The notes: generated by a model not told the origin, from the sequence alone. Positions 1 to 64,000 are shown, counted from the first letter of the stretch. The stretch is 64,000 bases of DNA from Aneurinibacillus sp. (GCA_020725425.1 DYFA01000045.1:4051-68050); one strand, 5' to 3'. Program-made: numbers and translations.

Positions 1-1230
1 CTGGCCGCCTTCCACCAGGCCGGGGAAGGGCTCCCGCCGGTGGAGCGAGGTGAGCGGGTCCGGTACGATCGGTGGCCGACCGTACTGCAGGAGCGCCACG
101 GTGACCTTCAGGTCATGCGCCGGGAGGCGGTCCGCTCCCACGGGGAGTTCGCCCGGCTGTTCGCCGAGTACGTCGACGACTTTCTGGAACAGTCCGACCG
201 AGCGCTGACGGGGCTTCTCGCCGCACCGCTGGAGGAGGTCAAGCGGGAATGCGCCGCCCGCCGCTGTCTGGCCCATCGCCGGTTCACTCCGGGCCGGCTG
301 CGCCGCGTCGGCCAGGAACTTCTGGTGGACGGCTGGGCCCACCTGGCTTTGGACCTGCCGGTGGTGGACGCCGCCCGGTTCGTGATCGCGGGCGCGGGGA
401 GCGACCCGGACCAGGCCTTCGCCTTTCTGGAAGCCTATCACGACGCCCGGCCCATCTCGGAACCGGAGTGGGAGATCCTCCTTGCCTGGCTCCGCTTTCC
501 GCACGACTTCTGGCGCCTTGGACACCTCCACTTCGCCCGCCGCGAGACGCATCGCAGCCGCTTGGCCAGAGTGATCCGCCATGAAGTGGAGCGGGAGGTC
601 TTCGTGGAGACGCTGGCCCTGCAGTGGGCCTCGCAGAAACTCGTCCAGTTGCTTCCGCTGACGAGCGCTGAGGCTTCATCTCCGGAGGAAGCCCCGCTCC
701 CGGCGGAGCAGTTGACCAGCCAAGAAGAGAGGGAGGCGACTCTGGTGACAGAAGCTGAAGAGTTGATCGGCCTGGGGATTCTGGAGGGCGAGGAGCCGGA
801 GGAGGCGGCTGGCGCGCCGTCGGCAGATTGGCCGGCGGAGGAGCCACCGTACTTCGAGGTGCCGTTCGAGGTGATGCCTGTTTCCCTGGAGGTTGACCCG
901 GTGCCCTTCCTGGACGTTCCCCCGGTTGATGAGCCGCCCGGGGAGCCGGAACCGGCGGAGGTGACGGAGGCCGTCGAGGTCGCGGAAGCCGTCGAGGTCG
1001 CGGAAGCGCTTGAGGACGTCGGTATCGAGCTCGGGCCGGTGGAAACGCTGCTCGCCGAGGCGCCGCCGAGTGAAGCCCTCTCCCTGGAGGCCCCCCTGGC
1101 AGATGAGCCGCCCGGGGAGTCGGAACCGGCGGAGGTGATGGAGGTCGCCGAGGTGGCAGAGGCGGTCGAGGTCGCGGGCCGCGTACTCGTCTGGAAACCC
1201 TTCCCTCCGCCCCTGCCGCCCCGCGGTTAG
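1..1230 (+). CDS. CotS-family (aminoglycoside-phosphotransferase fold) spore-coat kinase-like protein, 5' partial, with degenerate catalytic motifs and an acidic Pro/Glu/Ala/Val repeat tail
   Basis: The frame is open from nt 1 (LAAFHQAGEG...), so the GTG at 40 is internal. The C-lobe resembles the three neighbouring CotS paralogs. The HxDxxxxN and DFD positions read AHRRFTPGR and VDGWAH. The last ~190 aa are PE/AEVxE low complexity. Confidence 0.6.
   Translation: MAAFHQAGEGLPPVERGERVRYDRWPTVLQERHGDLQVMRREAVRSHGEFARLFAEYVDDFLEQSDRALTGLLAAPLEEVKRECAARRCLAHRRFTPGRLRRVGQELLVDGWAHLALDLPVVDAARFVIAGAGSDPDQAFAFLEAYHDARPISEPEWEILLAWLRFPHDFWRLGHLHFARRETHRSRLARVIRHEVEREVFVETLALQWASQKLVQLLPLTSAEASSPEEAPLPAEQLTSQEEREATLVTEAEELIGLGILEGEEPEEAAGAPSADWPAEEPPYFEVPFEVMPVSLEVDPVPFLDVPPVDEPPGEPEPAEVTEAVEVAEAVEVAEALEDVGIELGPVETLLAEAPPSEALSLEAPLADEPPGESEPAEVMEVAEVAEAVEVAGRVLVWKPFPPPLPPRG
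928..1180 (+). repeat. In-frame coding repeats: a duplication spaced 174 nt apart (928-970 vs 1102-1144) and an exact 18-nt tandem GCCGTCGAGGTCGCGGAA x2 (970-1005)
   Basis: Direct comparison shows 2 mismatches in 43 nt between the two DEPPGE(P/S)EPAEV segments. The tandem unit encodes AVEVAE twice. Confidence 0.8.
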
Positions 1231-1243
1231 GCGCTGCTTCCGT

Positions 1244-2272
1244 TCACTGACCGGCCGGCAGGGGGCGGGGCAGCCCAACCCCCAGGCGGTCCGCCAGCAT
1301 GGGCAGGAAGCGCTGGACCGGCCCCCAGCTGGCCTCCACCTCCGCCAGCCGGTGCAGCAGGTGGCGGCGGGACTTCCCCTCCCGCGCCCGGTAATAGCGG
1401 TGCGCCACCCGCCAGTACTTCTCCGGGAAGGCCAGGAGGGCCAGGAGCAGCCCCCGCTGGTGTGCGTTCAACGGGCGGACGGCCTCGTAGGCGCCGATCA
1501 TCTGCTCCGCCAGCTCCAGCCTCCACTGGACGTTCTGGTCCACCCGTCGGACGAGCCGCGCCAGGTCCAGCACCGGCAGGTCGACCAAGAGCGTATCGAA
1601 GTCGATCAGGAACGGCTCCCCCCTCCACCAGACGAAGTTCCGCTCAGCCGGATCCCCGTGGCAGAACCCTCCCCGGGCCCGGAAGGCCTCGACCTCTTCG
1701 AAGTAGCCTGACTGCGCCAGAAGGTCGAGCGCCCACTCGGCCAGACCCGTCCACCGCTCCGCCGACGCCAGGAAAGCCTCGGTGAACCGGTCGGGCTTGA
1801 ACTCCAGAGTGCGGTCGGCCTGGAGCGCTCTAAGCTCCCTGACCCGTTCGGAGAGCCTTTCCGGCCATTGTCTCAGGTGTTGCCGGAGACAGCCGTAGTC
1901 GAAGAAGCCCTCCGCCGCCGCGTGGAAGGAGGCCAGGCACCGGGCGGCCGAGGCCGCCATCTCCGGGCGGCTGAGGTCCGGTCGCTTGCCCGGCAGCCAC
2001 TCCGTGAGGTAGTAGCAGGCTTCCCCGTGCTGGCAGAAGGGCCTGCCCTGGCGGGTGAGGAGGAACGGAGTGAGCTGGTGAAAACCGCGGCGGGTCAGGT
2101 GGTCCAGCGCCCGGGCGATCACTTCGACCCGCTCCGGGGGGCCGCTGGCCCGTTTCAGGCAGAACTGGCCCCGGGCTGTGACAACCCGGTAGGCGTCCCG
2201 AACGGCTTCAATCCGCTCCACCCGCAGATCCCAGGCCAGGAAGACTGCAGGGTCAGGCCAGTGGATGGCCAT
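1244..2272 (-). CDS. CotS-family spore coat protein (kinase-like)
   Basis: 342 aa. Motifs are CHGDPAERNF ... LIDFDTLLVDLPVLDLARL (HxDxxxxN plus DFD). GAGGGAGGAGGAG lies just upstream of ATG 2272. Confidence 0.85.
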   Translation of the reverse strand: MAIHWPDPAVFLAWDLRVERIEAVRDAYRVVTARGQFCLKRASGPPERVEVIARALDHLTRRGFHQLTPFLLTRQGRPFCQHGEACYYLTEWLPGKRPDLSRPEMAASAARCLASFHAAAEGFFDYGCLRQHLRQWPERLSERVRELRALQADRTLEFKPDRFTEAFLASAERWTGLAEWALDLLAQSGYFEEVEAFRARGGFCHGDPAERNFVWWRGEPFLIDFDTLLVDLPVLDLARLVRRVDQNVQWRLELAEQMIGAYEAVRPLNAHQRGLLLALLAFPEKYWRVAHRYYRAREGKSRRHLLHRLAEVEASWGPVQRFLPMLADRLGVGLPRPLPAGQ

Positions 2273-2291
2273 CTTCTCCTCCTCCCTCTCG

Positions 2292-3308
2292 CTACCGTTC
2301 CCCGAGTTCCGCCCGGAGTCCGGCCAGGTACTCCTCGCGGAGCTCCGCCTCCTCCGCCCGCTTGGCCAGAGCGTCGAGCCACCGCTCCTCCGGCCAGAGC
2401 AGCCGTTCGGTGTAGCGTTGCCACCCGAGGAGCCAGTACCGATGCGGCCAGATCAAGAGGGCGAGGAGCAGACGGCGTTCCCCCCGCTGAAGCGGGCGAA
2501 CCCTCTCATAGAACCGGAGCGCCGACTGCGCCGGCGCCGCCTCCCAGTCCTCCGCCTGGGCCTGGCGCTGGAGAAAGTTGGCCAGGTCGTGGGCGGGAAA
2601 GTCGTACAGGCAGTAGTCGAAGTCGATGAGCCGCACTCCGCCGCCACTCAAAAGGAAGTTCCGCTCGGAGAGGTCGTGGTGGCAGATGACCGGCCGGCGC
2701 CTTCCCGCGGCGGACAGAAAGGGATACGCCGAGCTTTCCAGGAGCTTCAGAGCCTTTCTGGCCTGTTCGAAGTGGTACGGCCAAAGGGCGAGGTAGGCTC
2801 GGTCGACTCGTCCGCCGGCGGCGCGGGCGGCCTCCCGGAAGACCTGCAGTTGGACGGCCCGGCGCCCGAACCTCTCCGGCCAGCGCCCCCACTCTACCCG
2901 GAGGTGACCGGCCGGCGGGGGTCGGAACCCCTCTCCCCGCAGGTGAAGGTAGGCCACCGCCTCGACCGCCAACACCAAGTCCGCCGGGTCGGGGAAGTGA
3001 GCCTCCCGCCCGTCCACCCAGTCGGTCAGGAGAAAGGCGTAACCCTGCCGCTCGACCCAGGGGCGGCCGCGACAGTCCAGCTCGAGCTGGGGCGCCGGTT
3101 CACCCCGGCGGCGCAGGTAATCCAGGGCTGCAGCCACGAAGGTCAGCTCGGGGGCGGTGAGGGTGGTGCACTTGAGGAAACGCGGGCCGTCCACCGTGTC
3201 CACCCGCCAGGCCCGCCGCACCGGCGTGAAAGAGACCGGCTGCAGGCCGAACTCCCCCACGACCGCGGACAGCTCCCGAGTGGTCCACTCGCTGACCCGC
3301 CGCACCAC
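2292..3308 (-). CDS. CotS-family spore coat protein (kinase-like)
   Basis: 338 aa. Motifs are CHHDLSERNFLL ... LIDFDYCLYDFPAHDLANFL. GGAGGG lies 9 nt upstream of GTG 3308. Confidence 0.85.
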   Translation of the reverse strand: MVRRVSEWTTRELSAVVGEFGLQPVSFTPVRRAWRVDTVDGPRFLKCTTLTAPELTFVAAALDYLRRRGEPAPQLELDCRGRPWVERQGYAFLLTDWVDGREAHFPDPADLVLAVEAVAYLHLRGEGFRPPPAGHLRVEWGRWPERFGRRAVQLQVFREAARAAGGRVDRAYLALWPYHFEQARKALKLLESSAYPFLSAAGRRRPVICHHDLSERNFLLSGGGVRLIDFDYCLYDFPAHDLANFLQRQAQAEDWEAAPAQSALRFYERVRPLQRGERRLLLALLIWPHRYWLLGWQRYTERLLWPEERWLDALAKRAEEAELREEYLAGLRAELGER

Positions 3309-3405
3309 TACGCCTCATCCCTCCGGACCATTGTATGACGGGCGCAAGGCACGTGCTCGAACCATATAATGCGCTAGGCATCGGCCCGAAGGGGGTGAGC
3401 CGGCA

Positions 3406-3579
3406 GTGGATCCCAACATGCTCCGCCAGGCGGTGATCGTGATCGTCGGCTTGGTGACTGCAGCCCTGCTGATCAAGGCGCTGTTCTTCCCGAGCCCACT
3501 GGACATCCTGGCACTCTTTGCCTTGATCCTGGCGCTTTTCGCCCTCTTCGACTTCGACATCTTCGGACGACGAAAGTAG
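3406..3579 (+). CDS. Small hydrophobic membrane protein (57 aa; 53 aa if ATG 3418 is used), below the ORF-track cutoff
   Basis: Translation is VDPNMLRQAVIVIVGLVTAALLIKALFFPSPLDILALFALILALFALFDFDIFGRRK. GGGGGTGA (3391-3398) lies 7 nt before GTG 3406. The stop is 15 nt before the GT4 gene. A TATAAT sits at 3365-3370. Confidence 0.5.
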   Translation: MDPNMLRQAVIVIVGLVTAALLIKALFFPSPLDILALFALILALFALFDFDIFGRRK

Positions 3580-3594
3580 TGTGGAGGCTGGAGC

Positions 3595-4758
3595 ATGAAG
3601 ATCGGTATCGACGCCCGGGCGGCGGCGCGCTACCGCGGCACGGGCCTGGGTACCTACACCCATCGCCTGATTTGGGCTCTGAGCGAGCTGGACCGGTACA
3701 ACGAGTACACGGCCTTTGCCCCGGCGGCCGCGCCCGCCGGACCGGCGGGGAGCGGGGGCGAAACCCCGCCGGCCTGGGCCCCCGACCTGCCGCTGACCGC
3801 CAACTTTACCGTCTTCCCCTTTCCGGCCCACCCGGATCGGGGGGAGGAGGATTCGACCATCAGCCGGGAGCTGGCTTCCGGTGCCTTTACCCTGCACCAC
3901 GTGCCCCATAACGGACTGGGTTTCCCTCCGGATCCGCCCTGTCCGGTGGTGACCACGGTGCACGACCTCATCCCCTACGTTCTGCCCCAGACCTGTACCC
4001 GGCGGTACCTCGACCGCTTCCTGGCCCGGATGCCCGAGATCTGCGCCCGCTCGGCCCTGATCCTCACCGTGTCCCGCCACACCCTCCAGGACCTCTACCG
4101 CATTCTCGGGGTCCCCGAGACGAAGATCGTGGTCACGTACGAAGCGCCGGAGCCGTGTTACCGCCCTCTGCCCTTCGCCGAGGCGAACGCCCGCGCTGCT
4201 GAAAAGTACGGGCTCAGGGGTCCGTTCTTTCTCTACGTGGGCGGGTTCAGCCCGCGCAAGAACCTGCCGGCTCTGCTCTCGGCCTACGCCGCCGTCCGGA
4301 ACGACCTCCCCGACCGGCCGCCCCTCGTTCTGGCCGGCAGCCTCGACCCGGCCGGGCAGCGCCTGGTGGACCGGGCGAAGGACCTGGGTCTCACCGGCGA
4401 GGTGCTTTTCCCCGGCTTCGTACCCCTCGCTGATCTGCCCTACCTCTACCGGGCAGCGCGCCTCTTCGTCTACCCCTCGCTCTACGAGGGATTCGGGTTG
4501 CCACCCCTGGAGGCCATGGCCTGCGGCACCCCGGTGATCTCAAGCCGCGAGTCCTCTCTGCCGGAGGTGGTTGGCGACGCGGGGTTCCTGATCGACCCGT
4601 ACGACCCGGACTCGCTGGCGACAGCCCTGCTCAAGCTGGGAAGCAACCCGGAGGCCCGGGAGGCGCTCCGCCACCGGGGGCTGCGCCGGGCCAAGGCCTT
4701 CTCCTGGCGCCGGACCGCCGCCGAGACGCTCCTCGCGTACGAGGCGGTGGCCGGATGA
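3595..4758 (+). CDS. Glycosyltransferase family 4 (group 1), cotSA-like by context
   Basis: 387 aa. It carries the GT4 C-terminal signature YPSLYEGFGLPPLEAMACGTPVISS. Its stop overlaps the next ATG (ATGA at 4755). Confidence 0.9.
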   Translation: MKIGIDARAAARYRGTGLGTYTHRLIWALSELDRYNEYTAFAPAAAPAGPAGSGGETPPAWAPDLPLTANFTVFPFPAHPDRGEEDSTISRELASGAFTLHHVPHNGLGFPPDPPCPVVTTVHDLIPYVLPQTCTRRYLDRFLARMPEICARSALILTVSRHTLQDLYRILGVPETKIVVTYEAPEPCYRPLPFAEANARAAEKYGLRGPFFLYVGGFSPRKNLPALLSAYAAVRNDLPDRPPLVLAGSLDPAGQRLVDRAKDLGLTGEVLFPGFVPLADLPYLYRAARLFVYPSLYEGFGLPPLEAMACGTPVISSRESSLPEVVGDAGFLIDPYDPDSLATALLKLGSNPEAREALRHRGLRRAKAFSWRRTAAETLLAYEAVAG

Positions 4759-5771
4759 GCGGTCCGCGGCGGCCCAAGGATCCCGGAGCGCCCTGGGGTC
4801 TGCCGGCTGGGGAGCTGACCCCGGTCCGCGGCGCCTACCTCCTGCAGTGCGGGAATGAGCGCTACTGCCTGAAGCCCGTCACGCTGAACCGCCGCGAGGT
4901 GCAGTTCGTGGCGGCCGTCCTGGAGCACCTCGGGCGGGCCGGCCTGGCCGGCGTTCCCCGTCTTCTCCCCACGCTGGGTGGTGAGCCGGTCGGGCGGATG
5001 GGACGCCAGCGGTTCCAGTTGCTCCAGTGGCAGGACGGGCGGGAAGCGGACTACCTTCGTCCCGGCGACGCCGAGGCCGCGGCGGTGGCGCTGGCCCGCC
5101 TCCACCTGGCGGGCCGGGGCTTTGTCCCGCCGTTCCCGCGCTTCCGGGTGCTCTTCGGCGCCTGGCCTCGGCGGTGGCGGCGCAAGCGGGCGGAGCTGGC
5201 GCGCTTCGCTGAGTTGGCCAAGAGTTCCGCCCGGCCCACCGCCTTCGACCGGGAGTACGCCCGTTTCGCGCCCCACTGGCTCGCCGAGGCTGACGAGGCC
5301 CTGGCGGAGCTGGACGCCTCCCCGTACCGGGCCCTCTCGGCCGCCGCCCGCCGCTTGGGGAGTCTCTGCCACCACGACCTGGCTCACCACAACGTTCTGC
5401 TCACCGCGGACGGGCCGGCGCTGGTCGACTTCGACTACGCCCTGGCCGACCTCGGGGTGCACGACCTGGCCAACCTGCTCCGGCGCCTGCTCCGCCTGGG
5501 TGGGTGGGATCCTGCCCCCGGCCGCTCGGTCCTTTTGGCCTACCGGGAGGCGGCCGGGTCCGGCCCGGCGGAGATGTCGCTCCTCCTGCCGCTCCTCCGC
5601 TTCCCCGAGGAGGCGTGGCAGACCGGCCGCCAGTACTACGTCGAGAACCTGCCCTGGCCGGAAGAACGGTACCTCGAGCAGCTGGCCCGCAAACACGACA
5701 CTGCCCCGGCCCGCCGGGCCTGCCTCGCCGAGCTGTCTGTGACGGCCAGCCGCAAGAAAAGGGGGGCGTGA
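4755..5771 (+). CDS. CotS-family spore coat protein (kinase-like)
   Basis: 338 aa. Motifs are CHHDLAHHNVLL ... LVDFDYALADLGVHDLANLL. Confidence 0.85.
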   Translation: MSGPRRPKDPGAPWGLPAGELTPVRGAYLLQCGNERYCLKPVTLNRREVQFVAAVLEHLGRAGLAGVPRLLPTLGGEPVGRMGRQRFQLLQWQDGREADYLRPGDAEAAAVALARLHLAGRGFVPPFPRFRVLFGAWPRRWRRKRAELARFAELAKSSARPTAFDREYARFAPHWLAEADEALAELDASPYRALSAAARRLGSLCHHDLAHHNVLLTADGPALVDFDYALADLGVHDLANLLRRLLRLGGWDPAPGRSVLLAYREAAGSGPAEMSLLLPLLRFPEEAWQTGRQYYVENLPWPEERYLEQLARKHDTAPARRACLAELSVTASRKKRGA

Positions 5772-5774
5772 CGC

Positions 5775-6737
5775 TTGTCGGACCGGTTCTATCTGGGCGA
5801 TCCGCACGTCCACTCCACCCTCTCCGACGGGCGCCTCTCCCCCGCCGAACTGGTGCTGGTCGCAGCCGCCCGGGGGCTCGACTTTCTGGCCCTGACCGAC
5901 CACTCCCGGCCGGTGGGGAGCCGGGAGGAGGCGCCGCTTCATCCGGACTCGGAAGCGGGCGGGGAGCGCTCGGCGATGTGCCTTCTCCCCGGCCAAGAGG
6001 TCTCGATCGGCGGGCGGATCCACTTCCTGCTGCTCGGCTGCGTCCAGCCGCTCTCCCGGGCCCGGTTCCGCCTGGAGCGCCTGAAGGAGCTGGCGGGGGC
6101 GGTCCACACCGCCGGAGGGGCGGTGATCCTGGCCCACCCCTGGACAGCGCTTGCCGGGTCCCCTGACCGGGTGCACCTTTTGGACCGGGGATTCGCCGAG
6201 GGATGGATCGACGGCCTGGAGGTCTTCTCCGCGGCGCTCCGCCCGTCCCAATTCGATCTCTGGCAGCGGACGTTCGAGCACTACCTGCGGGAATGGGCGC
6301 CCCACCGGCCGGCCACGCTCGCTTCCTCCGACTGGCACCACCGGCGCCACGGCCGTGCCCTGGGCCTCTGTTGCACCTACGTTCAGGCGCCCGCCCCGAC
6401 TCCCGCCGCCATCCTGGGGGGTATCCGGGCGCGCCGGACAGTGGCGGTCCTCCAGCGGGCCACCGCGCTGGAAGACGGCCTGTACCCCCACCTGTTGCCG
6501 TTCCCAGACCGCTATCGGGCGGGGATCGCCTGGTGGGGCGGCAACCTGTGCGGACCGGAAGAGCTGGTCGAGGCGCTGCTGACCCTGCGGGGTGAGGCGG
6601 GAGACCGTCTCCGGTCCGGCGCGCCGGCCGGGAGGCGCAACGACCACCGGGGTGAACTGTGGCGGGCGGCGCTCAGCGCCTACGCCGCCGGCAACCACCG
6701 GCGAGCGCTGGCTCTGCTCAACCAGACCGAGGGGTGA
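5775..6737 (+). CDS. PHP-domain metal-dependent phosphoesterase
   Basis: 320 aa. Motifs are GDPHVHSTLSDG ... LALTDH. The TTG start is preceded by AAAGGGGGG at 8 nt. Confidence 0.8.
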   Translation: MSDRFYLGDPHVHSTLSDGRLSPAELVLVAAARGLDFLALTDHSRPVGSREEAPLHPDSEAGGERSAMCLLPGQEVSIGGRIHFLLLGCVQPLSRARFRLERLKELAGAVHTAGGAVILAHPWTALAGSPDRVHLLDRGFAEGWIDGLEVFSAALRPSQFDLWQRTFEHYLREWAPHRPATLASSDWHHRRHGRALGLCCTYVQAPAPTPAAILGGIRARRTVAVLQRATALEDGLYPHLLPFPDRYRAGIAWWGGNLCGPEELVEALLTLRGEAGDRLRSGAPAGRRNDHRGELWRAALSAYAAGNHRRALALLNQTEG

Positions 6738-6742
6738 GAGAC

Positions 6743-8257
6743 ATGGCGGTCCGGCTGGGAACCGAAGGCTGGCGGGGGGTCATCGGCGACGACTTCACCC
6801 TGCCGAATGCCCGGGCCTTCGCCCGGGGAGTGGCCCGGTGGCTGTGGGAACGGGACCAGGCTGGCCGCGGCGTGGTCGTGGGGTACGATACGCGTTTCCT
6901 CTCCGACCGCGTGGCGGTGGAGGTCGCCGGGATCCTGACCCGAGCCGGGATTCCCGTGCGGCTTTGCTCCCATCCCGTGCCGACCCCGGTCCTGTCTTTC
7001 GCCGTGCGGGACCTGGGTGCCGCCGCCGGGCTTATGGTCACGGCCAGCCACAACCCCCCCGAGTACAACGGGATCAAGGTGAAAGGGCCCCACGGCGGCC
7101 CGCTCTTCGGCCCCGAACTGGCGACTCTCGAAGCGGCCCTGGCCCGGCGCCGGCCGCTCCCCGCTTCCCCCCGCCTCCGTCCTGAGCCGTATGATCCGGA
7201 CCCGGCGTATCTCACCCACCTGGGCGGGCTCGTCCCGCTGCCGCTGCTCGCCCGGGCCGGCTTCGGAATCGTGATCGACCCCATGCACGGGGCCGCCCGG
7301 AACTACCTGCGGCGCCTGCTCCGCCCCTACGGCCTGCGGGTCCGCCAGATCCGCTCCTCTGCCGACCCCCGCTTCGGGGGGGTCAGCCCGGAGCCGGTCG
7401 CGGCCAACCTCGCCCCCCTGAAGCGGGCAGTCCGGTCCTGCGGGGCGGCGGTGGGGCTCGCCACCGACGGCGACGGCGACCGGCTCGGGGTGATCGACGC
7501 CGGCGGGCGTTTCGTCAGCCCGCAGCTGGTCTACGCCCTCCTCCTCGACTATCTGGCCCGGGAGCGCAACCTGCGCGGCGGAGTGGTGAAAACGGTCTCC
7601 ACCACCGGCATGATCGACCGGCTGGCGGACCGCTACGGCCTCACCCTGTACCAGACGCCGGTGGGCTTCAAGCACATCTCCCGCCTCTTCATGGACGGGA
7701 AGGCGGTCATCGGGGGAGAGGAGAGCGGGGGCGTCGGCCTCAGCCCCCATCTGCCCGAACGGGACGGCCTCCTCGCCGGCCTGCTGCTGCTCGAAGCGCT
7801 GGTTGTCCGGGGCCAACCCCTCTCCGCCCTCCTGGAGGAGTTGGAGCAGGTCACCGGGCCGCACCACTACTGCCGCCGGGACGTCCGTCTTCCCGCCGGC
7901 CAGGCTCGCCTCGCCTCCCGCGCCCTGGCCCGCCTGGCAGCGACGCCGGAGGCGCTCCCCCCGTCGCTCGCCGGGCGGCCGGTGCGCGGCGTCGAGACGC
8001 TCGACGGGCTGAAGCTGCACTTCGCGAATGGAGGCTGGGTGCTCTTCCGTTCCTCCGGCACCGAACCAGTGATCCGCCTGTACGCCGAGGCGCCCTCGGC
8101 CGGGGAGGTGAACCGCCTTCTGGAGGCGGGGGAGGAGCTGCTCTTGGGACGACCCGGCGCACGCCGGGCCGGAGGCACATATCATGGAACGCCCGAAAGG
8201 AGAGGAGCGCCATGTCCCTCGTCGTCTGGATCGTCCTCCTGGTCGTCCTCGTGCTGA
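6743..8257 (+). CDS. Phosphoglucomutase/phosphomannomutase (alpha-D-phosphohexomutase)
   Basis: Active-site loop TASHNPPEYNGIK and metal loop ATDGDGDR are present. I set the start at ATG 6743 (MAVRLGTEGWRG), preceded by GAGGGGTGAG. The track start at 6659 overlaps the PHP gene. Confidence 0.9.
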   Translation: MAVRLGTEGWRGVIGDDFTLPNARAFARGVARWLWERDQAGRGVVVGYDTRFLSDRVAVEVAGILTRAGIPVRLCSHPVPTPVLSFAVRDLGAAAGLMVTASHNPPEYNGIKVKGPHGGPLFGPELATLEAALARRRPLPASPRLRPEPYDPDPAYLTHLGGLVPLPLLARAGFGIVIDPMHGAARNYLRRLLRPYGLRVRQIRSSADPRFGGVSPEPVAANLAPLKRAVRSCGAAVGLATDGDGDRLGVIDAGGRFVSPQLVYALLLDYLARERNLRGGVVKTVSTTGMIDRLADRYGLTLYQTPVGFKHISRLFMDGKAVIGGEESGGVGLSPHLPERDGLLAGLLLLEALVVRGQPLSALLEELEQVTGPHHYCRRDVRLPAGQARLASRALARLAATPEALPPSLAGRPVRGVETLDGLKLHFANGGWVLFRSSGTEPVIRLYAEAPSAGEVNRLLEAGEELLLGRPGARRAGGTYHGTPERRGAPCPSSSGSSSWSSSC

Positions 8258-8430
8258 TCTTCCTGTACCTGTGGGTCTGGCGGAACACGCCGGAGTATGC
8301 CGTACTCGCCCCGCGGCCGAAGGCCGGGGAAACAGTCCCCCCGGAAGTCCCGGAGCCGCCTGCGCCAAGCGAAGCGGAGGTCTCGGAGGCCACCGGTGAT
8401 CAGCCTGGAGGAAGCGGCGGGAGCCGATGA
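8212..8430 (+). CDS. Small single-pass membrane protein with a Pro/Glu-rich tail (72 aa)
   Basis: Begins MSLVVWIVLLVVLVLIFLYLWVW... GGAGAGGAG lies upstream of ATG 8212. Its stop overlaps the ATG of the next gene (ATGA at 8427). Confidence 0.55.
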   Translation: MSLVVWIVLLVVLVLIFLYLWVWRNTPEYAVLAPRPKAGETVPPEVPEPPAPSEAEVSEATGDQPGGSGGSR

Positions 8431-9506
8431 AGGGCATCATCCTGGTCGGCGGCCGGGGAACCCGTCTCCGGCCGCTCACCTTCTTCCGCCCAAAACCGCT
8501 GGTGCCGCTGGTCAACCGGCCCTTCCTCGAGTACCAGTTGGATCTCCTGCGCCGCTACGGGGTGGAGGAGGTCATCCTGTGCGTCAACTATCAGGCGAAG
8601 AAGCTGATGCGCCACTTCGCCGACGGCAACCGGTTCGGCCTGACCATCCGCTACGCCGCCGAGCAGGAGCCGCTGGGCACCGCCGGCGCCCTGAAGAACG
8701 CTGCCGCCATGGTGGACACGGGGCCGGTGATCGTCCTCAACGGCGATATTCTGACCGATGTGGATCTCGAACAGGTGCTCCGGACCCACCGGGAGAGTGG
8801 GGCTTGGGCTACGCTCACCCTGGTCGAGGTCGACGACCCGACCCGCTACGGCCTGGTGGTCCTCGACCGCCGCGGGAGGGTCCAGCGCTTTCTTGAGAAG
8901 CCGAGCTGGGACGAGGTCACGGCCCGGACCGTCAACGCCGGCATCTACGTCCTGGAGCCGGCCGTCTTCGACTATATCCCCGCCGGGCGGGAAGTGTCGG
9001 TGGAGCGGGAGACCTACCCACAACTGCTCCAGCGCGGCGTCCCGGTGAGCGGCCACGTGGCCCGCTCCTACTGGCTGGACATCGGCACACCCGACAAGTA
9101 CCTGCAGGCTCACTGGGACATCCTGGAGCAGCGGGTCTCGGTCCCGGTGCCGGGCCGGGAGGTCTCGCCCCGCCTCTGGTTCGGGCAGGGCGCCGAGGTT
9201 TCACCCCAGGCGACGCTCATCCCGCCGGTGGTGCTGGGGGAAGGGGTCTCCGTCCGGGCCGGGGCGACCGTGGGACCTTACTGCGTGCTGGGGGACCAGG
9301 TGACGGTCCGGGAGGAGGCGTCGGCGGCCCACGCCGTCCTGGGGCGGCGGTGCGTCCTGGGGAGAGGGGCACGGGTCCAACAGGCCGTTCTCGATCAGGA
9401 GACCCGCCTCGAGGAGGGGGCCTGCGTGGACGGGCTGCTCGTGGCAGCCGGAAGTGTGCTCGGCCGGGGCACTAGGCCGGCTGGGTTACCAGGACCTCCG
9501 CGATGA
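8427..9506 (+). CDS. NDP-sugar pyrophosphorylase (mannose-1-P guanylyltransferase / glucose-1-P nucleotidyltransferase type) with a C-terminal left-handed beta-helix
   Basis: 359 aa. The N-terminus is GGRGTRLRPLT...KPLVP. The C-terminal half has hexapeptide-like repeats. Confidence 0.88.
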   Translation: MKGIILVGGRGTRLRPLTFFRPKPLVPLVNRPFLEYQLDLLRRYGVEEVILCVNYQAKKLMRHFADGNRFGLTIRYAAEQEPLGTAGALKNAAAMVDTGPVIVLNGDILTDVDLEQVLRTHRESGAWATLTLVEVDDPTRYGLVVLDRRGRVQRFLEKPSWDEVTARTVNAGIYVLEPAVFDYIPAGREVSVERETYPQLLQRGVPVSGHVARSYWLDIGTPDKYLQAHWDILEQRVSVPVPGREVSPRLWFGQGAEVSPQATLIPPVVLGEGVSVRAGATVGPYCVLGDQVTVREEASAAHAVLGRRCVLGRGARVQQAVLDQETRLEEGACVDGLLVAAGSVLGRGTRPAGLPGPPR

Positions 9507-9862
9507 AGAGGGTCAGCTCGGAAACGAGGTTGAGGTCGACCAACCGGCCCGTTGGTGAGCCGGACCACGGTTCCGTTGGGGTAGACCGCCACCGCCTCGC
9601 AGAAGGCCTTGACCACGGCCGGGTCGAAGAGGGTGCCCATCCCTCCCACCAGCGTCTCGAGGGTTACGTGAGGCAGGTAACGCCAGCGGTAGACGCGGTC
9701 GGTCGACATGGCGTCGAAGACGTCGGCCACCGCGGCGATACGGGCAAAGGGGTGGATGTCCCCGCCGTGGAGACCCTGCGGATAGCCGCTGCCGTCCAGG
9801 CGCTCGTGGTGCTCGTGGGCCACGATGGCCGGCTCCGGGCCGAGGTCCGGCCTCCCGTTCAA
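9395..9862 (-). pseudogene. HD-GYP domain remnant (5'-truncated, probably also frameshifted)
   Basis: Only the distal half of an HD-GYP domain is present (HHERLDGSGYPQGL...VADVFDAMSTDRVYR...FDPAVVKAF). The HD/HDIGK half would lie inside the upstream kinase gene. The tail runs as Pro/Arg-rich junk into the convergent gene. A 1-nt shift at 9545-9550 gives a stop at 9472. Confidence 0.6.
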
Positions 9863-9873
9863 GAGCAGCCTTC

Positions 9874-11619
9874 TCAGATCACCGTCAGCCGGGGGAGTTC
9901 TACATAAAACGTGCTCCCGCGCCCTTCCTCGCTTTCCGCCCAGATGCGCCCCCCGTGCTCCGTGACGATGCTGCGGCAGATGTACAGGCCCAGCCCGATC
10001 CCCCCGGGGTCGCAGCCCGCCAGGTTGCTCCCCCGGTAGAAATCGTGGAAGATGCTCTCCAGCTCGTCCTCGGGGATTCCCAGACCCTGGTCCGCCACAG
10101 CGATGAGGGCCCGCTTGTTCCGGAGCTCGAGGCGGACCTTCACCTCGCTCCCCGGCGGGGAGAACTTCACGGCGTTGCTCACCAGTTGGCGCATCACGTC
10201 CTCGAGCCGGCGGGCGTCGCCGTAGACCCAGGCGCTGCCCAGTTCCTCAAAGGTGAAGCGATGGTCCTTGTCCAGCACCATGAACGGTTCCAGAGCGCGG
10301 CGGATGACCTCCGCCAGGTCGACTGGCTCGCGCCAGACGGAGAGCCGGCCTTCGTGCGCGCAGAAGGCGTCCAACACCTCGTCGAGCAGGGACGAAAGGC
10401 GGTCGATCTCTTTTTCCATGACCTGCAGGACCTCGGATGCCTCTTCGGGCGGGACATCCCCCTTGGCCAAGCCCTGGCGGAGGAGGGAACAGGCCCCCTT
10501 GGCCGTGGCCATCGGATTGCGCAGGGCCGCGGCGGCGATTTCGAGAAACCGGCTGCGTTCCGACTCCAGTTCCTGAATCCGGTCGGCCATCTGGTCGAAG
10601 GCCCGCCCGGCCACCGCCAGCTCGTCCGCGCCGGTAAGCTGGACCCGCGCCTTCAGATCGCCCCGGGAGATCGCCAGGGCGGCCTGCTGCAGGGAGGAAA
10701 GGGGCCGCAGGAAGGCGTTGGCCAGGAAGAGCGCGCCCAAAAGGGAAGCGACGGTCACGAGGAGCAGCACCGCGATATCCCGGAAGGCATCGGACCAGGC
10801 TTCGCCGAGGACCTCGTCCACCTGGGCGGAGGCCATCGCCACCCAGCCGACGCGAGGAACGAGGATAAACGCGCCCATTCGCCGGGCGCCTTCGTAGGCC
10901 GCGCGGTAAGCGCGGGTGACCACCGCCTTCTTGCTCTGCAACACCTGCATTCCCGGCGCGTGAGCGGGGAGAGGCTTTCCCAGACCGTACCTTTGCGGGT
11001 CGTTGCTCCGGTAGGCGATCACCCCGTGGTGGTCCGCCAGCCCCAGGTTGCTCCGCCCGCTCCGTTCAACCGGCAGAACCAGACCCAGCCTGGACGGGCG
11101 AATCGAAGCCACCAGGAGGCCCAAGAGCTCCCCCTCCCGCCGGATCCCCCGGGCCACAAAGAACACCGGCTCCCGGCTGAGGCGGTTGACCACGAGCCCC
11201 GAAACGGCCTGGTCCTCCCCGCTGACAACCCGGCGCACGTGCTCCCGGTCCGCGCAGGACAACCCGCGCGCTCCGGCCTGCGTCCCTTCGACCACTATTC
11301 CGTCGGGATTCACCCAGGAGAAGCCCTCTACGGTGGGGTGGGCGTCGAGTTGGGAGATGAGGTAGGCCCTGACTCCTTCCGGGGGTAGCAACCCCGAGGT
11401 GATGGCGGTCCCCATGGCCAGCTCTGCATCCCACAGGTTCTCGAGATAGTTGATGAAGGCGGCGCTGGTGGCCTGGGCCAGTTCCTGGCTGGCCTGGAGT
11501 TCCCGCTGCGTCCGGCGCTCGAAGTTCCGGTAGATCCCCACCGCCTGGAGCGCGCAGAGGGGAACCAGCACCATGCCCACCAGCAAGAACAGCTTGCCCC
11601 GCAGACCAAGGCGCGTCAC
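9874..11619 (-). CDS. Sensor histidine kinase-like protein (TM / extracytoplasmic sensor / TM / HAMP / DHp / HATPase_c) lacking the conserved phospho-acceptor His
   Basis: The start is set at GTG 11619 (VTRLGLRGKLFLLVGMV), 7 nt after GGAGG. N, G1, F and G2 boxes are present (QLVSNAVKFS, DQGLGI, GGIGLGL). The H-box reads FLEIAAAALRNPMA instead of SHELRTPL. Confidence 0.8.
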   Translation of the reverse strand: MTRLGLRGKLFLLVGMVLVPLCALQAVGIYRNFERRTQRELQASQELAQATSAAFINYLENLWDAELAMGTAITSGLLPPEGVRAYLISQLDAHPTVEGFSWVNPDGIVVEGTQAGARGLSCADREHVRRVVSGEDQAVSGLVVNRLSREPVFFVARGIRREGELLGLLVASIRPSRLGLVLPVERSGRSNLGLADHHGVIAYRSNDPQRYGLGKPLPAHAPGMQVLQSKKAVVTRAYRAAYEGARRMGAFILVPRVGWVAMASAQVDEVLGEAWSDAFRDIAVLLLVTVASLLGALFLANAFLRPLSSLQQAALAISRGDLKARVQLTGADELAVAGRAFDQMADRIQELESERSRFLEIAAAALRNPMATAKGACSLLRQGLAKGDVPPEEASEVLQVMEKEIDRLSSLLDEVLDAFCAHEGRLSVWREPVDLAEVIRRALEPFMVLDKDHRFTFEELGSAWVYGDARRLEDVMRQLVSNAVKFSPPGSEVKVRLELRNKRALIAVADQGLGIPEDELESIFHDFYRGSNLAGCDPGGIGLGLYICRSIVTEHGGRIWAESEEGRGSTFYVELPRLTVI

Positions 11620-11766
11620 TGACCCACCTCCTGCGCCCCTAACCGGTTCCACGCCGAGTTGTGAGAATCCTCCCTCAGGGAGGAAGCCGCCGGGATCCGG
11701 ACGCAGGAAATGACCGTTAAGCGCGGAATAACCATCCCTTAACGACCTGCCCCTGGGGGCGCGGAG

Positions 11767-13077
11767 GTGGAGCGGTTGATCTGGAACCATGAGGAGTGCC
11801 TGCCCCGGGAGAAGTTGGCGACTGTACAACTCGAGCGGTTGCAGGCCACACTCCACCGGGTGTACGAGCGCGTGCCGTTCTACCGGCGGTCCTTCGACGA
11901 GGCGGGGGTGCACCCCCGGGAGCTCAAGACCCTGGCGGACCTGCGCCGCTTCCCCTTCACCACCAAGGCGGACCTGCGGGACAACTACCCCTTCGGCCTC
12001 TTCGCCGTCGACCGCAAGGAGGTGGTGCGCCTTCACGCCTCCTCCGGCACCACCGGCAAGCCCATCGTCGTGGGGTACACCCGCCGGGACCTCGAGACCT
12101 GGACCGAACTGGTCGCCCGCATGGTGACGCAGGCCGGCGTCCGGGCGGGCGACGTGGCGCAGATCGCCTTCAGCTACGGCCTCTTCACCGGCGGGTTCGG
12201 CCTGCACTACGGGCTTGAGCGGGTCGGCGCCACGGTCGTGCCGGCCGGCGGGGGCAACTCGGAGAAGCAGATCATGCTGATGCAGGACTTCGGCACGACC
12301 GCCCTGGTCTCAACCCCTTCCTACGCCCTCTACCTGGCGGAGGTAGCCGAGGCGATGGGTGTCGATCCCCGGTCGCTCACCGTCCGGCTGGGCCTCTTCG
12401 GCGGAGAGCCGTGGACCGAGGAGATGCGGGCCGAGATCGAGCGGCGGTGGAACATGCGGGCCACCGACAACTACGGGCTCTCCGAGGTGATGGGGCCGGG
12501 GGTGGCCGGGGAGTGCGAGGTGCGGGGCGCCGGACAACACATCAGCGAAGACCACTTCCTGGTCGAGGTGATCGACCCGGAGAGCGGGGAAGTCCTCGAA
12601 GAGCCCGGCGCCAAGGGGGAACTCGTCTTCACCAGCCTGACCAAGGAGGCCTTCCCCGTGGTGCGGTACCGCACCCGGGACATCTCCTCCCTTGTCCACG
12701 AGCCGTGCGCTTGCGGGCGGACCACCGTCCGGATGGCCAAGGTGACCGGGCGGACCGACGACATGCTGATCATCCGGGGGGTCAACGTCTTCCCCTCCCA
12801 GATCGAGTCGGTCCTGATTCAAATCCCTGAACTGGGCCCGCACTACCAGATCATCGTGGACCGGAAGGGTTACCTCGACGAACTCGAGGTCGTAGTCGAA
12901 CTCCTGCCCGATTGCTTCACCGACGAGTACGCCAAGCTCGAAGAACTCGAGAAGAAGGTGGCTCACCGTCTCCAGGGCGTCCTTTCCCTTAACGCCAAAG
13001 TCACGCTGGCCTCTCCCAATAGCCTCGAGCGGTTCCAGGGCAAGGCCAAGCGGGTCATCGACCGGCGGAAGGGGTAG
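11767..13077 (+). CDS. paaK: Phenylacetate-CoA ligase family (aryl-acetate/CoA ligase)
   Basis: 436 aa. Motifs are [20 protein letters not shown] ... [11 protein letters not shown] ... NYGLSE. Confidence 0.9.
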
Positions 13078-13235
13078 GCCGGAGCACCTAGGGCCAGTGA
13101 AGGGCCGGACCCGCGGCCGTGTCGCACAAATTGCCTGTTCAGACAGATTCCTGACCTTGGCAAGGGGTGGGCGTTATGTTTACATAATGTTCGAGGGGCG
13201 CGAAACCCCACCCTCTTCAAGAAAGGACGGGAACT

Positions 13236-14228
13236 GTGCGGAAACCGACGCGACCTGTGCTCTGGCTCGCCCTGGCGCTGGTGCTGGGATTGCCTCTCTG
13301 TGCCCTGGCTCTCACCCACGTCGTGGCCCCGGGTGATACCCTGTGGAAGATCGGACAGAAGTATAACGTCCCCCTGGAGGAGATCCGAACCGCCAACAAC
13401 CTGCAGAGTGATCTGATCTACCCGGGTCAGACCCTGGACATCCCGGAGCGCCCGGTGGACTACGCCCCGCTGCGCCAGCAGATGCTCGACTACCTGGCCA
13501 CCCAGCCGGCGGAGTACAAGGTCTACTTCAAGGACCTCATGTCCGGCAAGTCCTTCGGCATCGGCGAGAACGACTGGATGGTGGCGGCGAGCATCACCAA
13601 GGTGCCGACGGTGCTCTACCTCAACACCCTGGCCGCCCAGGGCAAGATCGACTGGCAGGAGAAGGTCACCTTCCGGGAGGAGGACCGCCAGGGGGGCGCC
13701 GGCATCCTGCAGAACTTCGTCAAGCCGGGGGACAAGTTCTCGCTGCGGGTCCTGGCCAACCTGTCCATCACCATCAGCGACAACATCGCCCACCGGATGC
13801 TCCTGCGCCGGCTCGGCAAGGACAATGTGGCCGCCTTCATGCGGAGCCTCGGCGGGCAGACCGTCTACCCCAACGGCCAGAACATCACCACCGCCCGGGA
13901 CATGGCGGCCTATATGGAGGGCGTCTTGGCCTTTTACCAGCAACACAAGGACCTGGGCCGGCGGCTCCTGGATGACATGGCGAACCCCATCTATCACGTC
14001 GGGCTTCCCGGCAAGCTTCCGGACAACGTGACGGTCGCTCACAAGGAAGGGGACGTCACCGGGGTGTCCAACGATTTCGGCGTAGTCTACGGGTCCCGGC
14101 CCTTCCTGATCGTGGTGCTTTCCAAGAACCAGGCCGATCCGGAGGCGGGTTTCGAGAAGATCGCCCACCTCACCAAGCTGGCCTATGACTATCAGGAGGC
14201 CCTGGCCAAGGCCGGTTACTGGTCCTAG
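13236..14228 (+). CDS. Secreted LysM-domain protein fused to a class A beta-lactamase-like serine hydrolase
   Basis: A signal peptide is followed by a LysM domain (HVVAPGDTLWKIGQKYNV...IYPGQTLDIP). SxxK (SITK), SDN (ISDNIA) and KxG (HKEG) motifs follow. Confidence 0.8.
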   Translation: MRKPTRPVLWLALALVLGLPLCALALTHVVAPGDTLWKIGQKYNVPLEEIRTANNLQSDLIYPGQTLDIPERPVDYAPLRQQMLDYLATQPAEYKVYFKDLMSGKSFGIGENDWMVAASITKVPTVLYLNTLAAQGKIDWQEKVTFREEDRQGGAGILQNFVKPGDKFSLRVLANLSITISDNIAHRMLLRRLGKDNVAAFMRSLGGQTVYPNGQNITTARDMAAYMEGVLAFYQQHKDLGRRLLDDMANPIYHVGLPGKLPDNVTVAHKEGDVTGVSNDFGVVYGSRPFLIVVLSKNQADPEAGFEKIAHLTKLAYDYQEALAKAGYWS

Positions 14229-14464
14229 CCCCGGACTCCGATCAACTGACCCAACCGCTCCTGGTTGAACCCGACAATCACCTCGCCGTCGACTGTGATG
14301 ACGGGCACGGCCAGTTGGCCGGAGATCCGGTAGAGCTCCTCGGCGTTGGCCCGGTCCTGCGAGACGTCGACTTCGCGGAAGGGGACGCCTTGCTCAGCCA
14401 AGTAACTCTTGGCCACCCGACACCACGGTCAGGTGGGGGTGGTGTAGATGGTTACCTCAGTCAT
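14225..14464 (-). CDS. Glutaredoxin-like protein (YruB/NrdH type), predicted selenoprotein with UGA-Sec at codon 12 (U-P-W-C redox motif)
   Basis: GGAGG-N6-ATG(14464) is followed by MTEVTIYTTPT-TGA(14431..14429)-PWCRVAKSYLAEQGVPF... The TGA sits where homologs have the first Cys of CPxC. The track ORF (63 aa from GTG 14416) lacks the motif. A hairpin follows the TGA. Confidence 0.75.
14395..14415 (-). promoter_or_regulatory. Candidate bacterial SECIS hairpin
   Basis: On the minus-strand RNA the element is UGA-N15-GCCAAG-AGUUA-CUUGGC (stems 14413-14408 and 14402-14397), extendable by two G.U pairs. The apical loop contains G and U and lies ~21 nt from the UGA. Confidence 0.6.
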
Positions 14465-15536
14465 CGCCTGCCTCCTCTCCCCGGTAGCCTTTCCTGTCGG
14501 GGCGGCGGGAATTCCGGAGGTGGAGGAGGAGCATGACCCCTCCGATAGCGAGGCCCAGGTAATACGCCACCAGCCGCCAGACCAGGACGAACAGTCCCAG
14601 GAACTTCAGCGGCACCAGCCGGGCGAAGAGCAGGGCGGAGCTGGTCTCCGCCGCCCCGCTGGAACCCGGCGTCGGAGCGTACGCCGCCACCAGGTAGAAG
14701 ACAGCCGCCACAGCGAGCACCTCCGCCCAGGGCGGATCCATCCCCAGTCCCCGGAGCACCATTACCGGCACCAGGAAGGTCACCGCCCAGACGAGCAGAG
14801 TGAGGAAGGCCGCCACCACCACGGCCGACCGCTTCTCCCGGTACAGGAGCGCCACGGACTCCCGGAAGTCGGCCGCTCCATGGCGGAGGCGCTCGCCGAG
14901 CCGCAACCGGAGGCGTTCCGACAGGAGGCGCGACGCCAGGCGGCTTTGAAGTAACCGCTGCGAGACCGCTTCAACGAGGAGGGGCTTGGCCGCAAGAAAT
15001 GCCAGGGCAGTAAGGGCGGCCACGTAGACTATGAGCCCGGCGCTCAGGAAGAGATTGACCCCGGTCGGCAAGACCCAGGTGCGGCGGGCCAGAAAGAGGA
15101 GGAGGGGAAGAACGATCGCCAGGAGCAGGCGAACCGCGGCCGAGAGCAGCGACTTGACGGCGATCACCGCGGTGGATTCTCCCAGCCGGATGCCGCTCTG
15201 GGCCAGAAGATAGATGGCCAGGGGCTCCCCGCCGGAATCGAAGGGAGTTACGCCGGAGACGAAGGTGGCCATCAGCGTGATGCGCAGGGCCTGGCCGAGA
15301 CCCAGGCGCGCCCCGAGCGGGCGGGCCATCACCTGCAGCCGGAAGGCGTCGAGGAACCACCCGGCGATCACCAGAACCGCAGCGGCACCGATGCACGCCG
15401 GCTTGACCTCGACCAGGGTACGGAGGGAGGAGCCGCCCCGGGCCAAGCCCAGGACAAGGAGGCCGCCCGCCACCCCGAAGAAGAGCGCTCCGGCTACGCC
15501 CCGGACCAGTCGGGGGAGCTGTGGTTGTCCGGGCAT
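14457..15536 (-). CDS. Polytopic membrane protein, flippase-like domain (UPF0104 / lysyl-PG synthase TM-region family)
   Basis: 359 aa from ATG 15536 (MPGQPQLPRLV), preceded by GGGAGGGGGTGA, with ~8 hydrophobic segments. The rest of the 750-aa track ORF is a shadow of iorA. Its last 8 nt overlap the Grx start (ATGACTGA). Confidence 0.65.
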   Translation of the reverse strand: MPGQPQLPRLVRGVAGALFFGVAGGLLVLGLARGGSSLRTLVEVKPACIGAAAVLVIAGWFLDAFRLQVMARPLGARLGLGQALRITLMATFVSGVTPFDSGGEPLAIYLLAQSGIRLGESTAVIAVKSLLSAAVRLLLAIVLPLLLFLARRTWVLPTGVNLFLSAGLIVYVAALTALAFLAAKPLLVEAVSQRLLQSRLASRLLSERLRLRLGERLRHGAADFRESVALLYREKRSAVVVAAFLTLLVWAVTFLVPVMVLRGLGMDPPWAEVLAVAAVFYLVAAYAPTPGSSGAAETSSALLFARLVPLKFLGLFVLVWRLVAYYLGLAIGGVMLLLHLRNSRRPDRKGYRGEEAGDD

Positions 15537-15671
15537 CCTTTCACCCCCTCCCATGATTCGTCCAGCGTCACCCGGTTCCTGCCCGCCGTAAAGCAGGTGT
15601 TGACCGCCCCGGCGACGAAAACCGGATGCGTTCGCTCTGGCAACCGAAAGTATCCGGATGGAGGTTGAGCG

Positions 15672-17417
15672 ATGAAGGTTCTGCTCTCTGGCAACGAAGC
15701 GATCGCCCGGGGCGCGTGGGAAGCCGGGGTGGGAGTGGCGGCGGCCTACCCTGGAACCCCCAGCACCGAGATCCTCGAGACGCTGGCCACCCTGCCGGAG
15801 GTCAGAGCCCAGTGGTCGCCCAACGAGAAGGTGGCCCTGGAAGTGGCCTACGGAGCCGCGGTGGCCGGCTCGCGGGCCCTCGCCGCGATGAAGCACGTCG
15901 GGCTGAACGTGGCCGCCGACCCGCTCCTCTCCGCCGCCTATACCGGCGTAAACGGGGGGCTGGTGGTCGTGACGGCCGACGACCCGGGGATGCATTCCTC
16001 CCAGAACGAGCAGGATAACCGGCACTACGCCCGGATGGCGAAGATCCCCTGCGTCGAGCCCTCCGACTCTCAGGAGGCCAAGGACTTCACCGCCCTGGCC
16101 TTCGACTTGTCCGAGGAGTTCGACACGCCGGTGCTGCTCCGCACCACCACCCGGATCTCCCACTCCAAGTCGCTGGTGGAGGTGGGGGAGCGGACTGCGC
16201 GCTTCCTCAAGGAATACGCGAAGGAGCCCTCCAAGTATGTCATCATCCCGGCCCATGCCCGGGTCCGCCATTCGGTGGTCGAGGCGCGCCTTTTGGATCT
16301 CGCCGACTACGCCGAGCGGACCCCCCTGAACCGGGTGGAGTGGCGCGACAAGCGGATCGGAGTGATTGCGAGCGGCATCTCGTACCAGTATGTGCGGGAG
16401 GTGCTGCCCGAAGCCTCCGTCCTGAAGCTCGGCCTCACCTTCCCGCTCCCGGCCGGGCTTATCGCCTCCTTCGCCGCCCAGGTGGAGACGGTCTGGGTGG
16501 TCGAAGAGCTGGAGCCCTTCATCGAGGACCAGGTCAAGGCGATGGGGATCCGCTGCCGGGGCAAGGACGCCCTTCCCCGGGAAGGGGAGTTCAACCCCGA
16601 CACGCTCCGCCGGGCCATCCTGGACACCGGGGCGCCGCCGGCCGGCCCCGCCCCGGGAAGCCCCGCCCTGCCGGTGCGCCCCCCCGTCCTCTGCCCGGGC
16701 TGCCCCCACCGCGGTGTCTTCTACGCCCTAAAGCAGCTCAACCTTACTGTCACCGGGGACATCGGCTGTTACACGCTGGGCGTGATGCCGCCGCTGGAGG
16801 CGATGGACACCTGCCTCTGCATGGGGGCCAGCATCAGCGCCGCCATCGGGATGGTCAAGGCCAACTCCGACCTGATCGGCCACACGGTGGCGGTCATCGG
16901 CGATTCCACCTTCCTCCACTCCGGGATGACCGGCCTGTTGGACGCCGTCTACAACAAGGCCCCCATACCGGTGCTGATCCTCGACAACCGGACGACGGCC
17001 ATGACCGGCCACCAGGACCACCCGGGCACCGGCCGGACCCTGCAGGGCGAGCCGGCCGCCGCCCTGGACTACCTGGCGCTGGCCAAGGCGCTCGGAGTGA
17101 AGCGGGTGAGCGTGGTCGACCCGCTCAACCTGGAGCAGCTCAAGGCGAGGCTGCGGGAGGACCTGGCAGCCGGGGAACCGGCGGTGATCGTCGCCCGGCG
17201 GCCATGCGCCCTGCTGTCCCGGAAGCCGGCCGCACCGCTGGCAGTCGACCCGGCGGCCTGCCGGATGTGCCGCTCCTGCCTGCGGATCGGCTGCCCGGCC
17301 ATCTCGGCGGCCGGCGGGACGGTGGCCATCGACCCGGGACTCTGCAACGGGTGCGGCCTCTGCGCCGGCGTCTGCAAGTTCAACGCCATCGGAAAAGCGG
17401 GGGAAGCCAGTGCCTGA
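15672..17417 (+). CDS. iorA: Indolepyruvate:ferredoxin oxidoreductase, alpha subunit
   Basis: 581 aa. Begins MKVLLSGNEAIARGAWEAGV...AYPGTPSTEI. It has a TPP-binding region and two C-terminal CxxCxxCxxxC ferredoxin motifs. Confidence 0.92.
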   Translation: MKVLLSGNEAIARGAWEAGVGVAAAYPGTPSTEILETLATLPEVRAQWSPNEKVALEVAYGAAVAGSRALAAMKHVGLNVAADPLLSAAYTGVNGGLVVVTADDPGMHSSQNEQDNRHYARMAKIPCVEPSDSQEAKDFTALAFDLSEEFDTPVLLRTTTRISHSKSLVEVGERTARFLKEYAKEPSKYVIIPAHARVRHSVVEARLLDLADYAERTPLNRVEWRDKRIGVIASGISYQYVREVLPEASVLKLGLTFPLPAGLIASFAAQVETVWVVEELEPFIEDQVKAMGIRCRGKDALPREGEFNPDTLRRAILDTGAPPAGPAPGSPALPVRPPVLCPGCPHRGVFYALKQLNLTVTGDIGCYTLGVMPPLEAMDTCLCMGASISAAIGMVKANSDLIGHTVAVIGDSTFLHSGMTGLLDAVYNKAPIPVLILDNRTTAMTGHQDHPGTGRTLQGEPAAALDYLALAKALGVKRVSVVDPLNLEQLKARLREDLAAGEPAVIVARRPCALLSRKPAAPLAVDPAACRMCRSCLRIGCPAISAAGGTVAIDPGLCNGCGLCAGVCKFNAIGKAGEASA

Positions 17418-18015
17418 GAAGACGACCAACCTGCTCCTGGCCGGCGTCGGCGGGCAGGGGACTATTCTGGCCAGCAAGATCATCTGCGCCGCCCTCCAGG
17501 AGGCCGGGCACGACGTCAAACAGGCAGAGGTCCACGGGATGGCCCAGCGGGGCGGCAGCGTGGTGACGCAGATCCGCTTCGGCAACCAGGTCCACTCCCC
17601 GCTCTTCGGCCGAGGCGAGGCGCAAGTCCTCGTCGCCTTCGAACGGCTGGAGGGGCTGCGCTACCTCCCGATGCTGGCCCCCGGCGGAACGGTCATCCTC
17701 AACGACCAGGCGATCCTGCCGGTACCGGTCATCATGGGGGCACAGGCGTATCCGGAGGACGCCGTCCTCCGCTTGAAAGAAGAGGCCGGCGACCTCCTCG
17801 TGGTCCAGGCCAAAGAAATTGCCGCTGAACTGGGCAACCCGAAAGCGGCCAACACCGTCCTGGTCGGCGCCCTGGCCGGGTGGATGGCCCGGACCGCAAC
17901 CAACCGCCTGACTCAGGCGCACTGGCTCTCCGCCCTCGCCACCCAGATCCCGGAGAAGCACCGCCAGGTCAACGAGCGGGCCTTCCTCGCCGGGTGGGAA
18001 GTGGGCCGGCGTTGA
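17410..18015 (+). CDS. iorB: Indolepyruvate:ferredoxin oxidoreductase, beta subunit
   Basis: 201 aa. Contains LLAGVGGQGTILASKI...VHGMAQRGGSV. It overlaps the iorA stop by 8 nt. Confidence 0.9.
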   Translation: MPEKTTNLLLAGVGGQGTILASKIICAALQEAGHDVKQAEVHGMAQRGGSVVTQIRFGNQVHSPLFGRGEAQVLVAFERLEGLRYLPMLAPGGTVILNDQAILPVPVIMGAQAYPEDAVLRLKEEAGDLLVVQAKEIAAELGNPKAANTVLVGALAGWMARTATNRLTQAHWLSALATQIPEKHRQVNERAFLAGWEVGRR

Positions 18016-18036
18016 ATCGCGCTGACCTGCCAGACC

Positions 18037-18504
18037 TCAACATCTTGGGCCGGTCCGGCGCAGGAAGCCCACCAGGGGCACCCCCAGTGCCAGCACGACG
18101 GCGGCCTCCGAAACCCCGATGGCCAGTGCCGCGCCGAGGAAGGCCGACCCCAGGAGCTTCGGCCCCGGGAGGCCGAGCAGGTAGGTCAGATACCACCCCA
18201 CGATCACCGCGTTGACCAGGATCGGCGACAGGTAAGCGGCCCAGGACCGGCGGTAGCGGCGGGTGAGCCAGGCGGCCAGCAGAGTGGCGAGGCTGCCGAG
18301 GACGATGTCCCAGATTCCCAACCCCCCGATCACGTTGGCCAGCAACGCCCCCACGAACAGCCCCGGCACCGCCTCGGCGTAGAGGATGGGGAGCACCGTC
18401 AAGGCCTCCGCCACCCGGAACTGGAGGACATTGAAGCTTATGGGCTTCAAGACCCAGCAGAGCGCCACGTAGATCGCCGCGATCAACCCCGCCCGGGCCA
18501 CCAT
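18037..18504 (-). CDS. queT: Queuosine precursor transporter QueT
   Basis: Contains LIAAIYVALCWVLKPISFNVLQFRVAEALTVLP... I prefer ATG 18504 (GGAGG 5 nt upstream). ATG 18537 abuts its SD with no spacer. Confidence 0.8.
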   Translation of the reverse strand: MVARAGLIAAIYVALCWVLKPISFNVLQFRVAEALTVLPILYAEAVPGLFVGALLANVIGGLGIWDIVLGSLATLLAAWLTRRYRRSWAAYLSPILVNAVIVGWYLTYLLGLPGPKLLGSAFLGAALAIGVSEAAVVLALGVPLVGFLRRTGPRC

Positions 18505-18698
18505 CGGCCCCTCCGACTGTCCCCTCACCTTCGCCATCCCTCCGGTCGCCTATGTACGATTCCCTGCTCGCTCGGATATTCGCCAAAGAACCAGCCGCCC
18601 TCCTTCAGAATGAGCATTCTATTGGCATGTGCTGGAGTTCCCGGCAGGATTGTGAAAATTCTTGCAGTATTTGTCACTCCAGCAGGGGGGAGGCGCTC

Positions 18699-19979
18699 GT
18701 GGCGGTCAACCGGCTGCTCGTCCTGTCCTGGGAGTACCCGCCCCACCTCGTGGGCGGGCTAGGACGGCATGTCTACGATCTCACCCGGGAACTGGCCCGG
18801 CGCGGCCTCTGCGTCGAGGTGCTCACCACCGGCCGGCCGACTGATCCGCCCGAGGAGGAGCGGGACGGCGTGAGGGTCCACGGGGTCTCGTTGGCTGAGG
18901 CGGAAGGACGCCCCTTCCCCATCCAGGTCTCGCTCACCAACCTGAACCTCCTGCGGCAGGCGGTGCTCCTCGCCCGCGGGCCAGGCCCGCCGTTCGACCT
19001 GATTCACGCCCACGACTGGCTTGTCGCCTTCGCCGCCCGCCTGCTGAAACATGCTTACCGCCTCCCGCTCATCGCCACCATTCACGCCACCGAACACGGC
19101 CGCAACCGGGGCATCCATAACCAGCTCCATCAGCACATCCACGACTGCGAATGGCAACTGGCCTACGAGGCGTGGCGCGTGATCTGCTGCAGCGGGGCGA
19201 TGCGTGGCGAGCTCACCCACGTTCTGGCCGTTCCCCCTGACAAATTGGAGGTCATCCAGAACGGGGTGGCGCAGCCATCCGATCGCTCTCCGGCCGAGGT
19301 GGAGGCCTTCCGGGCCAGGTTCGCTGCCCCCCGGGACCCGCTGGTTGTCTACGCTGGGCGGCTAGTCGTGGAGAAGGGACCGCTGGTGCTGCTCGACGCT
19401 CTGGCCCGGGTGCGGGAACGCCACCCCGGAATCCAGGCAGTGCTGGCCGGTGCCGGCGGGCTCCGCGGCGCCCTCGAACACCGCGCCGGAGAGCTCGGCC
19501 TGGCCGGCCAGGTTCATTTTGCCGGGCATCTCGGCGAAGCCGACCTGGATCTTCTCTACCGGGCGGCGGACGTGGCCGTCTTCCCCAGCACATATGAGCC
19601 GTTCGGCATCGTGGCGCTGGAAGCGATGGCCCGAGGGATCCCGGTGGTGGTCGGCGATACCGGAGGGTTGGCGGAAATCGTGGCCCACGGCGAAACCGGT
19701 CTTAAGGTTTGGCCCGGGAGCGCCGACTCTCTCGCTTGGGGAATACTGGAAATCTTGGATAACCGGGAGTGGGCGGCTCAGCTCGGCCGCCAGGCCGCCG
19801 CCCATGTCCGCGCCAAGTACACCTGGGAACGGGTGGCCACCGCTACCCTGGAAGTCTACGAGCGGGTCCAGACCGAGTGGGCCGCCACCGGCTGGAAGCA
19901 GGAAGAAGGACAGAAGGACCCGCTTGAGCTCATCGGCCCCCGCGTGTTCGACCGCTGGTCCGTCGTCCAACAGAAGTAA
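18699..19979 (+). CDS. Glycosyltransferase family 4, glycogen-synthase-like
   Basis: The start is set at GTG 18699 (VAVNRLLVLSWEYPPHLVGGLGRHV), 5 nt after GGGGGAGG. The C-terminal signature is EPFGIVALEAMARGIPVVVGDTGGL. Confidence 0.85.
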   Translation: MAVNRLLVLSWEYPPHLVGGLGRHVYDLTRELARRGLCVEVLTTGRPTDPPEEERDGVRVHGVSLAEAEGRPFPIQVSLTNLNLLRQAVLLARGPGPPFDLIHAHDWLVAFAARLLKHAYRLPLIATIHATEHGRNRGIHNQLHQHIHDCEWQLAYEAWRVICCSGAMRGELTHVLAVPPDKLEVIQNGVAQPSDRSPAEVEAFRARFAAPRDPLVVYAGRLVVEKGPLVLLDALARVRERHPGIQAVLAGAGGLRGALEHRAGELGLAGQVHFAGHLGEADLDLLYRAADVAVFPSTYEPFGIVALEAMARGIPVVVGDTGGLAEIVAHGETGLKVWPGSADSLAWGILEILDNREWAAQLGRQAAAHVRAKYTWERVATATLEVYERVQTEWAATGWKQEEGQKDPLELIGPRVFDRWSVVQQK

Positions 19980-19992
19980 GGAGGAGAGAGAA

Positions 19993-21663
19993 GTGACGGG
20001 AAACCTGGTCTTCATGCTCCACAGCCACCTGCCCTACTTCCGCAAGGTGGGCAGCCGCCTCTCCGGAGAGGAATGGCTCTACGAAGCCATGGCGGAAAGC
20101 TACATCCCCTTGCTCGACACCCTGGAGGAGCTGGCCCGGCGTGGCCTGCCCCTCCGCCTCAGCCTTGGTTTCACGCCGATCCTGCTGGCCCAGCTGGCCG
20201 ACGCTTACGTCGCCGACCGCTTCGACGAGTACCTGGCAGCCAAGATCCGGGCAGCCGGATACGACGTGCTGAAATTCGGGATGGACAGCCGGGAGGACCT
20301 GCTGGCCCTGGCGGTCCGGACCAAGGAGTGGTACGAGCGGGTCCGGGAAAGCTTCCACAACCGCCACCAGCGCAACCTCGTGGCCACACTTCGCCGCCTC
20401 CAGGAGACCGGTGCGGTGGAGTTGACCGCCAGTGCAGCCACCCATGCCTACCTGCCTCTCCTAGTGCAGGAGTCGGCGATTCGGGCTCAGCTTGCCGTTG
20501 GCGTGGAGATGTACCGGGAGGCCTTCAGCCGGCGGCCGCTCGGGTTCTGGCTGCCCGAATGCGCCTACCGCCCCGGCCTCGACAGCCACCTGGCTGACTT
20601 GGGCATCTGCTACTTCTTTGTGGACACACACACCATCGAAGGCGGCCTACCCGCCGACAGGAGCAGCGCCTTCGCTGCCCGCCCCGCCCGCCCTCCGGAG
20701 CCTCGGTCCCTTGAGGCCCCGACCGGCCGCACTACCTTCCTGGCCTATCGCCTCGCCAACTCGGGCGTGGTGGCCTTTGGGCGGAACAGCCGGGTAGGTC
20801 TGCAGGTCTGGTCGGCCGACCACGGCTACCCCGGCGACGGCTGGTACCGGGAGTTCCACAAGCGGGAGATCGACTCCGGCCACAAGTACTGGCGGGTCAC
20901 CGACCGCCGGAGCGACCTCGGCGTCAAGGCCCTCTACAACCCGGCCGAGGCCCTGGCCCGGGTCCGCGAGCACGCCGCCCACTTCACCGCCTTGGTCGCC
21001 GGGATGCTGGAGGACTTCGAGCGGTCCACCGGCTGGCCGGGCGTGGTGGTGGCCTGTTACGACACCGAGCTCTTCGGTCACTGGTGGTTCGAGGGCGTGG
21101 CCTGGCTCCGGGAGGTGCTGTGCCGCTGCGCCGTCCATCCCTCCCTGCGACTCACTACCCCCTCCGCCTACCTCGCCGCCCACCCGCCCCTCTACGAGGT
21201 GGAGCTGCCTGAGAGTTCCTGGGGCCTCGGCGGACAGCATTACGTCTGGTTCAACCCCGCCACCGAGTGGCTGTGGCCGCTTCTCTACGAGGCCCAGAGC
21301 CGGATGGAGGAGCTGGCTGAGCTTTACCCCGACGCCACCGGCGACCGCCGGCGGGTGCTCAATCAGGCCGCCCGGGAGGTCCTACTCCTGCAGGCCAGCG
21401 ACTGGCCCTTCCTCATCACCACCGGCCAGGCGACCGACTATGCCCGAGACCGGTTTCAAGTGCATCTCGCCCGCTTCCGCCGCCTGGCCGACGCCGTGGG
21501 GCCGGAGTTGTACAGCCCCTCCTTCCTGGCCTGGCTGGCCGAGCTCGAAGAAAGTGACCGCCTCTTCCCCAACCTCGACTACCGGATCTTCCGCCGACCG
21601 GTCAAAGGAGGAGCGACAAGCGAGTGCGCCAACTCGTCCTGGGCAACGGCCGTCTACTCGTAG
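19993..21663 (+). CDS. GH57-family 1,4-alpha-glucan branching enzyme type (DUF1957-containing)
   Basis: The start is GTG 19993 after AGGAGGAG. The N-terminus is LVFMLHSHLPYFRK, typical of GH57. The track extension to 19450 overlaps the upstream GT4 gene. Confidence 0.85.
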   Translation: MTGNLVFMLHSHLPYFRKVGSRLSGEEWLYEAMAESYIPLLDTLEELARRGLPLRLSLGFTPILLAQLADAYVADRFDEYLAAKIRAAGYDVLKFGMDSREDLLALAVRTKEWYERVRESFHNRHQRNLVATLRRLQETGAVELTASAATHAYLPLLVQESAIRAQLAVGVEMYREAFSRRPLGFWLPECAYRPGLDSHLADLGICYFFVDTHTIEGGLPADRSSAFAARPARPPEPRSLEAPTGRTTFLAYRLANSGVVAFGRNSRVGLQVWSADHGYPGDGWYREFHKREIDSGHKYWRVTDRRSDLGVKALYNPAEALARVREHAAHFTALVAGMLEDFERSTGWPGVVVACYDTELFGHWWFEGVAWLREVLCRCAVHPSLRLTTPSAYLAAHPPLYEVELPESSWGLGGQHYVWFNPATEWLWPLLYEAQSRMEELAELYPDATGDRRRVLNQAAREVLLLQASDWPFLITTGQATDYARDRFQVHLARFRRLADAVGPELYSPSFLAWLAELEESDRLFPNLDYRIFRRPVKGGATSECANSSWATAVYS

Positions 21664-23672
21664 GCTTCGACGACCACCTTCGCCTCCGTGACCTCTACTT
21701 CCCCTGTCTCGGCTCCGCCAACCACCTGCTCGGCCACTGGAGCCGGGTTGGCGTCTGGGCCGACGCGGCCTTCGCCTGGCTCGACGCCAAGGAGGGCGGC
21801 TGGGAGGCTTCCTACGGCTACCGCCCCCGCACCATGGTCGCCCGGTCCACCTTCCGCCACCCCGGCCTGGCCCTGGAAATCATCCTCCACCAGGCGGTCC
21901 ACTACCGGGAAAGCGTCTACCTCCAGCGGTTCGAGGTCAAGAACCTCACCAAGGCTGCCCGGGAGGTCCGGCTCTTCTTCCACTACGATTTCCACGTGCT
22001 CGAAACCGAGGTCGGTAACACGGTCTTCTACGACCCCGAGCTGGGCGCCCTAATTCACTACCACCGGGACCGCTACTTTCTGATGGCCGGGCGGGCGGGA
22101 CGGGAAGGGCTCTACCAGTACGCCACGGGGGTCAAGGAGTTCCTGGGCTTCGAGGGGACCTGGCGGGACGCTGAGGACGGGGTTCTGGCGATGAACCCGA
22201 TCTGTCAAGGTTCGGTCGACTCCACCTTCAGCCTGCGGGCCCGACTCGGCCCGGGGAGCCGGTGCACCTTCCACGCGTGGCTGGCCGCTGGTACGCGCTA
22301 CAAGGAGGTCAAGGCCCTCCACGAGCTGGTGCAGAAGGGGCCGGAGCGCCTGCTCCAGGAGACAGACGAGTACTGGTCCACCTGGCTCTCCCAGGCCGAT
22401 CTGGGCCCCTCCCCCCTGCCCCCGCCCCTGCGGGAGCTGTACGAGCGGAGCCTCCTCGTCATGCGGGCCCATTGCGACTCCAACCGGGGCGGTATCGTGG
22501 CCTCCAGCGACTTCCCTCCGCTCGACCTGGCCCGGGACCACTACGGCTATGTCTGGCCGCGGGACGGGGCGCTGGTGGCGGCCGCCTTCGACCGGGCCGG
22601 CTACCCCGACCTCGCCCAGGCCTACGCCGGCTTCTGCGCCGGCGTCCTCACCGAGCGCGGCTTCCTGCTCCACAAGTACCTCCCGGAGGGGTGCGCCGGC
22701 TCCAGTTGGCATCCCTGGATCCTCCACGGCGAGCCCCAGTTCCCCATCCAGGAGGACGAGACGGCGCTGGTCCTTTGGGCCCTCGGGCAGCACTTCGACT
22801 GCCACCGCGACATCGAATTCATCACCCGGATGTATCCTCTGATCGAGCGGGCCGGCCGCTTCCTCGCCGCGTTCCGGGATAAGCGAACCCACCTTCCCCT
22901 TCCCAGTTGGGATCTCTGGGAGGAACGGCGGGGCGTCTTCGCTTGGACGGCCAGTGCGGTGTACGGAGGTCTCTTGGCCGCCGCCCACCTCTCCCGGCTG
23001 CTCGGCAAGGACCGGGAGGCCGCCCGCCTGCACAAGGCTGCCGTGGAACTGCAATCAGCGATCGCCCGCTACTTCCTTGACCCCACCACCGGCCGCTTCG
23101 CCCGCCAGGTCGTCCTATCCAGTGACGGCCGGCTGACCCACGACCCCACCCCTGACGCCAGCCTTTGGGGCCTCGCCGCCTTTGGGGCGGTCGGTTTGGC
23201 CGATCCCGCCTTCATCGCCACCATGGCCTGGCTCGAGGAGCGTCTCTGGGTCGCCGGTCCCATCGGCGGCCTGGCCCGCTACGCCGGCGACCTCTACTGC
23301 GCCGTCACCCCCGACTCGCCCAGCCACGACTCGTCCGGTAACCCCTGCCCTGGCAACCCCTGGGTAGTCTGTACCCTGTGGCTCGCCCGCTGGTATCTCG
23401 CCCGGGCCACCGTCCCCGCCGACCTGGAGCGACCCCTCCGCCTGCTGGAGTGGGTCGCCCGGGCCGCCGGCCCCGCTGGCATCCTGCCCGAGCAGGTCCA
23501 CCCCAAGACCGGCGCCCCGCTCTCTGTATCTCCCCTGACCTGGTCCCACAGCGAGTACGTGAACGCCGTCCTGGACTACACCGCCGCCGCCCGCCGCCTC
23601 GCCGCCAGCCCACCCGCCGCCGCCGGGGAATGGGAAGCGGCCCCCGATGCCAGACTAGCCCCGGGGGTATGA
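21624..23672 (+). CDS. GH15-family glucoamylase/glucodextranase-type glycoside hydrolase
   Basis: 682 aa. Motifs are GYVWPRDGALVAAAF ... WSHSEYV. An N-terminal beta-sandwich is followed by an (alpha/alpha)6 domain. Confidence 0.85.
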   Translation: MRQLVLGNGRLLVGFDDHLRLRDLYFPCLGSANHLLGHWSRVGVWADAAFAWLDAKEGGWEASYGYRPRTMVARSTFRHPGLALEIILHQAVHYRESVYLQRFEVKNLTKAAREVRLFFHYDFHVLETEVGNTVFYDPELGALIHYHRDRYFLMAGRAGREGLYQYATGVKEFLGFEGTWRDAEDGVLAMNPICQGSVDSTFSLRARLGPGSRCTFHAWLAAGTRYKEVKALHELVQKGPERLLQETDEYWSTWLSQADLGPSPLPPPLRELYERSLLVMRAHCDSNRGGIVASSDFPPLDLARDHYGYVWPRDGALVAAAFDRAGYPDLAQAYAGFCAGVLTERGFLLHKYLPEGCAGSSWHPWILHGEPQFPIQEDETALVLWALGQHFDCHRDIEFITRMYPLIERAGRFLAAFRDKRTHLPLPSWDLWEERRGVFAWTASAVYGGLLAAAHLSRLLGKDREAARLHKAAVELQSAIARYFLDPTTGRFARQVVLSSDGRLTHDPTPDASLWGLAAFGAVGLADPAFIATMAWLEERLWVAGPIGGLARYAGDLYCAVTPDSPSHDSSGNPCPGNPWVVCTLWLARWYLARATVPADLERPLRLLEWVARAAGPAGILPEQVHPKTGAPLSVSPLTWSHSEYVNAVLDYTAAARRLAASPPAAAGEWEAAPDARLAPGV

Positions 23673-23675
23673 GGT

Positions 23676-25838
23676 ATGATGACCAACAAAGCGAACCTGT
23701 ACCTGAGGGCAGAAGGCTGGACCGTCACTCAGAGCGAGCTTGCCGACCTGGACCGGAGCCTCCGCCGGGAGTGGTTCCTCGCCAACGGGCTGGGGGGCTT
23801 CGCCGGCTCCTCGCTGGTCGGGGCCAACACCCGCCGCTACCACGGCCTCCTGGTCGCCGCCCTCCGGCCGCCCGCCGACCGGGTGCTGGTCCTGGCCAAG
23901 GTGGACGAGGAGGTCACGCCGGTCCCGCCCGATCCTCTGGCCGCGGAGCGGCCGCCCCGCTACCTTCTCGGCACCAACGTCTATGCCGGCGCCCTCCACC
24001 CCGACGGCTACCGGCATCTGGTCGAGTTCCGCCTCGATCCCTTCCCCACCTGGGTGTACGACCTGGACGGGCGGCGGCTGGAGAGGTCGTTCCACCTGGT
24101 CCACGGCCGCCACGCCGCGGTGATCCGTTACCGCTACCTGGCCGGAGACACCCCCCTCCGGCTCGAACTCTTTCCCTTGGTCAACTGCCGGGACTACCAT
24201 CAGACGGTAAGCGCCGGTGTCGGGTGGGAGTTTCCGGCCGTGACCGGCAAGGGATGGGTGGCGCTCCGCGCCTACGCCGGGGCCCCCACGCTCCGCCTCG
24301 CCGCCTGGGCCTACCGGGCCGGGCAGGGCGCCTTCGCTTGGCTCGCCGACCCCGAAAGCCCGGGGACGCCGGAGCCGGCGGACTATAAGACCACCGGCCA
24401 CTGGTACTACCGCTTCAGCTATCCCTTGGAGGCCGAACGCGGTCTCGACCACGAGGAGGACCACTTCAACCCGGTAGTCTTCACCCTGACCCTGGGGCCG
24501 GGGGAGACCGCCGCCTTCGCCGCTGAAGTCCTGGCCGACCTGCCGGAGGGGGCTGACCCGGGGCTCGTCCCCCTGCGCCTCACCTCCCGCAGGGAGGAGG
24601 AGGCGCGCCTCGCCCAGCTCGAGCGGGCTGCCGGCTTCGCCGACCCGCTCCTCCGCGCCCTGGTCCGGGCGGCCGACGCCTTCCTGGTCCACCGCCAGTC
24701 CACCGGCACTGCCACCGTCCTGGCCGGCTACCCCTGGTTTACTGACTGGGGGAGAGACACTTTCATTTCCTTCCCCGGCCTCACCCTGGTCACCGGCCGG
24801 TTCGCCGCGGCCCGGGAGATTCTCTCCACCTTCGCCCGCCACGTCAAGGACGGCCTGGTCCCCAACCGCTTCCCCGACACCGGCGAAGCCGCCGAGTACA
24901 ACGCCGCTGACGCCTCGCTCTGGTTCATCTACGCCGCCGAGCGCTATTTGGACTACTCCGGCGACGCCGCCTTCGTCCTGGGCGAGCTCTTTCCTGTCCT
25001 GGCCGGCATCGTGGCGGCATATCGGGAGGGCACCCGGTTCGGCATCCGGCAGGACACTGACGGCTTGCTCGCCGCCGGCGAGGAAGGGCTGGCGCTGACC
25101 TGGATGGACGCCCGGGTCGACGGGCGGCCCGTCACCCCCCGCTCCGGCAAGCCGGTCGAGCTCTCCGCCCTCTGGTACAACGCCCTGCGGGCCATGGAGA
25201 AGCTCGCCTCCCTCGCCGGCCGGGAGCCGCTCGCCGCCGCCTACGGGACGATGGCCGCCTTCACCCGGGAAGCCTTTCTCCAGCGCTTCTGGTACGAAGA
25301 GGGGGGCTACTTCTACGACGTGGTGGATCCGGAATACGACGTGGCCGCCCCGGCCCCCGCTTCCTCACCCGCCGGTCCGGCCGATCCAACCCTTCGGCCG
25401 AACCAGCTCCTGGCTCTGAGCCTGCCCCACCCCGTGGTCGAGGACACCTCCCTCGCCCGCCGCGCCCTGGCCCGGATCAAGCAGGAGCTGCTCACCCCGG
25501 TCGGCCTCCGCACTCTCTGTCGCCGCCACCCCGCCTACCGGGGCGCCTACACCGGCCACCCCGCCGAGCGGGACGCCGCCTACCACCAGGGCACCGTCTG
25601 GCCCTGGCTCCTCGGTCCTTACCTCACCGCCCTCGTCCGCTTCTTCGGTGACGGCGCCCGGGCTGAAGGGCTCGCCCTCCTCCGCCGCCTGACCGGTCGT
25701 CTCTCCGAGGACTGCCTCGGCACCCTCCCCGAGATCTACGACGGTGACCCGCCCCACCACCCGCGGGGCTGCTATGCTCAGGCCTGGAGCGTCGCCGAAG
25801 TCCTGCGGGCGGCTGTAGAAGACCTGCTGCTCAAGTGA
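23676..25838 (+). CDS. Glycogen debranching enzyme (amylo-alpha-1,6-glucosidase, archaeal/bacterial GDE type)
   Basis: 720 aa. Motifs are EWFLANGLGGFAGSSLVGANTRRYHGLL ... LAGYPWFTDWGRDTFISFPGL. Confidence 0.88.
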   Translation: MMTNKANLYLRAEGWTVTQSELADLDRSLRREWFLANGLGGFAGSSLVGANTRRYHGLLVAALRPPADRVLVLAKVDEEVTPVPPDPLAAERPPRYLLGTNVYAGALHPDGYRHLVEFRLDPFPTWVYDLDGRRLERSFHLVHGRHAAVIRYRYLAGDTPLRLELFPLVNCRDYHQTVSAGVGWEFPAVTGKGWVALRAYAGAPTLRLAAWAYRAGQGAFAWLADPESPGTPEPADYKTTGHWYYRFSYPLEAERGLDHEEDHFNPVVFTLTLGPGETAAFAAEVLADLPEGADPGLVPLRLTSRREEEARLAQLERAAGFADPLLRALVRAADAFLVHRQSTGTATVLAGYPWFTDWGRDTFISFPGLTLVTGRFAAAREILSTFARHVKDGLVPNRFPDTGEAAEYNAADASLWFIYAAERYLDYSGDAAFVLGELFPVLAGIVAAYREGTRFGIRQDTDGLLAAGEEGLALTWMDARVDGRPVTPRSGKPVELSALWYNALRAMEKLASLAGREPLAAAYGTMAAFTREAFLQRFWYEEGGYFYDVVDPEYDVAAPAPASSPAGPADPTLRPNQLLALSLPHPVVEDTSLARRALARIKQELLTPVGLRTLCRRHPAYRGAYTGHPAERDAAYHQGTVWPWLLGPYLTALVRFFGDGARAEGLALLRRLTGRLSEDCLGTLPEIYDGDPPHHPRGCYAQAWSVAEVLRAAVEDLLLK

Positions 25839-25862
25839 TCCGATGTTCGCTCCCCGCAGGTA

Positions 25863-26912
25863 TCATGGAGACTGCCCCTCGGAGATCCCGGCCAGTTGAG
25901 CGGCGAACAGCAAGGCGTCGATCATGCTCTGGGCGTTTGCCGTTCCCTTGCCCGCTTTTCCGAAGGCTGTCCCGTGGTCGACCGACGTCCGGATGAGCGG
26001 GAGCCCCAAGGTCACGTTGACTCCGCTCACCGCCGACCACCGGCCGCTCGCCGCGTCCAGCGTGAAGCCGGCCACTTTGATCGGGATGTGCCCCTGGTCG
26101 TGGTACATGGCTACCGCAAAGTCATACTGCCCAGCCCGGGCCTTTGGGAAAAGGGTGTCAGGCGGAAGGGGACCTTCCGCCCTGATCCCCTCCGCCTGGG
26201 CCGCCCGGACGGCGGGTGCAATCTCGCGGACCTCCTCGTCACCGAAGAGTCCCCCCTCCCCGGCGTGGGGATTCAGCCCGGCCACCCCGACGGACGGCCG
26301 GGCCAGGCCCAGGCGCTGCCCGGTCTCGTGCGCCAGCCGGATAACTGTAAGCACCCGCTCCCGGCGCACCCGGTCGCACGCCTCGCGGAGCGAGACGTGG
26401 GTGCTAACGTGCAGCACGCGGAAGCGGTCGTGCACCAGCATCATGGCATAGTCCCGGGCCCCGGTGAGGTGGGCCAGGATTTCCGTGTGCCCGCTGAAGT
26501 GGTAGCCCCCCTGGTTGAGCGCCTCCTTGTTCAGCGGACCGGTCACGATGGCCGCGACCTCGCGAGCCAGCGCCAGCTTGACCCCGGCCTCCACGTAGGC
26601 GTACGCCGCGCGCCCCGCCAGTGGGGAGACCCTCCCGTAAGGGATCTGGCTCGGGTCGGCATTGTGGAAGTCGATAAGGTAGACCATACCGGCTTCCCCC
26701 TCGCACTCGCGGGGCTCGCTTATCACCTTCAGCTCAAGCGGCGACCCGGTGAAGCGGAGGGCGTCGGCCACGAACCGCGCATCGCCCAAGAGCACCACCC
26801 TGAAACGGCCCGCCACGGCTGGGTCGGCCAGGGCCTTCACCACGATCTCCGCCCCGATCCCGGCGGGGTCCCCCATCGTGATCGCCAGCACAGGAGCCTC
26901 CTGTTTGTTCAT
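25863..26912 (-). CDS. pdxA2: PdxA-family NAD-dependent 4-phospho-hydroxy-acid dehydrogenase (decarboxylating), PdxA2-like by context
   Basis: 349 aa. Motifs are ITMGDPAGIGAEI ... GLNPHAGEGG ... YHDQGHIP. It is adjacent to a DUF1537 kinase. Confidence 0.85.
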   Translation of the reverse strand: MNKQEAPVLAITMGDPAGIGAEIVVKALADPAVAGRFRVVLLGDARFVADALRFTGSPLELKVISEPRECEGEAGMVYLIDFHNADPSQIPYGRVSPLAGRAAYAYVEAGVKLALAREVAAIVTGPLNKEALNQGGYHFSGHTEILAHLTGARDYAMMLVHDRFRVLHVSTHVSLREACDRVRRERVLTVIRLAHETGQRLGLARPSVGVAGLNPHAGEGGLFGDEEVREIAPAVRAAQAEGIRAEGPLPPDTLFPKARAGQYDFAVAMYHDQGHIPIKVAGFTLDAASGRWSAVSGVNVTLGLPLIRTSVDHGTAFGKAGKGTANAQSMIDALLFAAQLAGISEGQSP

Positions 26913-26960
26913 CTCCGCCTCCCCCTCCCGGTCGTTGGCGAGCTACTGCCGCGGTCCGCC

Positions 26961-28265
26961 CTATCCGTCACTCCGGCCGGACAAAGCTCTCAGATGGCGG
27001 ACAGCCTTCTCCAGGAACTCGGGCCGGCCGAAGCTCCCCGATTTCAGCACCACGAGCATCCGCCGTGCCCCCAAAGTGCGGCCGCTCGGCACCCCGGGCT
27101 CGATCTCCTCCAACACGAAGTTGCCGGTGATGCCGAGACGGCCGAGAACCATCGCTGCAGTGTCCCCTCCGGCCACCACCAGCCCCTTAAGGTCCAGCGC
27201 TCTCACCACCCGTTCGGTGGTTTCGGCCAGGGCCAGCGAAATTGCCCGGCTCGTTTCCACTTCGCTCAGGCCCAACTGCCTGCCACGCCCCTTGGTGGCC
27301 TGGACCTCCTCGCGGCTGTTGGTGACGCGGAGCAGGGCGTTCTTCCCTCCGGCCAGCGCTTCTTGGAGCCTCTCCGCGGCGGCGGTGACCGTCACGGCCC
27401 GCTCCGCCGGGACCAGCAGGTCGAGGGAGTTCAGCGTGACCACGGGCCAGCCCAGGGCAACCAGGTGTTCCGACTGGGCCCGGGTTTGGGGCGTCACGCT
27501 CCCGGCCACGACCAGGATTCCCTGCCCGGCGGGGACCTTGACCTCCGGAGCCGGCCGGCCGGCCGGCCGTTCGGGCAAGAACGGAGGCAGAAACTCAGCG
27601 ATGGCTGAACTGCCGCCCAGCATGGCCTCCCCCGCCGCCACCTCGGCGATCTGTTCCAGGTCGCGGTTATCGAGGGCGTCGCAGAGGGCGTAACCGGCGA
27701 TGCGCCGCACTTCGGCTATCCGGGCGGCCAGGCCGCTCTTCCCCGCCCGCACGTCTTCCAGGTGGATGATCTCCACCCGGCGGCCCGACTGCGCCTCGAC
27801 CACCCGGGCCAGGTTCGACTCCCGGGTCGGGTGCACGGGGTCGGCGGCGAAAGCAGAGTCGGCAAGCAGGACCCCGTGGACGAAATGGTACCCGTGCAGG
27901 GTCTGCCGGCCGTTGTTGGGAAAGGCCGCCACGAGCAAAGAAAACGCAATCCCCAACTCATCGGCCATGGCGTCCAGTTCGGCGCCGACGTTGCCGCGGA
28001 AGACGGAGCAGGTCTTCTTGATGTACAAGGAACAGCCGAACTCCTTCAGCCGGGCCGTAGCGGCCCGCACCTTGACGTAGGCCTCCGCCGGAGGGTCGTA
28101 GCGGCTTTCCGTGTTGAGGATACAGACCTGTACGCCGTGTCCCTCGAGCTCTCCGCGAGTCAACCCGGCGTAATCCGAATACACCACCACCCGGTACCCG
28201 TGCTTGGCGAACATAGTCCCGATGTCGTTGGCACCGGTGACGTCGTCAGCCACCACCCCGATCAA
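26961..28265 (-). CDS. Four-carbon acid sugar kinase family protein (DUF1537; DtnK/OtnK type)
   Basis: The start is set at TTG 28265 (LIGVVADDVTGANDIG), 5 nt after GGGAGGAAG, giving 434 aa, the usual family size. The upstream part of the track ORF is Arg/Pro-rich shadow. Confidence 0.82.
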   Translation of the reverse strand: MIGVVADDVTGANDIGTMFAKHGYRVVVYSDYAGLTRGELEGHGVQVCILNTESRYDPPAEAYVKVRAATARLKEFGCSLYIKKTCSVFRGNVGAELDAMADELGIAFSLLVAAFPNNGRQTLHGYHFVHGVLLADSAFAADPVHPTRESNLARVVEAQSGRRVEIIHLEDVRAGKSGLAARIAEVRRIAGYALCDALDNRDLEQIAEVAAGEAMLGGSSAIAEFLPPFLPERPAGRPAPEVKVPAGQGILVVAGSVTPQTRAQSEHLVALGWPVVTLNSLDLLVPAERAVTVTAAAERLQEALAGGKNALLRVTNSREEVQATKGRGRQLGLSEVETSRAISLALAETTERVVRALDLKGLVVAGGDTAAMVLGRLGITGNFVLEEIEPGVPSGRTLGARRMLVVLKSGSFGRPEFLEKAVRHLRALSGRSDG

Positions 28266-28318
28266 GGTTTCTTCCTCCCGCTCCGCGGGCTTCGCCGCCC
28301 CACCCGCGGCATCCTTCC

Positions 28319-29245
28319 TTAACCGCTGAAGCGAACCCGGCCCGTTTTCGCGGCCAGGGTCTCTTGCAGGGACGCCAGGTAAACCCCGAACAAGATACAG
28401 CCCGCCCCGCCCACCTGGGAGTAGGAGACGGTCTCGCCGAGGAGCAGAGCCGCCAGGATGAGGACGGAGAGCGGGACCAGGTTGATGAAGGCCGACGACC
28501 GGGCGGCACCCACCGCGTCGATGGCCCGGTACCACCAACTGAAGGCCACCACGGCGCTGAGCACCACCACGTAGGCCAGGCTCCACCATCCCGGGGCTGA
28601 GACCGGGAGCCAATGACCCGCCCTGCTCCGGAACAGGAAGGCGACCGGCAGAAGCAGTCCGGTGCCCACCACCCAGGAGTAGACGGTCGTCTCAAGCGGC
28701 GTGAGAGTCGCCATCAACCCCTTGCCCTGCAGGGAATACAGGCTCCAGGTGGCGGCCGAGAACAGCATGAGCAGATCTCCGGCGTTGAGGGCGACGCGGC
28801 GGACCGCAACGCCCGCCTCGCCGGTCACCACCAGGAAGACCCCTCCCAGCGACAGCAGGGTGCCCGCCAGTTGAAGCAGGGAGACTCTCTCCTTCGCCAG
28901 GCGTTCCGCGAGCAGACAGGTGATGACCGGGCTCGTGGCCATGAGGAGCGAGGCGTTGATGGCGGTCGTCCGCTCGAGTCCGAAGTAATAGAAGAGGTTA
29001 TGCAGAAAGAAGATGACCCCCAATCCCGCCACGCCCTTGAGTTCCGCCCGGGTGAGGAGGCGCAGCTGGCGCCGTAGCCCGAGGACGACGAGCATGAGGG
29101 CCGCGGCGGAGGCAAAACGCACCACCGCCGCGGTCAGAGGGGCCAACTCCCTCATCAGTACCTTGTTGGCGATATAGTTGCCGCCCCAGATGACGGCGGT
29201 CAAGGTGAGCAGGAGATAGGTAATCTCCTGCGTCGAACGTCGCAT
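28319..29245 (-). CDS. EamA/DMT-family transporter
   Basis: 308 aa from ATG 29245, preceded by AGGAGAGGGAG. It has ten hydrophobic segments and two EamA-like halves. Confidence 0.8.
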   Translation of the reverse strand: MRRSTQEITYLLLTLTAVIWGGNYIANKVLMRELAPLTAAVVRFASAAALMLVVLGLRRQLRLLTRAELKGVAGLGVIFFLHNLFYYFGLERTTAINASLLMATSPVITCLLAERLAKERVSLLQLAGTLLSLGGVFLVVTGEAGVAVRRVALNAGDLLMLFSAATWSLYSLQGKGLMATLTPLETTVYSWVVGTGLLLPVAFLFRSRAGHWLPVSAPGWWSLAYVVVLSAVVAFSWWYRAIDAVGAARSSAFINLVPLSVLILAALLLGETVSYSQVGGAGCILFGVYLASLQETLAAKTGRVRFSG

Positions 29246-29305
29246 GGTGGTCTCCCTCTCCTCGTCCGGCCCCCGGCCTGGACCTGATCTTCGGGGCCCG
29301 GCCAC

Positions 29306-30253
29306 CTACCGGCGCTTCTCTTGGGCTACTTCCTTGGCCGCCCGGCTTACGGCGGCGGCGGAGATGCCGTAGGCCTCGAGGAGTTCCTCGTACGGGGCGG
29401 ACTCGGTGAAGCAGTCGGGGATGCCGACCCGTTTCAGGCGGCACGGGTAGTGTTCACCCAGCACCTCCGCCACCGCGCTGCCGAGGCCGCCGATCACGTT
29501 GTGGTCCTCCACGGTCACGATCGCCCCGGTGGCCCGGGCCAGCTCCACTACGGCTTCGGTGTTGATCGGCTTGAGCGTGTGGACCTCCGCCACCTTCGCC
29601 TTGACCCCTTCCTCAGCCAGAAGCTTCTCCGCCTCCAGGGCGATCGGGAGGGCAAGCCCCGAGGCCAGGATGGCCACGTCGTCACCTCCGTCCCGGTGAA
29701 CGACGACCTCGCCCAGGCGGAACTCCATCTCTTCGGTGTACACCACGGGGGTGTCGTTCCGGCCCACCCGCATGTACACCGGCCCGGGATGGTCGGCGAT
29801 CGCCTTCACGGCCTTCTTGGCGGCGATTCCGTCCGCCGGGCAGACCACGGTCATGTTCGGGATGCTCCGCATCACCCCGACGTCCTCGATCCCCTGGTGC
29901 GTCACACCCTCCAGGTCCCCGGTAAGGCCGGACATCCCGGCCACCACCTTGACGTTCAGCCTGGGATAGGCCACGAAGCTCCGTATCTGCTCGCACGCCC
30001 TTAGGGTGGCCAACGTGGCGTAAGTGGTGGCGAAGGCCACCTTCCCGGTGGTCGCCAGGCCGGCCGCCACGAGTACCATGTCCTGTTCGGCGATGCCGGT
30101 GTCGAAGACCCGGTCGGGGAACTCCGCCGCGAAGTAGTTGGTCTTCATCGACTTGCCGGTGTCGGCTGCCACGACGACCACGTCGCTCCGTTCCCGGCCG
30201 ACCGCCAGAAGCCCTTGTCCAAACCCCTCGCGGGTGGACATCCGAAGCGTCAT
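29306..30253 (-). CDS. Transketolase, C-terminal (pyrimidine-binding) subunit of a split enzyme
   Basis: 315 aa. Motifs are REGFGQGLL ... FDTGIAEQDMV. It overlaps the upstream subunit by 4 nt. Confidence 0.9.
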   Translation of the reverse strand: MTLRMSTREGFGQGLLAVGRERSDVVVVAADTGKSMKTNYFAAEFPDRVFDTGIAEQDMVLVAAGLATTGKVAFATTYATLATLRACEQIRSFVAYPRLNVKVVAGMSGLTGDLEGVTHQGIEDVGVMRSIPNMTVVCPADGIAAKKAVKAIADHPGPVYMRVGRNDTPVVYTEEMEFRLGEVVVHRDGGDDVAILASGLALPIALEAEKLLAEEGVKAKVAEVHTLKPINTEAVVELARATGAIVTVEDHNVIGGLGSAVAEVLGEHYPCRLKRVGIPDCFTESAPYEELLEAYGISAAAVSRAAKEVAQEKRR

Positions 30254-31083
30254 GCCGCGTCACCCCTCTCCGCGCCCAGCTCGACCAACGCCCGCTCCAT
30301 CTCTTCCCGGGTGAGGCCGCTCATGTGCCACTTGTTGTTGTTCTCCATGAACGAGACGCCTTTCCCCTTGACCGTGTGGGCGATGGCCACGCTCGGCCGG
30401 CCTTCCTGGCACCGGGCCCGTTGGATGAACGCCGCGATAGCCGAGACGTCGTGGCCGTCGATCTCCTCGACGTTCCACCCGAAGGCCCGCCACTTCTCCG
30501 CCAGAGGATCGACCCTCATCGTCTCGTTCACCGTGCCGGTACTTTGGAAGCCGTTGCGGTCCACAAAAGCGATCAAGTGGCTGAGCCCGTAGTGGGCCGC
30601 CGCCATCGCCGCCTCCCAGATAGAGCCTTCCTGAATCTCCCCATCCCCCAGCACCACAAACACGTCGTAGTCCTTCCGGTCCAGTCTGCCGGCGAGCGCC
30701 ATGCCGACCGCGATGCCCAGCCCGTTGCCGAGCGAGCCGCTTGTGGCATCCACCCCCGGCGTCTTTCGCATGTCCGGGTGCCCCTGGAGGATGGAGTGCA
30801 GGTGCCGGAGCGTCTCCAGCTCCTTGAGGTCGAAGAAGCCCCGGCGGGCCAGGGCCGAGTAGAGCGCCTGGTAACCGTGGCCTTTGGACAGTACGAACCG
30901 GTCCCGGTCAGGCCAGGCGGGGTTTTGCGGGTCCAGGCGCATAGCCTCGAAGTACAGCACGGCACAGATGTCGGCGATGGAGAGAGCCGGGCCTTCATGG
31001 GTGGCGCCCGGCGCAGCGTAGGCGCTTCGGATGATGTCGATGCGGATCAGCCTCGCCATCTCCTCCAGACTCTCACGAGACAT
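30250..31083 (-). CDS. Transketolase, N-terminal (TPP-binding) subunit of a split enzyme
   Basis: 277 aa. Motifs are SKGHGYQALY ... GSLGNGLGIAVGMA ... GDGEIQEGSIWEA. Confidence 0.9.
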   Translation of the reverse strand: MSRESLEEMARLIRIDIIRSAYAAPGATHEGPALSIADICAVLYFEAMRLDPQNPAWPDRDRFVLSKGHGYQALYSALARRGFFDLKELETLRHLHSILQGHPDMRKTPGVDATSGSLGNGLGIAVGMALAGRLDRKDYDVFVVLGDGEIQEGSIWEAAMAAAHYGLSHLIAFVDRNGFQSTGTVNETMRVDPLAEKWRAFGWNVEEIDGHDVSAIAAFIQRARCQEGRPSVAIAHTVKGKGVSFMENNNKWHMSGLTREEMERALVELGAERGDAA

Positions 31084-31111
31084 CTCCCTTTCACCCCCTA
31101 AGAACTGGTCC

Positions 31112-32098
31112 TCAGCGCTTCTCCACCCGCTTCACCTTCCCGATGAAGAGGGTCCAGTCTCCGGTGTGCACCGCGGGATACGTCCTGAGGCCCATCAGGA
31201 CTCCGTCGAAGGGCGCCTTGATCTCCTCGACCTCGTCGCCGAAGACGTTGTACACCCTCATCACCGTGGTCCCCGCCGGTACCCGCTTCTCAAACGCGAA
31301 GAGCGGGTCGGCGAGCAGGAGCCCGCCCCGGTTCGCCGTGACCTGCGTTTCCTCGATGACGATCCATTCCTCGGGGTACTCGGCGGCACCCTCGACCATC
31401 CCGAAATGCTTCATGGCGTTCAGCACGCCTTTGACCATGGTGTCCACGTTGCGCCGGAAGACGCCCGGCAGGCGATTCCCGTTGCCGCCCAGCTCGAGGG
31501 TGACCGCCTTGACTCCCCTGCTGATACAGGCGCTCTTGAGGGTCTGCCTGAACGGCCGGCCCTCCCACAGGTACTTCCAGTCGGGGCCGAAGGCCTTCGC
31601 CAACTCCTTGGAGGCCTCGTCCTCGTAGAGCACCTTGCCGATCAGATAGAAGTAGTTGGCCCCGCAGTGCAGGGAGACCGAGTAGTCCGCCTTGGCCTCG
31701 ATCTCGTTCAAGTGAGCCGCCGCGATCCGCTCGGTGAGAAAGCCGCGGTCCGACCCAGGGTAGGTGCGGTTGAGGTCCCAGACGTACACGTCCTCCGGGT
31801 TGCCCCGCCGCATGGCCTCGAAGGCGGGCAGGTTCACCGACGGCACCAGGATGAGGGCGCCCCGGAGCTCCCGGGGGTCCAAAGTCTTGGAGAGCTGGAG
31901 CACCGCGGCCACACCCTCGTGCTCGTCTCCGTGGACGCTGGCATTGACCGAAAAGACCGGTCCGTCCTCCGTCCCGTTCAGCACGATCACCGGGATGCTG
32001 AGCGGGGTGTCGTCAGGCCGGGTACCCACGTTGACCCAACCGGTCGCTTTGGTGCCGGGTTTCGCCGCGGCCGTCCCGACTGTCAGCTCGTTTTTCAT
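31112..32098 (-). CDS. AstE/AspA-family (succinylglutamate desuccinylase/aspartoacylase) Zn-deacylase, paralog 1
   Basis: 328 aa. Motifs are HGDEHEG ... DLNRTYPG ... SLHCGAN. Its ATG overlaps the stop of paralog 2 (ATGA). Confidence 0.85.
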   Translation of the reverse strand: MKNELTVGTAAAKPGTKATGWVNVGTRPDDTPLSIPVIVLNGTEDGPVFSVNASVHGDEHEGVAAVLQLSKTLDPRELRGALILVPSVNLPAFEAMRRGNPEDVYVWDLNRTYPGSDRGFLTERIAAAHLNEIEAKADYSVSLHCGANYFYLIGKVLYEDEASKELAKAFGPDWKYLWEGRPFRQTLKSACISRGVKAVTLELGGNGNRLPGVFRRNVDTMVKGVLNAMKHFGMVEGAAEYPEEWIVIEETQVTANRGGLLLADPLFAFEKRVPAGTTVMRVYNVFGDEVEEIKAPFDGVLMGLRTYPAVHTGDWTLFIGKVKRVEKR

Positions 32099-33108
32099 CG
32101 CTTCAACTCCCCCTTCCGCAGCTGAGTCAGGCGATCGACGACCTTGCCGATGAACAGCGTCCAGTCGCCGGTGTGCACGGCGGGGTAGGTGCGCAAGCCC
32201 ATGACGAGACCGTCAAACGGCGCGGTGATCCGCTCGACCTCTTCCCCGAAGAGGTCGTAGATGCGCAGCAGGGTCGTGCCCTCTTTGACCATCCGCTTGA
32301 GCTCGAAGTCGGGTTCGGGGAGGAGCAGGCCGCCGTTCTGGGCGCAGACCTGAGTCTCGTTGATGACCAACCACTCCGGGGCGTAGCGCGCCTCGCCGGT
32401 GAGCATGCCGTAGTGGCGCATGACGTTCTCCACCCCGGCGACCATTGTGCCGACGTTGCGCAGGAAGTTCTGCGGCAGCCGGCCGCTGGCTCCCCCTAGC
32501 TCCACCGAGACCGCCGGGATCCCCCGCTTCAGGCATTGCCCGGTCAAGGTGCCCTCCCCGAAGGTGGCGCCGGTCCAGAGCACGTCCCAGGCTGGACCCA
32601 GGGACTGGGCGAGCTCGAGCGAGTCCTCACCCTCGTACAACACCTTTTCGATCAGGTAGAAGTAGTTGGCCCCGCAGTGGAAGGAGATGGAGAGGTCCGC
32701 CCGGCTCACGATCTCGTTCAGGTGAAGGTAGGCGATCCGCTCCGTGAGGAACCCGTCCGGCCGCCCCGGGTAGTTCCGGTTGAGGTCCCAGATGTAGACG
32801 TCCTGAGGATTTCCGCGCTGCATCGCTTCGAACGCCGGGACGTTGACCGCCGGTACACCGATGAACTTGCCCTTCAACTCGCGGGGGTCGATCGTCCGCG
32901 TCAGCTCAATCAGGGCCAGCATCCCCTCGTGTTCGTCCCCGTGGACCATGGCGTCCACACAAAGCACCGGCCCGTCTTCCGCCCCGTTGATCACCACCAC
33001 CGGGATCGCCAGTTGGGACCCATCGGGCCTCGTCCCCACCTTCACGTAACCCCTGGCTTTGGTCCCTGGTGCCGCGCTGGCCGTACCCACCGCAAAGTCC
33101 CTCGCCAT
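32095..33108 (-). CDS. AstE/AspA-family Zn-deacylase, paralog 2
   Basis: 337 aa. Motifs are HGDEHEG ... DLNRNYPG ... SFHCGAN. GAGGAGG lies 7 nt upstream of the ATG. Confidence 0.85.
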   Translation of the reverse strand: MARDFAVGTASAAPGTKARGYVKVGTRPDGSQLAIPVVVINGAEDGPVLCVDAMVHGDEHEGMLALIELTRTIDPRELKGKFIGVPAVNVPAFEAMQRGNPQDVYIWDLNRNYPGRPDGFLTERIAYLHLNEIVSRADLSISFHCGANYFYLIEKVLYEGEDSLELAQSLGPAWDVLWTGATFGEGTLTGQCLKRGIPAVSVELGGASGRLPQNFLRNVGTMVAGVENVMRHYGMLTGEARYAPEWLVINETQVCAQNGGLLLPEPDFELKRMVKEGTTLLRIYDLFGEEVERITAPFDGLVMGLRTYPAVHTGDWTLFIGKVVDRLTQLRKGELKR

Positions 33109-33193
33109 GCCGAGTCCTCCTCTCTGGTCTACTGTCGACCGACGCGTCCGAAGCAGGTCCCTGCCCTAAAGGGCGGGATCCGTCGAGCGCCCT

Positions 33194-34039
33194 CTAGGCC
33201 GCCACGAAATTCCGCGGCAGGAATACCCCGATGAGCAGCATGATGACGATCAGGATGGACGAGATGGCTGCCACCGTGGGGTCGCTGGTGTATTCGATGT
33301 AGTTGAAGATCTTGATCGGTAGCGTGGTCATCCGCGGTCCGGCGATGAACAGCGTAACCACCAGTTCGTCGAAGGAGATGATGAAGGCGAAGATCGCCCC
33401 GGCAATCACGCCGGCCTTGATGAGCGGCAGCATGACCCGGCGGAACGCCGTAAAGGGACTGGCTCCCAGGTTGGCCGCCGCCTCCAACAGCACGTTGTCA
33501 AACCCGTAGAGGCTGGCGGACACGGTCCGGATGACGTACGGGACAGTCAGGACGACGTGGGCGCAGACCAGGCTCCAGAAGGTGCCCGACAGCTTGACCT
33601 TGGCGTAGAACACCACCATGGCGATGCCCAGCACGATGGCCGGGAAGGTCAAGGGCGAAAGAAAGAGTGAGTTCAGAAGGTCGCGAAAGCGAAACTTGTA
33701 CTTGACCAGCCCGATGGAGGCCAGGATACCGAGTGTCGACGAGATGAGGGCGGTAGTGGCGCCCACCATGAGGCTGTTTTTCAGTGCTCTCACGAAGTCC
33801 GAATCGGAGAAGAAAGCCACGTACCAGCGGAGAGACAAGGCCTTGGGAGGGAAGACCAGGTAGGCACTTTCACTGAACGACACAATCACCACGACGATGA
33901 TCGGCGCCAGGAGAAAGGCGTAAATCAAGGCGATCAGAAGGTTCTGCAGGACCTGCGACAGCCCCTCCCCCAGGCGGCGCCAGGGCAACGCCGGGCGTGG
34001 TTCGGGCCGGGCGGGCGCCGGCTTGGACACCGCGTTCAT
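33194..34039 (-). CDS. ABC transporter permease (PotC-like), system 1
   Basis: The start is set at ATG 34039, which overlaps the upstream stop (ATGA) and follows GGGAGGTGG. It has six TM segments and an EAA-like loop (LEAAANLGASPFTAFRRV). Confidence 0.85.
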   Translation of the reverse strand: MNAVSKPAPARPEPRPALPWRRLGEGLSQVLQNLLIALIYAFLLAPIIVVVIVSFSESAYLVFPPKALSLRWYVAFFSDSDFVRALKNSLMVGATTALISSTLGILASIGLVKYKFRFRDLLNSLFLSPLTFPAIVLGIAMVVFYAKVKLSGTFWSLVCAHVVLTVPYVIRTVSASLYGFDNVLLEAAANLGASPFTAFRRVMLPLIKAGVIAGAIFAFIISFDELVVTLFIAGPRMTTLPIKIFNYIEYTSDPTVAAISSILIVIMLLIGVFLPRNFVAA

Positions 34040-34920
34040 TGGGCCACCTCCCACGACTTGCCCGAAATCAGGAGCTTGTTGTAGACGAAGATGAGGACAC
34101 CCACCAAGGCGAGCAGGGTAAAAGCGACGGCCGCCGAGAAGGGCCAGTTCACCAGGCTGAGGGCCTGCTCGTAGACGACGGTCGAGAGCACCCTGACCTG
34201 CGGACCTCCCATCAACGTCGGTGTGACGAAGGCGCTGATGGCCATGATGAAGACCAGAACCGAACCGGTGGCCACCCCGGGCAGGCTGAGCGGAAGGGTC
34301 ACCCGCAGGAAGGTCTGCAGGCTGTTGGCGCCCAGATCGTGCGCGGCTTCCTCCAGGGCCGGGTCCATGTTCCGGAGCACGCTCTCCAGGGCGAGCGTCA
34401 TGAACGGCAGCAACACTTCGGTGAGACCGATGACCACCCCCAGCCTGTTATACATGAGGCGGAGCGGCTGCTCAATGAACCCCCACTTGAGCAGCAAGCT
34501 GTTCACGATGCCGTTCCGGGAGAGGATGACCATCCAGCCGTAGGTCCGGACGACCGCGCTGGTGAGCAGGGGCATCACTACCAGGAGGTAGAGGAAACCC
34601 TTGAACCGCGACCGGGTCCGGGCCAGCTTGTAGGCGAGGGGGTAGCCCAGGATCAGGGTGAAGAAAGCCACCTCTGCCCCAAGCAGGATGGTGTCGCGCA
34701 CGATCCCGCGGTAGTACGGGTCCAGGATGAATTTCGCATAATTCTCCAGTACGAAGGTCTCCTCCATCGCTCCACCCGGCACGAAGCGGTAAAAGCTGTA
34801 GACCAGCAAGAGGCACAAGGGAGCGATGAAAAAGAGGCAAAAGTGAATGAAGGTCGGCAGAACCAGGAGCACGGGTGTCTTCCCGCGGAGCTTGGTCGCC
34901 GCTTTGTCCACGGCAGTCAC
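34036..34920 (-). CDS. ABC transporter permease (PotB-like), system 1
   Basis: 294 aa. The EAA loop is LEEAAHDLGANSLQTFLRV. GAAGGAGGG lies 7 nt upstream of GTG 34920. Confidence 0.85.
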   Translation of the reverse strand: MTAVDKAATKLRGKTPVLLVLPTFIHFCLFFIAPLCLLLVYSFYRFVPGGAMEETFVLENYAKFILDPYYRGIVRDTILLGAEVAFFTLILGYPLAYKLARTRSRFKGFLYLLVVMPLLTSAVVRTYGWMVILSRNGIVNSLLLKWGFIEQPLRLMYNRLGVVIGLTEVLLPFMTLALESVLRNMDPALEEAAHDLGANSLQTFLRVTLPLSLPGVATGSVLVFIMAISAFVTPTLMGGPQVRVLSTVVYEQALSLVNWPFSAAVAFTLLALVGVLIFVYNKLLISGKSWEVAQ

Positions 34921-35008
34921 GATGCACCCTCCTTCGCCACGCCCCTCTGCGACAGCGCGGCCCGCCGGGTGGAAGGCCGGAGCCTTCCACCCGGGCGTGC
35001 CTCACACC

Positions 35009-36055
35009 CTACTTCTGCTTCAAGATCTCCCTGTTCCACCGGTCGACCCACTCGGGACGAACCGTGTTGATGTACACCCAGTCGGGCCGGATGAGGAGCG
35101 ACATCTGTTTCTCCGATACCGGAAGCTCCTTGGCCAGGTCAGCCGGGACGTCCACCTTGATCGTGGGTCCGAGGTGGATGTCCCGCGCATTGCCGAGCTG
35201 GGCGGCCTTGCTGAGAGAGAAGTTGATGTACTTCTCCGCCAGATCCTTATGGGGGCTGCCCTTCGCGATGGCCATGGTGGACTCGATGGAGTGCGAACCC
35301 TCCTTGGGCATCACCCAGGCGATCGGCGCCCCGGTCTCGGCCAGGCTCTGGGCCCGGTCGGAGCTCCAGGTCGCCAGCCAGATGTCCCCCTGGGCGAACA
35401 GCTTCGCCAGGTGATCATGCGACGTCCAGTAGGTGTAGATGTTGGGGATCAGGCTCTTGATCTTCTCAAAGCCGGGGTCGATGTTCTTCGGACCGCCCCC
35501 GTTCATCTTGGCGGCGATCAAGAGCAGGTAGATGCCGTGCGACGTGTTGATGTCCGGGATGGCGACCCGCCCCTTGTACTTGGGATCCCACAGGATCTCG
35601 TACGAGGTGGGCGGGGTCTTGATGTAGTCGGTGTTATACGCGATGACCTGGCTTACGTAGAGGTACTTGACGTAATAGGGGTTGTCCACCTTGAAGAACG
35701 GGTGGATGTTCTTGAGGTTCGGGATCTTGGCCGGGTCGAGCTTCTCCAGAAGCCCTTCGGCGGCAGCCTGAGTGGCAGCTACCTCGTCCATCCCGACCAC
35801 GTCGACCTGCGGATTGTCTTTCTGGGCCCGCAGCTTCGCCAGGGTCTGCATGGTCAGGCTGCGATCGATGACCACCTCGCAGTTATACTGCTTTTCGAAC
35901 GGCTCAATGACGTTTTTCTTCCAGCCGATTTCGAAGGAACCTCCAGGGACCGTGACGACCAGGATTTCCTTGGCGGCGGCCGGCAGGCATACCGCACTCA
36001 GGACCACGGCGGTCAAGACAATCAAGAGCAGCCTTCTTGTACCGATCTTACTCAC
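35009..36055 (-). CDS. ABC transporter substrate-binding protein (PotD/family-1 type), system 1
   Basis: 348 aa. A signal peptide is followed by a PotD-like fold (GSFEIGWKKNVIEPFEKQY...). Confidence 0.85.
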   Translation of the reverse strand: MSKIGTRRLLLIVLTAVVLSAVCLPAAAKEILVVTVPGGSFEIGWKKNVIEPFEKQYNCEVVIDRSLTMQTLAKLRAQKDNPQVDVVGMDEVAATQAAAEGLLEKLDPAKIPNLKNIHPFFKVDNPYYVKYLYVSQVIAYNTDYIKTPPTSYEILWDPKYKGRVAIPDINTSHGIYLLLIAAKMNGGGPKNIDPGFEKIKSLIPNIYTYWTSHDHLAKLFAQGDIWLATWSSDRAQSLAETGAPIAWVMPKEGSHSIESTMAIAKGSPHKDLAEKYINFSLSKAAQLGNARDIHLGPTIKVDVPADLAKELPVSEKQMSLLIRPDWVYINTVRPEWVDRWNREILKQK

Positions 36056-36151
36056 TTCTCATAACCTCCCGTACCGAGATGCTGCTGAGGGACTTGACGG
36101 CGTCCGGCCAAACCTGTTGAGTTCTCACCTCCTCCCTGAAGAAAGCGGGCC

Positions 36152-37234
36152 TTACTTCTTGAACCGGAGGCAGTTTTCGGGCAACCACCGCACGCTGACC
36201 TTTTCCCCTTTACGGAAGATCCGCGAGGTGTCGAGGTTCTGTTGCTTGACTACCAGCTTCTCGTTCCCCGGCTTGAGCAGAATCAGGTACTGGGTGAGCG
36301 GGCCCATCCAGGTGGTCTCCGCCACCTCACCTTCAAACACGTTCTCCGTCCCGGGAAGCGCGGCCGGCTCAGCGAGGATGATTTTCTCCGGCCGGACGGC
36401 GATCACGAGGTTGTCTCCCGCGGCCAACCCGGGGCTGGGCCCCAGTCTGACCCGCAGGCCCCCGGCGCTCTCGAAGATGGCGCAGTCGCCCTCCATCGCT
36501 GCGAGCTTCCCTTCGAGGAAATTCGAGGTCCCCACGAAGTCAGCCACGAAAGGCGTGGCGGGACGGCTGAAGATCTCCATCGGCGTGCCCGTCTGTTCGA
36601 TCCGGCCGAAGTTCATGACCGCGATCTTGTCGGAAATGGTGATCGCTTCCTCTTGGTCGTGGGTCACGAAGATCGAGGTGATCCCGACCTCCTGCTGGAG
36701 CCGGCGGATCTCCAACCTCATCTCCAGACGCAGCTTCGCGTCCAGGTTGGACAAAGGCTCATCGAAGAGCAGCACTTTGGGTCGGATGACCAGGACGCGC
36801 GCCAGAGCTACACGCTGCTGCTGCCCCCCGCTGAGTTGCCGCGGGTACCGGTCTTTCAGGTGGGCCAGGCCTACAAGCTCCAACGCCTCGCCGACCCGCG
36901 TGTTGCGTTCCCGGGCGCCGACTTTTCTCATGGCCAGTCCGAACTCCACGTTCTTCTGGACGGTCATGTGGGGGAAGAGGGCGTACTGCTGGAAGACCAT
37001 GCCGGTGTCACGCCGATGGGGCGGGATCTCCGTGACGTCTTTCCCCTGAATGTACACCGCCCCGTGGGTAGGCTTGACGAACCCTGCCACTATGCGCAGG
37101 GTGGTCGTCTTCCCACAACCGCTGGGGCCCACCAGGGTCAAGAGCTCCCCGTGCTCCACGTCCAGGGAGATATCGTTCACCACCGCGTTCCTGCCGTAAA
37201 CCTTGCTCACTGATTTCAACTGCACGTCCGCCAA
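36152..37234 (-). CDS. ABC transporter ATP-binding protein (PotA-like, with C-terminal TOBE-type domain), system 1
   Basis: 360 aa. Walker A is GPSGCGKTT, the signature is LSGGQQQR and Walker B is LLFDEP. Confidence 0.9.
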   Translation of the reverse strand: MADVQLKSVSKVYGRNAVVNDISLDVEHGELLTLVGPSGCGKTTTLRIVAGFVKPTHGAVYIQGKDVTEIPPHRRDTGMVFQQYALFPHMTVQKNVEFGLAMRKVGARERNTRVGEALELVGLAHLKDRYPRQLSGGQQQRVALARVLVIRPKVLLFDEPLSNLDAKLRLEMRLEIRRLQQEVGITSIFVTHDQEEAITISDKIAVMNFGRIEQTGTPMEIFSRPATPFVADFVGTSNFLEGKLAAMEGDCAIFESAGGLRVRLGPSPGLAAGDNLVIAVRPEKIILAEPAALPGTENVFEGEVAETTWMGPLTQYLILLKPGNEKLVVKQQNLDTSRIFRKGEKVSVRWLPENCLRFKK

Positions 37235-37275
37235 AGTCGTCCACCACCCGCTTGTGCTCTGTTAAGTTCACCGCC

Positions 37276-37836
37276 TCACGTCCAGCCCGGAGGCGTCAAG
37301 ACCCATACCAGAACCGTCTCCTCGTCGCCGTAGCTGTCTACCATGTGCGGCTGCAGGGCCTGGAACCAGATGCTGTCGCCTTCGGACAAGATGTACTCCT
37401 TGGCGCCGAGGGTGACCTTGGCTGTCCCCTTGAGCACGAGCCCGTACTCCTCCCCTTCGTGAGCCAGCGGCTTCTTGGGGGTGTAGGTTTTCGGGTCGAT
37501 CGTGATGAGGACGAACTCCGCCTTCTTGTTCACCAGGTTCGGGGTGAGCAGTTCATAGGTCACGTCCAGGTGGGGAAGAAGCAGCCTTTTCCGCTTGTCC
37601 CGACGCACTACCACGTCGCCCTCGCTCGGCTCGCTGCCGAACAGGTAACCCATCGGGATCTCCAGGGACTTCGCCAGCTTCTTCAACGCCGCGATGGACG
37701 GCGAGACCAGACCCCGTTCCACCTGGCTGATGAAGCTCGCTGAGAGTCCGCAGCGGGCCGCCAACTCCTGCAGCGTGATGCGCCGCGTCTTCCTCAACTC
37801 CCGGAGCTTCCGTCCCAGCTCCGCATCGCCTTGCAT
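37276..37836 (-). CDS. XRE-family HTH transcriptional regulator with a C-terminal cupin sensor domain
   Basis: Contains LRELRKTRRITLQELAARCGLSASFISQVERG followed by a cupin barrel. I prefer ATG 37836; the alternative is TTG 37845. Confidence 0.85.
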   Translation of the reverse strand: MQGDAELGRKLRELRKTRRITLQELAARCGLSASFISQVERGLVSPSIAALKKLAKSLEIPMGYLFGSEPSEGDVVVRRDKRKRLLLPHLDVTYELLTPNLVNKKAEFVLITIDPKTYTPKKPLAHEGEEYGLVLKGTAKVTLGAKEYILSEGDSIWFQALQPHMVDSYGDEETVLVWVLTPPGWT

Positions 37837-38648
37837 CTGTCGCAACCCCCTGACTCGCTCTCCCTTAGCTGGTTTAGAGCCTTGGCTACCAGCCGGAAGA
37901 CGTGGGACAGCATGATCTTGTCGGTTTCAACCGTGACGATCCGGACACCCTTCCTGATCCAGGCCGCGGCCTTGTCCGCCATGCGCTCGAGGTCCGGGTC
38001 GAACACCACGGAGACCGTGGCGACCCCCTTTTCCCGGGCGATCCTGACCATCTGCTCCATCTTCTCCATGACGAGCGGATGGTCCATCTGTCCGCCGACG
38101 CCCAGTGCCACAGACAGGTCGAACGGCCCCACCATGATGGCGTCCACCCCGTCCACGCTGGCGATCTCCTCGAAGTTCCTGACGCCGTCCACGCCCTCGA
38201 CCAGGAGAAAGACGAGCGTATCCTCGTTGGAGCGCCGGGCGAAAGCCGACCAGTCGTCCGTCAGGTAGCCGGCGGCGCGCACACACGGGCAGGCTCCCCG
38301 GTTACCCTCGGGCCCGTACTTGGCCGCCTGAACCGCCCGGAGGGCGTCTTCCCTGGTTGAAACCTGGGGAACGAGGATACCCTGCGCGCCCAGGTCGAGG
38401 GCTTTCATGATCAGCGTCGGGTTCTTGTCCTGCACCCGGACGATGACCGGAACCCCCACGGCGTCGGCCGCCCGGATGAGGTTCTCCGCCCCCTCGACGC
38501 CGAAGTAGCCGTGCTCCGTGTCGATGATGAGGAAGTCGAACCCCGAATGGGCCAGGATCTCGACGGTCTCTGGGCTTCCGATCTGCGCCCAGGTTCCGGT
38601 CACCAGATCTCCCCGCCGGATCGCCTCTTTGAGGGCTCTGTACTTCAC
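37794..38648 (-). CDS. HpcH/HpaI-family aldolase (2-keto-3-deoxy/4-hydroxy-2-oxo-acid aldolase type)
   Basis: 284 aa. Motifs are GTWAQIGSPETVEILAHSGFDFLIIDTEHG ... GILVPQV. The GTG start overlaps the upstream stop (GTGA). Confidence 0.85.
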   Translation of the reverse strand: MKYRALKEAIRRGDLVTGTWAQIGSPETVEILAHSGFDFLIIDTEHGYFGVEGAENLIRAADAVGVPVIVRVQDKNPTLIMKALDLGAQGILVPQVSTREDALRAVQAAKYGPEGNRGACPCVRAAGYLTDDWSAFARRSNEDTLVFLLVEGVDGVRNFEEIASVDGVDAIMVGPFDLSVALGVGGQMDHPLVMEKMEQMVRIAREKGVATVSVVFDPDLERMADKAAAWIRKGVRIVTVETDKIMLSHVFRLVAKALNQLRESESGGCDRCKAMRSWDGSSGS

Positions 38649-39343
38649 TGCGCCGCCCCCTTTCGGCCCACCGGACTTGCCCGTTCCTCGAGCACCTGCC
38701 TGACCCTGGCCACCCCCAGTTCCGGGCTGGACAGGACCGGGACGTGCACCCCGCCTTCGAGGCGTGGGATCAGCCGGGCCATGGAGGCCTGGGCGAGCAC
38801 CACTACGTCCGCCGTCTCGGCTGCTTCCCTGATTTTCGTCAGAACCAGCCAGTCATGCTCCTCACCCTTCCCGGCCAGAAGGCACTCGAAGGCTCCGGGG
38901 ACCACTGTCCCCGAAACTCCCACCGCCTTCCCCCGGGCGCCAGCCTTGTTCCGGATCAGGCGGACCGTCGGGTCGAGCGTGGTCCTGGCCGTCGCCACCA
39001 CGGCGATCGTGGAGCCGAGTTCCACCGCCTTCTCCGCCATCGCCTCGTCTATCTTGACGATCGGTACGCTGATCAGGGCCTGGGCCAGGTCCACGGTCTC
39101 TCCCACCGAGGAACAGGCGTTAAGGATGACGTCGACGCCCATGCTCTCGGCGACGGAGAAATAGGAGAGCATCCTCCTGGCCACGGCCTTGGTCACGCCG
39201 CCGGCCGCCAGAACGTCAGCGATCAGGCTGTCGTCCGCGATATTGATAACCCTCACCTCGGGCAACAATCGGGCAAAGCAGCTCTTGAGCGGTTCGATAG
39301 TCACCGGAGCGGTATGGACGACAGCCACGGTTGCCGCGGGCAT
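38645..39343 (-). CDS. Asp/Glu/hydantoin racemase superfamily protein
   Basis: 232 aa. It has two Rossmann-like halves. NACSS carries a candidate catalytic Cys. The second-half position reads LAQASM, with no Cys. Confidence 0.7.
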   Translation of the reverse strand: MPAATVAVVHTAPVTIEPLKSCFARLLPEVRVINIADDSLIADVLAAGGVTKAVARRMLSYFSVAESMGVDVILNACSSVGETVDLAQALISVPIVKIDEAMAEKAVELGSTIAVVATARTTLDPTVRLIRNKAGARGKAVGVSGTVVPGAFECLLAGKGEEHDWLVLTKIREAAETADVVVLAQASMARLIPRLEGGVHVPVLSSPELGVARVRQVLEERASPVGRKGAAQ

Positions 39344-39410
39344 GCCCTTCCCCCCCTCTCGCAGGCAGGTCGCCCCGGACCCCCGCCCGGCGGGCCCGGT
39401 AACGAACAGA

Positions 39411-40385
39411 CTACTCCTCGGTCTCTCTGCCCAGGAAGACGACCCATTCCCCGGCGTGAACCACCGGGTACACGCGCCTGCCGGTCACGACGGCGTCGAA
39501 GGGCGCCCGGATCTCCTCAAGCTCCCGGCCAAAGAAGTCGATGATGCGCATGAGTTTGTCACCGGCCTTGACCCTCTTGCGCAGGGCGAAGTCCGGCTCG
39601 GGAACCACGATTCCGCCGTAGTTGCAGGGCATCTGCAAGAGGTCCACCACGGTGTACTTCTCGGGAACGTCCGGGGTGCCCTCAAGCATCCCATAATGCT
39701 TCATGACATTGGTGATCCCGTGAACCATCTTGCCGATGCTCTCTTCGAAGTGGTCGAACCGCCCGCCGGCCCCGCCGACCTCAAGCCCGATGGCCGGGAT
39801 GCCGTAGCGGGCGCAGCCGCCCATAGTCGTCCCCGACCCGAACGGGGCGCCTTTCCAGAGGATGTCCCACGTGCCTCCTACGGCCTTGGCCAGCTCGAGC
39901 GATTCCGGCCGTTCGTAGCAGACGTGCTCTGTGAGCACCAGGATATTGGCCCCGCAGTGCAGGTCGATCACCAGGTCGGCCCGGGAAATGATCTGGTCGA
40001 AGTAGACGTGGGCGATCCGTTCGGTGAGGAAGCCGTCCGGCCGGCCGGGGAAGATGCGGTTCATGTCCAGGATGTACAGGTCGTATGGGTTGCCCCGGCG
40101 CATGTTGTGGAAGGCCGGCACGTTGATCACCGGAACTCCGATGAAGGTACCCTTCAATTTCTTCGGGTCCAGCGTCTGGCCGAGCCGGATGACGGACATG
40201 GTCCCCTCGTGTTCGTCACCGTGGCAGCAGGCCCCCACCACCAGGGTCGGTCCCGGTTGGGTCCCGTGGACCACGATGACTGGCAGTTTGATCATAGTCC
40301 CGTCCGGGCGGTTGACCACCGGGACGTGACCGAAGGCCGTGGTCCCCGGTTCTGCGCAGGCTGTCCCCAGACTGTACTTCTCCAT
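39411..40385 (-). CDS. AstE/AspA-family Zn-deacylase, paralog 3
   Basis: Motifs are HGDEHEG ... DMNRIFPG ... DLHCGAN. I prefer ATG 40385 (MEKYSLGT, 7 nt after GGAGG). The track start at 40391 abuts the SD. Confidence 0.85.
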   Translation of the reverse strand: MEKYSLGTACAEPGTTAFGHVPVVNRPDGTMIKLPVIVVHGTQPGPTLVVGACCHGDEHEGTMSVIRLGQTLDPKKLKGTFIGVPVINVPAFHNMRRGNPYDLYILDMNRIFPGRPDGFLTERIAHVYFDQIISRADLVIDLHCGANILVLTEHVCYERPESLELAKAVGGTWDILWKGAPFGSGTTMGGCARYGIPAIGLEVGGAGGRFDHFEESIGKMVHGITNVMKHYGMLEGTPDVPEKYTVVDLLQMPCNYGGIVVPEPDFALRKRVKAGDKLMRIIDFFGRELEEIRAPFDAVVTGRRVYPVVHAGEWVVFLGRETEE

Positions 40386-40402
40386 CACCATACCTCCCCT
40401 TT

Positions 40403-40534
40403 GTGCTGCCCTGGCGGCACGCCTTCCGGCGCCCTTGCATTCAGCAGAACTGAAATACTGGCGGCTTTTTTCAGCATTGGTGTTCTACACCTCGGCCAGA
40501 AATCCCTCCCGGGAATTTAAGCATTGCTGAAAAA
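40403..40534 (-). other. AT-rich structured intergenic element between deacylase paralogs 4 and 3
   Basis: A 10-bp inverted repeat (40467-40476 / 40525-40534) encloses the GGTGT-TCT-ACACC hairpin (40479-40491). A competing CTGAAA/TTTCAG stem lies at 40450-40455 / 40469-40474. A 7-bp hairpin lies at 40403-40420, just upstream of the SD. Confidence 0.45.
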
Positions 40535-40544
40535 GGAGAGGCAG

Positions 40545-41519
40545 TCACTCAGTGGTCCGCTGGCCGAGGAAGATCGCCCACTCCCCCGCGTGGACCACGG
40601 GGTAGACGCGCCGGCCGCAGACGAGGGCGTCGAAGGGCGCCCGGATCTCCTCGACCTCTCGCCCGAAGAAATCGATCACGCTCATTACCTTTTCGCCCTG
40701 CTTCACCCATTGCCGTAGCCGGAGGCCGGGTTCCGGCACGATGAGCCCCCCATGGTTGCAGGGGTAGGGCAGCATCTGAACCACCGTGTACTCCCTGGGC
40801 AGGTCGGGAGTCCCCTCGAGCATTCTGAAGTGCTTCATCACGTTGGCAATGCCGTGCACGAACTTGTCCACATTCTCCTCGAAGTGGTCGAACCGCCCGC
40901 CGGCCCCGCCCAGTTCGAGCATGACGGAGGGGATACCCAGCCGGGCCGCGGCGCCGTTCGAGGTGCCCGAGCCGAAGGTGTCGCCTTTCCAGAGGATATC
41001 CCACGGTCCGCCGACCGCCTTCGCCAGTTCCAGGGAGTCGGGTCGCTCATAGCAGACGAGTTCCGTTTGGACCAGGATGTTCGCCCCAGAGTGGAGGTCG
41101 ATGAGCAGGTCGGCGCGCGACACGATCTCCTGGAAGAAGGTGTGGGCGATCCGCTCGGTGAGGAAGCCGTCCGGCCGGCCGGGGAAGATGCGGTTCATGT
41201 CCAGGATGTACAGGTCGTACGGGTTGCCCCGCCGCATGTTGTGGAAGGCCGGCACGTTGATGACCGGCACCCCGATGAAGGTGCCTTTCAGCCTTTGGGG
41301 ATCGATCTCCCGTCCGAGCCGGATGACGGTCATGGTGCCTTCGTGTTCGTCTCCGTGGCAACAGGCTCCCACGACCAGAGTCGGTCCCGGCTCGACCCCA
41401 TGGGCGACGATGACCGGCAGGTTGACCATCGTCCCGTCCGGCCGGTTGGCCACCGGGACGTGGCCGAAGGCTGTCGTTCCGGGTTTCACCTTCACTGGAC
41501 CCATCTGGTAGTAATCCAT
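40545..41519 (-). CDS. AstE/AspA-family Zn-deacylase, paralog 4
   Basis: 324 aa. Motifs are HGDEHEG ... DMNRIFPG ... DLHSGAN. By eye it is about three-quarters identical to paralog 3. Confidence 0.85.
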   Translation of the reverse strand: MDYYQMGPVKVKPGTTAFGHVPVANRPDGTMVNLPVIVAHGVEPGPTLVVGACCHGDEHEGTMTVIRLGREIDPQRLKGTFIGVPVINVPAFHNMRRGNPYDLYILDMNRIFPGRPDGFLTERIAHTFFQEIVSRADLLIDLHSGANILVQTELVCYERPDSLELAKAVGGPWDILWKGDTFGSGTSNGAAARLGIPSVMLELGGAGGRFDHFEENVDKFVHGIANVMKHFRMLEGTPDLPREYTVVQMLPYPCNHGGLIVPEPGLRLRQWVKQGEKVMSVIDFFGREVEEIRAPFDALVCGRRVYPVVHAGEWAIFLGQRTTE

Positions 41520-41572
41520 ACCTCTCCCCCCTGTTGTCCGAATTCAAGCCGTTTCCTCAGACCCGGCGGCAC

Positions 41573-41938
41573 TTACTCTGCCTGCCCGCCCCCCACCCAG
41601 AAGGGCGGAGAGAAGCAGAAAGTGAACTTCATGGTCTCGTCGCTCAGGTTTTTCACGCTGTGGCTCGCCTGGCGGGGAAAGTAGACGGCGGTACCCGGTT
41701 TGAGCGGCTCAGTCTGGCCGTCGACAACCACCTCGCCCCACCCCGAGAGGATGTAGATGATCTCCTCGGCACCCTCATGGACGTGAAAGTCCATGGCGGT
41801 ATGCGGGGGAACCTCGGTCACCCCGAAATTGAGCCCCTGGCTCCCCAAGGTCTCCGGCCCGACGAGCAGCTTCACCTTTCGTTTGGGCAGCTCGACCTCC
41901 CTCACCTCGTGTTCAGCGATGGTCTTGCGTGTGAGCAT
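41573..41938 (-). CDS. Cupin-domain protein
   Basis: 121 aa from ATG 41938, preceded by GAGGAGAGGAAAG. The metal motif is FHVHEGAEEIIYILSG...YFPRQASHSV. Confidence 0.8.
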   Translation of the reverse strand: MLTRKTIAEHEVREVELPKRKVKLLVGPETLGSQGLNFGVTEVPPHTAMDFHVHEGAEEIIYILSGWGEVVVDGQTEPLKPGTAVYFPRQASHSVKNLSDETMKFTFCFSPPFWVGGGQAE

Positions 41939-41960
41939 CTTTCCTCTCCTCTCTGAACCT

Positions 41961-43169
41961 TTAAGGCTTCGCACCCGCCCCCTGCAACAAGGCCTCCACA
42001 ATCACCCTGGTCGTCTCCCTGGCCCACGGCGGGCAGCCCGGGGAGTACGCCAGGCAGTCCCGGTACTTGGCCAGGCAGGTGCCGACCGCCACCTGGATCC
42101 GGCTCGGATCGTCCGAGGGGACGGCTCCGGGGCCCACCAGAATATCGACCGGCGGGCCGTTGCGCAGGAGGTCGGCGGAGACTTGTTGCGGCACAAAGGT
42201 CGACAGGCACGAAGCCAGCACGATGCTGCAGTGGCTGCAGGGATTGCCCTTGACCACCCTGACCCGGGTGTCGGGAAGGAGTGAGTCCAAGGTCACCGGG
42301 GGCCGCTCGACGCCAGCCGGCCTGACGTCCTCAAGGCGGGCGCCGACCACCTCGATCCCGGCCAAATCGCACGTCCCCAGCCCCCGCTCGGCCGCCAGGG
42401 CGATGTGCTTCACCTCGTATGGGTCGAAGCCCATGATCCCGGCGCAGACCGCATCGACAGCCACGGCGTCAAGCCCGCCGACCAGAACACCGAGCTTGAA
42501 TGGCTTCCCGGTGGGACCGGGCCCGACGCCCTCCATGGCCACCAGTCCTTCCACGACGGCGAGGTGGGGTTTGAAGGCGGTGTTCAGGTCGACGAGGGTC
42601 TCGTTTATGTCCAGAAAGTGCATCTCCCGTCGCTCACGGTCGGAGGACATGATGCCTTTCATGTTCTTGAGCGAGAAGGTCACCATGGTTTCGCAGTGGG
42701 TCTTCATCTTGGCCACACTCACCCGGTAGTCGCACTCCAGGAGGGCCTTGGGCACCCGGACGGACTTCTTGATCCGGCCCTCGGGCAGGGATACCTCGAC
42801 CCCCTCGTCACCCTTGCAGTCGAGCAGGGGGACGCCGGCGTCCTGGGCCAACCGGTCCCAGCCCAACTTGGCGAAGACCGGTCCGCTGTTCACCCCGGAT
42901 GTTCCCTCGCCGATGAGCACCTCGACTCCGGCTTCCTTGAAGAGCCGGGCCAGCGCCAGGACCACCCAAGGGTTGGTGGTGACCGCCGTCCGATCCCACT
43001 CCTCCGCCAGCACCACGTTGGGTTTGAGCAAGACCTTGTGGGCACGCGGAGGCAGGAGGGAGTCCACTCCCCCCAGGAGTTCGATGAGCCAGCGGGTCCT
43101 GGCCTCCACGGCGGCAGGGCTGAAATCGTCGGCCTTTACGATGGCGACCCGGGCGCTCAGCCCAGTCAC
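41961..43169 (-). CDS. DUF362-domain protein
   Basis: Contains VAIVKADD...KVLLKPNVV...KMKTHCETMVTFSLKNMKG...MEGVGP. The start is uncertain: GTG 43169 lies inside the SD (TAAGGAGGTGA), and CTG 43160 has better spacing. Confidence 0.7.
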   Translation of the reverse strand: MTGLSARVAIVKADDFSPAAVEARTRWLIELLGGVDSLLPPRAHKVLLKPNVVLAEEWDRTAVTTNPWVVLALARLFKEAGVEVLIGEGTSGVNSGPVFAKLGWDRLAQDAGVPLLDCKGDEGVEVSLPEGRIKKSVRVPKALLECDYRVSVAKMKTHCETMVTFSLKNMKGIMSSDRERREMHFLDINETLVDLNTAFKPHLAVVEGLVAMEGVGPGPTGKPFKLGVLVGGLDAVAVDAVCAGIMGFDPYEVKHIALAAERGLGTCDLAGIEVVGARLEDVRPAGVERPPVTLDSLLPDTRVRVVKGNPCSHCSIVLASCLSTFVPQQVSADLLRNGPPVDILVGPGAVPSDDPSRIQVAVGTCLAKYRDCLAYSPGCPPWARETTRVIVEALLQGAGAKP

Positions 43170-43173
43170 CTCC

Positions 43174-44277
43174 TTATTCGGGGAAGCACATGCTGCTTTG
43201 AACGGCCCACTTGACGGTCGCCGTCCCGCCCTCCGCGACGGAAGGCGCAGATTGAGCCGACTGCTGCTGCACCCTGAGCCGCTCACCGCCCGGGAGCACC
43301 ACGTGGTACTCGACGATCGAACCGAGGTGCGATACGTGCTCGATTCGGCCACGGACCGCGTTCACGCCCGGCGCGGACTCCCTTTCGGCCTCCGCAGCCG
43401 GGGCCAATTCCAGGTGTTCTGGTCGGACCGCCACGCACAGCCGCTGCCCGGTGGCGAGACCGGGAACCCCCTTGCACCACAGCCGCAGGCCGCTGTCCGT
43501 CTTGAGCACCGCCGGCTCAGATCCGGCTGGAAGCGCCTCAAGCACACCGTTCAGGAAGTTGCAGGTGCCGATGAAATTGGCCACGAAGCGGCTGACGGGG
43601 TGGTCGTAGACGTCCTGCGGCGAACCGACCTGCCGGACCTCGCCCTTATCCATGACGACGATCCGGTCGGCCAGTGTGAGGGCTTCCTCCTGATCATGCG
43701 TCACGAAGATAGAGGTGATCCCCACCTCCTTCTGGATGCGCCGGATCTCGATCCTCATCTGCTGCCGGAGCTTGGCGTCCAGGTTGGACAAAGGCTCGTC
43801 GAGCAGCAACACCTGGGGAAGGATGACCATGGCGCGAGCCAGGGCCACCCGCTGCTGCTGGCCGCCGGAGAGCTGCCGGGGGTATCGGTGTTCGAGCTCT
43901 AACAGCCCCACCATCTCGAGCATTTCCCGGGCCCGGGTCCTCGCCTCGGTCCGAGGGATCCGCCGCATGCGCAGCCCATACTCCACATTGGCCAGCACCG
44001 TCATGTGAGGGAAGAGGGCGTAGCTCTGGAAGACCATGCCCAGATTGCGTTTGTTGGGCGGGAGTTGGGTGATGTCCTGGCCCTTGACCAGGATGGACCC
44101 GGCGGTAGGTTCCACGAAGCCGGCGATCATCCGGAGCAGCGTCGTCTTCCCGCAGCCGCTCGGTCCCAGAAGGCAGAGCAGCTCCCCCTTCTCGATCTCT
44201 AGGGAGACGTTGTTCACGGCCAGGACTTCACTCCCGGCATACTTCTTGGACACCGACCGCAGTTCCAGATCAACCAT
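43174..44277 (-). CDS. ABC transporter ATP-binding protein (PotA-like), system 2
   Basis: Motifs are GPSGCGKTT, LSGGQQQR and LLLDEP. I prefer ATG 44277, preceded by GAGAGGTGAG. Confidence 0.9.
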   Translation of the reverse strand: MVDLELRSVSKKYAGSEVLAVNNVSLEIEKGELLCLLGPSGCGKTTLLRMIAGFVEPTAGSILVKGQDITQLPPNKRNLGMVFQSYALFPHMTVLANVEYGLRMRRIPRTEARTRAREMLEMVGLLELEHRYPRQLSGGQQQRVALARAMVILPQVLLLDEPLSNLDAKLRQQMRIEIRRIQKEVGITSIFVTHDQEEALTLADRIVVMDKGEVRQVGSPQDVYDHPVSRFVANFIGTCNFLNGVLEALPAGSEPAVLKTDSGLRLWCKGVPGLATGQRLCVAVRPEHLELAPAAEAERESAPGVNAVRGRIEHVSHLGSIVEYHVVLPGGERLRVQQQSAQSAPSVAEGGTATVKWAVQSSMCFPE

Positions 44278-44321
44278 GGCTCTCACCTCTCAAGAGCTAA
44301 GGTCCGACCTTGCTCAAGCCC

Positions 44322-45122
44322 TTAGAACCCCAGGTAGCGGGGGGGCACGAAGACCGAGACCAGCAAGGTCACGCACAGAAGGACCGTGGAAATCGCGGCG
44401 ATCGTGGGATCGCTGTTGTATTCGAGGAAGTTGAAGATCCTGACCGGCAGGGTGGTCATCCGGGCGCCTGAGAGGAAGAGGGCGATCACCAGCTCGTCGA
44501 AGGACATGATGAAGGCAAAGATCGCCCCCGAGACCATCCCCGACCGGATCAGCGGCAGGGTGATCTCGAAGAAGGTCCGCCACCGGCCGGCCCCCAGGTT
44601 CAGCGAGGCCTCCTCCAGCGCCTCATCGACGCCGTACAGGTTGGCGCTGACGGTCCGGATCACGTACGGCACGATGACCAGCACGTGGGCCAGGACCAGC
44701 CCGATGAAGCTGCCTAAGATCTTCAGCCTGCTGTAGTAGACCAGGAGGGCGATGGCGAGCACGACCCCCGGGAAAAGGATGGGCGCCAGGAACAGCGAGT
44801 TCAGAAACTCCCGGCCCCGGAAGCGGTACCGCACCAGGGCCAGGGCGGCGGGCACCCCGATCACCGTGGCCACCGCAGCCGACGTGACACCGAGGACGGC
44901 GCTCGTCCTAAGAGCCTCCACGAACATGCTGTCCCGGAAGAAAGCCACGAACCACTTCAAGGTGAAGCCCTCGGGGGGGAAGACCATGTAGGAGCTGGTG
45001 TTGAACGCCATGAGCACCACCACGAGGAGCGGCGCCAGAAGGAACAGGTAGATCGCCAGGAGCACCAGGGAAGTGGTGCACGCCCCCACGAGGCTCGTCA
45101 GGGGTTTCCGGTACCTCGTCAT
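44322..45122 (-). CDS. ABC transporter permease (PotC-like), system 2
   Basis: ATG 45122 overlaps the upstream stop (ATGA). The EAA loop is LEEASLNLGAGRWRTFFEI. Confidence 0.85.
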   Translation of the reverse strand: MTRYRKPLTSLVGACTTSLVLLAIYLFLLAPLLVVVLMAFNTSSYMVFPPEGFTLKWFVAFFRDSMFVEALRTSAVLGVTSAAVATVIGVPAALALVRYRFRGREFLNSLFLAPILFPGVVLAIALLVYYSRLKILGSFIGLVLAHVLVIVPYVIRTVSANLYGVDEALEEASLNLGAGRWRTFFEITLPLIRSGMVSGAIFAFIMSFDELVIALFLSGARMTTLPVRIFNFLEYNSDPTIAAISTVLLCVTLLVSVFVPPRYLGF

Positions 45123-45979
45123 TTGGGCACCTCCCACTTTCCGGCCGAGATCAGCGCCCTCTGGTAAAGCGCTACCAGGGTCGTCACCACGACCAGCAGC
45201 ACCAGCGACACCGCCGCCGCAAACGGCCAGTTAAGCAGGCTGATCGCCTGCTCCCGGACCAGGCTGGACATCACCCGCACCGACGGCCCGCCCATCAGGC
45301 TCGGCGTCACAAACGAGCTGATCGCCAGGACGAAGACGAAGATGGACCCGGCGGCCACCCCCGGAAGGCTCAAGGGGAACACCACCGTGAGAAACGTCCG
45401 GAGTTTGCTCGCCCCCAGGCCCAGGGCGGCTTCTTCCAGGCTCCGGTCGATGTTGCGGATCACCGGGACCAGAGTCAGGACCATGAACGGCAGGAGCACC
45501 TCGGTCAAGGCGACCACCACGCCGCGGAGGGTGTACATGAACTTGACCGGGGCGGAGACCAGCCCGAGCTGGAGCAGGAGCTTGTTGACCAGGCCGTTGG
45601 TGCCGAGGAGGATCATCCACCCGTACGTCCTGATAACGGCGCTGCTCAAGAGCGGCAGGACCACCAGGATGAGCAGCACGGTCTTAAAGCGGGAGTTGGA
45701 CTTCGCCAGGAACAGCGCCAGCGGATAACCCAAGAGCAAGGCGAAGAAAGCGACCAGAAAACCCAGCCACAGGGTGCGGACAAGGATCTCCAGGTAATAC
45801 GAGTCGAACAGGAACTTGCTGTAATTCTTCAGGACGAAACCGGTGACCAGTCCCTGCCCCGGGACAAAGGGATAAAAGCTGTAGCGAAAGAGAACCAGGA
45901 GAGGGATGACAAACAGGGCCACTACCTCGAGCAACATGGGAAGGACCAGCCAGAAGACGGTCCTCTTGGTTCCTTCCAT
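45119..45979 (-). CDS. ABC transporter permease (PotB-like), system 2
   Basis: 286 aa. The EAA loop is LEEAALGLGASKLRTFLTV. The SD is GGGAGGCAGG. Confidence 0.85.
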   Translation of the reverse strand: MEGTKRTVFWLVLPMLLEVVALFVIPLLVLFRYSFYPFVPGQGLVTGFVLKNYSKFLFDSYYLEILVRTLWLGFLVAFFALLLGYPLALFLAKSNSRFKTVLLILVVLPLLSSAVIRTYGWMILLGTNGLVNKLLLQLGLVSAPVKFMYTLRGVVVALTEVLLPFMVLTLVPVIRNIDRSLEEAALGLGASKLRTFLTVVFPLSLPGVAAGSIFVFVLAISSFVTPSLMGGPSVRVMSSLVREQAISLLNWPFAAAVSLVLLVVVTTLVALYQRALISAGKWEVPK

Positions 45980-46001
45980 ACCTGCCTCCCACCTTTGTTA
46001 G

Positions 46002-46041
46002 GCCTCCCGAGTGCCCCCGCTTCCGGAGGCACTCGGGAGGC
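46002..46041 (-). promoter_or_regulatory. Perfect 14-bp stem / 12-nt loop hairpin in the creatininase-permease spacer, with an embedded anti-SD sequence
   Basis: GCCTCCCGAGTGCC (46002-46015) and GGCACTCGGGAGGC (46028-46041) are exact reverse complements. In addition, 46036-46045 is the exact complement of the permease SD region at 45981-45990. Confidence 0.6.
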
Positions 46042-46064
46042 AGGCCGCCTCTTGCGGGGTTACC

Positions 46065-46829
46065 CTAGAGCTTGATCTTTCGGAAGGCCTTTACGTAGTC
46101 CGCCAGGAAATCCACCAGCGTCGAGAGGGCCTCTTCGCCTATCTCCCTGGAACCTGTGTTCGGATCATCGCCGAAGTTGCCGGTCCGGGTGGCCTCGTGA
46201 GTATAGGTCCACACCGGCATGATCTGGCCACGGAACCTGATGCGGCTCGGCGCCAGGATCTCAATCTCGTCGGTCAACGGGATCGGTTCGTGGGGCTTCG
46301 CCTGGTCCATCCGCATGGCTTCCGGCATGCAGGCCCAGACCGCGGAGGTTTCGATCATGTCGGCGTGACCCACGGCCAGCCACTTCTTGTCCAGGGCTCC
46401 CACCGTCTCCCACCACTGGATGTGGGTCAAAAGACCACCCTTGGGCCGGATTTCCACCGAGACCCGGTCTATGTTGGGCTTGTTCCCCCCGTGGCCGTTG
46501 ATGACCACGAAGTACTTGATGCCGTACTTCATGAGGCTGTCGACGATCCCCTTGAAGGTTAGGTAGAAAGCCTCGTTGGGGACGCTCACTGCGACGAACC
46601 CCTGGTGGTACTCGCAGAAGCCGTAGGAGACAGGGGGCGCGACGATGACGTCGCCGAGTTTCTCCCCAAGCCTCTTGGCGATGGTGCGCGCGATGATGAT
46701 GTCGGTGCCCAGGGGACAGTGGTGGCCGTGCTGCTCGATGCTGCCGGTCGGGATGATGGCTACGTCCGTGCGGGAGAAGGCCTCTTTGGCCTCCGGCCAA
46801 GTCATTTCTTCAAGCATGATCTTTTTCAC
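46065..46829 (-). CDS. Creatininase-family amidohydrolase
   Basis: 254 aa. Motifs are IIPTGSIEQHGHHCPLGTD ... VVINGHGGN. Confidence 0.85.
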   Translation of the reverse strand: MKKIMLEEMTWPEAKEAFSRTDVAIIPTGSIEQHGHHCPLGTDIIIARTIAKRLGEKLGDVIVAPPVSYGFCEYHQGFVAVSVPNEAFYLTFKGIVDSLMKYGIKYFVVINGHGGNKPNIDRVSVEIRPKGGLLTHIQWWETVGALDKKWLAVGHADMIETSAVWACMPEAMRMDQAKPHEPIPLTDEIEILAPSRIRFRGQIMPVWTYTHEATRTGNFGDDPNTGSREIGEEALSTLVDFLADYVKAFRKIKL

Positions 46830-46894
46830 GGCAGGATCTCCTTCCTAGGTGCTTGGGCGGCAAGGTACCCTCTCACCCGCCTGCGGTGTGGACT

Positions 46895-47953
46895 TTACCG
46901 TGCGATTTCCCTGTTCCACAACTCTGTCCACGCGGGCCGTACAGTGTTAACGTACTGCCAGTCGACGGGGATCAGATTGGCGACCAGGTCCTCACCCAAA
47001 GGCAGCTTCTTTTGATCTTCACTGCTCAGCAGCTTGACGGCTTCCATGTTAACCGGACCGAGGTAGATGTCTCTGGCGTTGGCCGCCTGCACCTCGGCGC
47101 TGAGCACGAAGTCGATGTACTTCTCCGCCAGCTCTTTGTTCTTGCAGCCCTTGGGTATGCCCTGGACCGTGTCAACCAGATAGGCGCTCTCCTTCGGGAT
47201 CACCCAGTTCACCGGGATCTTGGCGTCCATGAGGTTCGGCACCCGGTCGCTGACCCAGTAGGCGATCCACACCTCCTCCCGGGCGAAGAGCTGCGCCAGT
47301 TGATCGTGGGCGGTCCAGATGGTGTAGAGGTTCGGCTTCAGAGTCTTGATTTTCTCGATCCCCGGCTCGATCTTCTTCTCACTTCCGCCGTTCATCCGCG
47401 CGGCCATCATGAGGAAGGTCACGCCATGAGAGGTGTTGATGTCGGGAATGGCGACGTGTCCCTTGTATTCGGGCTTCCAAAGGTCTTCGTAGGAAAGGGG
47501 TTTCTTGACCTTCTCGGTGTTATAGGCGATCACCTGAGTGCTGTACTTGTAGTACACGAAATTCTTGCTGCGATTCCTGAAGATCGGGTACATCTTCGCC
47601 ATATTGGGGATACGGGAAGGGTCGATCGGTTCGAAGAGTCCCTCGGCTTCTGCTTGCAGGGCGCCCACAGTGTCCAGCGTGACGACGTCGATTTCCGGGT
47701 TGCCTTTCTGGGCTCTCATCTTGGCCACGGTCTCCATCGTCAGGCCCGGCACGATCCGGAAAGTGACGCCGTACTTCTTCGAGAAGGGCTCGAGGACGTT
47801 CTTTTTCCAGCCGACTTCGTACGACCCTCCGGGGAGCGTGATCACCAGTTCCTTCTTCTCGGCGGCCAACGCCGCGAGCGGCACGGCCAGGAGCAGCACC
47901 ACCACGGTCAACAGAGCCCTCAATACCGGACTTCTCACGTTCGACCAAGACAT
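46895..47953 (-). CDS. ABC transporter substrate-binding protein (PotD/family-1 type), system 2
   Basis: The start is set at ATG 47953 (MSWSNVRSPVLRALLTVVVLLLAV), preceded by AAAGGAGG. It is a paralog of the 35009-36055 protein (GSYEVGWKKNVLEPFSKKY). Confidence 0.85.
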   Translation of the reverse strand: MSWSNVRSPVLRALLTVVVLLLAVPLAALAAEKKELVITLPGGSYEVGWKKNVLEPFSKKYGVTFRIVPGLTMETVAKMRAQKGNPEIDVVTLDTVGALQAEAEGLFEPIDPSRIPNMAKMYPIFRNRSKNFVYYKYSTQVIAYNTEKVKKPLSYEDLWKPEYKGHVAIPDINTSHGVTFLMMAARMNGGSEKKIEPGIEKIKTLKPNLYTIWTAHDQLAQLFAREEVWIAYWVSDRVPNLMDAKIPVNWVIPKESAYLVDTVQGIPKGCKNKELAEKYIDFVLSAEVQAANARDIYLGPVNMEAVKLLSSEDQKKLPLGEDLVANLIPVDWQYVNTVRPAWTELWNREIAR

Positions 47954-48066
47954 TCGGCCTTCGCCTCCTTTCAGACACTCACCTGTACCCTCGACGATGG
48001 AACCCGACCAATAAGCGAACCGGTCATCCCCCCCTTTGCGCACGTTTTCCCCGCTCCCGACGCCCG

Positions 48067-49224
48067 TCAAAGCAGGCGGCGGTAGACCGCCATGGCTTCG
48101 GACCGGCCTATCTCCCGGGGACTGTTATCCAACAAGCGCGCATTACTCAGCGCGACTTCAACGGCGTGAGGAAGGTGATCAGCATTCAGCCCCAGCTCCG
48201 CCAGCCGGTGCGGCACCGGCAGCCGGGCGACCAGGGCGGCGATAGCCTGGACGGCCCGCGCTGCGGCTTCACCCGGGGAACCAGCCCCTGCCGCCGCCCC
48301 GATCATTTCGGCCATCCGGGCCAGCTTCGCCTCGCAGGCCGGGGCGTTGAACTCCAGCGTGACGGGCAGAAGCAGCCCGTTGGCCACCCCGTGGGCGACC
48401 CCGAAGGTGCCCAGTCCGTAGGCCAGGGCATGGACGGACGCCGTCCCGGCCACGCTCAGGGCAACCCCCCCTAGGAAGCTGGCCATGAGGAGGTCGGAAC
48501 GTGCCGGAAGGTCCCGGCCGTCCTGAACCGCCCGGTCCAGCGCACCGAAGATGAGGCGGATGCTCTCCAGCGCCACGCCGTCGCTCAAGGGGTTTGCCCG
48601 TCGCCCGACCAGAGACTCCACCGAATGCGTGAGGGCGTCCAGGCCGGTGGCGGCGGTGACGGTCGGTGGCAGCGAGACCGTGGTGCGGGGGTCCAGCACC
48701 ACCGCGTCGGGTACCAGGTGGCGGCTGACCAGCGCCTTCTTCGCCCCGTCCTGCTCATCCCGGATGATGGCGTTGGGAGTCGTCTCTGCTCCAGTGCCGG
48801 CCGTGGTCGGAACCATGATGGTCGGAAGGCCCCGCCCGGGAACCAGGTCCGGGCCGAAGTAGTCGTAGACGGTGCCGCCGTGGCTCATGAGCACCCCGAC
48901 CACCTTGGCCAGGTCCATGACGCTGCCGCCTCCGAGTGCGAGGAGCAAGTCAAAGCGCTCCTGCCTGGCCCACTCGCGGCAGGCCGCCACCATGGCGGTC
49001 GAGGGCTCCTCCACCACCCCGTCCCAGCAGCGCACTGTAAGACCGGCTTCTTCGAGTCGCCTGGTCGCCTCCTGGACTGTCCCGTTGCGCACCACGTTGG
49101 GGTCGGTGATGATCAACGCCCGCGTTCCGGACAGCTTGCGGGCAAGGGCCCCGATGTCTCCCAGGGCACCGTCGCCGAAGACCACCAGCGAGGGGCCGTT
49201 CAGGGCGAAAAGCGACTCGGCCAC
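48067..49224 (-). CDS. Iron-containing (group III) alcohol dehydrogenase
   Basis: 385 aa. GGGSVMDLAKV and His-rich metal ligands (ALTHSVE, HALAYGLG, HGVANG) are present. Confidence 0.88.
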   Translation of the reverse strand: MAESLFALNGPSLVVFGDGALGDIGALARKLSGTRALIITDPNVVRNGTVQEATRRLEEAGLTVRCWDGVVEEPSTAMVAACREWARQERFDLLLALGGGSVMDLAKVVGVLMSHGGTVYDYFGPDLVPGRGLPTIMVPTTAGTGAETTPNAIIRDEQDGAKKALVSRHLVPDAVVLDPRTTVSLPPTVTAATGLDALTHSVESLVGRRANPLSDGVALESIRLIFGALDRAVQDGRDLPARSDLLMASFLGGVALSVAGTASVHALAYGLGTFGVAHGVANGLLLPVTLEFNAPACEAKLARMAEMIGAAAGAGSPGEAAARAVQAIAALVARLPVPHRLAELGLNADHLPHAVEVALSNARLLDNSPREIGRSEAMAVYRRLL

Positions 49225-49268
49225 GATCTTACCTCCTTGCCAGGGGGACCGGACGAAGCGTCGGTCGC

Positions 49269-49970
49269 CTAAGAGGTCGCTTCTTCCTTCTGCTCTCTCT
49301 CGCGCAGATACTTCGCTACCCGCTCCCCGGCCTGAGTGATGTGGGCCCTGATCACGGCTTCGGCCCGCTCCGCGTCCCGGGCGCCCAAGGCTTCGATGAT
49401 GGGCTTGTGGCCCTCGGCTTCCTGAACCAGCTGCTCGTCGGTCGTCAGCGCGTGCTTGGAGATCACCATGAAGAGCCGCGTGAGCGTGCGGATCCCGTCC
49501 AGGACCTTGAGCAGCCGTTTGTGCTCGGACCGGGTCCAGATCAGCTCGTGGAAGGTCAGGTCCCTCGCTACGAAGGCTTCCGTGTCCTTGCGCCGCGCCG
49601 CGGCGACCATCTCCTCCGTGTATCTGGTCAACTGGGCCAGGTCGCGGCCCGAAACCCTGGTGGCGGCGAGCCTCGCCGCCAGTCCCTCAACCACACTCCG
49701 CAGGGTGAAGAGCTCCTCGACGTCTTCCTGCCCCAGGTGGGAGACGAACGCCCCTTTGCGCGGGACCGTGACTACGATCCCCTGCCCCTCCAGCTCACGC
49801 AGGGCTTCTCTGATGGGGGCCCGGCTGATCCCCATCTCCTTGGCGATGTGTTGCTCGACCAGGCGGTCCCCCGGCTTGAAGTGCCCATTTGCGATGGCCC
49901 GGACGATCTCGTTGGCGACTTCGACCCGTAGCGCTTTGTTCTCCGGTGGCCGGAAGGAAACCCTATCCAC
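49269..49970 (-). CDS. GntR-family transcriptional regulator (FadR/FCD subfamily)
   Basis: Contains a winged HTH (LVEQHIAKEMGISRAPIREALRELEGQGIV) and an FCD domain. I prefer GTG 49970 (6 nt after GAGGG) over TTG 49976. Confidence 0.85.
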   Translation of the reverse strand: MDRVSFRPPENKALRVEVANEIVRAIANGHFKPGDRLVEQHIAKEMGISRAPIREALRELEGQGIVVTVPRKGAFVSHLGQEDVEELFTLRSVVEGLAARLAATRVSGRDLAQLTRYTEEMVAAARRKDTEAFVARDLTFHELIWTRSEHKRLLKVLDGIRTLTRLFMVISKHALTTDEQLVQEAEGHKPIIEALGARDAERAEAVIRAHITQAGERVAKYLREREQKEEATS

Positions 49971-49999
49971 GCGCAACCCTCGCTTTGCTGCTGCACAAT

Positions 50000-50007
50000 T
50001 GTCGACA
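50000..50007. promoter_or_regulatory. Palindrome TGTCGACA, candidate GntR/FadR-type operator, in an AT-rich leader
   Basis: It is an exact 8-bp palindrome ~30 nt upstream of the GntR start. It fits the generic FadR-subfamily pattern t.GT-N-AC.a. Confidence 0.35.
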
Positions 50008-50099
50008 GTCTTCAGTCTACACTTCCATATTAGACGTTGGTTTCCACTATTCCTTCACGAATTATGACATTATTTTGCACTCTCAGAGCGTCCGGCCGG

Positions 50100-50654
50100 T
50101 TATGCGCTGTTCCCGCCGACACCAGACTCCTCCTGAACCAGAAGCCTGGTCCCGCCGTTCCAGACGGTGGCCTCCCGAAGCGTGGCATCCTGCGAACCGG
50201 TGATATACGGCATCTGCAGGCCGAGACGGCTGGCGCTCTGGGAATCCAGCGAGACATCGACAGCCACCCATCCGCTCTCCACCAGGACTTCGTTGACGGG
50301 ATGGGCCTCCCCCCACTCCAGCCGGGCGGCGCCTTTCAACTTGAGCCAGGACGGCGGGGCACCCGTCAGACGCTGCCGGCGGATGCGGCAGGGAATACCA
50401 CTCGCCCGGCACAGCGCGGCGAAAAGGAGAGCTTTGCCGGTCGCCGAACCCCTCCGGAAGCAGAGGACCTGCGACGCCCGGTGCGCCAGAGGCTGGCGCT
50501 CGATCTCCAGGATGATGTGTTCCCGGACGAACTCGGCCAAGGCGCGGACCTTCTCTTCCCGGGTCGGCCGCCCCGCCGTCAGATCCGAGGCCTGCCGCCT
50601 GATCTTAGGATCGTGGTGGTTTATCAATTCGGTCGATTCAAGATAGTCCTCCAT
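50100..50654 (-). CDS. Transglutaminase-like domain protein, canonical catalytic Cys position substituted
   Basis: 184 aa from ATG 50654. The core reads RRGSATGKALLFAALCRASGIPCR ... EAHPVNEVLVESGWVAVDVS. Ala sits where family members have G-x-C. His and Asp are retained. Confidence 0.65.
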   Translation of the reverse strand: MEDYLESTELINHHDPKIRRQASDLTAGRPTREEKVRALAEFVREHIILEIERQPLAHRASQVLCFRRGSATGKALLFAALCRASGIPCRIRRQRLTGAPPSWLKLKGAARLEWGEAHPVNEVLVESGWVAVDVSLDSQSASRLGLQMPYITGSQDATLREATVWNGGTRLLVQEESGVGGNSA

Positions 50655-51144
50655 CACACTCCGCCACCTTCCTTTGCCTTTCCCACAGCGCCAACCCGAG
50701 CGCAACAAGGCACAAGCCGCCCGCCAGCGCCGCTCTCCTCCGTCGGAACGGTAGGCGTTCCCGCTTCCCGCGCTCGACCACCGTCAGCGACTCGGCGTGA
50801 AGGTCCAGATCCCCGCCGTGCACCGGGCATGCCCGGTGGAACGAACCACGGACTTCGACCGTGTCGCCGGTCACCCCGTAGCGCCCGGTCAGCTCGATCT
50901 CGCCGGCCAGGCGGGCCGGCAGCCACACGCCGAGCGCATTGGACCCGTCGTGGAGGTTGATCACCGCCCACCGGCCCCGGCGCATCACGTCGCCGACGAC
51001 CTCGCCGCGGTAGACCACCTCCCGCCCGTCGTGGCGGCGCGCCTCCCCGATCAGCTCCGCGCTGGACAGAGCCACGGCGGGCGAGGCCGTCGCCGCCACC
51101 CAGACGGCCACCGCCACCGGAAGGACGAACCAGGCGTTCCTCAC
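50638..51144 (-). CDS. Exported OB-fold-like protein with a C-terminal membrane anchor
   Basis: 168 aa from GTG 51144, which overlaps the trkH stop (GTGA) and lies 7 nt after GGGAGGTGAG. It has a signal peptide (...ATASPAVA), a beta-rich core and a C-terminal TM segment (LAGGLCLVALGLAL). Confidence 0.55.
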   Translation of the reverse strand: MRNAWFVLPVAVAVWVAATASPAVALSSAELIGEARRHDGREVVYRGEVVGDVMRRGRWAVINLHDGSNALGVWLPARLAGEIELTGRYGVTGDTVEVRGSFHRACPVHGGDLDLHAESLTVVERGKRERLPFRRRRAALAGGLCLVALGLALWERQRKVAECDGGLS

Positions 51145-52649
51145 CGGCCCCTCACCTCCCACACCAGGAACCCGAGGAGGGCGAAGACCGACATGAACTC
51201 CAGCCGTCCCGCCCACATGATCCCGATGTAGACCGCTTTGAGCAGGTCCGGCATGGAGGGGGAGACGAGGCCGGCGGACAACCCCACGTTGCCGGTGGCG
51301 GAGGCCGCCTCGAAAGCCGCCTCCCCGAAGGGGTAGCCGAACTGGACCGCCATCAAGGTTCCGAAGAGCCAGGTGAGAGTGTAGAGGATGACGATCAAGG
51401 CCGCCGAGCGAACGTGCCGGTCCTCCAGAACGATGTCCCGGATGTGGTGATACTTGGTGACGATCACCGCGCTGGAGGGCGCGACGATCCGCCTGACCTC
51501 CTCAGCCACCGCCTTGGCGATGATCCCCACCCTCAACCCCTTGTACCCGCCGGCGGTTGACGAGGCCGAGCCACCGATGAGCATAGCCACAATCAGCGCG
51601 GTGAGGGGCAGGGGGGGCCAGTCCTCGAGGAACTGCCGGGAGAAGACCGTCATGAAGCCGGTCGTGGTATGAGCCGAGATCAGGTGGTACCAACCCTTGC
51701 GCAGCATGAGGAGCGGCGTGTGGTACAGGCCGGCCTTGGCCATCCCGGCCGCCACCAAGGTGAAAAGAAGCGTCGACGTGACGAAGAACGAGACCACCTC
51801 GATGTTCCGGCGGATCTCCTTCCGGTTGCCCGTCCAAACCGCCCAGTGCAAGGCGAAGTTGAACGACCCGCAGATGAACACCAGGACGCCCACCAGCTCG
51901 TAGAGGAGACTGTGGTAGTAGTAGAGGTTGGAGGACTGGGGGGCGAAGCCACCTGTGGACCAGGCGGCCATGAAGACCCACAGGCCGTGGAAGAAGGACC
52001 GGTCCGCCGGCATCCCGATGGCCAGCCCGGCGCCTGCCTGGAGCAGAGTGCCTACGACCAGATAGGCGATGCTCACGAACCAGATCGCCTGGGCGGTGTG
52101 GCGCACGTTCGGCAGGAGTCGTTCGTCCTTACCCTCCCCCACGTAGATGGCATAGGCGCCGGACGCCTCGCGAATCAGGAAGGTCAGGGCCAGCACGACC
52201 ATGCCCTGCCCACCGACGTAGGTGAGGAGGTGCCGCCACATGTTGACTCCGTTGGCGAGGTGGTCCAGGTCTTGCACGAGGACGAGGCCGGTGGTGGTGA
52301 ACCCGCTCATGACGTCGAACATGGCGTCGAGGTAGGAACTCCAGTGGCCGGAGAGCCAGTAGGGCAGGGCCGCCACCACCATGGCGACGAGCCACGAGAG
52401 CGAGGCCGCGACCATCCCCTGGAGCCAGGTCAGCCGCCGCGGTGCTGCGTAGCACAGGTGCACCAAGCCGTAGCCGACGATCAAGGCGGCGGCGAACCCG
52501 ATCAGGAAGTCGACCGCCACGTTCCACTCGCCGTACAGCAGGGCCACCGCCAGGGGCACGAGCATCAGGAGGCCGATGCCGGTGACGACCCTGCCCGAGT
52601 AGTACCCCACGGTGAGTAGGGCTTCGAAGCGCTTCCGCCCGCCGGTCAC
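51141..52649 (-). CDS. trkH: TrkH/KtrB-family potassium transporter membrane subunit
   Basis: 502 aa, polytopic, with repeated MPM motifs (e.g. SGFTTTGL, WSTGGF, AHTTTGF, SATGNVGLS). Confidence 0.9.
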   Translation of the reverse strand: MTGGRKRFEALLTVGYYSGRVVTGIGLLMLVPLAVALLYGEWNVAVDFLIGFAAALIVGYGLVHLCYAAPRRLTWLQGMVAASLSWLVAMVVAALPYWLSGHWSSYLDAMFDVMSGFTTTGLVLVQDLDHLANGVNMWRHLLTYVGGQGMVVLALTFLIREASGAYAIYVGEGKDERLLPNVRHTAQAIWFVSIAYLVVGTLLQAGAGLAIGMPADRSFFHGLWVFMAAWSTGGFAPQSSNLYYYHSLLYELVGVLVFICGSFNFALHWAVWTGNRKEIRRNIEVVSFFVTSTLLFTLVAAGMAKAGLYHTPLLMLRKGWYHLISAHTTTGFMTVFSRQFLEDWPPLPLTALIVAMLIGGSASSTAGGYKGLRVGIIAKAVAEEVRRIVAPSSAVIVTKYHHIRDIVLEDRHVRSAALIVILYTLTWLFGTLMAVQFGYPFGEAAFEAASATGNVGLSAGLVSPSMPDLLKAVYIGIMWAGRLEFMSVFALLGFLVWEVRGR

Positions 52650-52774
52650 TTCCGGGTCACCATCCAGGCGATCAGTCCCGCCAGGCTCAGGAGGACGCTG
52701 ACGCAGGCCGTCTCGACAGTCAGGCCGACGAGGTGGTCAGTCCAGTCCCGGACCGGAGTGCGCAGTCTCCTCAT
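52646..52774 (-). CDS. Small membrane protein (42 aa) between trkA and trkH, below the ORF-track cutoff
   Basis: Translation is MRRLRTPVRDWTDHLVGLTVETACVSVLLSLAGLIAWMVTRK. GAGAGGAGTGG lies 7 nt upstream of ATG 52774. Its stop overlaps the trkH GTG (GTGA). Confidence 0.45.
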   Translation of the reverse strand: MRRLRTPVRDWTDHLVGLTVETACVSVLLSLAGLIAWMVTRK

Positions 52775-52790
52775 CGCCGTTCCACTCCTC

Positions 52791-53966
52791 TCACCCCTGA
52801 CCCTTCCGGCCGACCAGAGCCGCCCGCAGGGCGTCCTCGCGCCCGCGGCGCGTGACCGCCATCACCGTGTCGCCGGCCTTGAGGACCGTGTCGCCGCGGG
52901 GGAAGATGACCTCCTCCCCGCGGATCACTGTCGTCAGGACCGAGTCAGGAGGCACCGCCGCCTCCCGGAGAGGGCGGTTGACCAGGGGAGAAGCGGGAGT
53001 CACCTCGGCCTCGACGATCTCCAGCTCCCCGCGCTTGAAGGTGAGCAGCGTCCGGAGTTCCACCACGTCGATCTCCTGCTCGATCATGCGAGCGAGGATA
53101 GCCGTGCCGCTGATCGCCGCGTCTACCCCGAGCATGGTGAAGATGCGCTCGTTCTTGGGATTGTTGATCCGGGCCACCGCCCGGGGCACCTGGAAGTTCC
53201 TCTTGGCCACCTGGCAGACGACCAGGTTCTCCTCGTCGTGTCCGGCCACGGCGGCGATCACGCCGGCCTGGTCAGCGTCGGCGTCGGCGAGGATGGCGGG
53301 GTCCGTCCCGTCGCCGTTGATCACCCGGACTCCCATGTCGTGGGCGATCCGCTCACAAAGCTCCGGTACCTTCTCGATGACCGTCACCTCGTGGCCCCGC
53401 GAAACCAGCGTCTTGGCGAGGTAATACCCCACCTTCCCCCCGCCGACCACGACTACGAACATCTTCCGTCTCCCCCGGCCCACGGTTTCCCCGGCCAGCC
53501 CTTCCTTGACCCCAGTCTCCACCGTTCCGGCCTCGCCAGCGCCCAGCTTGTCCCGGTACCGGAAGTTGTCGGTGGTGAGGAGGTTGCGGATCACCGTGAC
53601 CCCTATGTGGGTGGTGGAGACCGTCTCGAGGCCGAACTGGTGATAAGTCGCCTCCCGAGCGGGGTCGTAGATCCGGGCGATGACCCGCGGCACCTGGAAG
53701 ATGTGCCTGGCTACCTGAGCCGCCATGATGTTGGTGTTGTCCTCGTTGGTCACGGCGGCGCAGGCGTCGGCTTCCTCGATCCCCGCCTGCCGGAGGACGT
53801 CCTCGTCGATTCCGGTCCCGACCACTGTCTCCCCGTTGAACTCCGAGCCGAGGCTGGCGAAGGCGGCCCGGTCCCGGTCGATCACCACCACGTCGTGGCC
53901 ATCGGCCGACAACGTCGTGGCCAGCAGGGACCCTACCCGGCCGCATCCGATTACCACCACTCTCAT
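52791..53966 (-). CDS. trkA: TrkA/KtrA-type potassium uptake regulator (two RCK/NAD-binding modules)
   Basis: The start is set at ATG 53966 (MRVVVIGCGRVGSLLA), preceded by GGGGGGAGAGAGG. A second Rossmann motif is MFVVVVGGGKVGYYLA. Confidence 0.88.
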   Translation of the reverse strand: MRVVVIGCGRVGSLLATTLSADGHDVVVIDRDRAAFASLGSEFNGETVVGTGIDEDVLRQAGIEEADACAAVTNEDNTNIMAAQVARHIFQVPRVIARIYDPAREATYHQFGLETVSTTHIGVTVIRNLLTTDNFRYRDKLGAGEAGTVETGVKEGLAGETVGRGRRKMFVVVVGGGKVGYYLAKTLVSRGHEVTVIEKVPELCERIAHDMGVRVINGDGTDPAILADADADQAGVIAAVAGHDEENLVVCQVAKRNFQVPRAVARINNPKNERIFTMLGVDAAISGTAILARMIEQEIDVVELRTLLTFKRGELEIVEAEVTPASPLVNRPLREAAVPPDSVLTTVIRGEEVIFPRGDTVLKAGDTVMAVTRRGREDALRAALVGRKGQG

Positions 53967-53980
53967 ACCTCTCTCCCCCC

Positions 53981-54027
53981 AAAAGCAGAAGGCCAGCTCC
54001 AACCAGTCTCCCTGGCTCAAGCTGGCC
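53981..54027 (-). terminator. Intrinsic-terminator-like hairpin plus U-tract immediately upstream of the trkA SD (internal attenuator candidate)
   Basis: On the RNA the element is GGCCAGCU-(inner CCAG/CUGG)-AGCUGGCC followed by UUCUGCUUUU and then GGGGGGAGAGAGGU-AUG. Confidence 0.55.
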
Positions 54028-54097
54028 TACCGACGACCCCGCTTCGGCGTTGTCCTCGGTCTCCCGGCAGTGTCTGACAGTTGCAGGCAGAGCCCGT

Positions 54098-54475
54098 TCA
54101 GTGACTCGCCGGCAGGTGCCGGTCGAGGATGAACACCTCGACCCGCTCCCCCGTCTTGGTGCTGATGTCGCTATGGCTGCTCAACACGGAGCAGCCGGTG
54201 AGGTTGGCGATGATCGCCTCCAGGTCGTTGGCGTAACTCTCGCGCAGGACCTGGCGCATCATCTTCACCACTTGGCGTCCCTTCTCGGTCTTCACCAGGT
54301 GCTGCTCTTCGGTAGTGAGGACGCCCCGGAGGCGGACGATCACCATGTCGCCCAGAACGTACGCCCTGGCCGACTCCGGCCCCTTGCCGAAGAGCCCCCG
54401 GTGAAACTTGGTCACCGCCTCGGCGATGGCGGCCTCAAGCTTGCCGACCCCGTTGAGGAGATGGACTCTCTCCAT
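54098..54475 (-). CDS. DUF2294-family protein (MpsC-like)
   Basis: 125 aa from ATG 54475, preceded by GGGGGTGGTGAA. Contains AIAEAVTKFHRGLFGKGPESARAYVLGDMVIVRLRGVLT. Confidence 0.7.
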   Translation of the reverse strand: MERVHLLNGVGKLEAAIAEAVTKFHRGLFGKGPESARAYVLGDMVIVRLRGVLTTEEQHLVKTEKGRQVVKMMRQVLRESYANDLEAIIANLTGCSVLSSHSDISTKTGERVEVFILDRHLPASH

Positions 54476-54486
54476 TTCACCACCCC

Positions 54487-54540
54487 CAAAAAGCAAAAGC
54501 CGACACGGTAACCATCGCTCACAATGGCCCAATGTCGGCT
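54487..54540 (-). terminator. Intrinsic terminator/attenuator hairpin at the 3' end of the trk-operon leader
   Basis: On the RNA the element is AGCCGACA-(27 nt with inner stem)-UGUCGGCU followed by UUUUGCUUUUU and then the SD GGGGGUGGUGAA-AUG. Confidence 0.65.
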
Positions 54541-54685
54541 CACCCTACACCTCGCCTGGATTGCCCCTGCGCTGTGATTGATCAGCCACCGTCCTTCCGC
54601 GGGAACTGAGCCGGGCCCCGGCCTCGCCGGTTCCCGCCCCTCTCGCACGGAAGGCACGCCCGGTTGTCAAACAGTCTCTTTTGTC
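54541..54685 (-). ncRNA. Structured 5' leader (~145 nt between predicted TSS and terminator); riboswitch candidate, possibly c-di-AMP (ydaO/kimA) class by context only
   Basis: It contains a ~60-nt GC-rich hairpin (CCUUCC...GCGGGAAC...GUUCCCGC GGAAGG). G-rich segments (GCGGGAACC, GGGGCAAUCC, GUAGGGUGA, CCGACA) resemble, but do not clearly match, ydaO core elements. Confidence 0.35.
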
Positions 54686-54691
54686 TCCCTG

Positions 54692-54720
54692 ATTATATAT
54701 CCGCATTTACCGCTTAGCAA
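54692..54720 (-). promoter_or_regulatory. Sigma-A-type promoter TTGCTA-N17-TATAAT
   Basis: On the minus strand the -35 is at 54720-54715 and the -10 at 54697-54692, with an exact 17-nt spacer. It lies just downstream of the ParA-like stop in an AT-richer patch. Confidence 0.65.
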
Positions 54721-54738
54721 GCCCCGAACCCCCCGGGA

Positions 54739-55839
54739 CTATCCCGGGCGCAGGTGGCGGGCGTCGGCGGTGTGAAGCAGGCGCTCTTGGAGGGTGGCGG
54801 CCACCGCCTCGAGGTCACGGGAGGCGCCTGACCCGGGGGCGTGCGCCAGCACGGGGCTGCCCGCCTTGAGGCTGCGCAGCACGGCAAGGTCCTCCTGGAT
54901 GTACCCGAGGAAGACGACGGGCACTGAGAGGTACTGGCGGGCCGTGTGGATGAAGCGCCGGACCGCCGTCTCGTCCCGGGGCTCCAGGACCCGGTTGACC
55001 ACAAGCCCCACCTCGGGGATCCAGAACTGGGACGACACCTGCTTGATCAGGGCGTAGGCGTCGACGATGGAGGTCGGGGTGTCGTTGACCACCAGGACGA
55101 TGAAGTCCGCCACGTAGAGCAGGCCCGTCACATTGCGGGAGATCCCGGCGCCGGTGTCCACGATCACCTGGTCGAACCGGGCCTCGATCTCCGCGATCCC
55201 CGCCACGATCCGGCTGAACTGCCAGGGGGAGAGGTCGGCGCCCACGGCGTCCCCGATCGCCCCGGGGAAGACCGTGATCCCGTGGGAGCTCGGCAAAGCG
55301 GTCTCCTCCAGGCGGAGGCGCCCGCTGATCACGGCCCCGAGGTCCGTCTCGGGCCGGAGCCCGAGCGCCGTGGCGACGTTGGCTGTCCCGATGTCGCCGT
55401 CCAGCAGCGCCACCCGCAAGCCCGCTTTTCCCCAGGCGTAGGCCAGATTCACCGCGATGAAGGTCTTCCCGGTGCCGCCTTTACCGCTGGTCACGACGAC
55501 GATCCGGTTGCGCCGCTCCGCCACGGCCGCGGCGAAGGGGAGGTCCTGGGTGAGCCGGAGAAAGAGGATGGGCATCGGCTTGAGCTTGCGGTCGACCACC
55601 GTCGCCTCCGCCGAGCCGACCAGCCGGAGGGCAGCGTCAGGGCCGTCCTCGCCGGCCGGTTCCATCAGCTTGAGCAGGAGACGAGTGTCCTTGGGGAGCC
55701 AGGTCAGTTCCGTTCCGGAGGCGGGCGCTGACACCACGACGATGTCCTTCCGGATCCCCAGCACCCGGGTCAGGAAGGAGCCGCGGCCCGTCACCTCGAC
55801 CTGGAAGACCTTGTTAGAGAGCCAGCCGGGATGGGCCAA
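54739..55839 (-). CDS. ParA/MinD-family P-loop ATPase with a ~110-aa N-terminal beta-rich extension (PilZ-like but without RxxxR)
   Basis: The start is set at TTG 55839, 9 nt after GGAGGT. The deviant Walker A is VVVTSGKGGTGKTFIAVNLA. The upstream part of the track ORF overlaps the preceding gene out of frame. Confidence 0.75.
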   Translation of the reverse strand: MAHPGWLSNKVFQVEVTGRGSFLTRVLGIRKDIVVVSAPASGTELTWLPKDTRLLLKLMEPAGEDGPDAALRLVGSAEATVVDRKLKPMPILFLRLTQDLPFAAAVAERRNRIVVVTSGKGGTGKTFIAVNLAYAWGKAGLRVALLDGDIGTANVATALGLRPETDLGAVISGRLRLEETALPSSHGITVFPGAIGDAVGADLSPWQFSRIVAGIAEIEARFDQVIVDTGAGISRNVTGLLYVADFIVLVVNDTPTSIVDAYALIKQVSSQFWIPEVGLVVNRVLEPRDETAVRRFIHTARQYLSVPVVFLGYIQEDLAVLRSLKAGSPVLAHAPGSGASRDLEAVAATLQERLLHTADARHLRPG

Positions 55840-55846
55840 CGAGCGA

Positions 55847-58015
55847 CTACCTCCAAGGGTTCGGCACGTCTTGCCCCAGCGCCAGGTAGAGGCACCAGGC
55901 GAGCCAGCCGGCGGCGGCGGCGAAGGCGGCGCCCGTCCGGGCAGCGCCGGTCCGGGGATCCACCGACTCGCAGGCCAAGCCGTCGTCGAGCGGGGCATGG
56001 AGGAAGAACTTGAGCGCCGAGGGGTCGCCGGCCAGAAGGTCCGCCGCCCGGGCGACGACCCAGGGGAAGGGGGCGTGGCGGTTGCCCCGGCCGCCAAAGG
56101 AGCCCGGAAAGTAGAAGGGGTTCCCGGGGCGGTTGAGGCCGGCCACGGTGTGGGCAAAGACCGGATCGGTCCGGTCGCAGAACCCCAGATACGCCAGGAG
56201 GGCCAAGCTGCCGGCCGGGTTGTCCCCCATCACCAGCCCCCCGCCGTCCCCCGAGACGGCCATGGCGAAGCTGCGGCGCGGCTCCTGGCCGCAGAGCAGG
56301 TGCTCCCTGACGCCGCGCTGCACCGCCTCTGCCAACTGCGCCGCCTGCCGCCGCTCCTCGCCCCACTCCCGGCGCCCCTCCGCCTGCCGGGCGAAGCCGG
56401 TCAGCGCCCGCCAGGCCAGGACATTGGGATAGGTGAGATACGGGTGGTCGGCCACCGGGTCGTCGCTCGGGTCGAGGAAAGTCGGCAGGAGCAGGCCGCG
56501 GCCGTCCCGGAGCGGGCGGAGTTCCGGTTCCAAGCCGTCCGCCGCCTTCTCCCGCCCCTCTTCGGCCAGCGTCCGGAAGCGGCGGAGGATGAGGCGGAGC
56601 CCCTCCGCCACCCCAGGTTCGGTCCAGAGCGAGTGGTCGCCTGTCATCGCCAGGTAGTGGTCGAAGGCCCACAGCGGCGCCGCCAGCTCGTCCAGTTCGA
56701 ATCCGGGGTACAACGGACGCCCGTCGAGATAACAGGCGTGGAAAGGGCCGTGCTGGACGTAGCGGGTGAGCCCGAGGACCAGCGCCTCCCGGGCCAGCTC
56801 CGGGTCGTCCAGGAGCAGCGCCGGGAAGGACCAGAGGAAAGTGTCCCGAGCCCAGAAGACCCCCTTGACGTAGTAGTCGGGGGAGCGGGAGGTCACAAGA
56901 GCCAGCCGCCCGGTGTCGAGCGCCCGCCCGGTGGCGAAGCAGCGGTTGAAGTGAAGGTTCCGGCGGAAGAGGGCCGTCAGGCGGGCAGCAGCCTGCTCGG
57001 CCTCGGCTTGGCTTACCGGCTCGCCGACGGCCTCAAGCAGACTCCTGACACGGGCCGGGTCGAGTGGCGGCACGCGCCCCGCCAGACTCCGCCGCGCCGC
57101 GTCGTGGAGCGCCGCCGCCCCCCGCCGGCGCAGGTCGACCAGGGTCAGCCGCGCCCCGTCGCCGTCGGTCCCCACCCCCAGGAAGAAGGCAGCCTCGCCG
57201 GTCTCTCCTGGGGCCAGGGTCAGGGTGGTGCCGAGGAAGAAGCGCAGGCAGGCGCCGGTCGCCGCCCCGGCGGTCCGCTGCCCCAGCCGCCCCCGCCAGG
57301 GCAGGGCCGGATTCGCTGTGGCCTCCAGACCGAGCCCGAGCTGGAGCGAGGAGTCGGCGGCGGCCTGCCAGACCGGCACCGCCTCGAAGATGCAGGTCGA
57401 AAGAGGCCGGTCGGCGCCGAGCGCCCAACCGAACAGCGCCAAGCCGGGGCGGCACTCCAGGACCAGCGTCTGGGTCCACTCGTCATACCAGGCCTGGTGT
57501 GCGCCGGACACGGGACGGGAGGCAAAAAGGGTCTGCCGGGTCTCCGCCCAGCTCCCGCCGAGGCCCACCACGACCTCCCGGTCGGCCGGGCACCGGTTCG
57601 TGACCGTCAGCCGGTATACGGCGCCGCGGTGGCCGGGGGGCGCCAGGAGCCGCCCGGCGAGGTGGAGGTCGGCTGAGTCGGCCGTCCAGCCGGGCAGCCA
57701 CTCACCCTCCCGGTCCCACCGGAACTCCGCCAGGTCCACCGCCTGCCAGCCTCCGCCGGGGAGGCCGGAGGCGGCGGAGGTGCCGGCCGGGCGGGTGTAG
57801 GCGAAGGGGACCAGGAGCCGCCCGCCGGAGGCCGCCAGGCCGGCCAACTCGAGCAGGCCGCCCGCCCCCTCGTGAAGGACGGTCAGAGAATGCAGTCCGC
57901 CGCTTTGGAGGTCGATCGCCGGGAACGAGACCCACTCGTTGCCCGTCACCTCCCGGGGGCGGCGGTCGCCAAGGAGCGGCGCCGCGGTAAGGAAGTCCGC
58001 CGCCGTCACGCTCAT
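55847..58015 (-). CDS. Six-hairpin (alpha/alpha)6 glycosidase-like protein with an N-terminal beta-sandwich region; family unassigned
   Basis: 722 aa. The C-terminal half carries GDE_C/GH15-like segments (YYVKGVFWARDTFLWSFPALLLDD..., ...AAAAGWLAWCLY). Its ATG overlaps the PIG-L stop (ATGA). Confidence 0.6.
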   Translation of the reverse strand: MSVTAADFLTAAPLLGDRRPREVTGNEWVSFPAIDLQSGGLHSLTVLHEGAGGLLELAGLAASGGRLLVPFAYTRPAGTSAASGLPGGGWQAVDLAEFRWDREGEWLPGWTADSADLHLAGRLLAPPGHRGAVYRLTVTNRCPADREVVVGLGGSWAETRQTLFASRPVSGAHQAWYDEWTQTLVLECRPGLALFGWALGADRPLSTCIFEAVPVWQAAADSSLQLGLGLEATANPALPWRGRLGQRTAGAATGACLRFFLGTTLTLAPGETGEAAFFLGVGTDGDGARLTLVDLRRRGAAALHDAARRSLAGRVPPLDPARVRSLLEAVGEPVSQAEAEQAAARLTALFRRNLHFNRCFATGRALDTGRLALVTSRSPDYYVKGVFWARDTFLWSFPALLLDDPELAREALVLGLTRYVQHGPFHACYLDGRPLYPGFELDELAAPLWAFDHYLAMTGDHSLWTEPGVAEGLRLILRRFRTLAEEGREKAADGLEPELRPLRDGRGLLLPTFLDPSDDPVADHPYLTYPNVLAWRALTGFARQAEGRREWGEERRQAAQLAEAVQRGVREHLLCGQEPRRSFAMAVSGDGGGLVMGDNPAGSLALLAYLGFCDRTDPVFAHTVAGLNRPGNPFYFPGSFGGRGNRHAPFPWVVARAADLLAGDPSALKFFLHAPLDDGLACESVDPRTGAARTGAAFAAAAGWLAWCLYLALGQDVPNPWR

Positions 58016-58740
58016 CCCTCCCCGGTCCGCCGGGTAAGAGTCTGAAAGATCTGGAGTCCCCCGAAGGTGAGGCGCTTGAACCCCTCGGCGTATTCCGCGC
58101 CGGCACGGTTCCCGTGCCGGCGCGCCTCTTCCCGCAGGGCCTCCTCCATCTTCTGCAGTTCCTCGTCGCTGAACTGACTCCGGTGGGCCCGGACCGCCTC
58201 AAGCTTCCGGGTCAAGGTGCTGTCCACCACAACCCAGGTGTCGGGCTGATCGGTGTTGTAGAGGTACAACTCGGCGACTTCCCAGGGTTCGAGCCCCGTG
58301 GCCACCTGCTCCGGGTAGTAGAGCGGCAGTTTGGCCGCAAGGCGGGCGTCGACCGCCGCCCAGCCCAGAGCTCGATGATCGGGGTGGGGCTCGTAGTGGC
58401 GCCACGGGTCGAAGGCAAAGACCGCCTGGGGACGGCACCGCCGATACACTTCCGCCAGCTTCCTCCGCAACTCGTCCGGAAAGCGGTCCAGCTCGCCGTC
58501 GGGAAAGCCGAGGGAGACAAGTTCCACAAGACCCAGGATTCGAGCAGCCGCCTCGGCCTCGGCCCGGCGGCTCGCCGCCAGCGCCTCGGCGTTGACCCCC
58601 GGCCGGCGGTCGCCTTTCTCGCCCCGGGTGGCGATAACCCCCACCACGGGGACGCCGCGGGCGGCGAACAAAGCCAGCGTCGCCCCGCAGAAGACTTCGA
58701 GGTCGTCGGGATGAGCCCCGACCGCCACGACTGGACTCAC
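58012..58740 (-). CDS. PIG-L/LmbE-family N-acetylglucosaminyl deacetylase
   Basis: 242 aa. The motif is VVAVGAHPDDLEVFCG. The GTG start overlaps the degV stop (GTGA). Confidence 0.85.
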   Translation of the reverse strand: MSPVVAVGAHPDDLEVFCGATLALFAARGVPVVGVIATRGEKGDRRPGVNAEALAASRRAEAEAAARILGLVELVSLGFPDGELDRFPDELRRKLAEVYRRCRPQAVFAFDPWRHYEPHPDHRALGWAAVDARLAAKLPLYYPEQVATGLEPWEVAELYLYNTDQPDTWVVVDSTLTRKLEAVRAHRSQFSDEELQKMEEALREEARRHGNRAGAEYAEGFKRLTFGGLQIFQTLTRRTGEG

Positions 58741-59612
58741 CAGTAGTAGGCCACCCCCACCGATCCCGGCCCGACGTGCCCCCCGATGACCGGCCCCGTC
58801 TCGACGAGCAGCGGTTGCTCGGCCAGGACCAACTGCTTAACCAGCCGGTCCCGGAGCGCCCTGGCCTCCTCCAAGGCGTGGGCGTGCATGACCGAGAGGT
58901 AGAAGCGGGAGCCCGCCGCCTGAGCGGCCGCCCACGCCTCGCCGACCAGCTCCACGTACTTCCGGACGACCTGCTGCTTCCCGCGCAGCTTGGCCGCCGC
59001 CACCACTCCGCCATTGACCACCGTGAGCAGAGGGGTGATGTTGAGGAGCGACCCGAGCAAAGCCGACACCGCGCCGACCCGCCCGCCCCGGTGAAGGTAC
59101 TCCAGGTCGCTCACGTGGAGGAAGAGCTTGACCCGCTCCCGCACCCGTTCGATCAGCCGCAGGACCTCTTCCCGTCCCTTGCCCAGCCCCGCCGCCTCGG
59201 CCGCCGCCAGGACCTGCCAGCCCATACCCATGGAGCCGTTCAGCGAGTCAACCACGGTGACATCCTCCTCCCCCGCCACTCCCTGGTCGATCAGGTGCTG
59301 GCGGGCGAGCTCGGCCGTGCGGCACGTCCCGGACAACACGCTGGAGAGGTGGATGGCGATGACCTTCTTCCCCGTCTTGACCAGTTGCCGGTAGACGTCG
59401 AGGAAGACGCCGGGGGACGGCTGCGAGGTCCGGTGGACGCCCTTCTGCGCCTCCAGCAGGTCGTAGAATTGATCCGGAGCGAGGTCCACCCGGTCACGGT
59501 AGGAACGGCCCCCTACGTCCACGGTGAGGGGGATGGCGGTGATCTCGTACCGCCGGAGCAGGTCGTCGGGGAGATCAGAGGTGCTGTCGGTCACGATCGC
59601 GAGGTCGCTCAC
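58737..59612 (-). CDS. degV: DegV-family fatty-acid-binding protein
   Basis: 291 aa. Motifs are IVTDSTSDLP ... SQPSPGVF. Confidence 0.88.
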   Translation of the reverse strand: MSDLAIVTDSTSDLPDDLLRRYEITAIPLTVDVGGRSYRDRVDLAPDQFYDLLEAQKGVHRTSQPSPGVFLDVYRQLVKTGKKVIAIHLSSVLSGTCRTAELARQHLIDQGVAGEEDVTVVDSLNGSMGMGWQVLAAAEAAGLGKGREEVLRLIERVRERVKLFLHVSDLEYLHRGGRVGAVSALLGSLLNITPLLTVVNGGVVAAAKLRGKQQVVRKYVELVGEAWAAAQAAGSRFYLSVMHAHALEEARALRDRLVKQLVLAEQPLLVETGPVIGGHVGPGSVGVAYYW

Positions 59613-59714
59613 GGATCGCGCCCCCTCTCTTCTCCGATACTATTTGACCCGCCCCTCCACTATCCTTCCTGAGATCGATGGGTGGGGAAAGCTAGGAAAC
59701 GGAGGTGGTCACTC

Positions 59715-60092
59715 ATGTCCCGGGCTGTCTTCGGTTTCTTTCCCTCGTCCCAATCCGCCCAGCGGGCGGTGGACCATTTTCGCCGCGCGGGCCACCCAGA
59801 GACCGACGTGCAGATGGACCAGGTGCACGCCTACCCCGGCGACGGGACCCAGCGGCTCTTGAACCCCTCGCAGGGCCGCTTCGGCAGCCTGGCCGAACTC
59901 TCGCTGGGGGCGGACGTCGACCCGACGACCAACGCCGGGCCCCTGCTCGCCGCCAGCCCCTCGGCGTCGGGGTTCGGGAGCCCGGACGAACTGCCGGGCG
60001 GGAACGGCTTCATGGTGACGGTGCTGGTGGATTCGGACGAGGAGGCGGATGAGGTCGCCCGGCAGATCGAGGACCTGGGTGGATTGGTCTAG
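59715..60092 (+). CDS. Hypothetical protein, weak YflT/general-stress-protein-like ends
   Basis: 125 aa from ATG 59715, 6 nt after ACGGAGGTGG. It begins MSRAVFGFFPSSQSAQRAVDHFRRAGH and ends FMVTVLVDSDEEADEVARQIEDLGG. Confidence 0.55.
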   Translation: MSRAVFGFFPSSQSAQRAVDHFRRAGHPETDVQMDQVHAYPGDGTQRLLNPSQGRFGSLAELSLGADVDPTTNAGPLLAASPSASGFGSPDELPGGNGFMVTVLVDSDEEADEVARQIEDLGGLV

Positions 60093-61135
60093 GTGAACCA
60101 GCGGGCCAGGAAGGGGAAGGGGCTGGGCGCTCCGTGCCGCAGGGCGTGCGCCGCCACCAGCCCGAAGCAGCCGGAGAGCATCATGTCGCCCCCCGGGACA
60201 GCGAAGTGGTAGCCGAGCCCGGACGCTAAGGCCCGCTGGGGGCCGGTGGCCGCCACGAAGGGGCCGGGCGGCAAAAACCCCCGGATGATCGCGGCGCCGT
60301 GGCCGCCGTCCTCGAAGACCTCGGCGTTGGTGAGCTGCCCCGCCTGCAGCCGGCCGATGAGGCCCGCCAGCTTCTCCGGGGTGAGGCAGCGGGTGTGGTG
60401 CTCGAAGAGACCGGTGATCCGGCGACCGCGGACGACCGCCCCGACGGTATGCCCGTTGCCGATGTTCAGGACCGTCAGCCCCTCGCCCAGGCGGGCGGCC
60501 ACCGCCTCGTCGCACAGGGCGCCCCAGACCGCCGCGGCGCCGGTGTCCATCACCGCTGCCCCGGGAGCCTCCGCCTGCACGGCCCGCATGCGGGTGTAGA
60601 CCGCCGGCGCTTCGGCATACAGCAAGTCCAGCAGGTCGCCGCCCCGGGCCAGGAACTCCTCCCACAGGGCGAAGCGGAACCGGCGGTTGGAACCGGTGAC
60701 ACACTCCCCGTGGTCCTGGACGGCCACCGCCCACCGCTCCGGCAGGGAGACGCCGAACAGGCCCAGGGCCTGGCCGAGCCGGTCGCGCAGCACGTCGGTG
60801 AGGCGGATAGCCGCGGCCTCGGGCCCCGGGGCGGTCCCCTCAGGCACGATCTCGACCCCCAGGCCCTTCACCTCGTCCAGGTTGTCGCGGATGGTCTTGG
60901 CCGCCTCGGCGGTGGCGAAAAGCCGTCGCCCCGCTTCCAGGTGGCGCCTCATCGCTCTCACGCTGGGCCCGCCGCCCATGATGCGCCCGAAGAGAAAGAC
61001 GTCCCGCCCGGTCGCCGTGGCCCGGGCGATCTCCCCGGCGACCAGTACGGTGGGCGCCGGAAGCACCAGCTTCACGCAGTTCTCCGGCGGCCGGGCAGGG
61101 TCGTAGAGCAGGATGTCCTGGGTGCCCGTGCCCAC
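60089..61135 (-). CDS. DUF1786-family ASKHA-fold protein; the true start is probably upstream at a non-canonical codon
   Basis: The first canonical start (GTG 61135) is the V of the conserved phosphate-1 motif PILALDVGTGTQD. The frame is open upstream to the LysE stop and holds only CTG/ATC codons. Confidence 0.7.
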   Translation of the reverse strand: MGTGTQDILLYDPARPPENCVKLVLPAPTVLVAGEIARATATGRDVFLFGRIMGGGPSVRAMRRHLEAGRRLFATAEAAKTIRDNLDEVKGLGVEIVPEGTAPGPEAAAIRLTDVLRDRLGQALGLFGVSLPERWAVAVQDHGECVTGSNRRFRFALWEEFLARGGDLLDLLYAEAPAVYTRMRAVQAEAPGAAVMDTGAAAVWGALCDEAVAARLGEGLTVLNIGNGHTVGAVVRGRRITGLFEHHTRCLTPEKLAGLIGRLQAGQLTNAEVFEDGGHGAAIIRGFLPPGPFVAATGPQRALASGLGYHFAVPGGDMMLSGCFGLVAAHALRHGAPSPFPFLARWFT

Positions 61136-61190
61136 GTCCAGGGCGAGGATGGGTTGGCTCCCGGTCTTCAGGTCCAGCAGCCGGTCCAGC

Positions 61191-61868
61191 TTACTGCGCC
61201 CCCCCGAGGGTGAGTTCGCCCTCTCCCCGGCTGCGCAGGGTCTTCAGGCCGAACCGGAGGAAGTACCCGGCGAGGCAGAGCAGGAAGGCGCCGCAGAGCC
61301 CCAGGAGGCCCCGGTAGAGCCAGAGCGGCATCACTTCCCGGCCGGCGGCGATCGCGCCGGAGACGAGGGCGTACCAGAGATAATCCGCCAGGATGTGCCC
61401 GGTGAAGAAGGCCGACAGCCCCGGCAGGCCTTGTTTGCCGGCCGCGGTGACGTAGGTCACGCCGGCGAAGGCCCACCACATCACCCAGTAGGGGTTGGCG
61501 GCCGAGGTGAGAGCGCCCCACAACACCAATTGGGCGGCGCTCAAGGCCGCCCCGGCGCCGGCCTGAGCGGCCAGTTGAGCCCGGGGGGCGTCGCTCAACA
61601 GCGAGTAGGCCATCCAGAGCAGGAAGACGCCGCCCAAGAGGCCGATCGCGCCCGCCACCCCTTTGCGGCGCAAGAGGCGCGACAGCCCCAGGGTCAGTCC
61701 CACGACCATCGCCAACTCCAACAGGGCGTGGCCGGTGATGAGCAGCGGCCCGGCCCAGAAACCGCGCTGCACGGACTGGGCGACCACGAGCGACAGCAGC
61801 GACCCCGGCGGCATGGCCCCCGAAAACCCCAGGATCAGCGAAGAAACGAAAAGCGCCCACAAGTTCAT
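61191..61868 (-). CDS. LysE/RhtB-family amino-acid exporter
   Basis: 225 aa with six hydrophobic segments. The N-terminal motif is FSGAMPPGSLLSLVV. Confidence 0.75.
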   Translation of the reverse strand: MNLWALFVSSLILGFSGAMPPGSLLSLVVAQSVQRGFWAGPLLITGHALLELAMVVGLTLGLSRLLRRKGVAGAIGLLGGVFLLWMAYSLLSDAPRAQLAAQAGAGAALSAAQLVLWGALTSAANPYWVMWWAFAGVTYVTAAGKQGLPGLSAFFTGHILADYLWYALVSGAIAAGREVMPLWLYRGLLGLCGAFLLCLAGYFLRFGLKTLRSRGEGELTLGGAQ

Positions 61869-61906
61869 GTAACGATGCTCCTCCCCACTACCGCGGCGGA
61901 AAGCTG

Positions 61907-62926
61907 CTAGATCCGCTGCTCACCCTGGCGCTTCTGCGAGCGCACCGTCTTGTAGCGGAGGTCGTGGTGGGCCTCGATGAAGCGGACCGTATGGGTCCGG
62001 GCCCGCATCACGACCGAATGGGTGACCGCCTTGTTGCCGTAGTACCGGACGCCCCGCAGAAGCTCGCCGTCGGTGATGCCCGTCGCGGTGAAGATGAGGC
62101 TGTCGCCGGCCGCCAGGTCGTCCGTGGTCCAGACCTTCTCCAGGTCGACTCCGGCGGCTTCCGCCTTGGCCCGGTCGGCCTCCGTCGGGTACCAGACCCG
62201 GGCCTGGATCTCCCCGCCCAGGCACTTCAGGGCCGCCGCCGTCAACACCGCCTCCGGCGCCCCGCCGATGCCCATCAGCATGTCAACCCCGGTGTCCGGC
62301 AGGGCGGTCGAAATCCCGCCCGAGACGTCACCGTCGCTGATCAGCTTAATCCGGGCGCCGCACTGCCGCACATCCTCGATAAGCTGCTCGTGGCGGGGGC
62401 GGTTCAGGATGACCACCGTCAGGTCCCGCACCTTCCGCCGGAGCGCCGCCGCCACCACCCGCAGGTTCTCCCGGACCGGGGCGTTGAGGTCGATGTGGCC
62501 GCGGGCCGCCGGCCCCACGGCGATCTTGTTCATGTAGTACGCCGGCGGCGAGGCGAGGCTCCCCCGGGCCGCCGCCACGAAGACCGCCATGGCGTTGGGC
62601 AATCCGTTCGCCACGAGCCTGGTCCCTTCGACCGGGTCCACCGCCACGTCGACCGGCTCGTCGCTCCGGTTCTTCCCCACGTGCTCGCCGATGTAGAGCA
62701 TCGGCGCCCGGTCCTTCTCACCCTCGCCGATCACCACCACACCGTGGAAGTTGATGAGGTCGAGCATCCCCCGCATGCCATCCACGGCTGCCTGGTCCGC
62801 TGCCTCCTTGTTGCCCATGCCCATCCAGCGGCCGGCGCGCAACGCCGCCGTTTCGGTGACCCGCACGAAGTCGAGCATCACCTCGCGCTCGGCATCCTCC
62901 ACTTGAATCCGCGTCGTGACCCGCAC
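61907..62926 (-). CDS. glpX: Class II fructose-1,6-bisphosphatase
   Basis: The start is set at GTG 62926, 7 nt after GGAGGGG. Motifs are LDFVRVTETAALRAGRWMGMGNK ... DPVEGT ... GGAPEAVL. The track extension to 63322 is Arg-rich shadow. Confidence 0.88.
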   Translation of the reverse strand: MRVTTRIQVEDAEREVMLDFVRVTETAALRAGRWMGMGNKEAADQAAVDGMRGMLDLINFHGVVVIGEGEKDRAPMLYIGEHVGKNRSDEPVDVAVDPVEGTRLVANGLPNAMAVFVAAARGSLASPPAYYMNKIAVGPAARGHIDLNAPVRENLRVVAAALRRKVRDLTVVILNRPRHEQLIEDVRQCGARIKLISDGDVSGGISTALPDTGVDMLMGIGGAPEAVLTAAALKCLGGEIQARVWYPTEADRAKAEAAGVDLEKVWTTDDLAAGDSLIFTATGITDGELLRGVRYYGNKAVTHSVVMRARTHTVRFIEAHHDLRYKTVRSQKRQGEQRI

Positions 62927-63023
62927 CCCCGTTCCCCTCCCGGCCTGACCCGCCGCGATGTAGGTTTTTCCCTGTCTTCGGCGGGATTTCCTGCCGAGAT
63001 ACGGGGGGCGGCACCGGCGCGGC

Positions 63024-63314
63024 TCAACCCCGGCGGTGGTGGGGGGAGCGCGGTTCGTTCTCCGGGCCGGTCGTCGGCGTGCCCAGTTCCTCGGCAACCT
63101 CCTCCAGGTAGCGGACGCGCGACGTGTCGTTGGGGTCGAGCGGCCCGCCCCACCCCATGAGCGTGGGTAGAACCACGCCGTCGTCCACTCCGACCCGGTG
63201 CAGCGTATCCTCGGCCCGGAGCCCCTGGACCTTGTCCCGTCCGGCTTTGGCGGCGAGCTTTCGCTCTTCCAGTCCCTCCGGAGCCGGCGCCGGTCGGTTC
63301 TCCTTCTCCGGCAT
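63024..63314 (-). CDS. Hypothetical protein (96 aa)
   Basis: GGAGGT lies 7 nt upstream of ATG 63314. Codon usage is GC3-rich like the neighbours. I recognise no family. Confidence 0.5.
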   Translation of the reverse strand: MPEKENRPAPAPEGLEERKLAAKAGRDKVQGLRAEDTLHRVGVDDGVVLPTLMGWGGPLDPNDTSRVRYLEEVAEELGTPTTGPENEPRSPHHRRG

Positions 63315-63331
63315 CTGACCAACCTCCGGGG

Positions 63332-63916
63332 CTAGTTTGAGCTTGCCTGCTCCGCCTGATTCTCTCGGGCTGACCTGCGCCTCCGCCGAAACCGGCGCAC
63401 CTTCAGCAGGTTGCCGCAGCCCCGGGCGTCACACCAGCGCCGGGTGCGGCTCCGGCTCTCGTCGTAGAAGACCCATCCGCAGTCGGGGTTCTCGCAGACT
63501 TTAATCCGCCGGGGATCGTGGTGAACCAGGAGTTCGACGAAGGAAGCGGCGATCTCCCCCAGGACCCAGTCCCAATCCTTCTGCAAGGGCACCTGCTCAA
63601 CCCGGTACCCCGCCTCGCCGGCGCGGGTCACCCGCTGGACGGTGGGCGTCTTGGCCAGCACAGCGTTGAGCGCAGCCAGGTCCTGTTCCGAAGGGTGGCG
63701 CCCGGTGCTGAAGTCCTCTGACAGCCGTCGGAGCAGGGAGCGCAAGGCCCGGAGGTCATCCCGGCCGGCCCGGTCCGGCAGGCCGACCGTTTTCCAGCCC
63801 CAGCGGGACAGGAATCTGTCCAGCCAGCTGGGGTCCTCGATCCGGTCCTCGCTTCGGCCGCTTCCCCGGTAGTCGTGCCAGTCGCTGTTCAAGAGTTCCA
63901 GGAAGGCGAACTTCAC
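63332..63916 (-). CDS. CGNR zinc-finger (ABATE-domain) putative regulator
   Basis: 194 aa. The C-terminal motif is CENPDCGWVFYDESRSRTRRWCDARGCGNLLKVRRFR. Confidence 0.85.
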   Translation of the reverse strand: MKFAFLELLNSDWHDYRGSGRSEDRIEDPSWLDRFLSRWGWKTVGLPDRAGRDDLRALRSLLRRLSEDFSTGRHPSEQDLAALNAVLAKTPTVQRVTRAGEAGYRVEQVPLQKDWDWVLGEIAASFVELLVHHDPRRIKVCENPDCGWVFYDESRSRTRRWCDARGCGNLLKVRRFRRRRRSARENQAEQASSN

Positions 63917-63940
63917 CGTTCGTAACTCCTGTCCGAGTTA

Positions 63941-63969
63941 TTGACTGTTACAGCAACGCGTTCTATACT
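63941..63969 (+). promoter_or_regulatory. Sigma-A-type promoter TTGACT-N17-TATACT reading out of the window; the -10 is embedded in the palindrome CTATAC-TGA-GTATAG
   Basis: The -35 is at 63941-63946 and the -10 at 63964-63969. The palindrome spans 63963-63977. The mirror-image TATACT could serve the divergent CGNR gene. Confidence 0.55.
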
Positions 63970-64000
63970 GAGTATAGCTCTCGTAACTACCTATGTGTCA

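Follow-up and report, generated by a model that had tools for sequence, protein, structure and literature searches.

Organization of the locus

The window is the whole stretch of DNA that was analyzed, 64,000 nt with 67% GC, and all coordinates are positions within it; it corresponds to JASEFQ010000006.1 (assembly GCA_030019095.1) 18,565-82,564, reversed, and is part of a metagenome-assembled genome (MAG). The minus strand between 14225 and 14464 carries a coding sequence predicted, from its translation, profile matches, and ortholog conservation, to specify a 79-aa selenocysteine (Sec)-containing, YruB-type glutaredoxin-like protein. The ATG at 14464-14462 is followed by ten sense codons (ACT GAG GTA ACC ATC TAC ACC ACC CCC ACC), an in-frame TGA at 14431-14429 as codon 12, and then CCG TGG TGT CGG GTG (14416) GCC AAG AGT TAC TTG GCT GAG, onward to a TAG at 14227-14225. 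The translated frame is MTEVTIYTTPT*PWCRVAKSYLAEQGVPFREV...GVRG* and starts MTEVTIYTTPT*PWCRVAKSYL. A Shine-Dalgarno sequence, GAGAGGAGG (14471-14479, minus strand), is read directly 6 nt 5' of the ATG, with its GGAGG core at 14475-14471, and is the same in all orthologs. The original prediction had described this frame as GGAGG, six nucleotides, and an ATG at 14464 leading to the TGA at 14431-14429, and each of its coordinates and sequence statements was correct on re-reading.

The ORF listing of the region contains only a 63-aa ORF beginning with GTG (14225-14416), just as had been noted beforehand for the ORF track. The start of this public call is codon 17 (Val; 14416-14418, minus strand), which is judged not to be a genuine start, and reading of the sequence ahead of it finds no comparable Shine-Dalgarno site. 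Both the listing and the public gene callers agree with an alternative in which the TGA is a true stop and the product is the 63-aa peptide, possibly made by re-initiation after an 11-codon leader; such a product would be a fragment of the glutaredoxin fold without a redox motif.

Upstream and in the same direction lies a gene for a 359-aa membrane protein of the LPG_synthase_TM family (14457-15536, minus strand; gene call, Pfam, and sequence), the TGA stop of which overlaps the ATG of the glutaredoxin-like gene (ATGACTGA). This neighbor is found in only some orthologous loci and is therefore not a conserved partner; comparison of the orthologous loci revealed no conserved partner gene adjoining the glutaredoxin-like gene. 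Two motifs further upstream, GAATTC (14514-14509) and GGCTAC (14489-14484), together spanning 14484-14514 on the minus strand, are kept in all nine upstream regions compared, whether these are coding or intergenic, and are possibly a promoter or operator for the gene. No sigma-70 match was found in the region upstream.

Conservation among orthologs

A protein search gave 75 matches, none containing U or X. The closest relatives, with 69-86% identity (P0002, P0003, P0023, P0032, P0034, P0045, and P0046), are all called as fragments of 58-64 aa with differing starts, while the full-length matches (76-92 aa) are all at most 62% identical and have CPWC or CPYC. The ortholog set comprised the window gene and nine other distinct sequences (L003, L004, L083, L085, L087, L088, L089, L090, and L091). 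These nine share the layout of GAGAGGAGG, 6-7 nt, ATG (GTG in L004), ten codons, and TGA, and the sequence 3' of the TGA is CCN TGG TGY CGG NNN GCC AAG AGT TAC TTG. Synteny with iorA/iorB, a LysM/beta-lactamase-like gene, and a PaaK-like ligase gene is kept in the orthologous loci.

The TGA is present at codon 12 in all ten distinct orthologs. Just ahead of it, the amino acids Y7, T8, T9, P10, and T11 never change, although the codons for each of the five vary synonymously; therefore, the segment upstream of the TGA is translated in frame and is under purifying selection. Codon 17 behaves very differently: it is GTG in four of the ten orthologs and GCG, TTG, GTA, ACG, or AGG in the others, and this variation is the reason that gene callers have chosen varied starts giving products of 58-64 aa. 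If the TGA were a true stop, codon 17 could serve as a start in only five of the ten (GTG in four, TTG in one), with no Shine-Dalgarno sequence ahead of it, and the supposed leader would have to be reconciled with its homology to glutaredoxin beta-1 and the active site and with an amino acid constraint that is in frame with the rest of the gene. The doubt that the original prediction had cast on the GTG-initiated form is thus borne out by the four of ten orthologs with GTG. It had also allowed that relatives might not conserve the upstream codons and the hairpin described below; the opposite was found, in that all nine other orthologs keep the Shine-Dalgarno sequence, start, ten codons, TGA, and hairpin.

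Since the window is from a MAG, it could be proposed that the gene is a pseudogene or that a TGC or TGT codon was misread as TGA during sequencing or assembly. The TGA-bearing gene recurs, however, in assemblies made independently of one another from several samples and sources (NCBI MAGs, Logan runs, ENA, and JGI), and because these have the same TGA a sequencing error is excluded. The rest of the gene is intact and constrained, with neither frame disruption nor relaxed constraint, and decay or error is therefore considered extremely improbable.

Family membership and the active site

For scoring against protein families, Cys was put in the place of Sec. The 79-aa product matches PF00462 (Glutaredoxin) with 72.8 bits, residues 4-63 aligning with profile positions 1-60 of 60. 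Against TIGR02196 (GlrX_YruB) it scores 89.3 bits, a borderline pass of the 88.55 cut-off, in agreement with the YruB-type assignment of the original prediction; Sec-type relatives score 91.6 bits (L059) and 96.5 bits (L158). The closest solved structure is the glutaredoxin PDB 7c10 (E = 7e-16), in which t-c-p-h-c is opposite t-c-p-w-c of the query. PDB 4tr0 and 4tr1, named Glutaredoxin 3, also match (E = 2e-10 and 6e-9) and are C. oremlandii proteins.

The T-U-P-W-C of the window protein lies opposite T-C-P-[WY]-C in 118 distinct Cys-type homologs among the matches listed. The in-frame TGA (14429-14431, minus strand) is thereby predicted to encode Sec in the place of the first, nucleophilic Cys of the CxxC motif, a position assigned from its presence in ten of ten orthologs and its alignment with Cys in both these homologs and 7c10. 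The earlier proposal that the UGA falls exactly at the first Cys is in this way upheld, and the full-length profile match and ortholog conservation likewise support its proposal that a 79-aa product with a U-P-W-C center had been split by ORF calling.

The 63-aa form does not include profile positions 1-13; it covers positions 14-60 of PF00462, scores 59.4 bits against TIGR02196 (cut-off 88.55), and is below every NCBIfam cut-off. A glutaredoxin fold without beta-1 and the CxxC motif has no known function, which also counts against the TGA being a true stop. Together with the variable codon 17, this makes termination at codon 12 very improbable.

Three other family assignments were rejected. 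The 79-aa product exceeds the cut-off of NF041212 (Uxx_star), with 73.8 bits against 66 and profile positions 1-66 of 70 matched. The name of that family is taken here to denote one defined by a C-terminal U/C-x-x-stop motif. The window protein ends in ...LIGVRG before the TAG, its last residues include neither U nor C, positions 67-70 are unmatched, and it was not assigned to Uxx-star because the C-terminal U-x-x-stop motif is absent. Membership in NrdH-redoxin was rejected at 50.7 bits against 85.75 (TIGR02194) and 23.5 against 131 (PRK10329), and membership in the classical glutaredoxin 3 branch at 55-56 bits against cut-offs of 90 and 129.

The hairpin downstream of the TGA

A SECIS-like hairpin, UGGCCAAG-AGUUA-CUUGGCUG, lies at 14395-14415 on the minus strand and is proposed as the SECIS element from its agreement with bacterial SECIS (bSECIS) criteria, its pairing in orthologs, its frozen codons, and its contrast between Sec-type and Cys-type genes. 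The core, GCCAAG-AGUUA-CUUGGC (14413-14397), is lengthened by two wobble pairs to a stem of 8 bp including two G.U pairs, in which UGGCCAAG (14415-14408) pairs with CUUGGCUG (14402-14395). The 5-nt loop AGUUA (14407-14403) has G at its second position, followed by U. The spacing from UGA to loop is 21 nt, and the energy of -8.5 kcal/mol is thermodynamically modest. The original description of this hairpin, including the core coordinates, the two G.U pairs, and the spacing, was right in every part.

Four criteria for bacterial SECIS elements are quoted in a 2026 review (PMC13188914). In the simplified implementation used here, the loop must have 3-9 nt, the stem must have 4-16 bp, one of the first two loop nucleotides must be G, and the hairpin must lie 16-37 nt from the UGA with a minimum free energy (MFE) of -7.5 kcal/mol or lower. 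The candidate hairpin falls within all four, as do 190 of the 1489 TGA triplets of the window (12.8%), and 9% of the window TGAs fold at least as well. The local fold z-score of -0.9 is not significant. The SECIS geometry claimed in the original prediction is therefore real, but the argument made from it is weak when taken alone because about 13% of TGAs in a 67%-GC window qualify. Rfam gave no match in the window at gathering thresholds. An MFE helix that includes the UGA itself (CACCUGAC/GUCGGGUG) was dismissed; seven of the ten orthologs use TGC rather than TGT, so that an A-U pair becomes A-C.

Evidence for constraint on the hairpin comes from the codons that form it. Codons 18-22 (GCC AAG AGT TAC TTG) are invariant in nine of the ten orthologs, and the sole change, TAC to TAT, turns a G-C pair into G.U; at other places in the gene, the codons for Ala, Ser, and Leu vary among the orthologs without such restraint. 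In confirmed genes of the window, AGT accounts for 2% of Ser codons and TTG for 8% of Leu codons, and a peptide of this sequence would be written in these codons with a probability of 6.5e-4. Across the ten orthologs, 96.3% of the cells in the pair count are paired, compared with 15-55% when the partner strand is shifted by 1-3 columns. No significant covariation is seen within the clade, which has a single double change (L088, G-C to A-U); the observed score is reached in 145 of 500 shuffles. The within-clade evidence is therefore of conservation rather than covariation, and since covariation is unusable as proof, the argument relies on conservation at synonymous sites and on the contrast between Sec-type and Cys-type genes.

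Sec-type and Cys-type members of the family

The comparison set consisted of 133 distinct family members from genome and metagenome scans, 15 of Sec type and 118 of Cys type among the matches listed. The metagenome listing does not contain the known JGI orthologs P0023 and P0034, and clade counts are therefore at least those given. A strict hairpin, defined as mismatch-free and within the bSECIS criteria, follows the codon in 12 of the 15 Sec-type genes and in one of the 118 Cys-type genes among the matches listed (Fisher p = 1.5e-13). The three Sec-type genes that fail the strict filter (L083, L088, and L089) form the same hairpin imperfectly, with a single mismatch or G.U pair. The single Cys-type gene with a SECIS-like hairpin, L160, was examined as a possible fossil SECIS and rejected as such; its nearest relatives have no hairpin, and one in 118 among the matches listed is compatible with chance.

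The contrast can also be seen where the local peptide is the same. For AKEYLS, the Cys-type gene L008 has GCC AAG GAG UAU CUA UCC, with no hairpin (-3.9 kcal/mol), whereas four Sec-type genes (L150, L158, L167, and L170) have GCG AAA GAG UAU CUU UCG, with an 8-bp hairpin (-10.2 kcal/mol). Such matched Sec/Cys pairs, with the same local peptide with or without a hairpin, show cleanly how a SECIS constrains synonymous sites.

These observations also bear on whether the UGA might be read through as something other than Sec, either as Cys or Trp by near-cognate suppression or, under selenium shortage, as Cys through the Sec pathway, the lineage being one that has lost Sec or rarely uses it. It is known that the Sec pathway can insert Cys at Sec codons, which lends this proposal some plausibility. 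Near-cognate suppression, however, needs no hairpin, and the hairpin here is kept at synonymous sites and tracks TGA rather than TGC or TGT. A single change from TGA to TGC or TGT would give Cys, yet TGA is retained in at least 15 distinct sequences from three clades. In addition, TGA is not reassigned genome-wide, because the neighboring gene uses it as an ordinary stop. Read-through with a residue other than Sec is thus regarded as quite improbable.

The interpretation favored instead is that the locus very probably encodes a 79-residue YruB-type glutaredoxin-like thiol-disulfide oxidoreductase with Sec, encoded by the UGA at codon 12, as its first active-site residue. The argument for functional decoding of the UGA is indirect but strong. 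It starts from what is directly visible, which includes the reading frame, the family, where the TGA falls, the conservation of TGA, upstream codons, and hairpin, and the association of hairpin with TGA. Retention of the TGA, the upstream codons, and a costly hairpin of rare codons in ten diverged orthologs, and in two other clades, argues that the UGA is decoded. What lifts the case above chance is several things taken together, namely where the TGA sits in the CxxC motif, how orthologs keep it along with the upstream codons and the hairpin, and the lack of the hairpin in Cys-type homologs; these comparisons are decisive.

The two further Sec-type clades are represented by L059 from Chloroflexia and by a Dehalococcoidia-like metagenome clade. 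The stem sequences differ among clades, being GCCAAG/CUUGGC in the window clade, GCGAAAGA/UCUUUCGC in the Dehalococcoidia-like clade, and GCGAAGA/UCUUUCGC in Chloroflexia L059, while the stem starts 15 nt past the UGA in all three. The Sec-type clades are 71-75% identical to Cys-type sequences compared with 53% to each other; therefore, there would have been repeated switches between Sec and Cys, with the same helix-1 codons used as SECIS. Extended to the family as a whole, this would mean that Sec and Cys forms of YruB have switched several times across unrelated phyla (uncultured Bacillota, Chloroflexia, and Dehalococcoidia-like), each SECIS arising from the same helix-1 codons for A-K-x-[YF]-L, to which the near-palindromic coding potential of this peptide (GCC AAG ... 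CTT GGC, or GCG AAA GA ... TC TTT CGC) may predispose. The family, including L059, which is apparently an undescribed Grx(UxxC)-PDZ fusion selenoprotein, would then be a model of de novo SECIS origin within coding sequence. This broader scenario is offered tentatively, as a possibility more doubtful than probable.

Host lineage and Sec machinery

The contig carries sporulation genes (YutH/CotS-like and SpoIIP). Among the relatives of IorA, one of the clade matches at 78-83% is labeled "Firmicutes bacterium"; beyond that clade, the first relatives with names come from Pelotomaculum, Desulfotomaculum, and Peptococcaceae (about 62%). The sporulation genes and IorA relatives place the lineage among uncultured spore-forming Bacillota. 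No mention of the assembly accessions was found in the literature.

Positions 8,649-91,321 of the GCA_030019095.1 contig, about 83 kb, were read as gene calls with Pfam. The SelA, SelB, and SelD families and tRNAs of any kind were absent from these 83 kb, a part of the genome that is uninformative either way, and scanning the same stretch for sequence motifs of SelD, SelB, and SelA produced nothing credible. Scans for tRNAs in the window and 15 loci gave no tRNA-Sec, and no other selenoprotein gene was recognized in the window. A GC3-based scan of the window for more TGA-interrupted genes was abandoned as far too noisy at 67% GC. The Sec machinery of this genome is presumed, a point in favor both of the TGA being a true stop and of its being read as a residue other than Sec, although each of these has already been judged improbable on the grounds given above.

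Predicted mechanism

If the UGA is decoded as Sec, translation would start at ATG 14464, behind the strong Shine-Dalgarno sequence. The hairpin at 14415-14395, within codons 17-24 (V-A-K-S-Y-L-A-E, in helix 1), would act as a bacterial SECIS. By analogy with known bacterial systems, its G/U-containing apical loop, 21 nt past the UGA, would bind SelB.GTP.Sec-tRNASec, and this complex would deliver Sec while the UGA of codon 12 is in the A site. In the resulting U-P-W-C center, the selenolate would be expected to attack substrate disulfides, with Cys15 resolving the selenenylsulfide.

The oxidized protein is probably re-reduced by a flavoprotein of the thioredoxin reductase type. Such a reductant is suggested because Methanomicrobiales homologs are fused to a domain of this kind, running straight into a GAGPAG flavoprotein domain, and because the adjacent gene in L160 encodes a 302-aa TrxR-like protein with a CAVC motif.

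Comparison with known systems

The gene implies use of selenium by uncultured, spore-forming, high-GC Bacillota in several metagenome samples, including one from a biogas fermenter, and such use bears on trace-element supply in systems of this kind. For annotation, the consequence is that ten shortened database entries (58-64 aa, plus one of 53 aa), including that of this MAG itself, do not contain the active site and should be re-annotated as selenoproteins of 79-81 aa. The current understanding of selenoprotein biology is unchanged by the window gene.

One comparison is with the Cys-type members of TIGR02196 (CP[WY]C). Like them, the window protein scores above the cut-off at full length, is of the same size, and has the context YTTPTCPWC...AK.YL...VPV...GF; unlike most members of that family (118 of Cys type and 15 of Sec type among the matches listed), its clade is predicted to combine Sec with a SECIS. 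With Uxx-star (NF041212) it shares an HMM score above the cut-off, a glutaredoxin-like fold, and the company of selenoprotein members in the family, but its predicted Sec sits in the N-terminal redox motif. NrdH-redoxin, a small protein resembling glutaredoxin, has a CxxC motif and depends on thioredoxin reductase for its reduction, and it is the likely analogue where the reductant of the window protein is concerned, although the window protein is below the cut-offs of that family and no nrdEF genes are nearby.

The closest known selenoprotein is the Sec-containing glutaredoxin. Grx (PF00462, UxxC) is listed among experimentally verified bacterial selenoproteins, with WP_010943784.1 as its representative (PMC13188914), and the primary reference is for Grx1 of Clostridium sp. 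OhILAs (C. oremlandii) (Kim et al. 2011 Mol Microbiol 79:1194; PMC3062254). As in that system, the window protein would be a small single-domain glutaredoxin fold with Sec for the N-terminal nucleophilic Cys of the CxxC motif, a SECIS hairpin inside the coding sequence just 3' of the UGA, and an origin in an anaerobic Bacillota-type organism. The window protein differs from the Sec-Grx of C. oremlandii in belonging to the YruB/NrdH-like branch (TIGR02196), with U-P-W-C, rather than the Grx3 branch, in having no presumed glutathione dependence, and in having no MsrA partner nearby. As judged from its sequence, the window gene has every testable feature of Sec-Grx (UxxC), namely a full-length match to PF00462, UGA at the first Cys, conservation, and a hairpin within the SECIS criteria, and there is every likelihood that it is a new, mis-annotated member of this known selenoprotein family.

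Upstream sequence and genomic context

Two boxes upstream of the Shine-Dalgarno sequence of the window grx, the predicted Sec-type (TGA at the first CxxC position) glutaredoxin-like gene, are conserved on the minus strand. One reads GAATTC (14514-14509) and the other is GGCTAC-like (14489-14484). Both are kept in nine of nine orthologous upstream regions compared, and the conservation holds alike where they lie in the 3' end of the upstream LPG-synthase-like gene and where they lie in intergenic DNA. The stretch 14484-14514 (minus strand) has no match to the sigma-70 consensus; the boxes could be a candidate alternative-sigma-factor promoter or an operator. Within grx, codon 4 (14453-14455, minus strand) is GTA in all ten orthologs while adjacent codons vary, yet GTA makes up only 4% of the Val codons of the genome.

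Gene content was surveyed at about 22,100-43,100 and 1-7,800 of the window and in the contig flanks represented by loci L172 and L174. Four paralogs of the AstE/AspA type (succinylglutamate desuccinylase/aspartoacylase) are interspersed in the window with two sets of ABC transporter genes. The window also has three genes for CotS/YutH-like spore-coat kinases, accompanied by glycosyltransferases. Just beyond the window are SpoIIP and a secretin gene, which suggests that the organism is possibly a diderm spore-former. The MAGs of two window-clade orthologs, L003 (JBLNCL010000017.1) and L004 (JBLNBQ010000107.1), bear the labels "Betaproteobacteria bacterium" (L003) and "Chitinophagales bacterium" (L004). 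Both have the syntenic iorA-grx locus of the window's spore-forming Bacillota lineage, with 78-83% identity in IorA and 72-84% in Sec-Grx, and either the labels or the contig binning look wrong.

Sec-type and Cys-type homologs

A second Sec-type clade is found on metagenome contigs, with TGA at 1534 in L150, 1528 in L158, 1158 in L167, and 917 in L170. Its consensus is YSTPT-U-P[YWS]C[HK]RAKEYLSRKG, and the hairpin GCGAAAGA-GUA-UCUUUCGC begins 15 nt past the UGA. Because L158 shares 71-75% identity with L008 and L032, which are Dehalococcoidia-like homologs of the Cys type, but only 53% with the window clade, these identities imply that Sec and Cys would have been switched more than once within the YruB-like glutaredoxin family.

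A SECIS-like hairpin of 9 bp, GGCCAAGA-GCU-UCUUGGCC, also occurs at the homologous position of one Cys-type (TGC) gene, in locus L160 (Ga0209427_10088627, 539-778 and 805-1713). Since its nearest relatives among the matches listed do not have the hairpin, chance is the simplest reading of this single case in the 118 Cys-type genes among those matches. The L160 grx homolog is followed by thioredoxin reductase (TrxR)-like and rubrerythrin-like genes, neighbors that hint at the reductant of the family. Elsewhere, a truncated 53-aa Grx call (P0075, JGI 3300056388) adjoins MerT, an HMA-domain gene, and MerB, and may represent a further Sec-type Grx interrupted by TGA, here within a mercury-resistance cluster.

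Domain fusions

The closest archaeal homologs include many Methanomicrobiales loci within L006-L081 (for example, L006, L011, and L044). Their Grx-like domains are Cys-type (CPYC) and continuous with a flavoprotein domain (…DV[LI]I[IV]GAGPAG), and the proteins look like fusions of Grx with a thioredoxin-reductase-like part. A different fusion is encoded in a Chloroflexia MAG (L059, CAZQFV010000017.1, 3001-3516, TGA at 3028), where the 172-aa product has an N-terminal Sec-type YruB-like glutaredoxin domain (YTTPT-U-PHC) and a PDZ-like domain at its C-terminal end. On its predicted sequence, L059 appears to be a so far undescribed Grx(UxxC)-PDZ selenoprotein architecture: it passes the cut-off of the YruB family model TIGR02196 (91.6 bits), but falls far short of the known model for Trx7/PDZ selenoproteins (35.5 vs 300).
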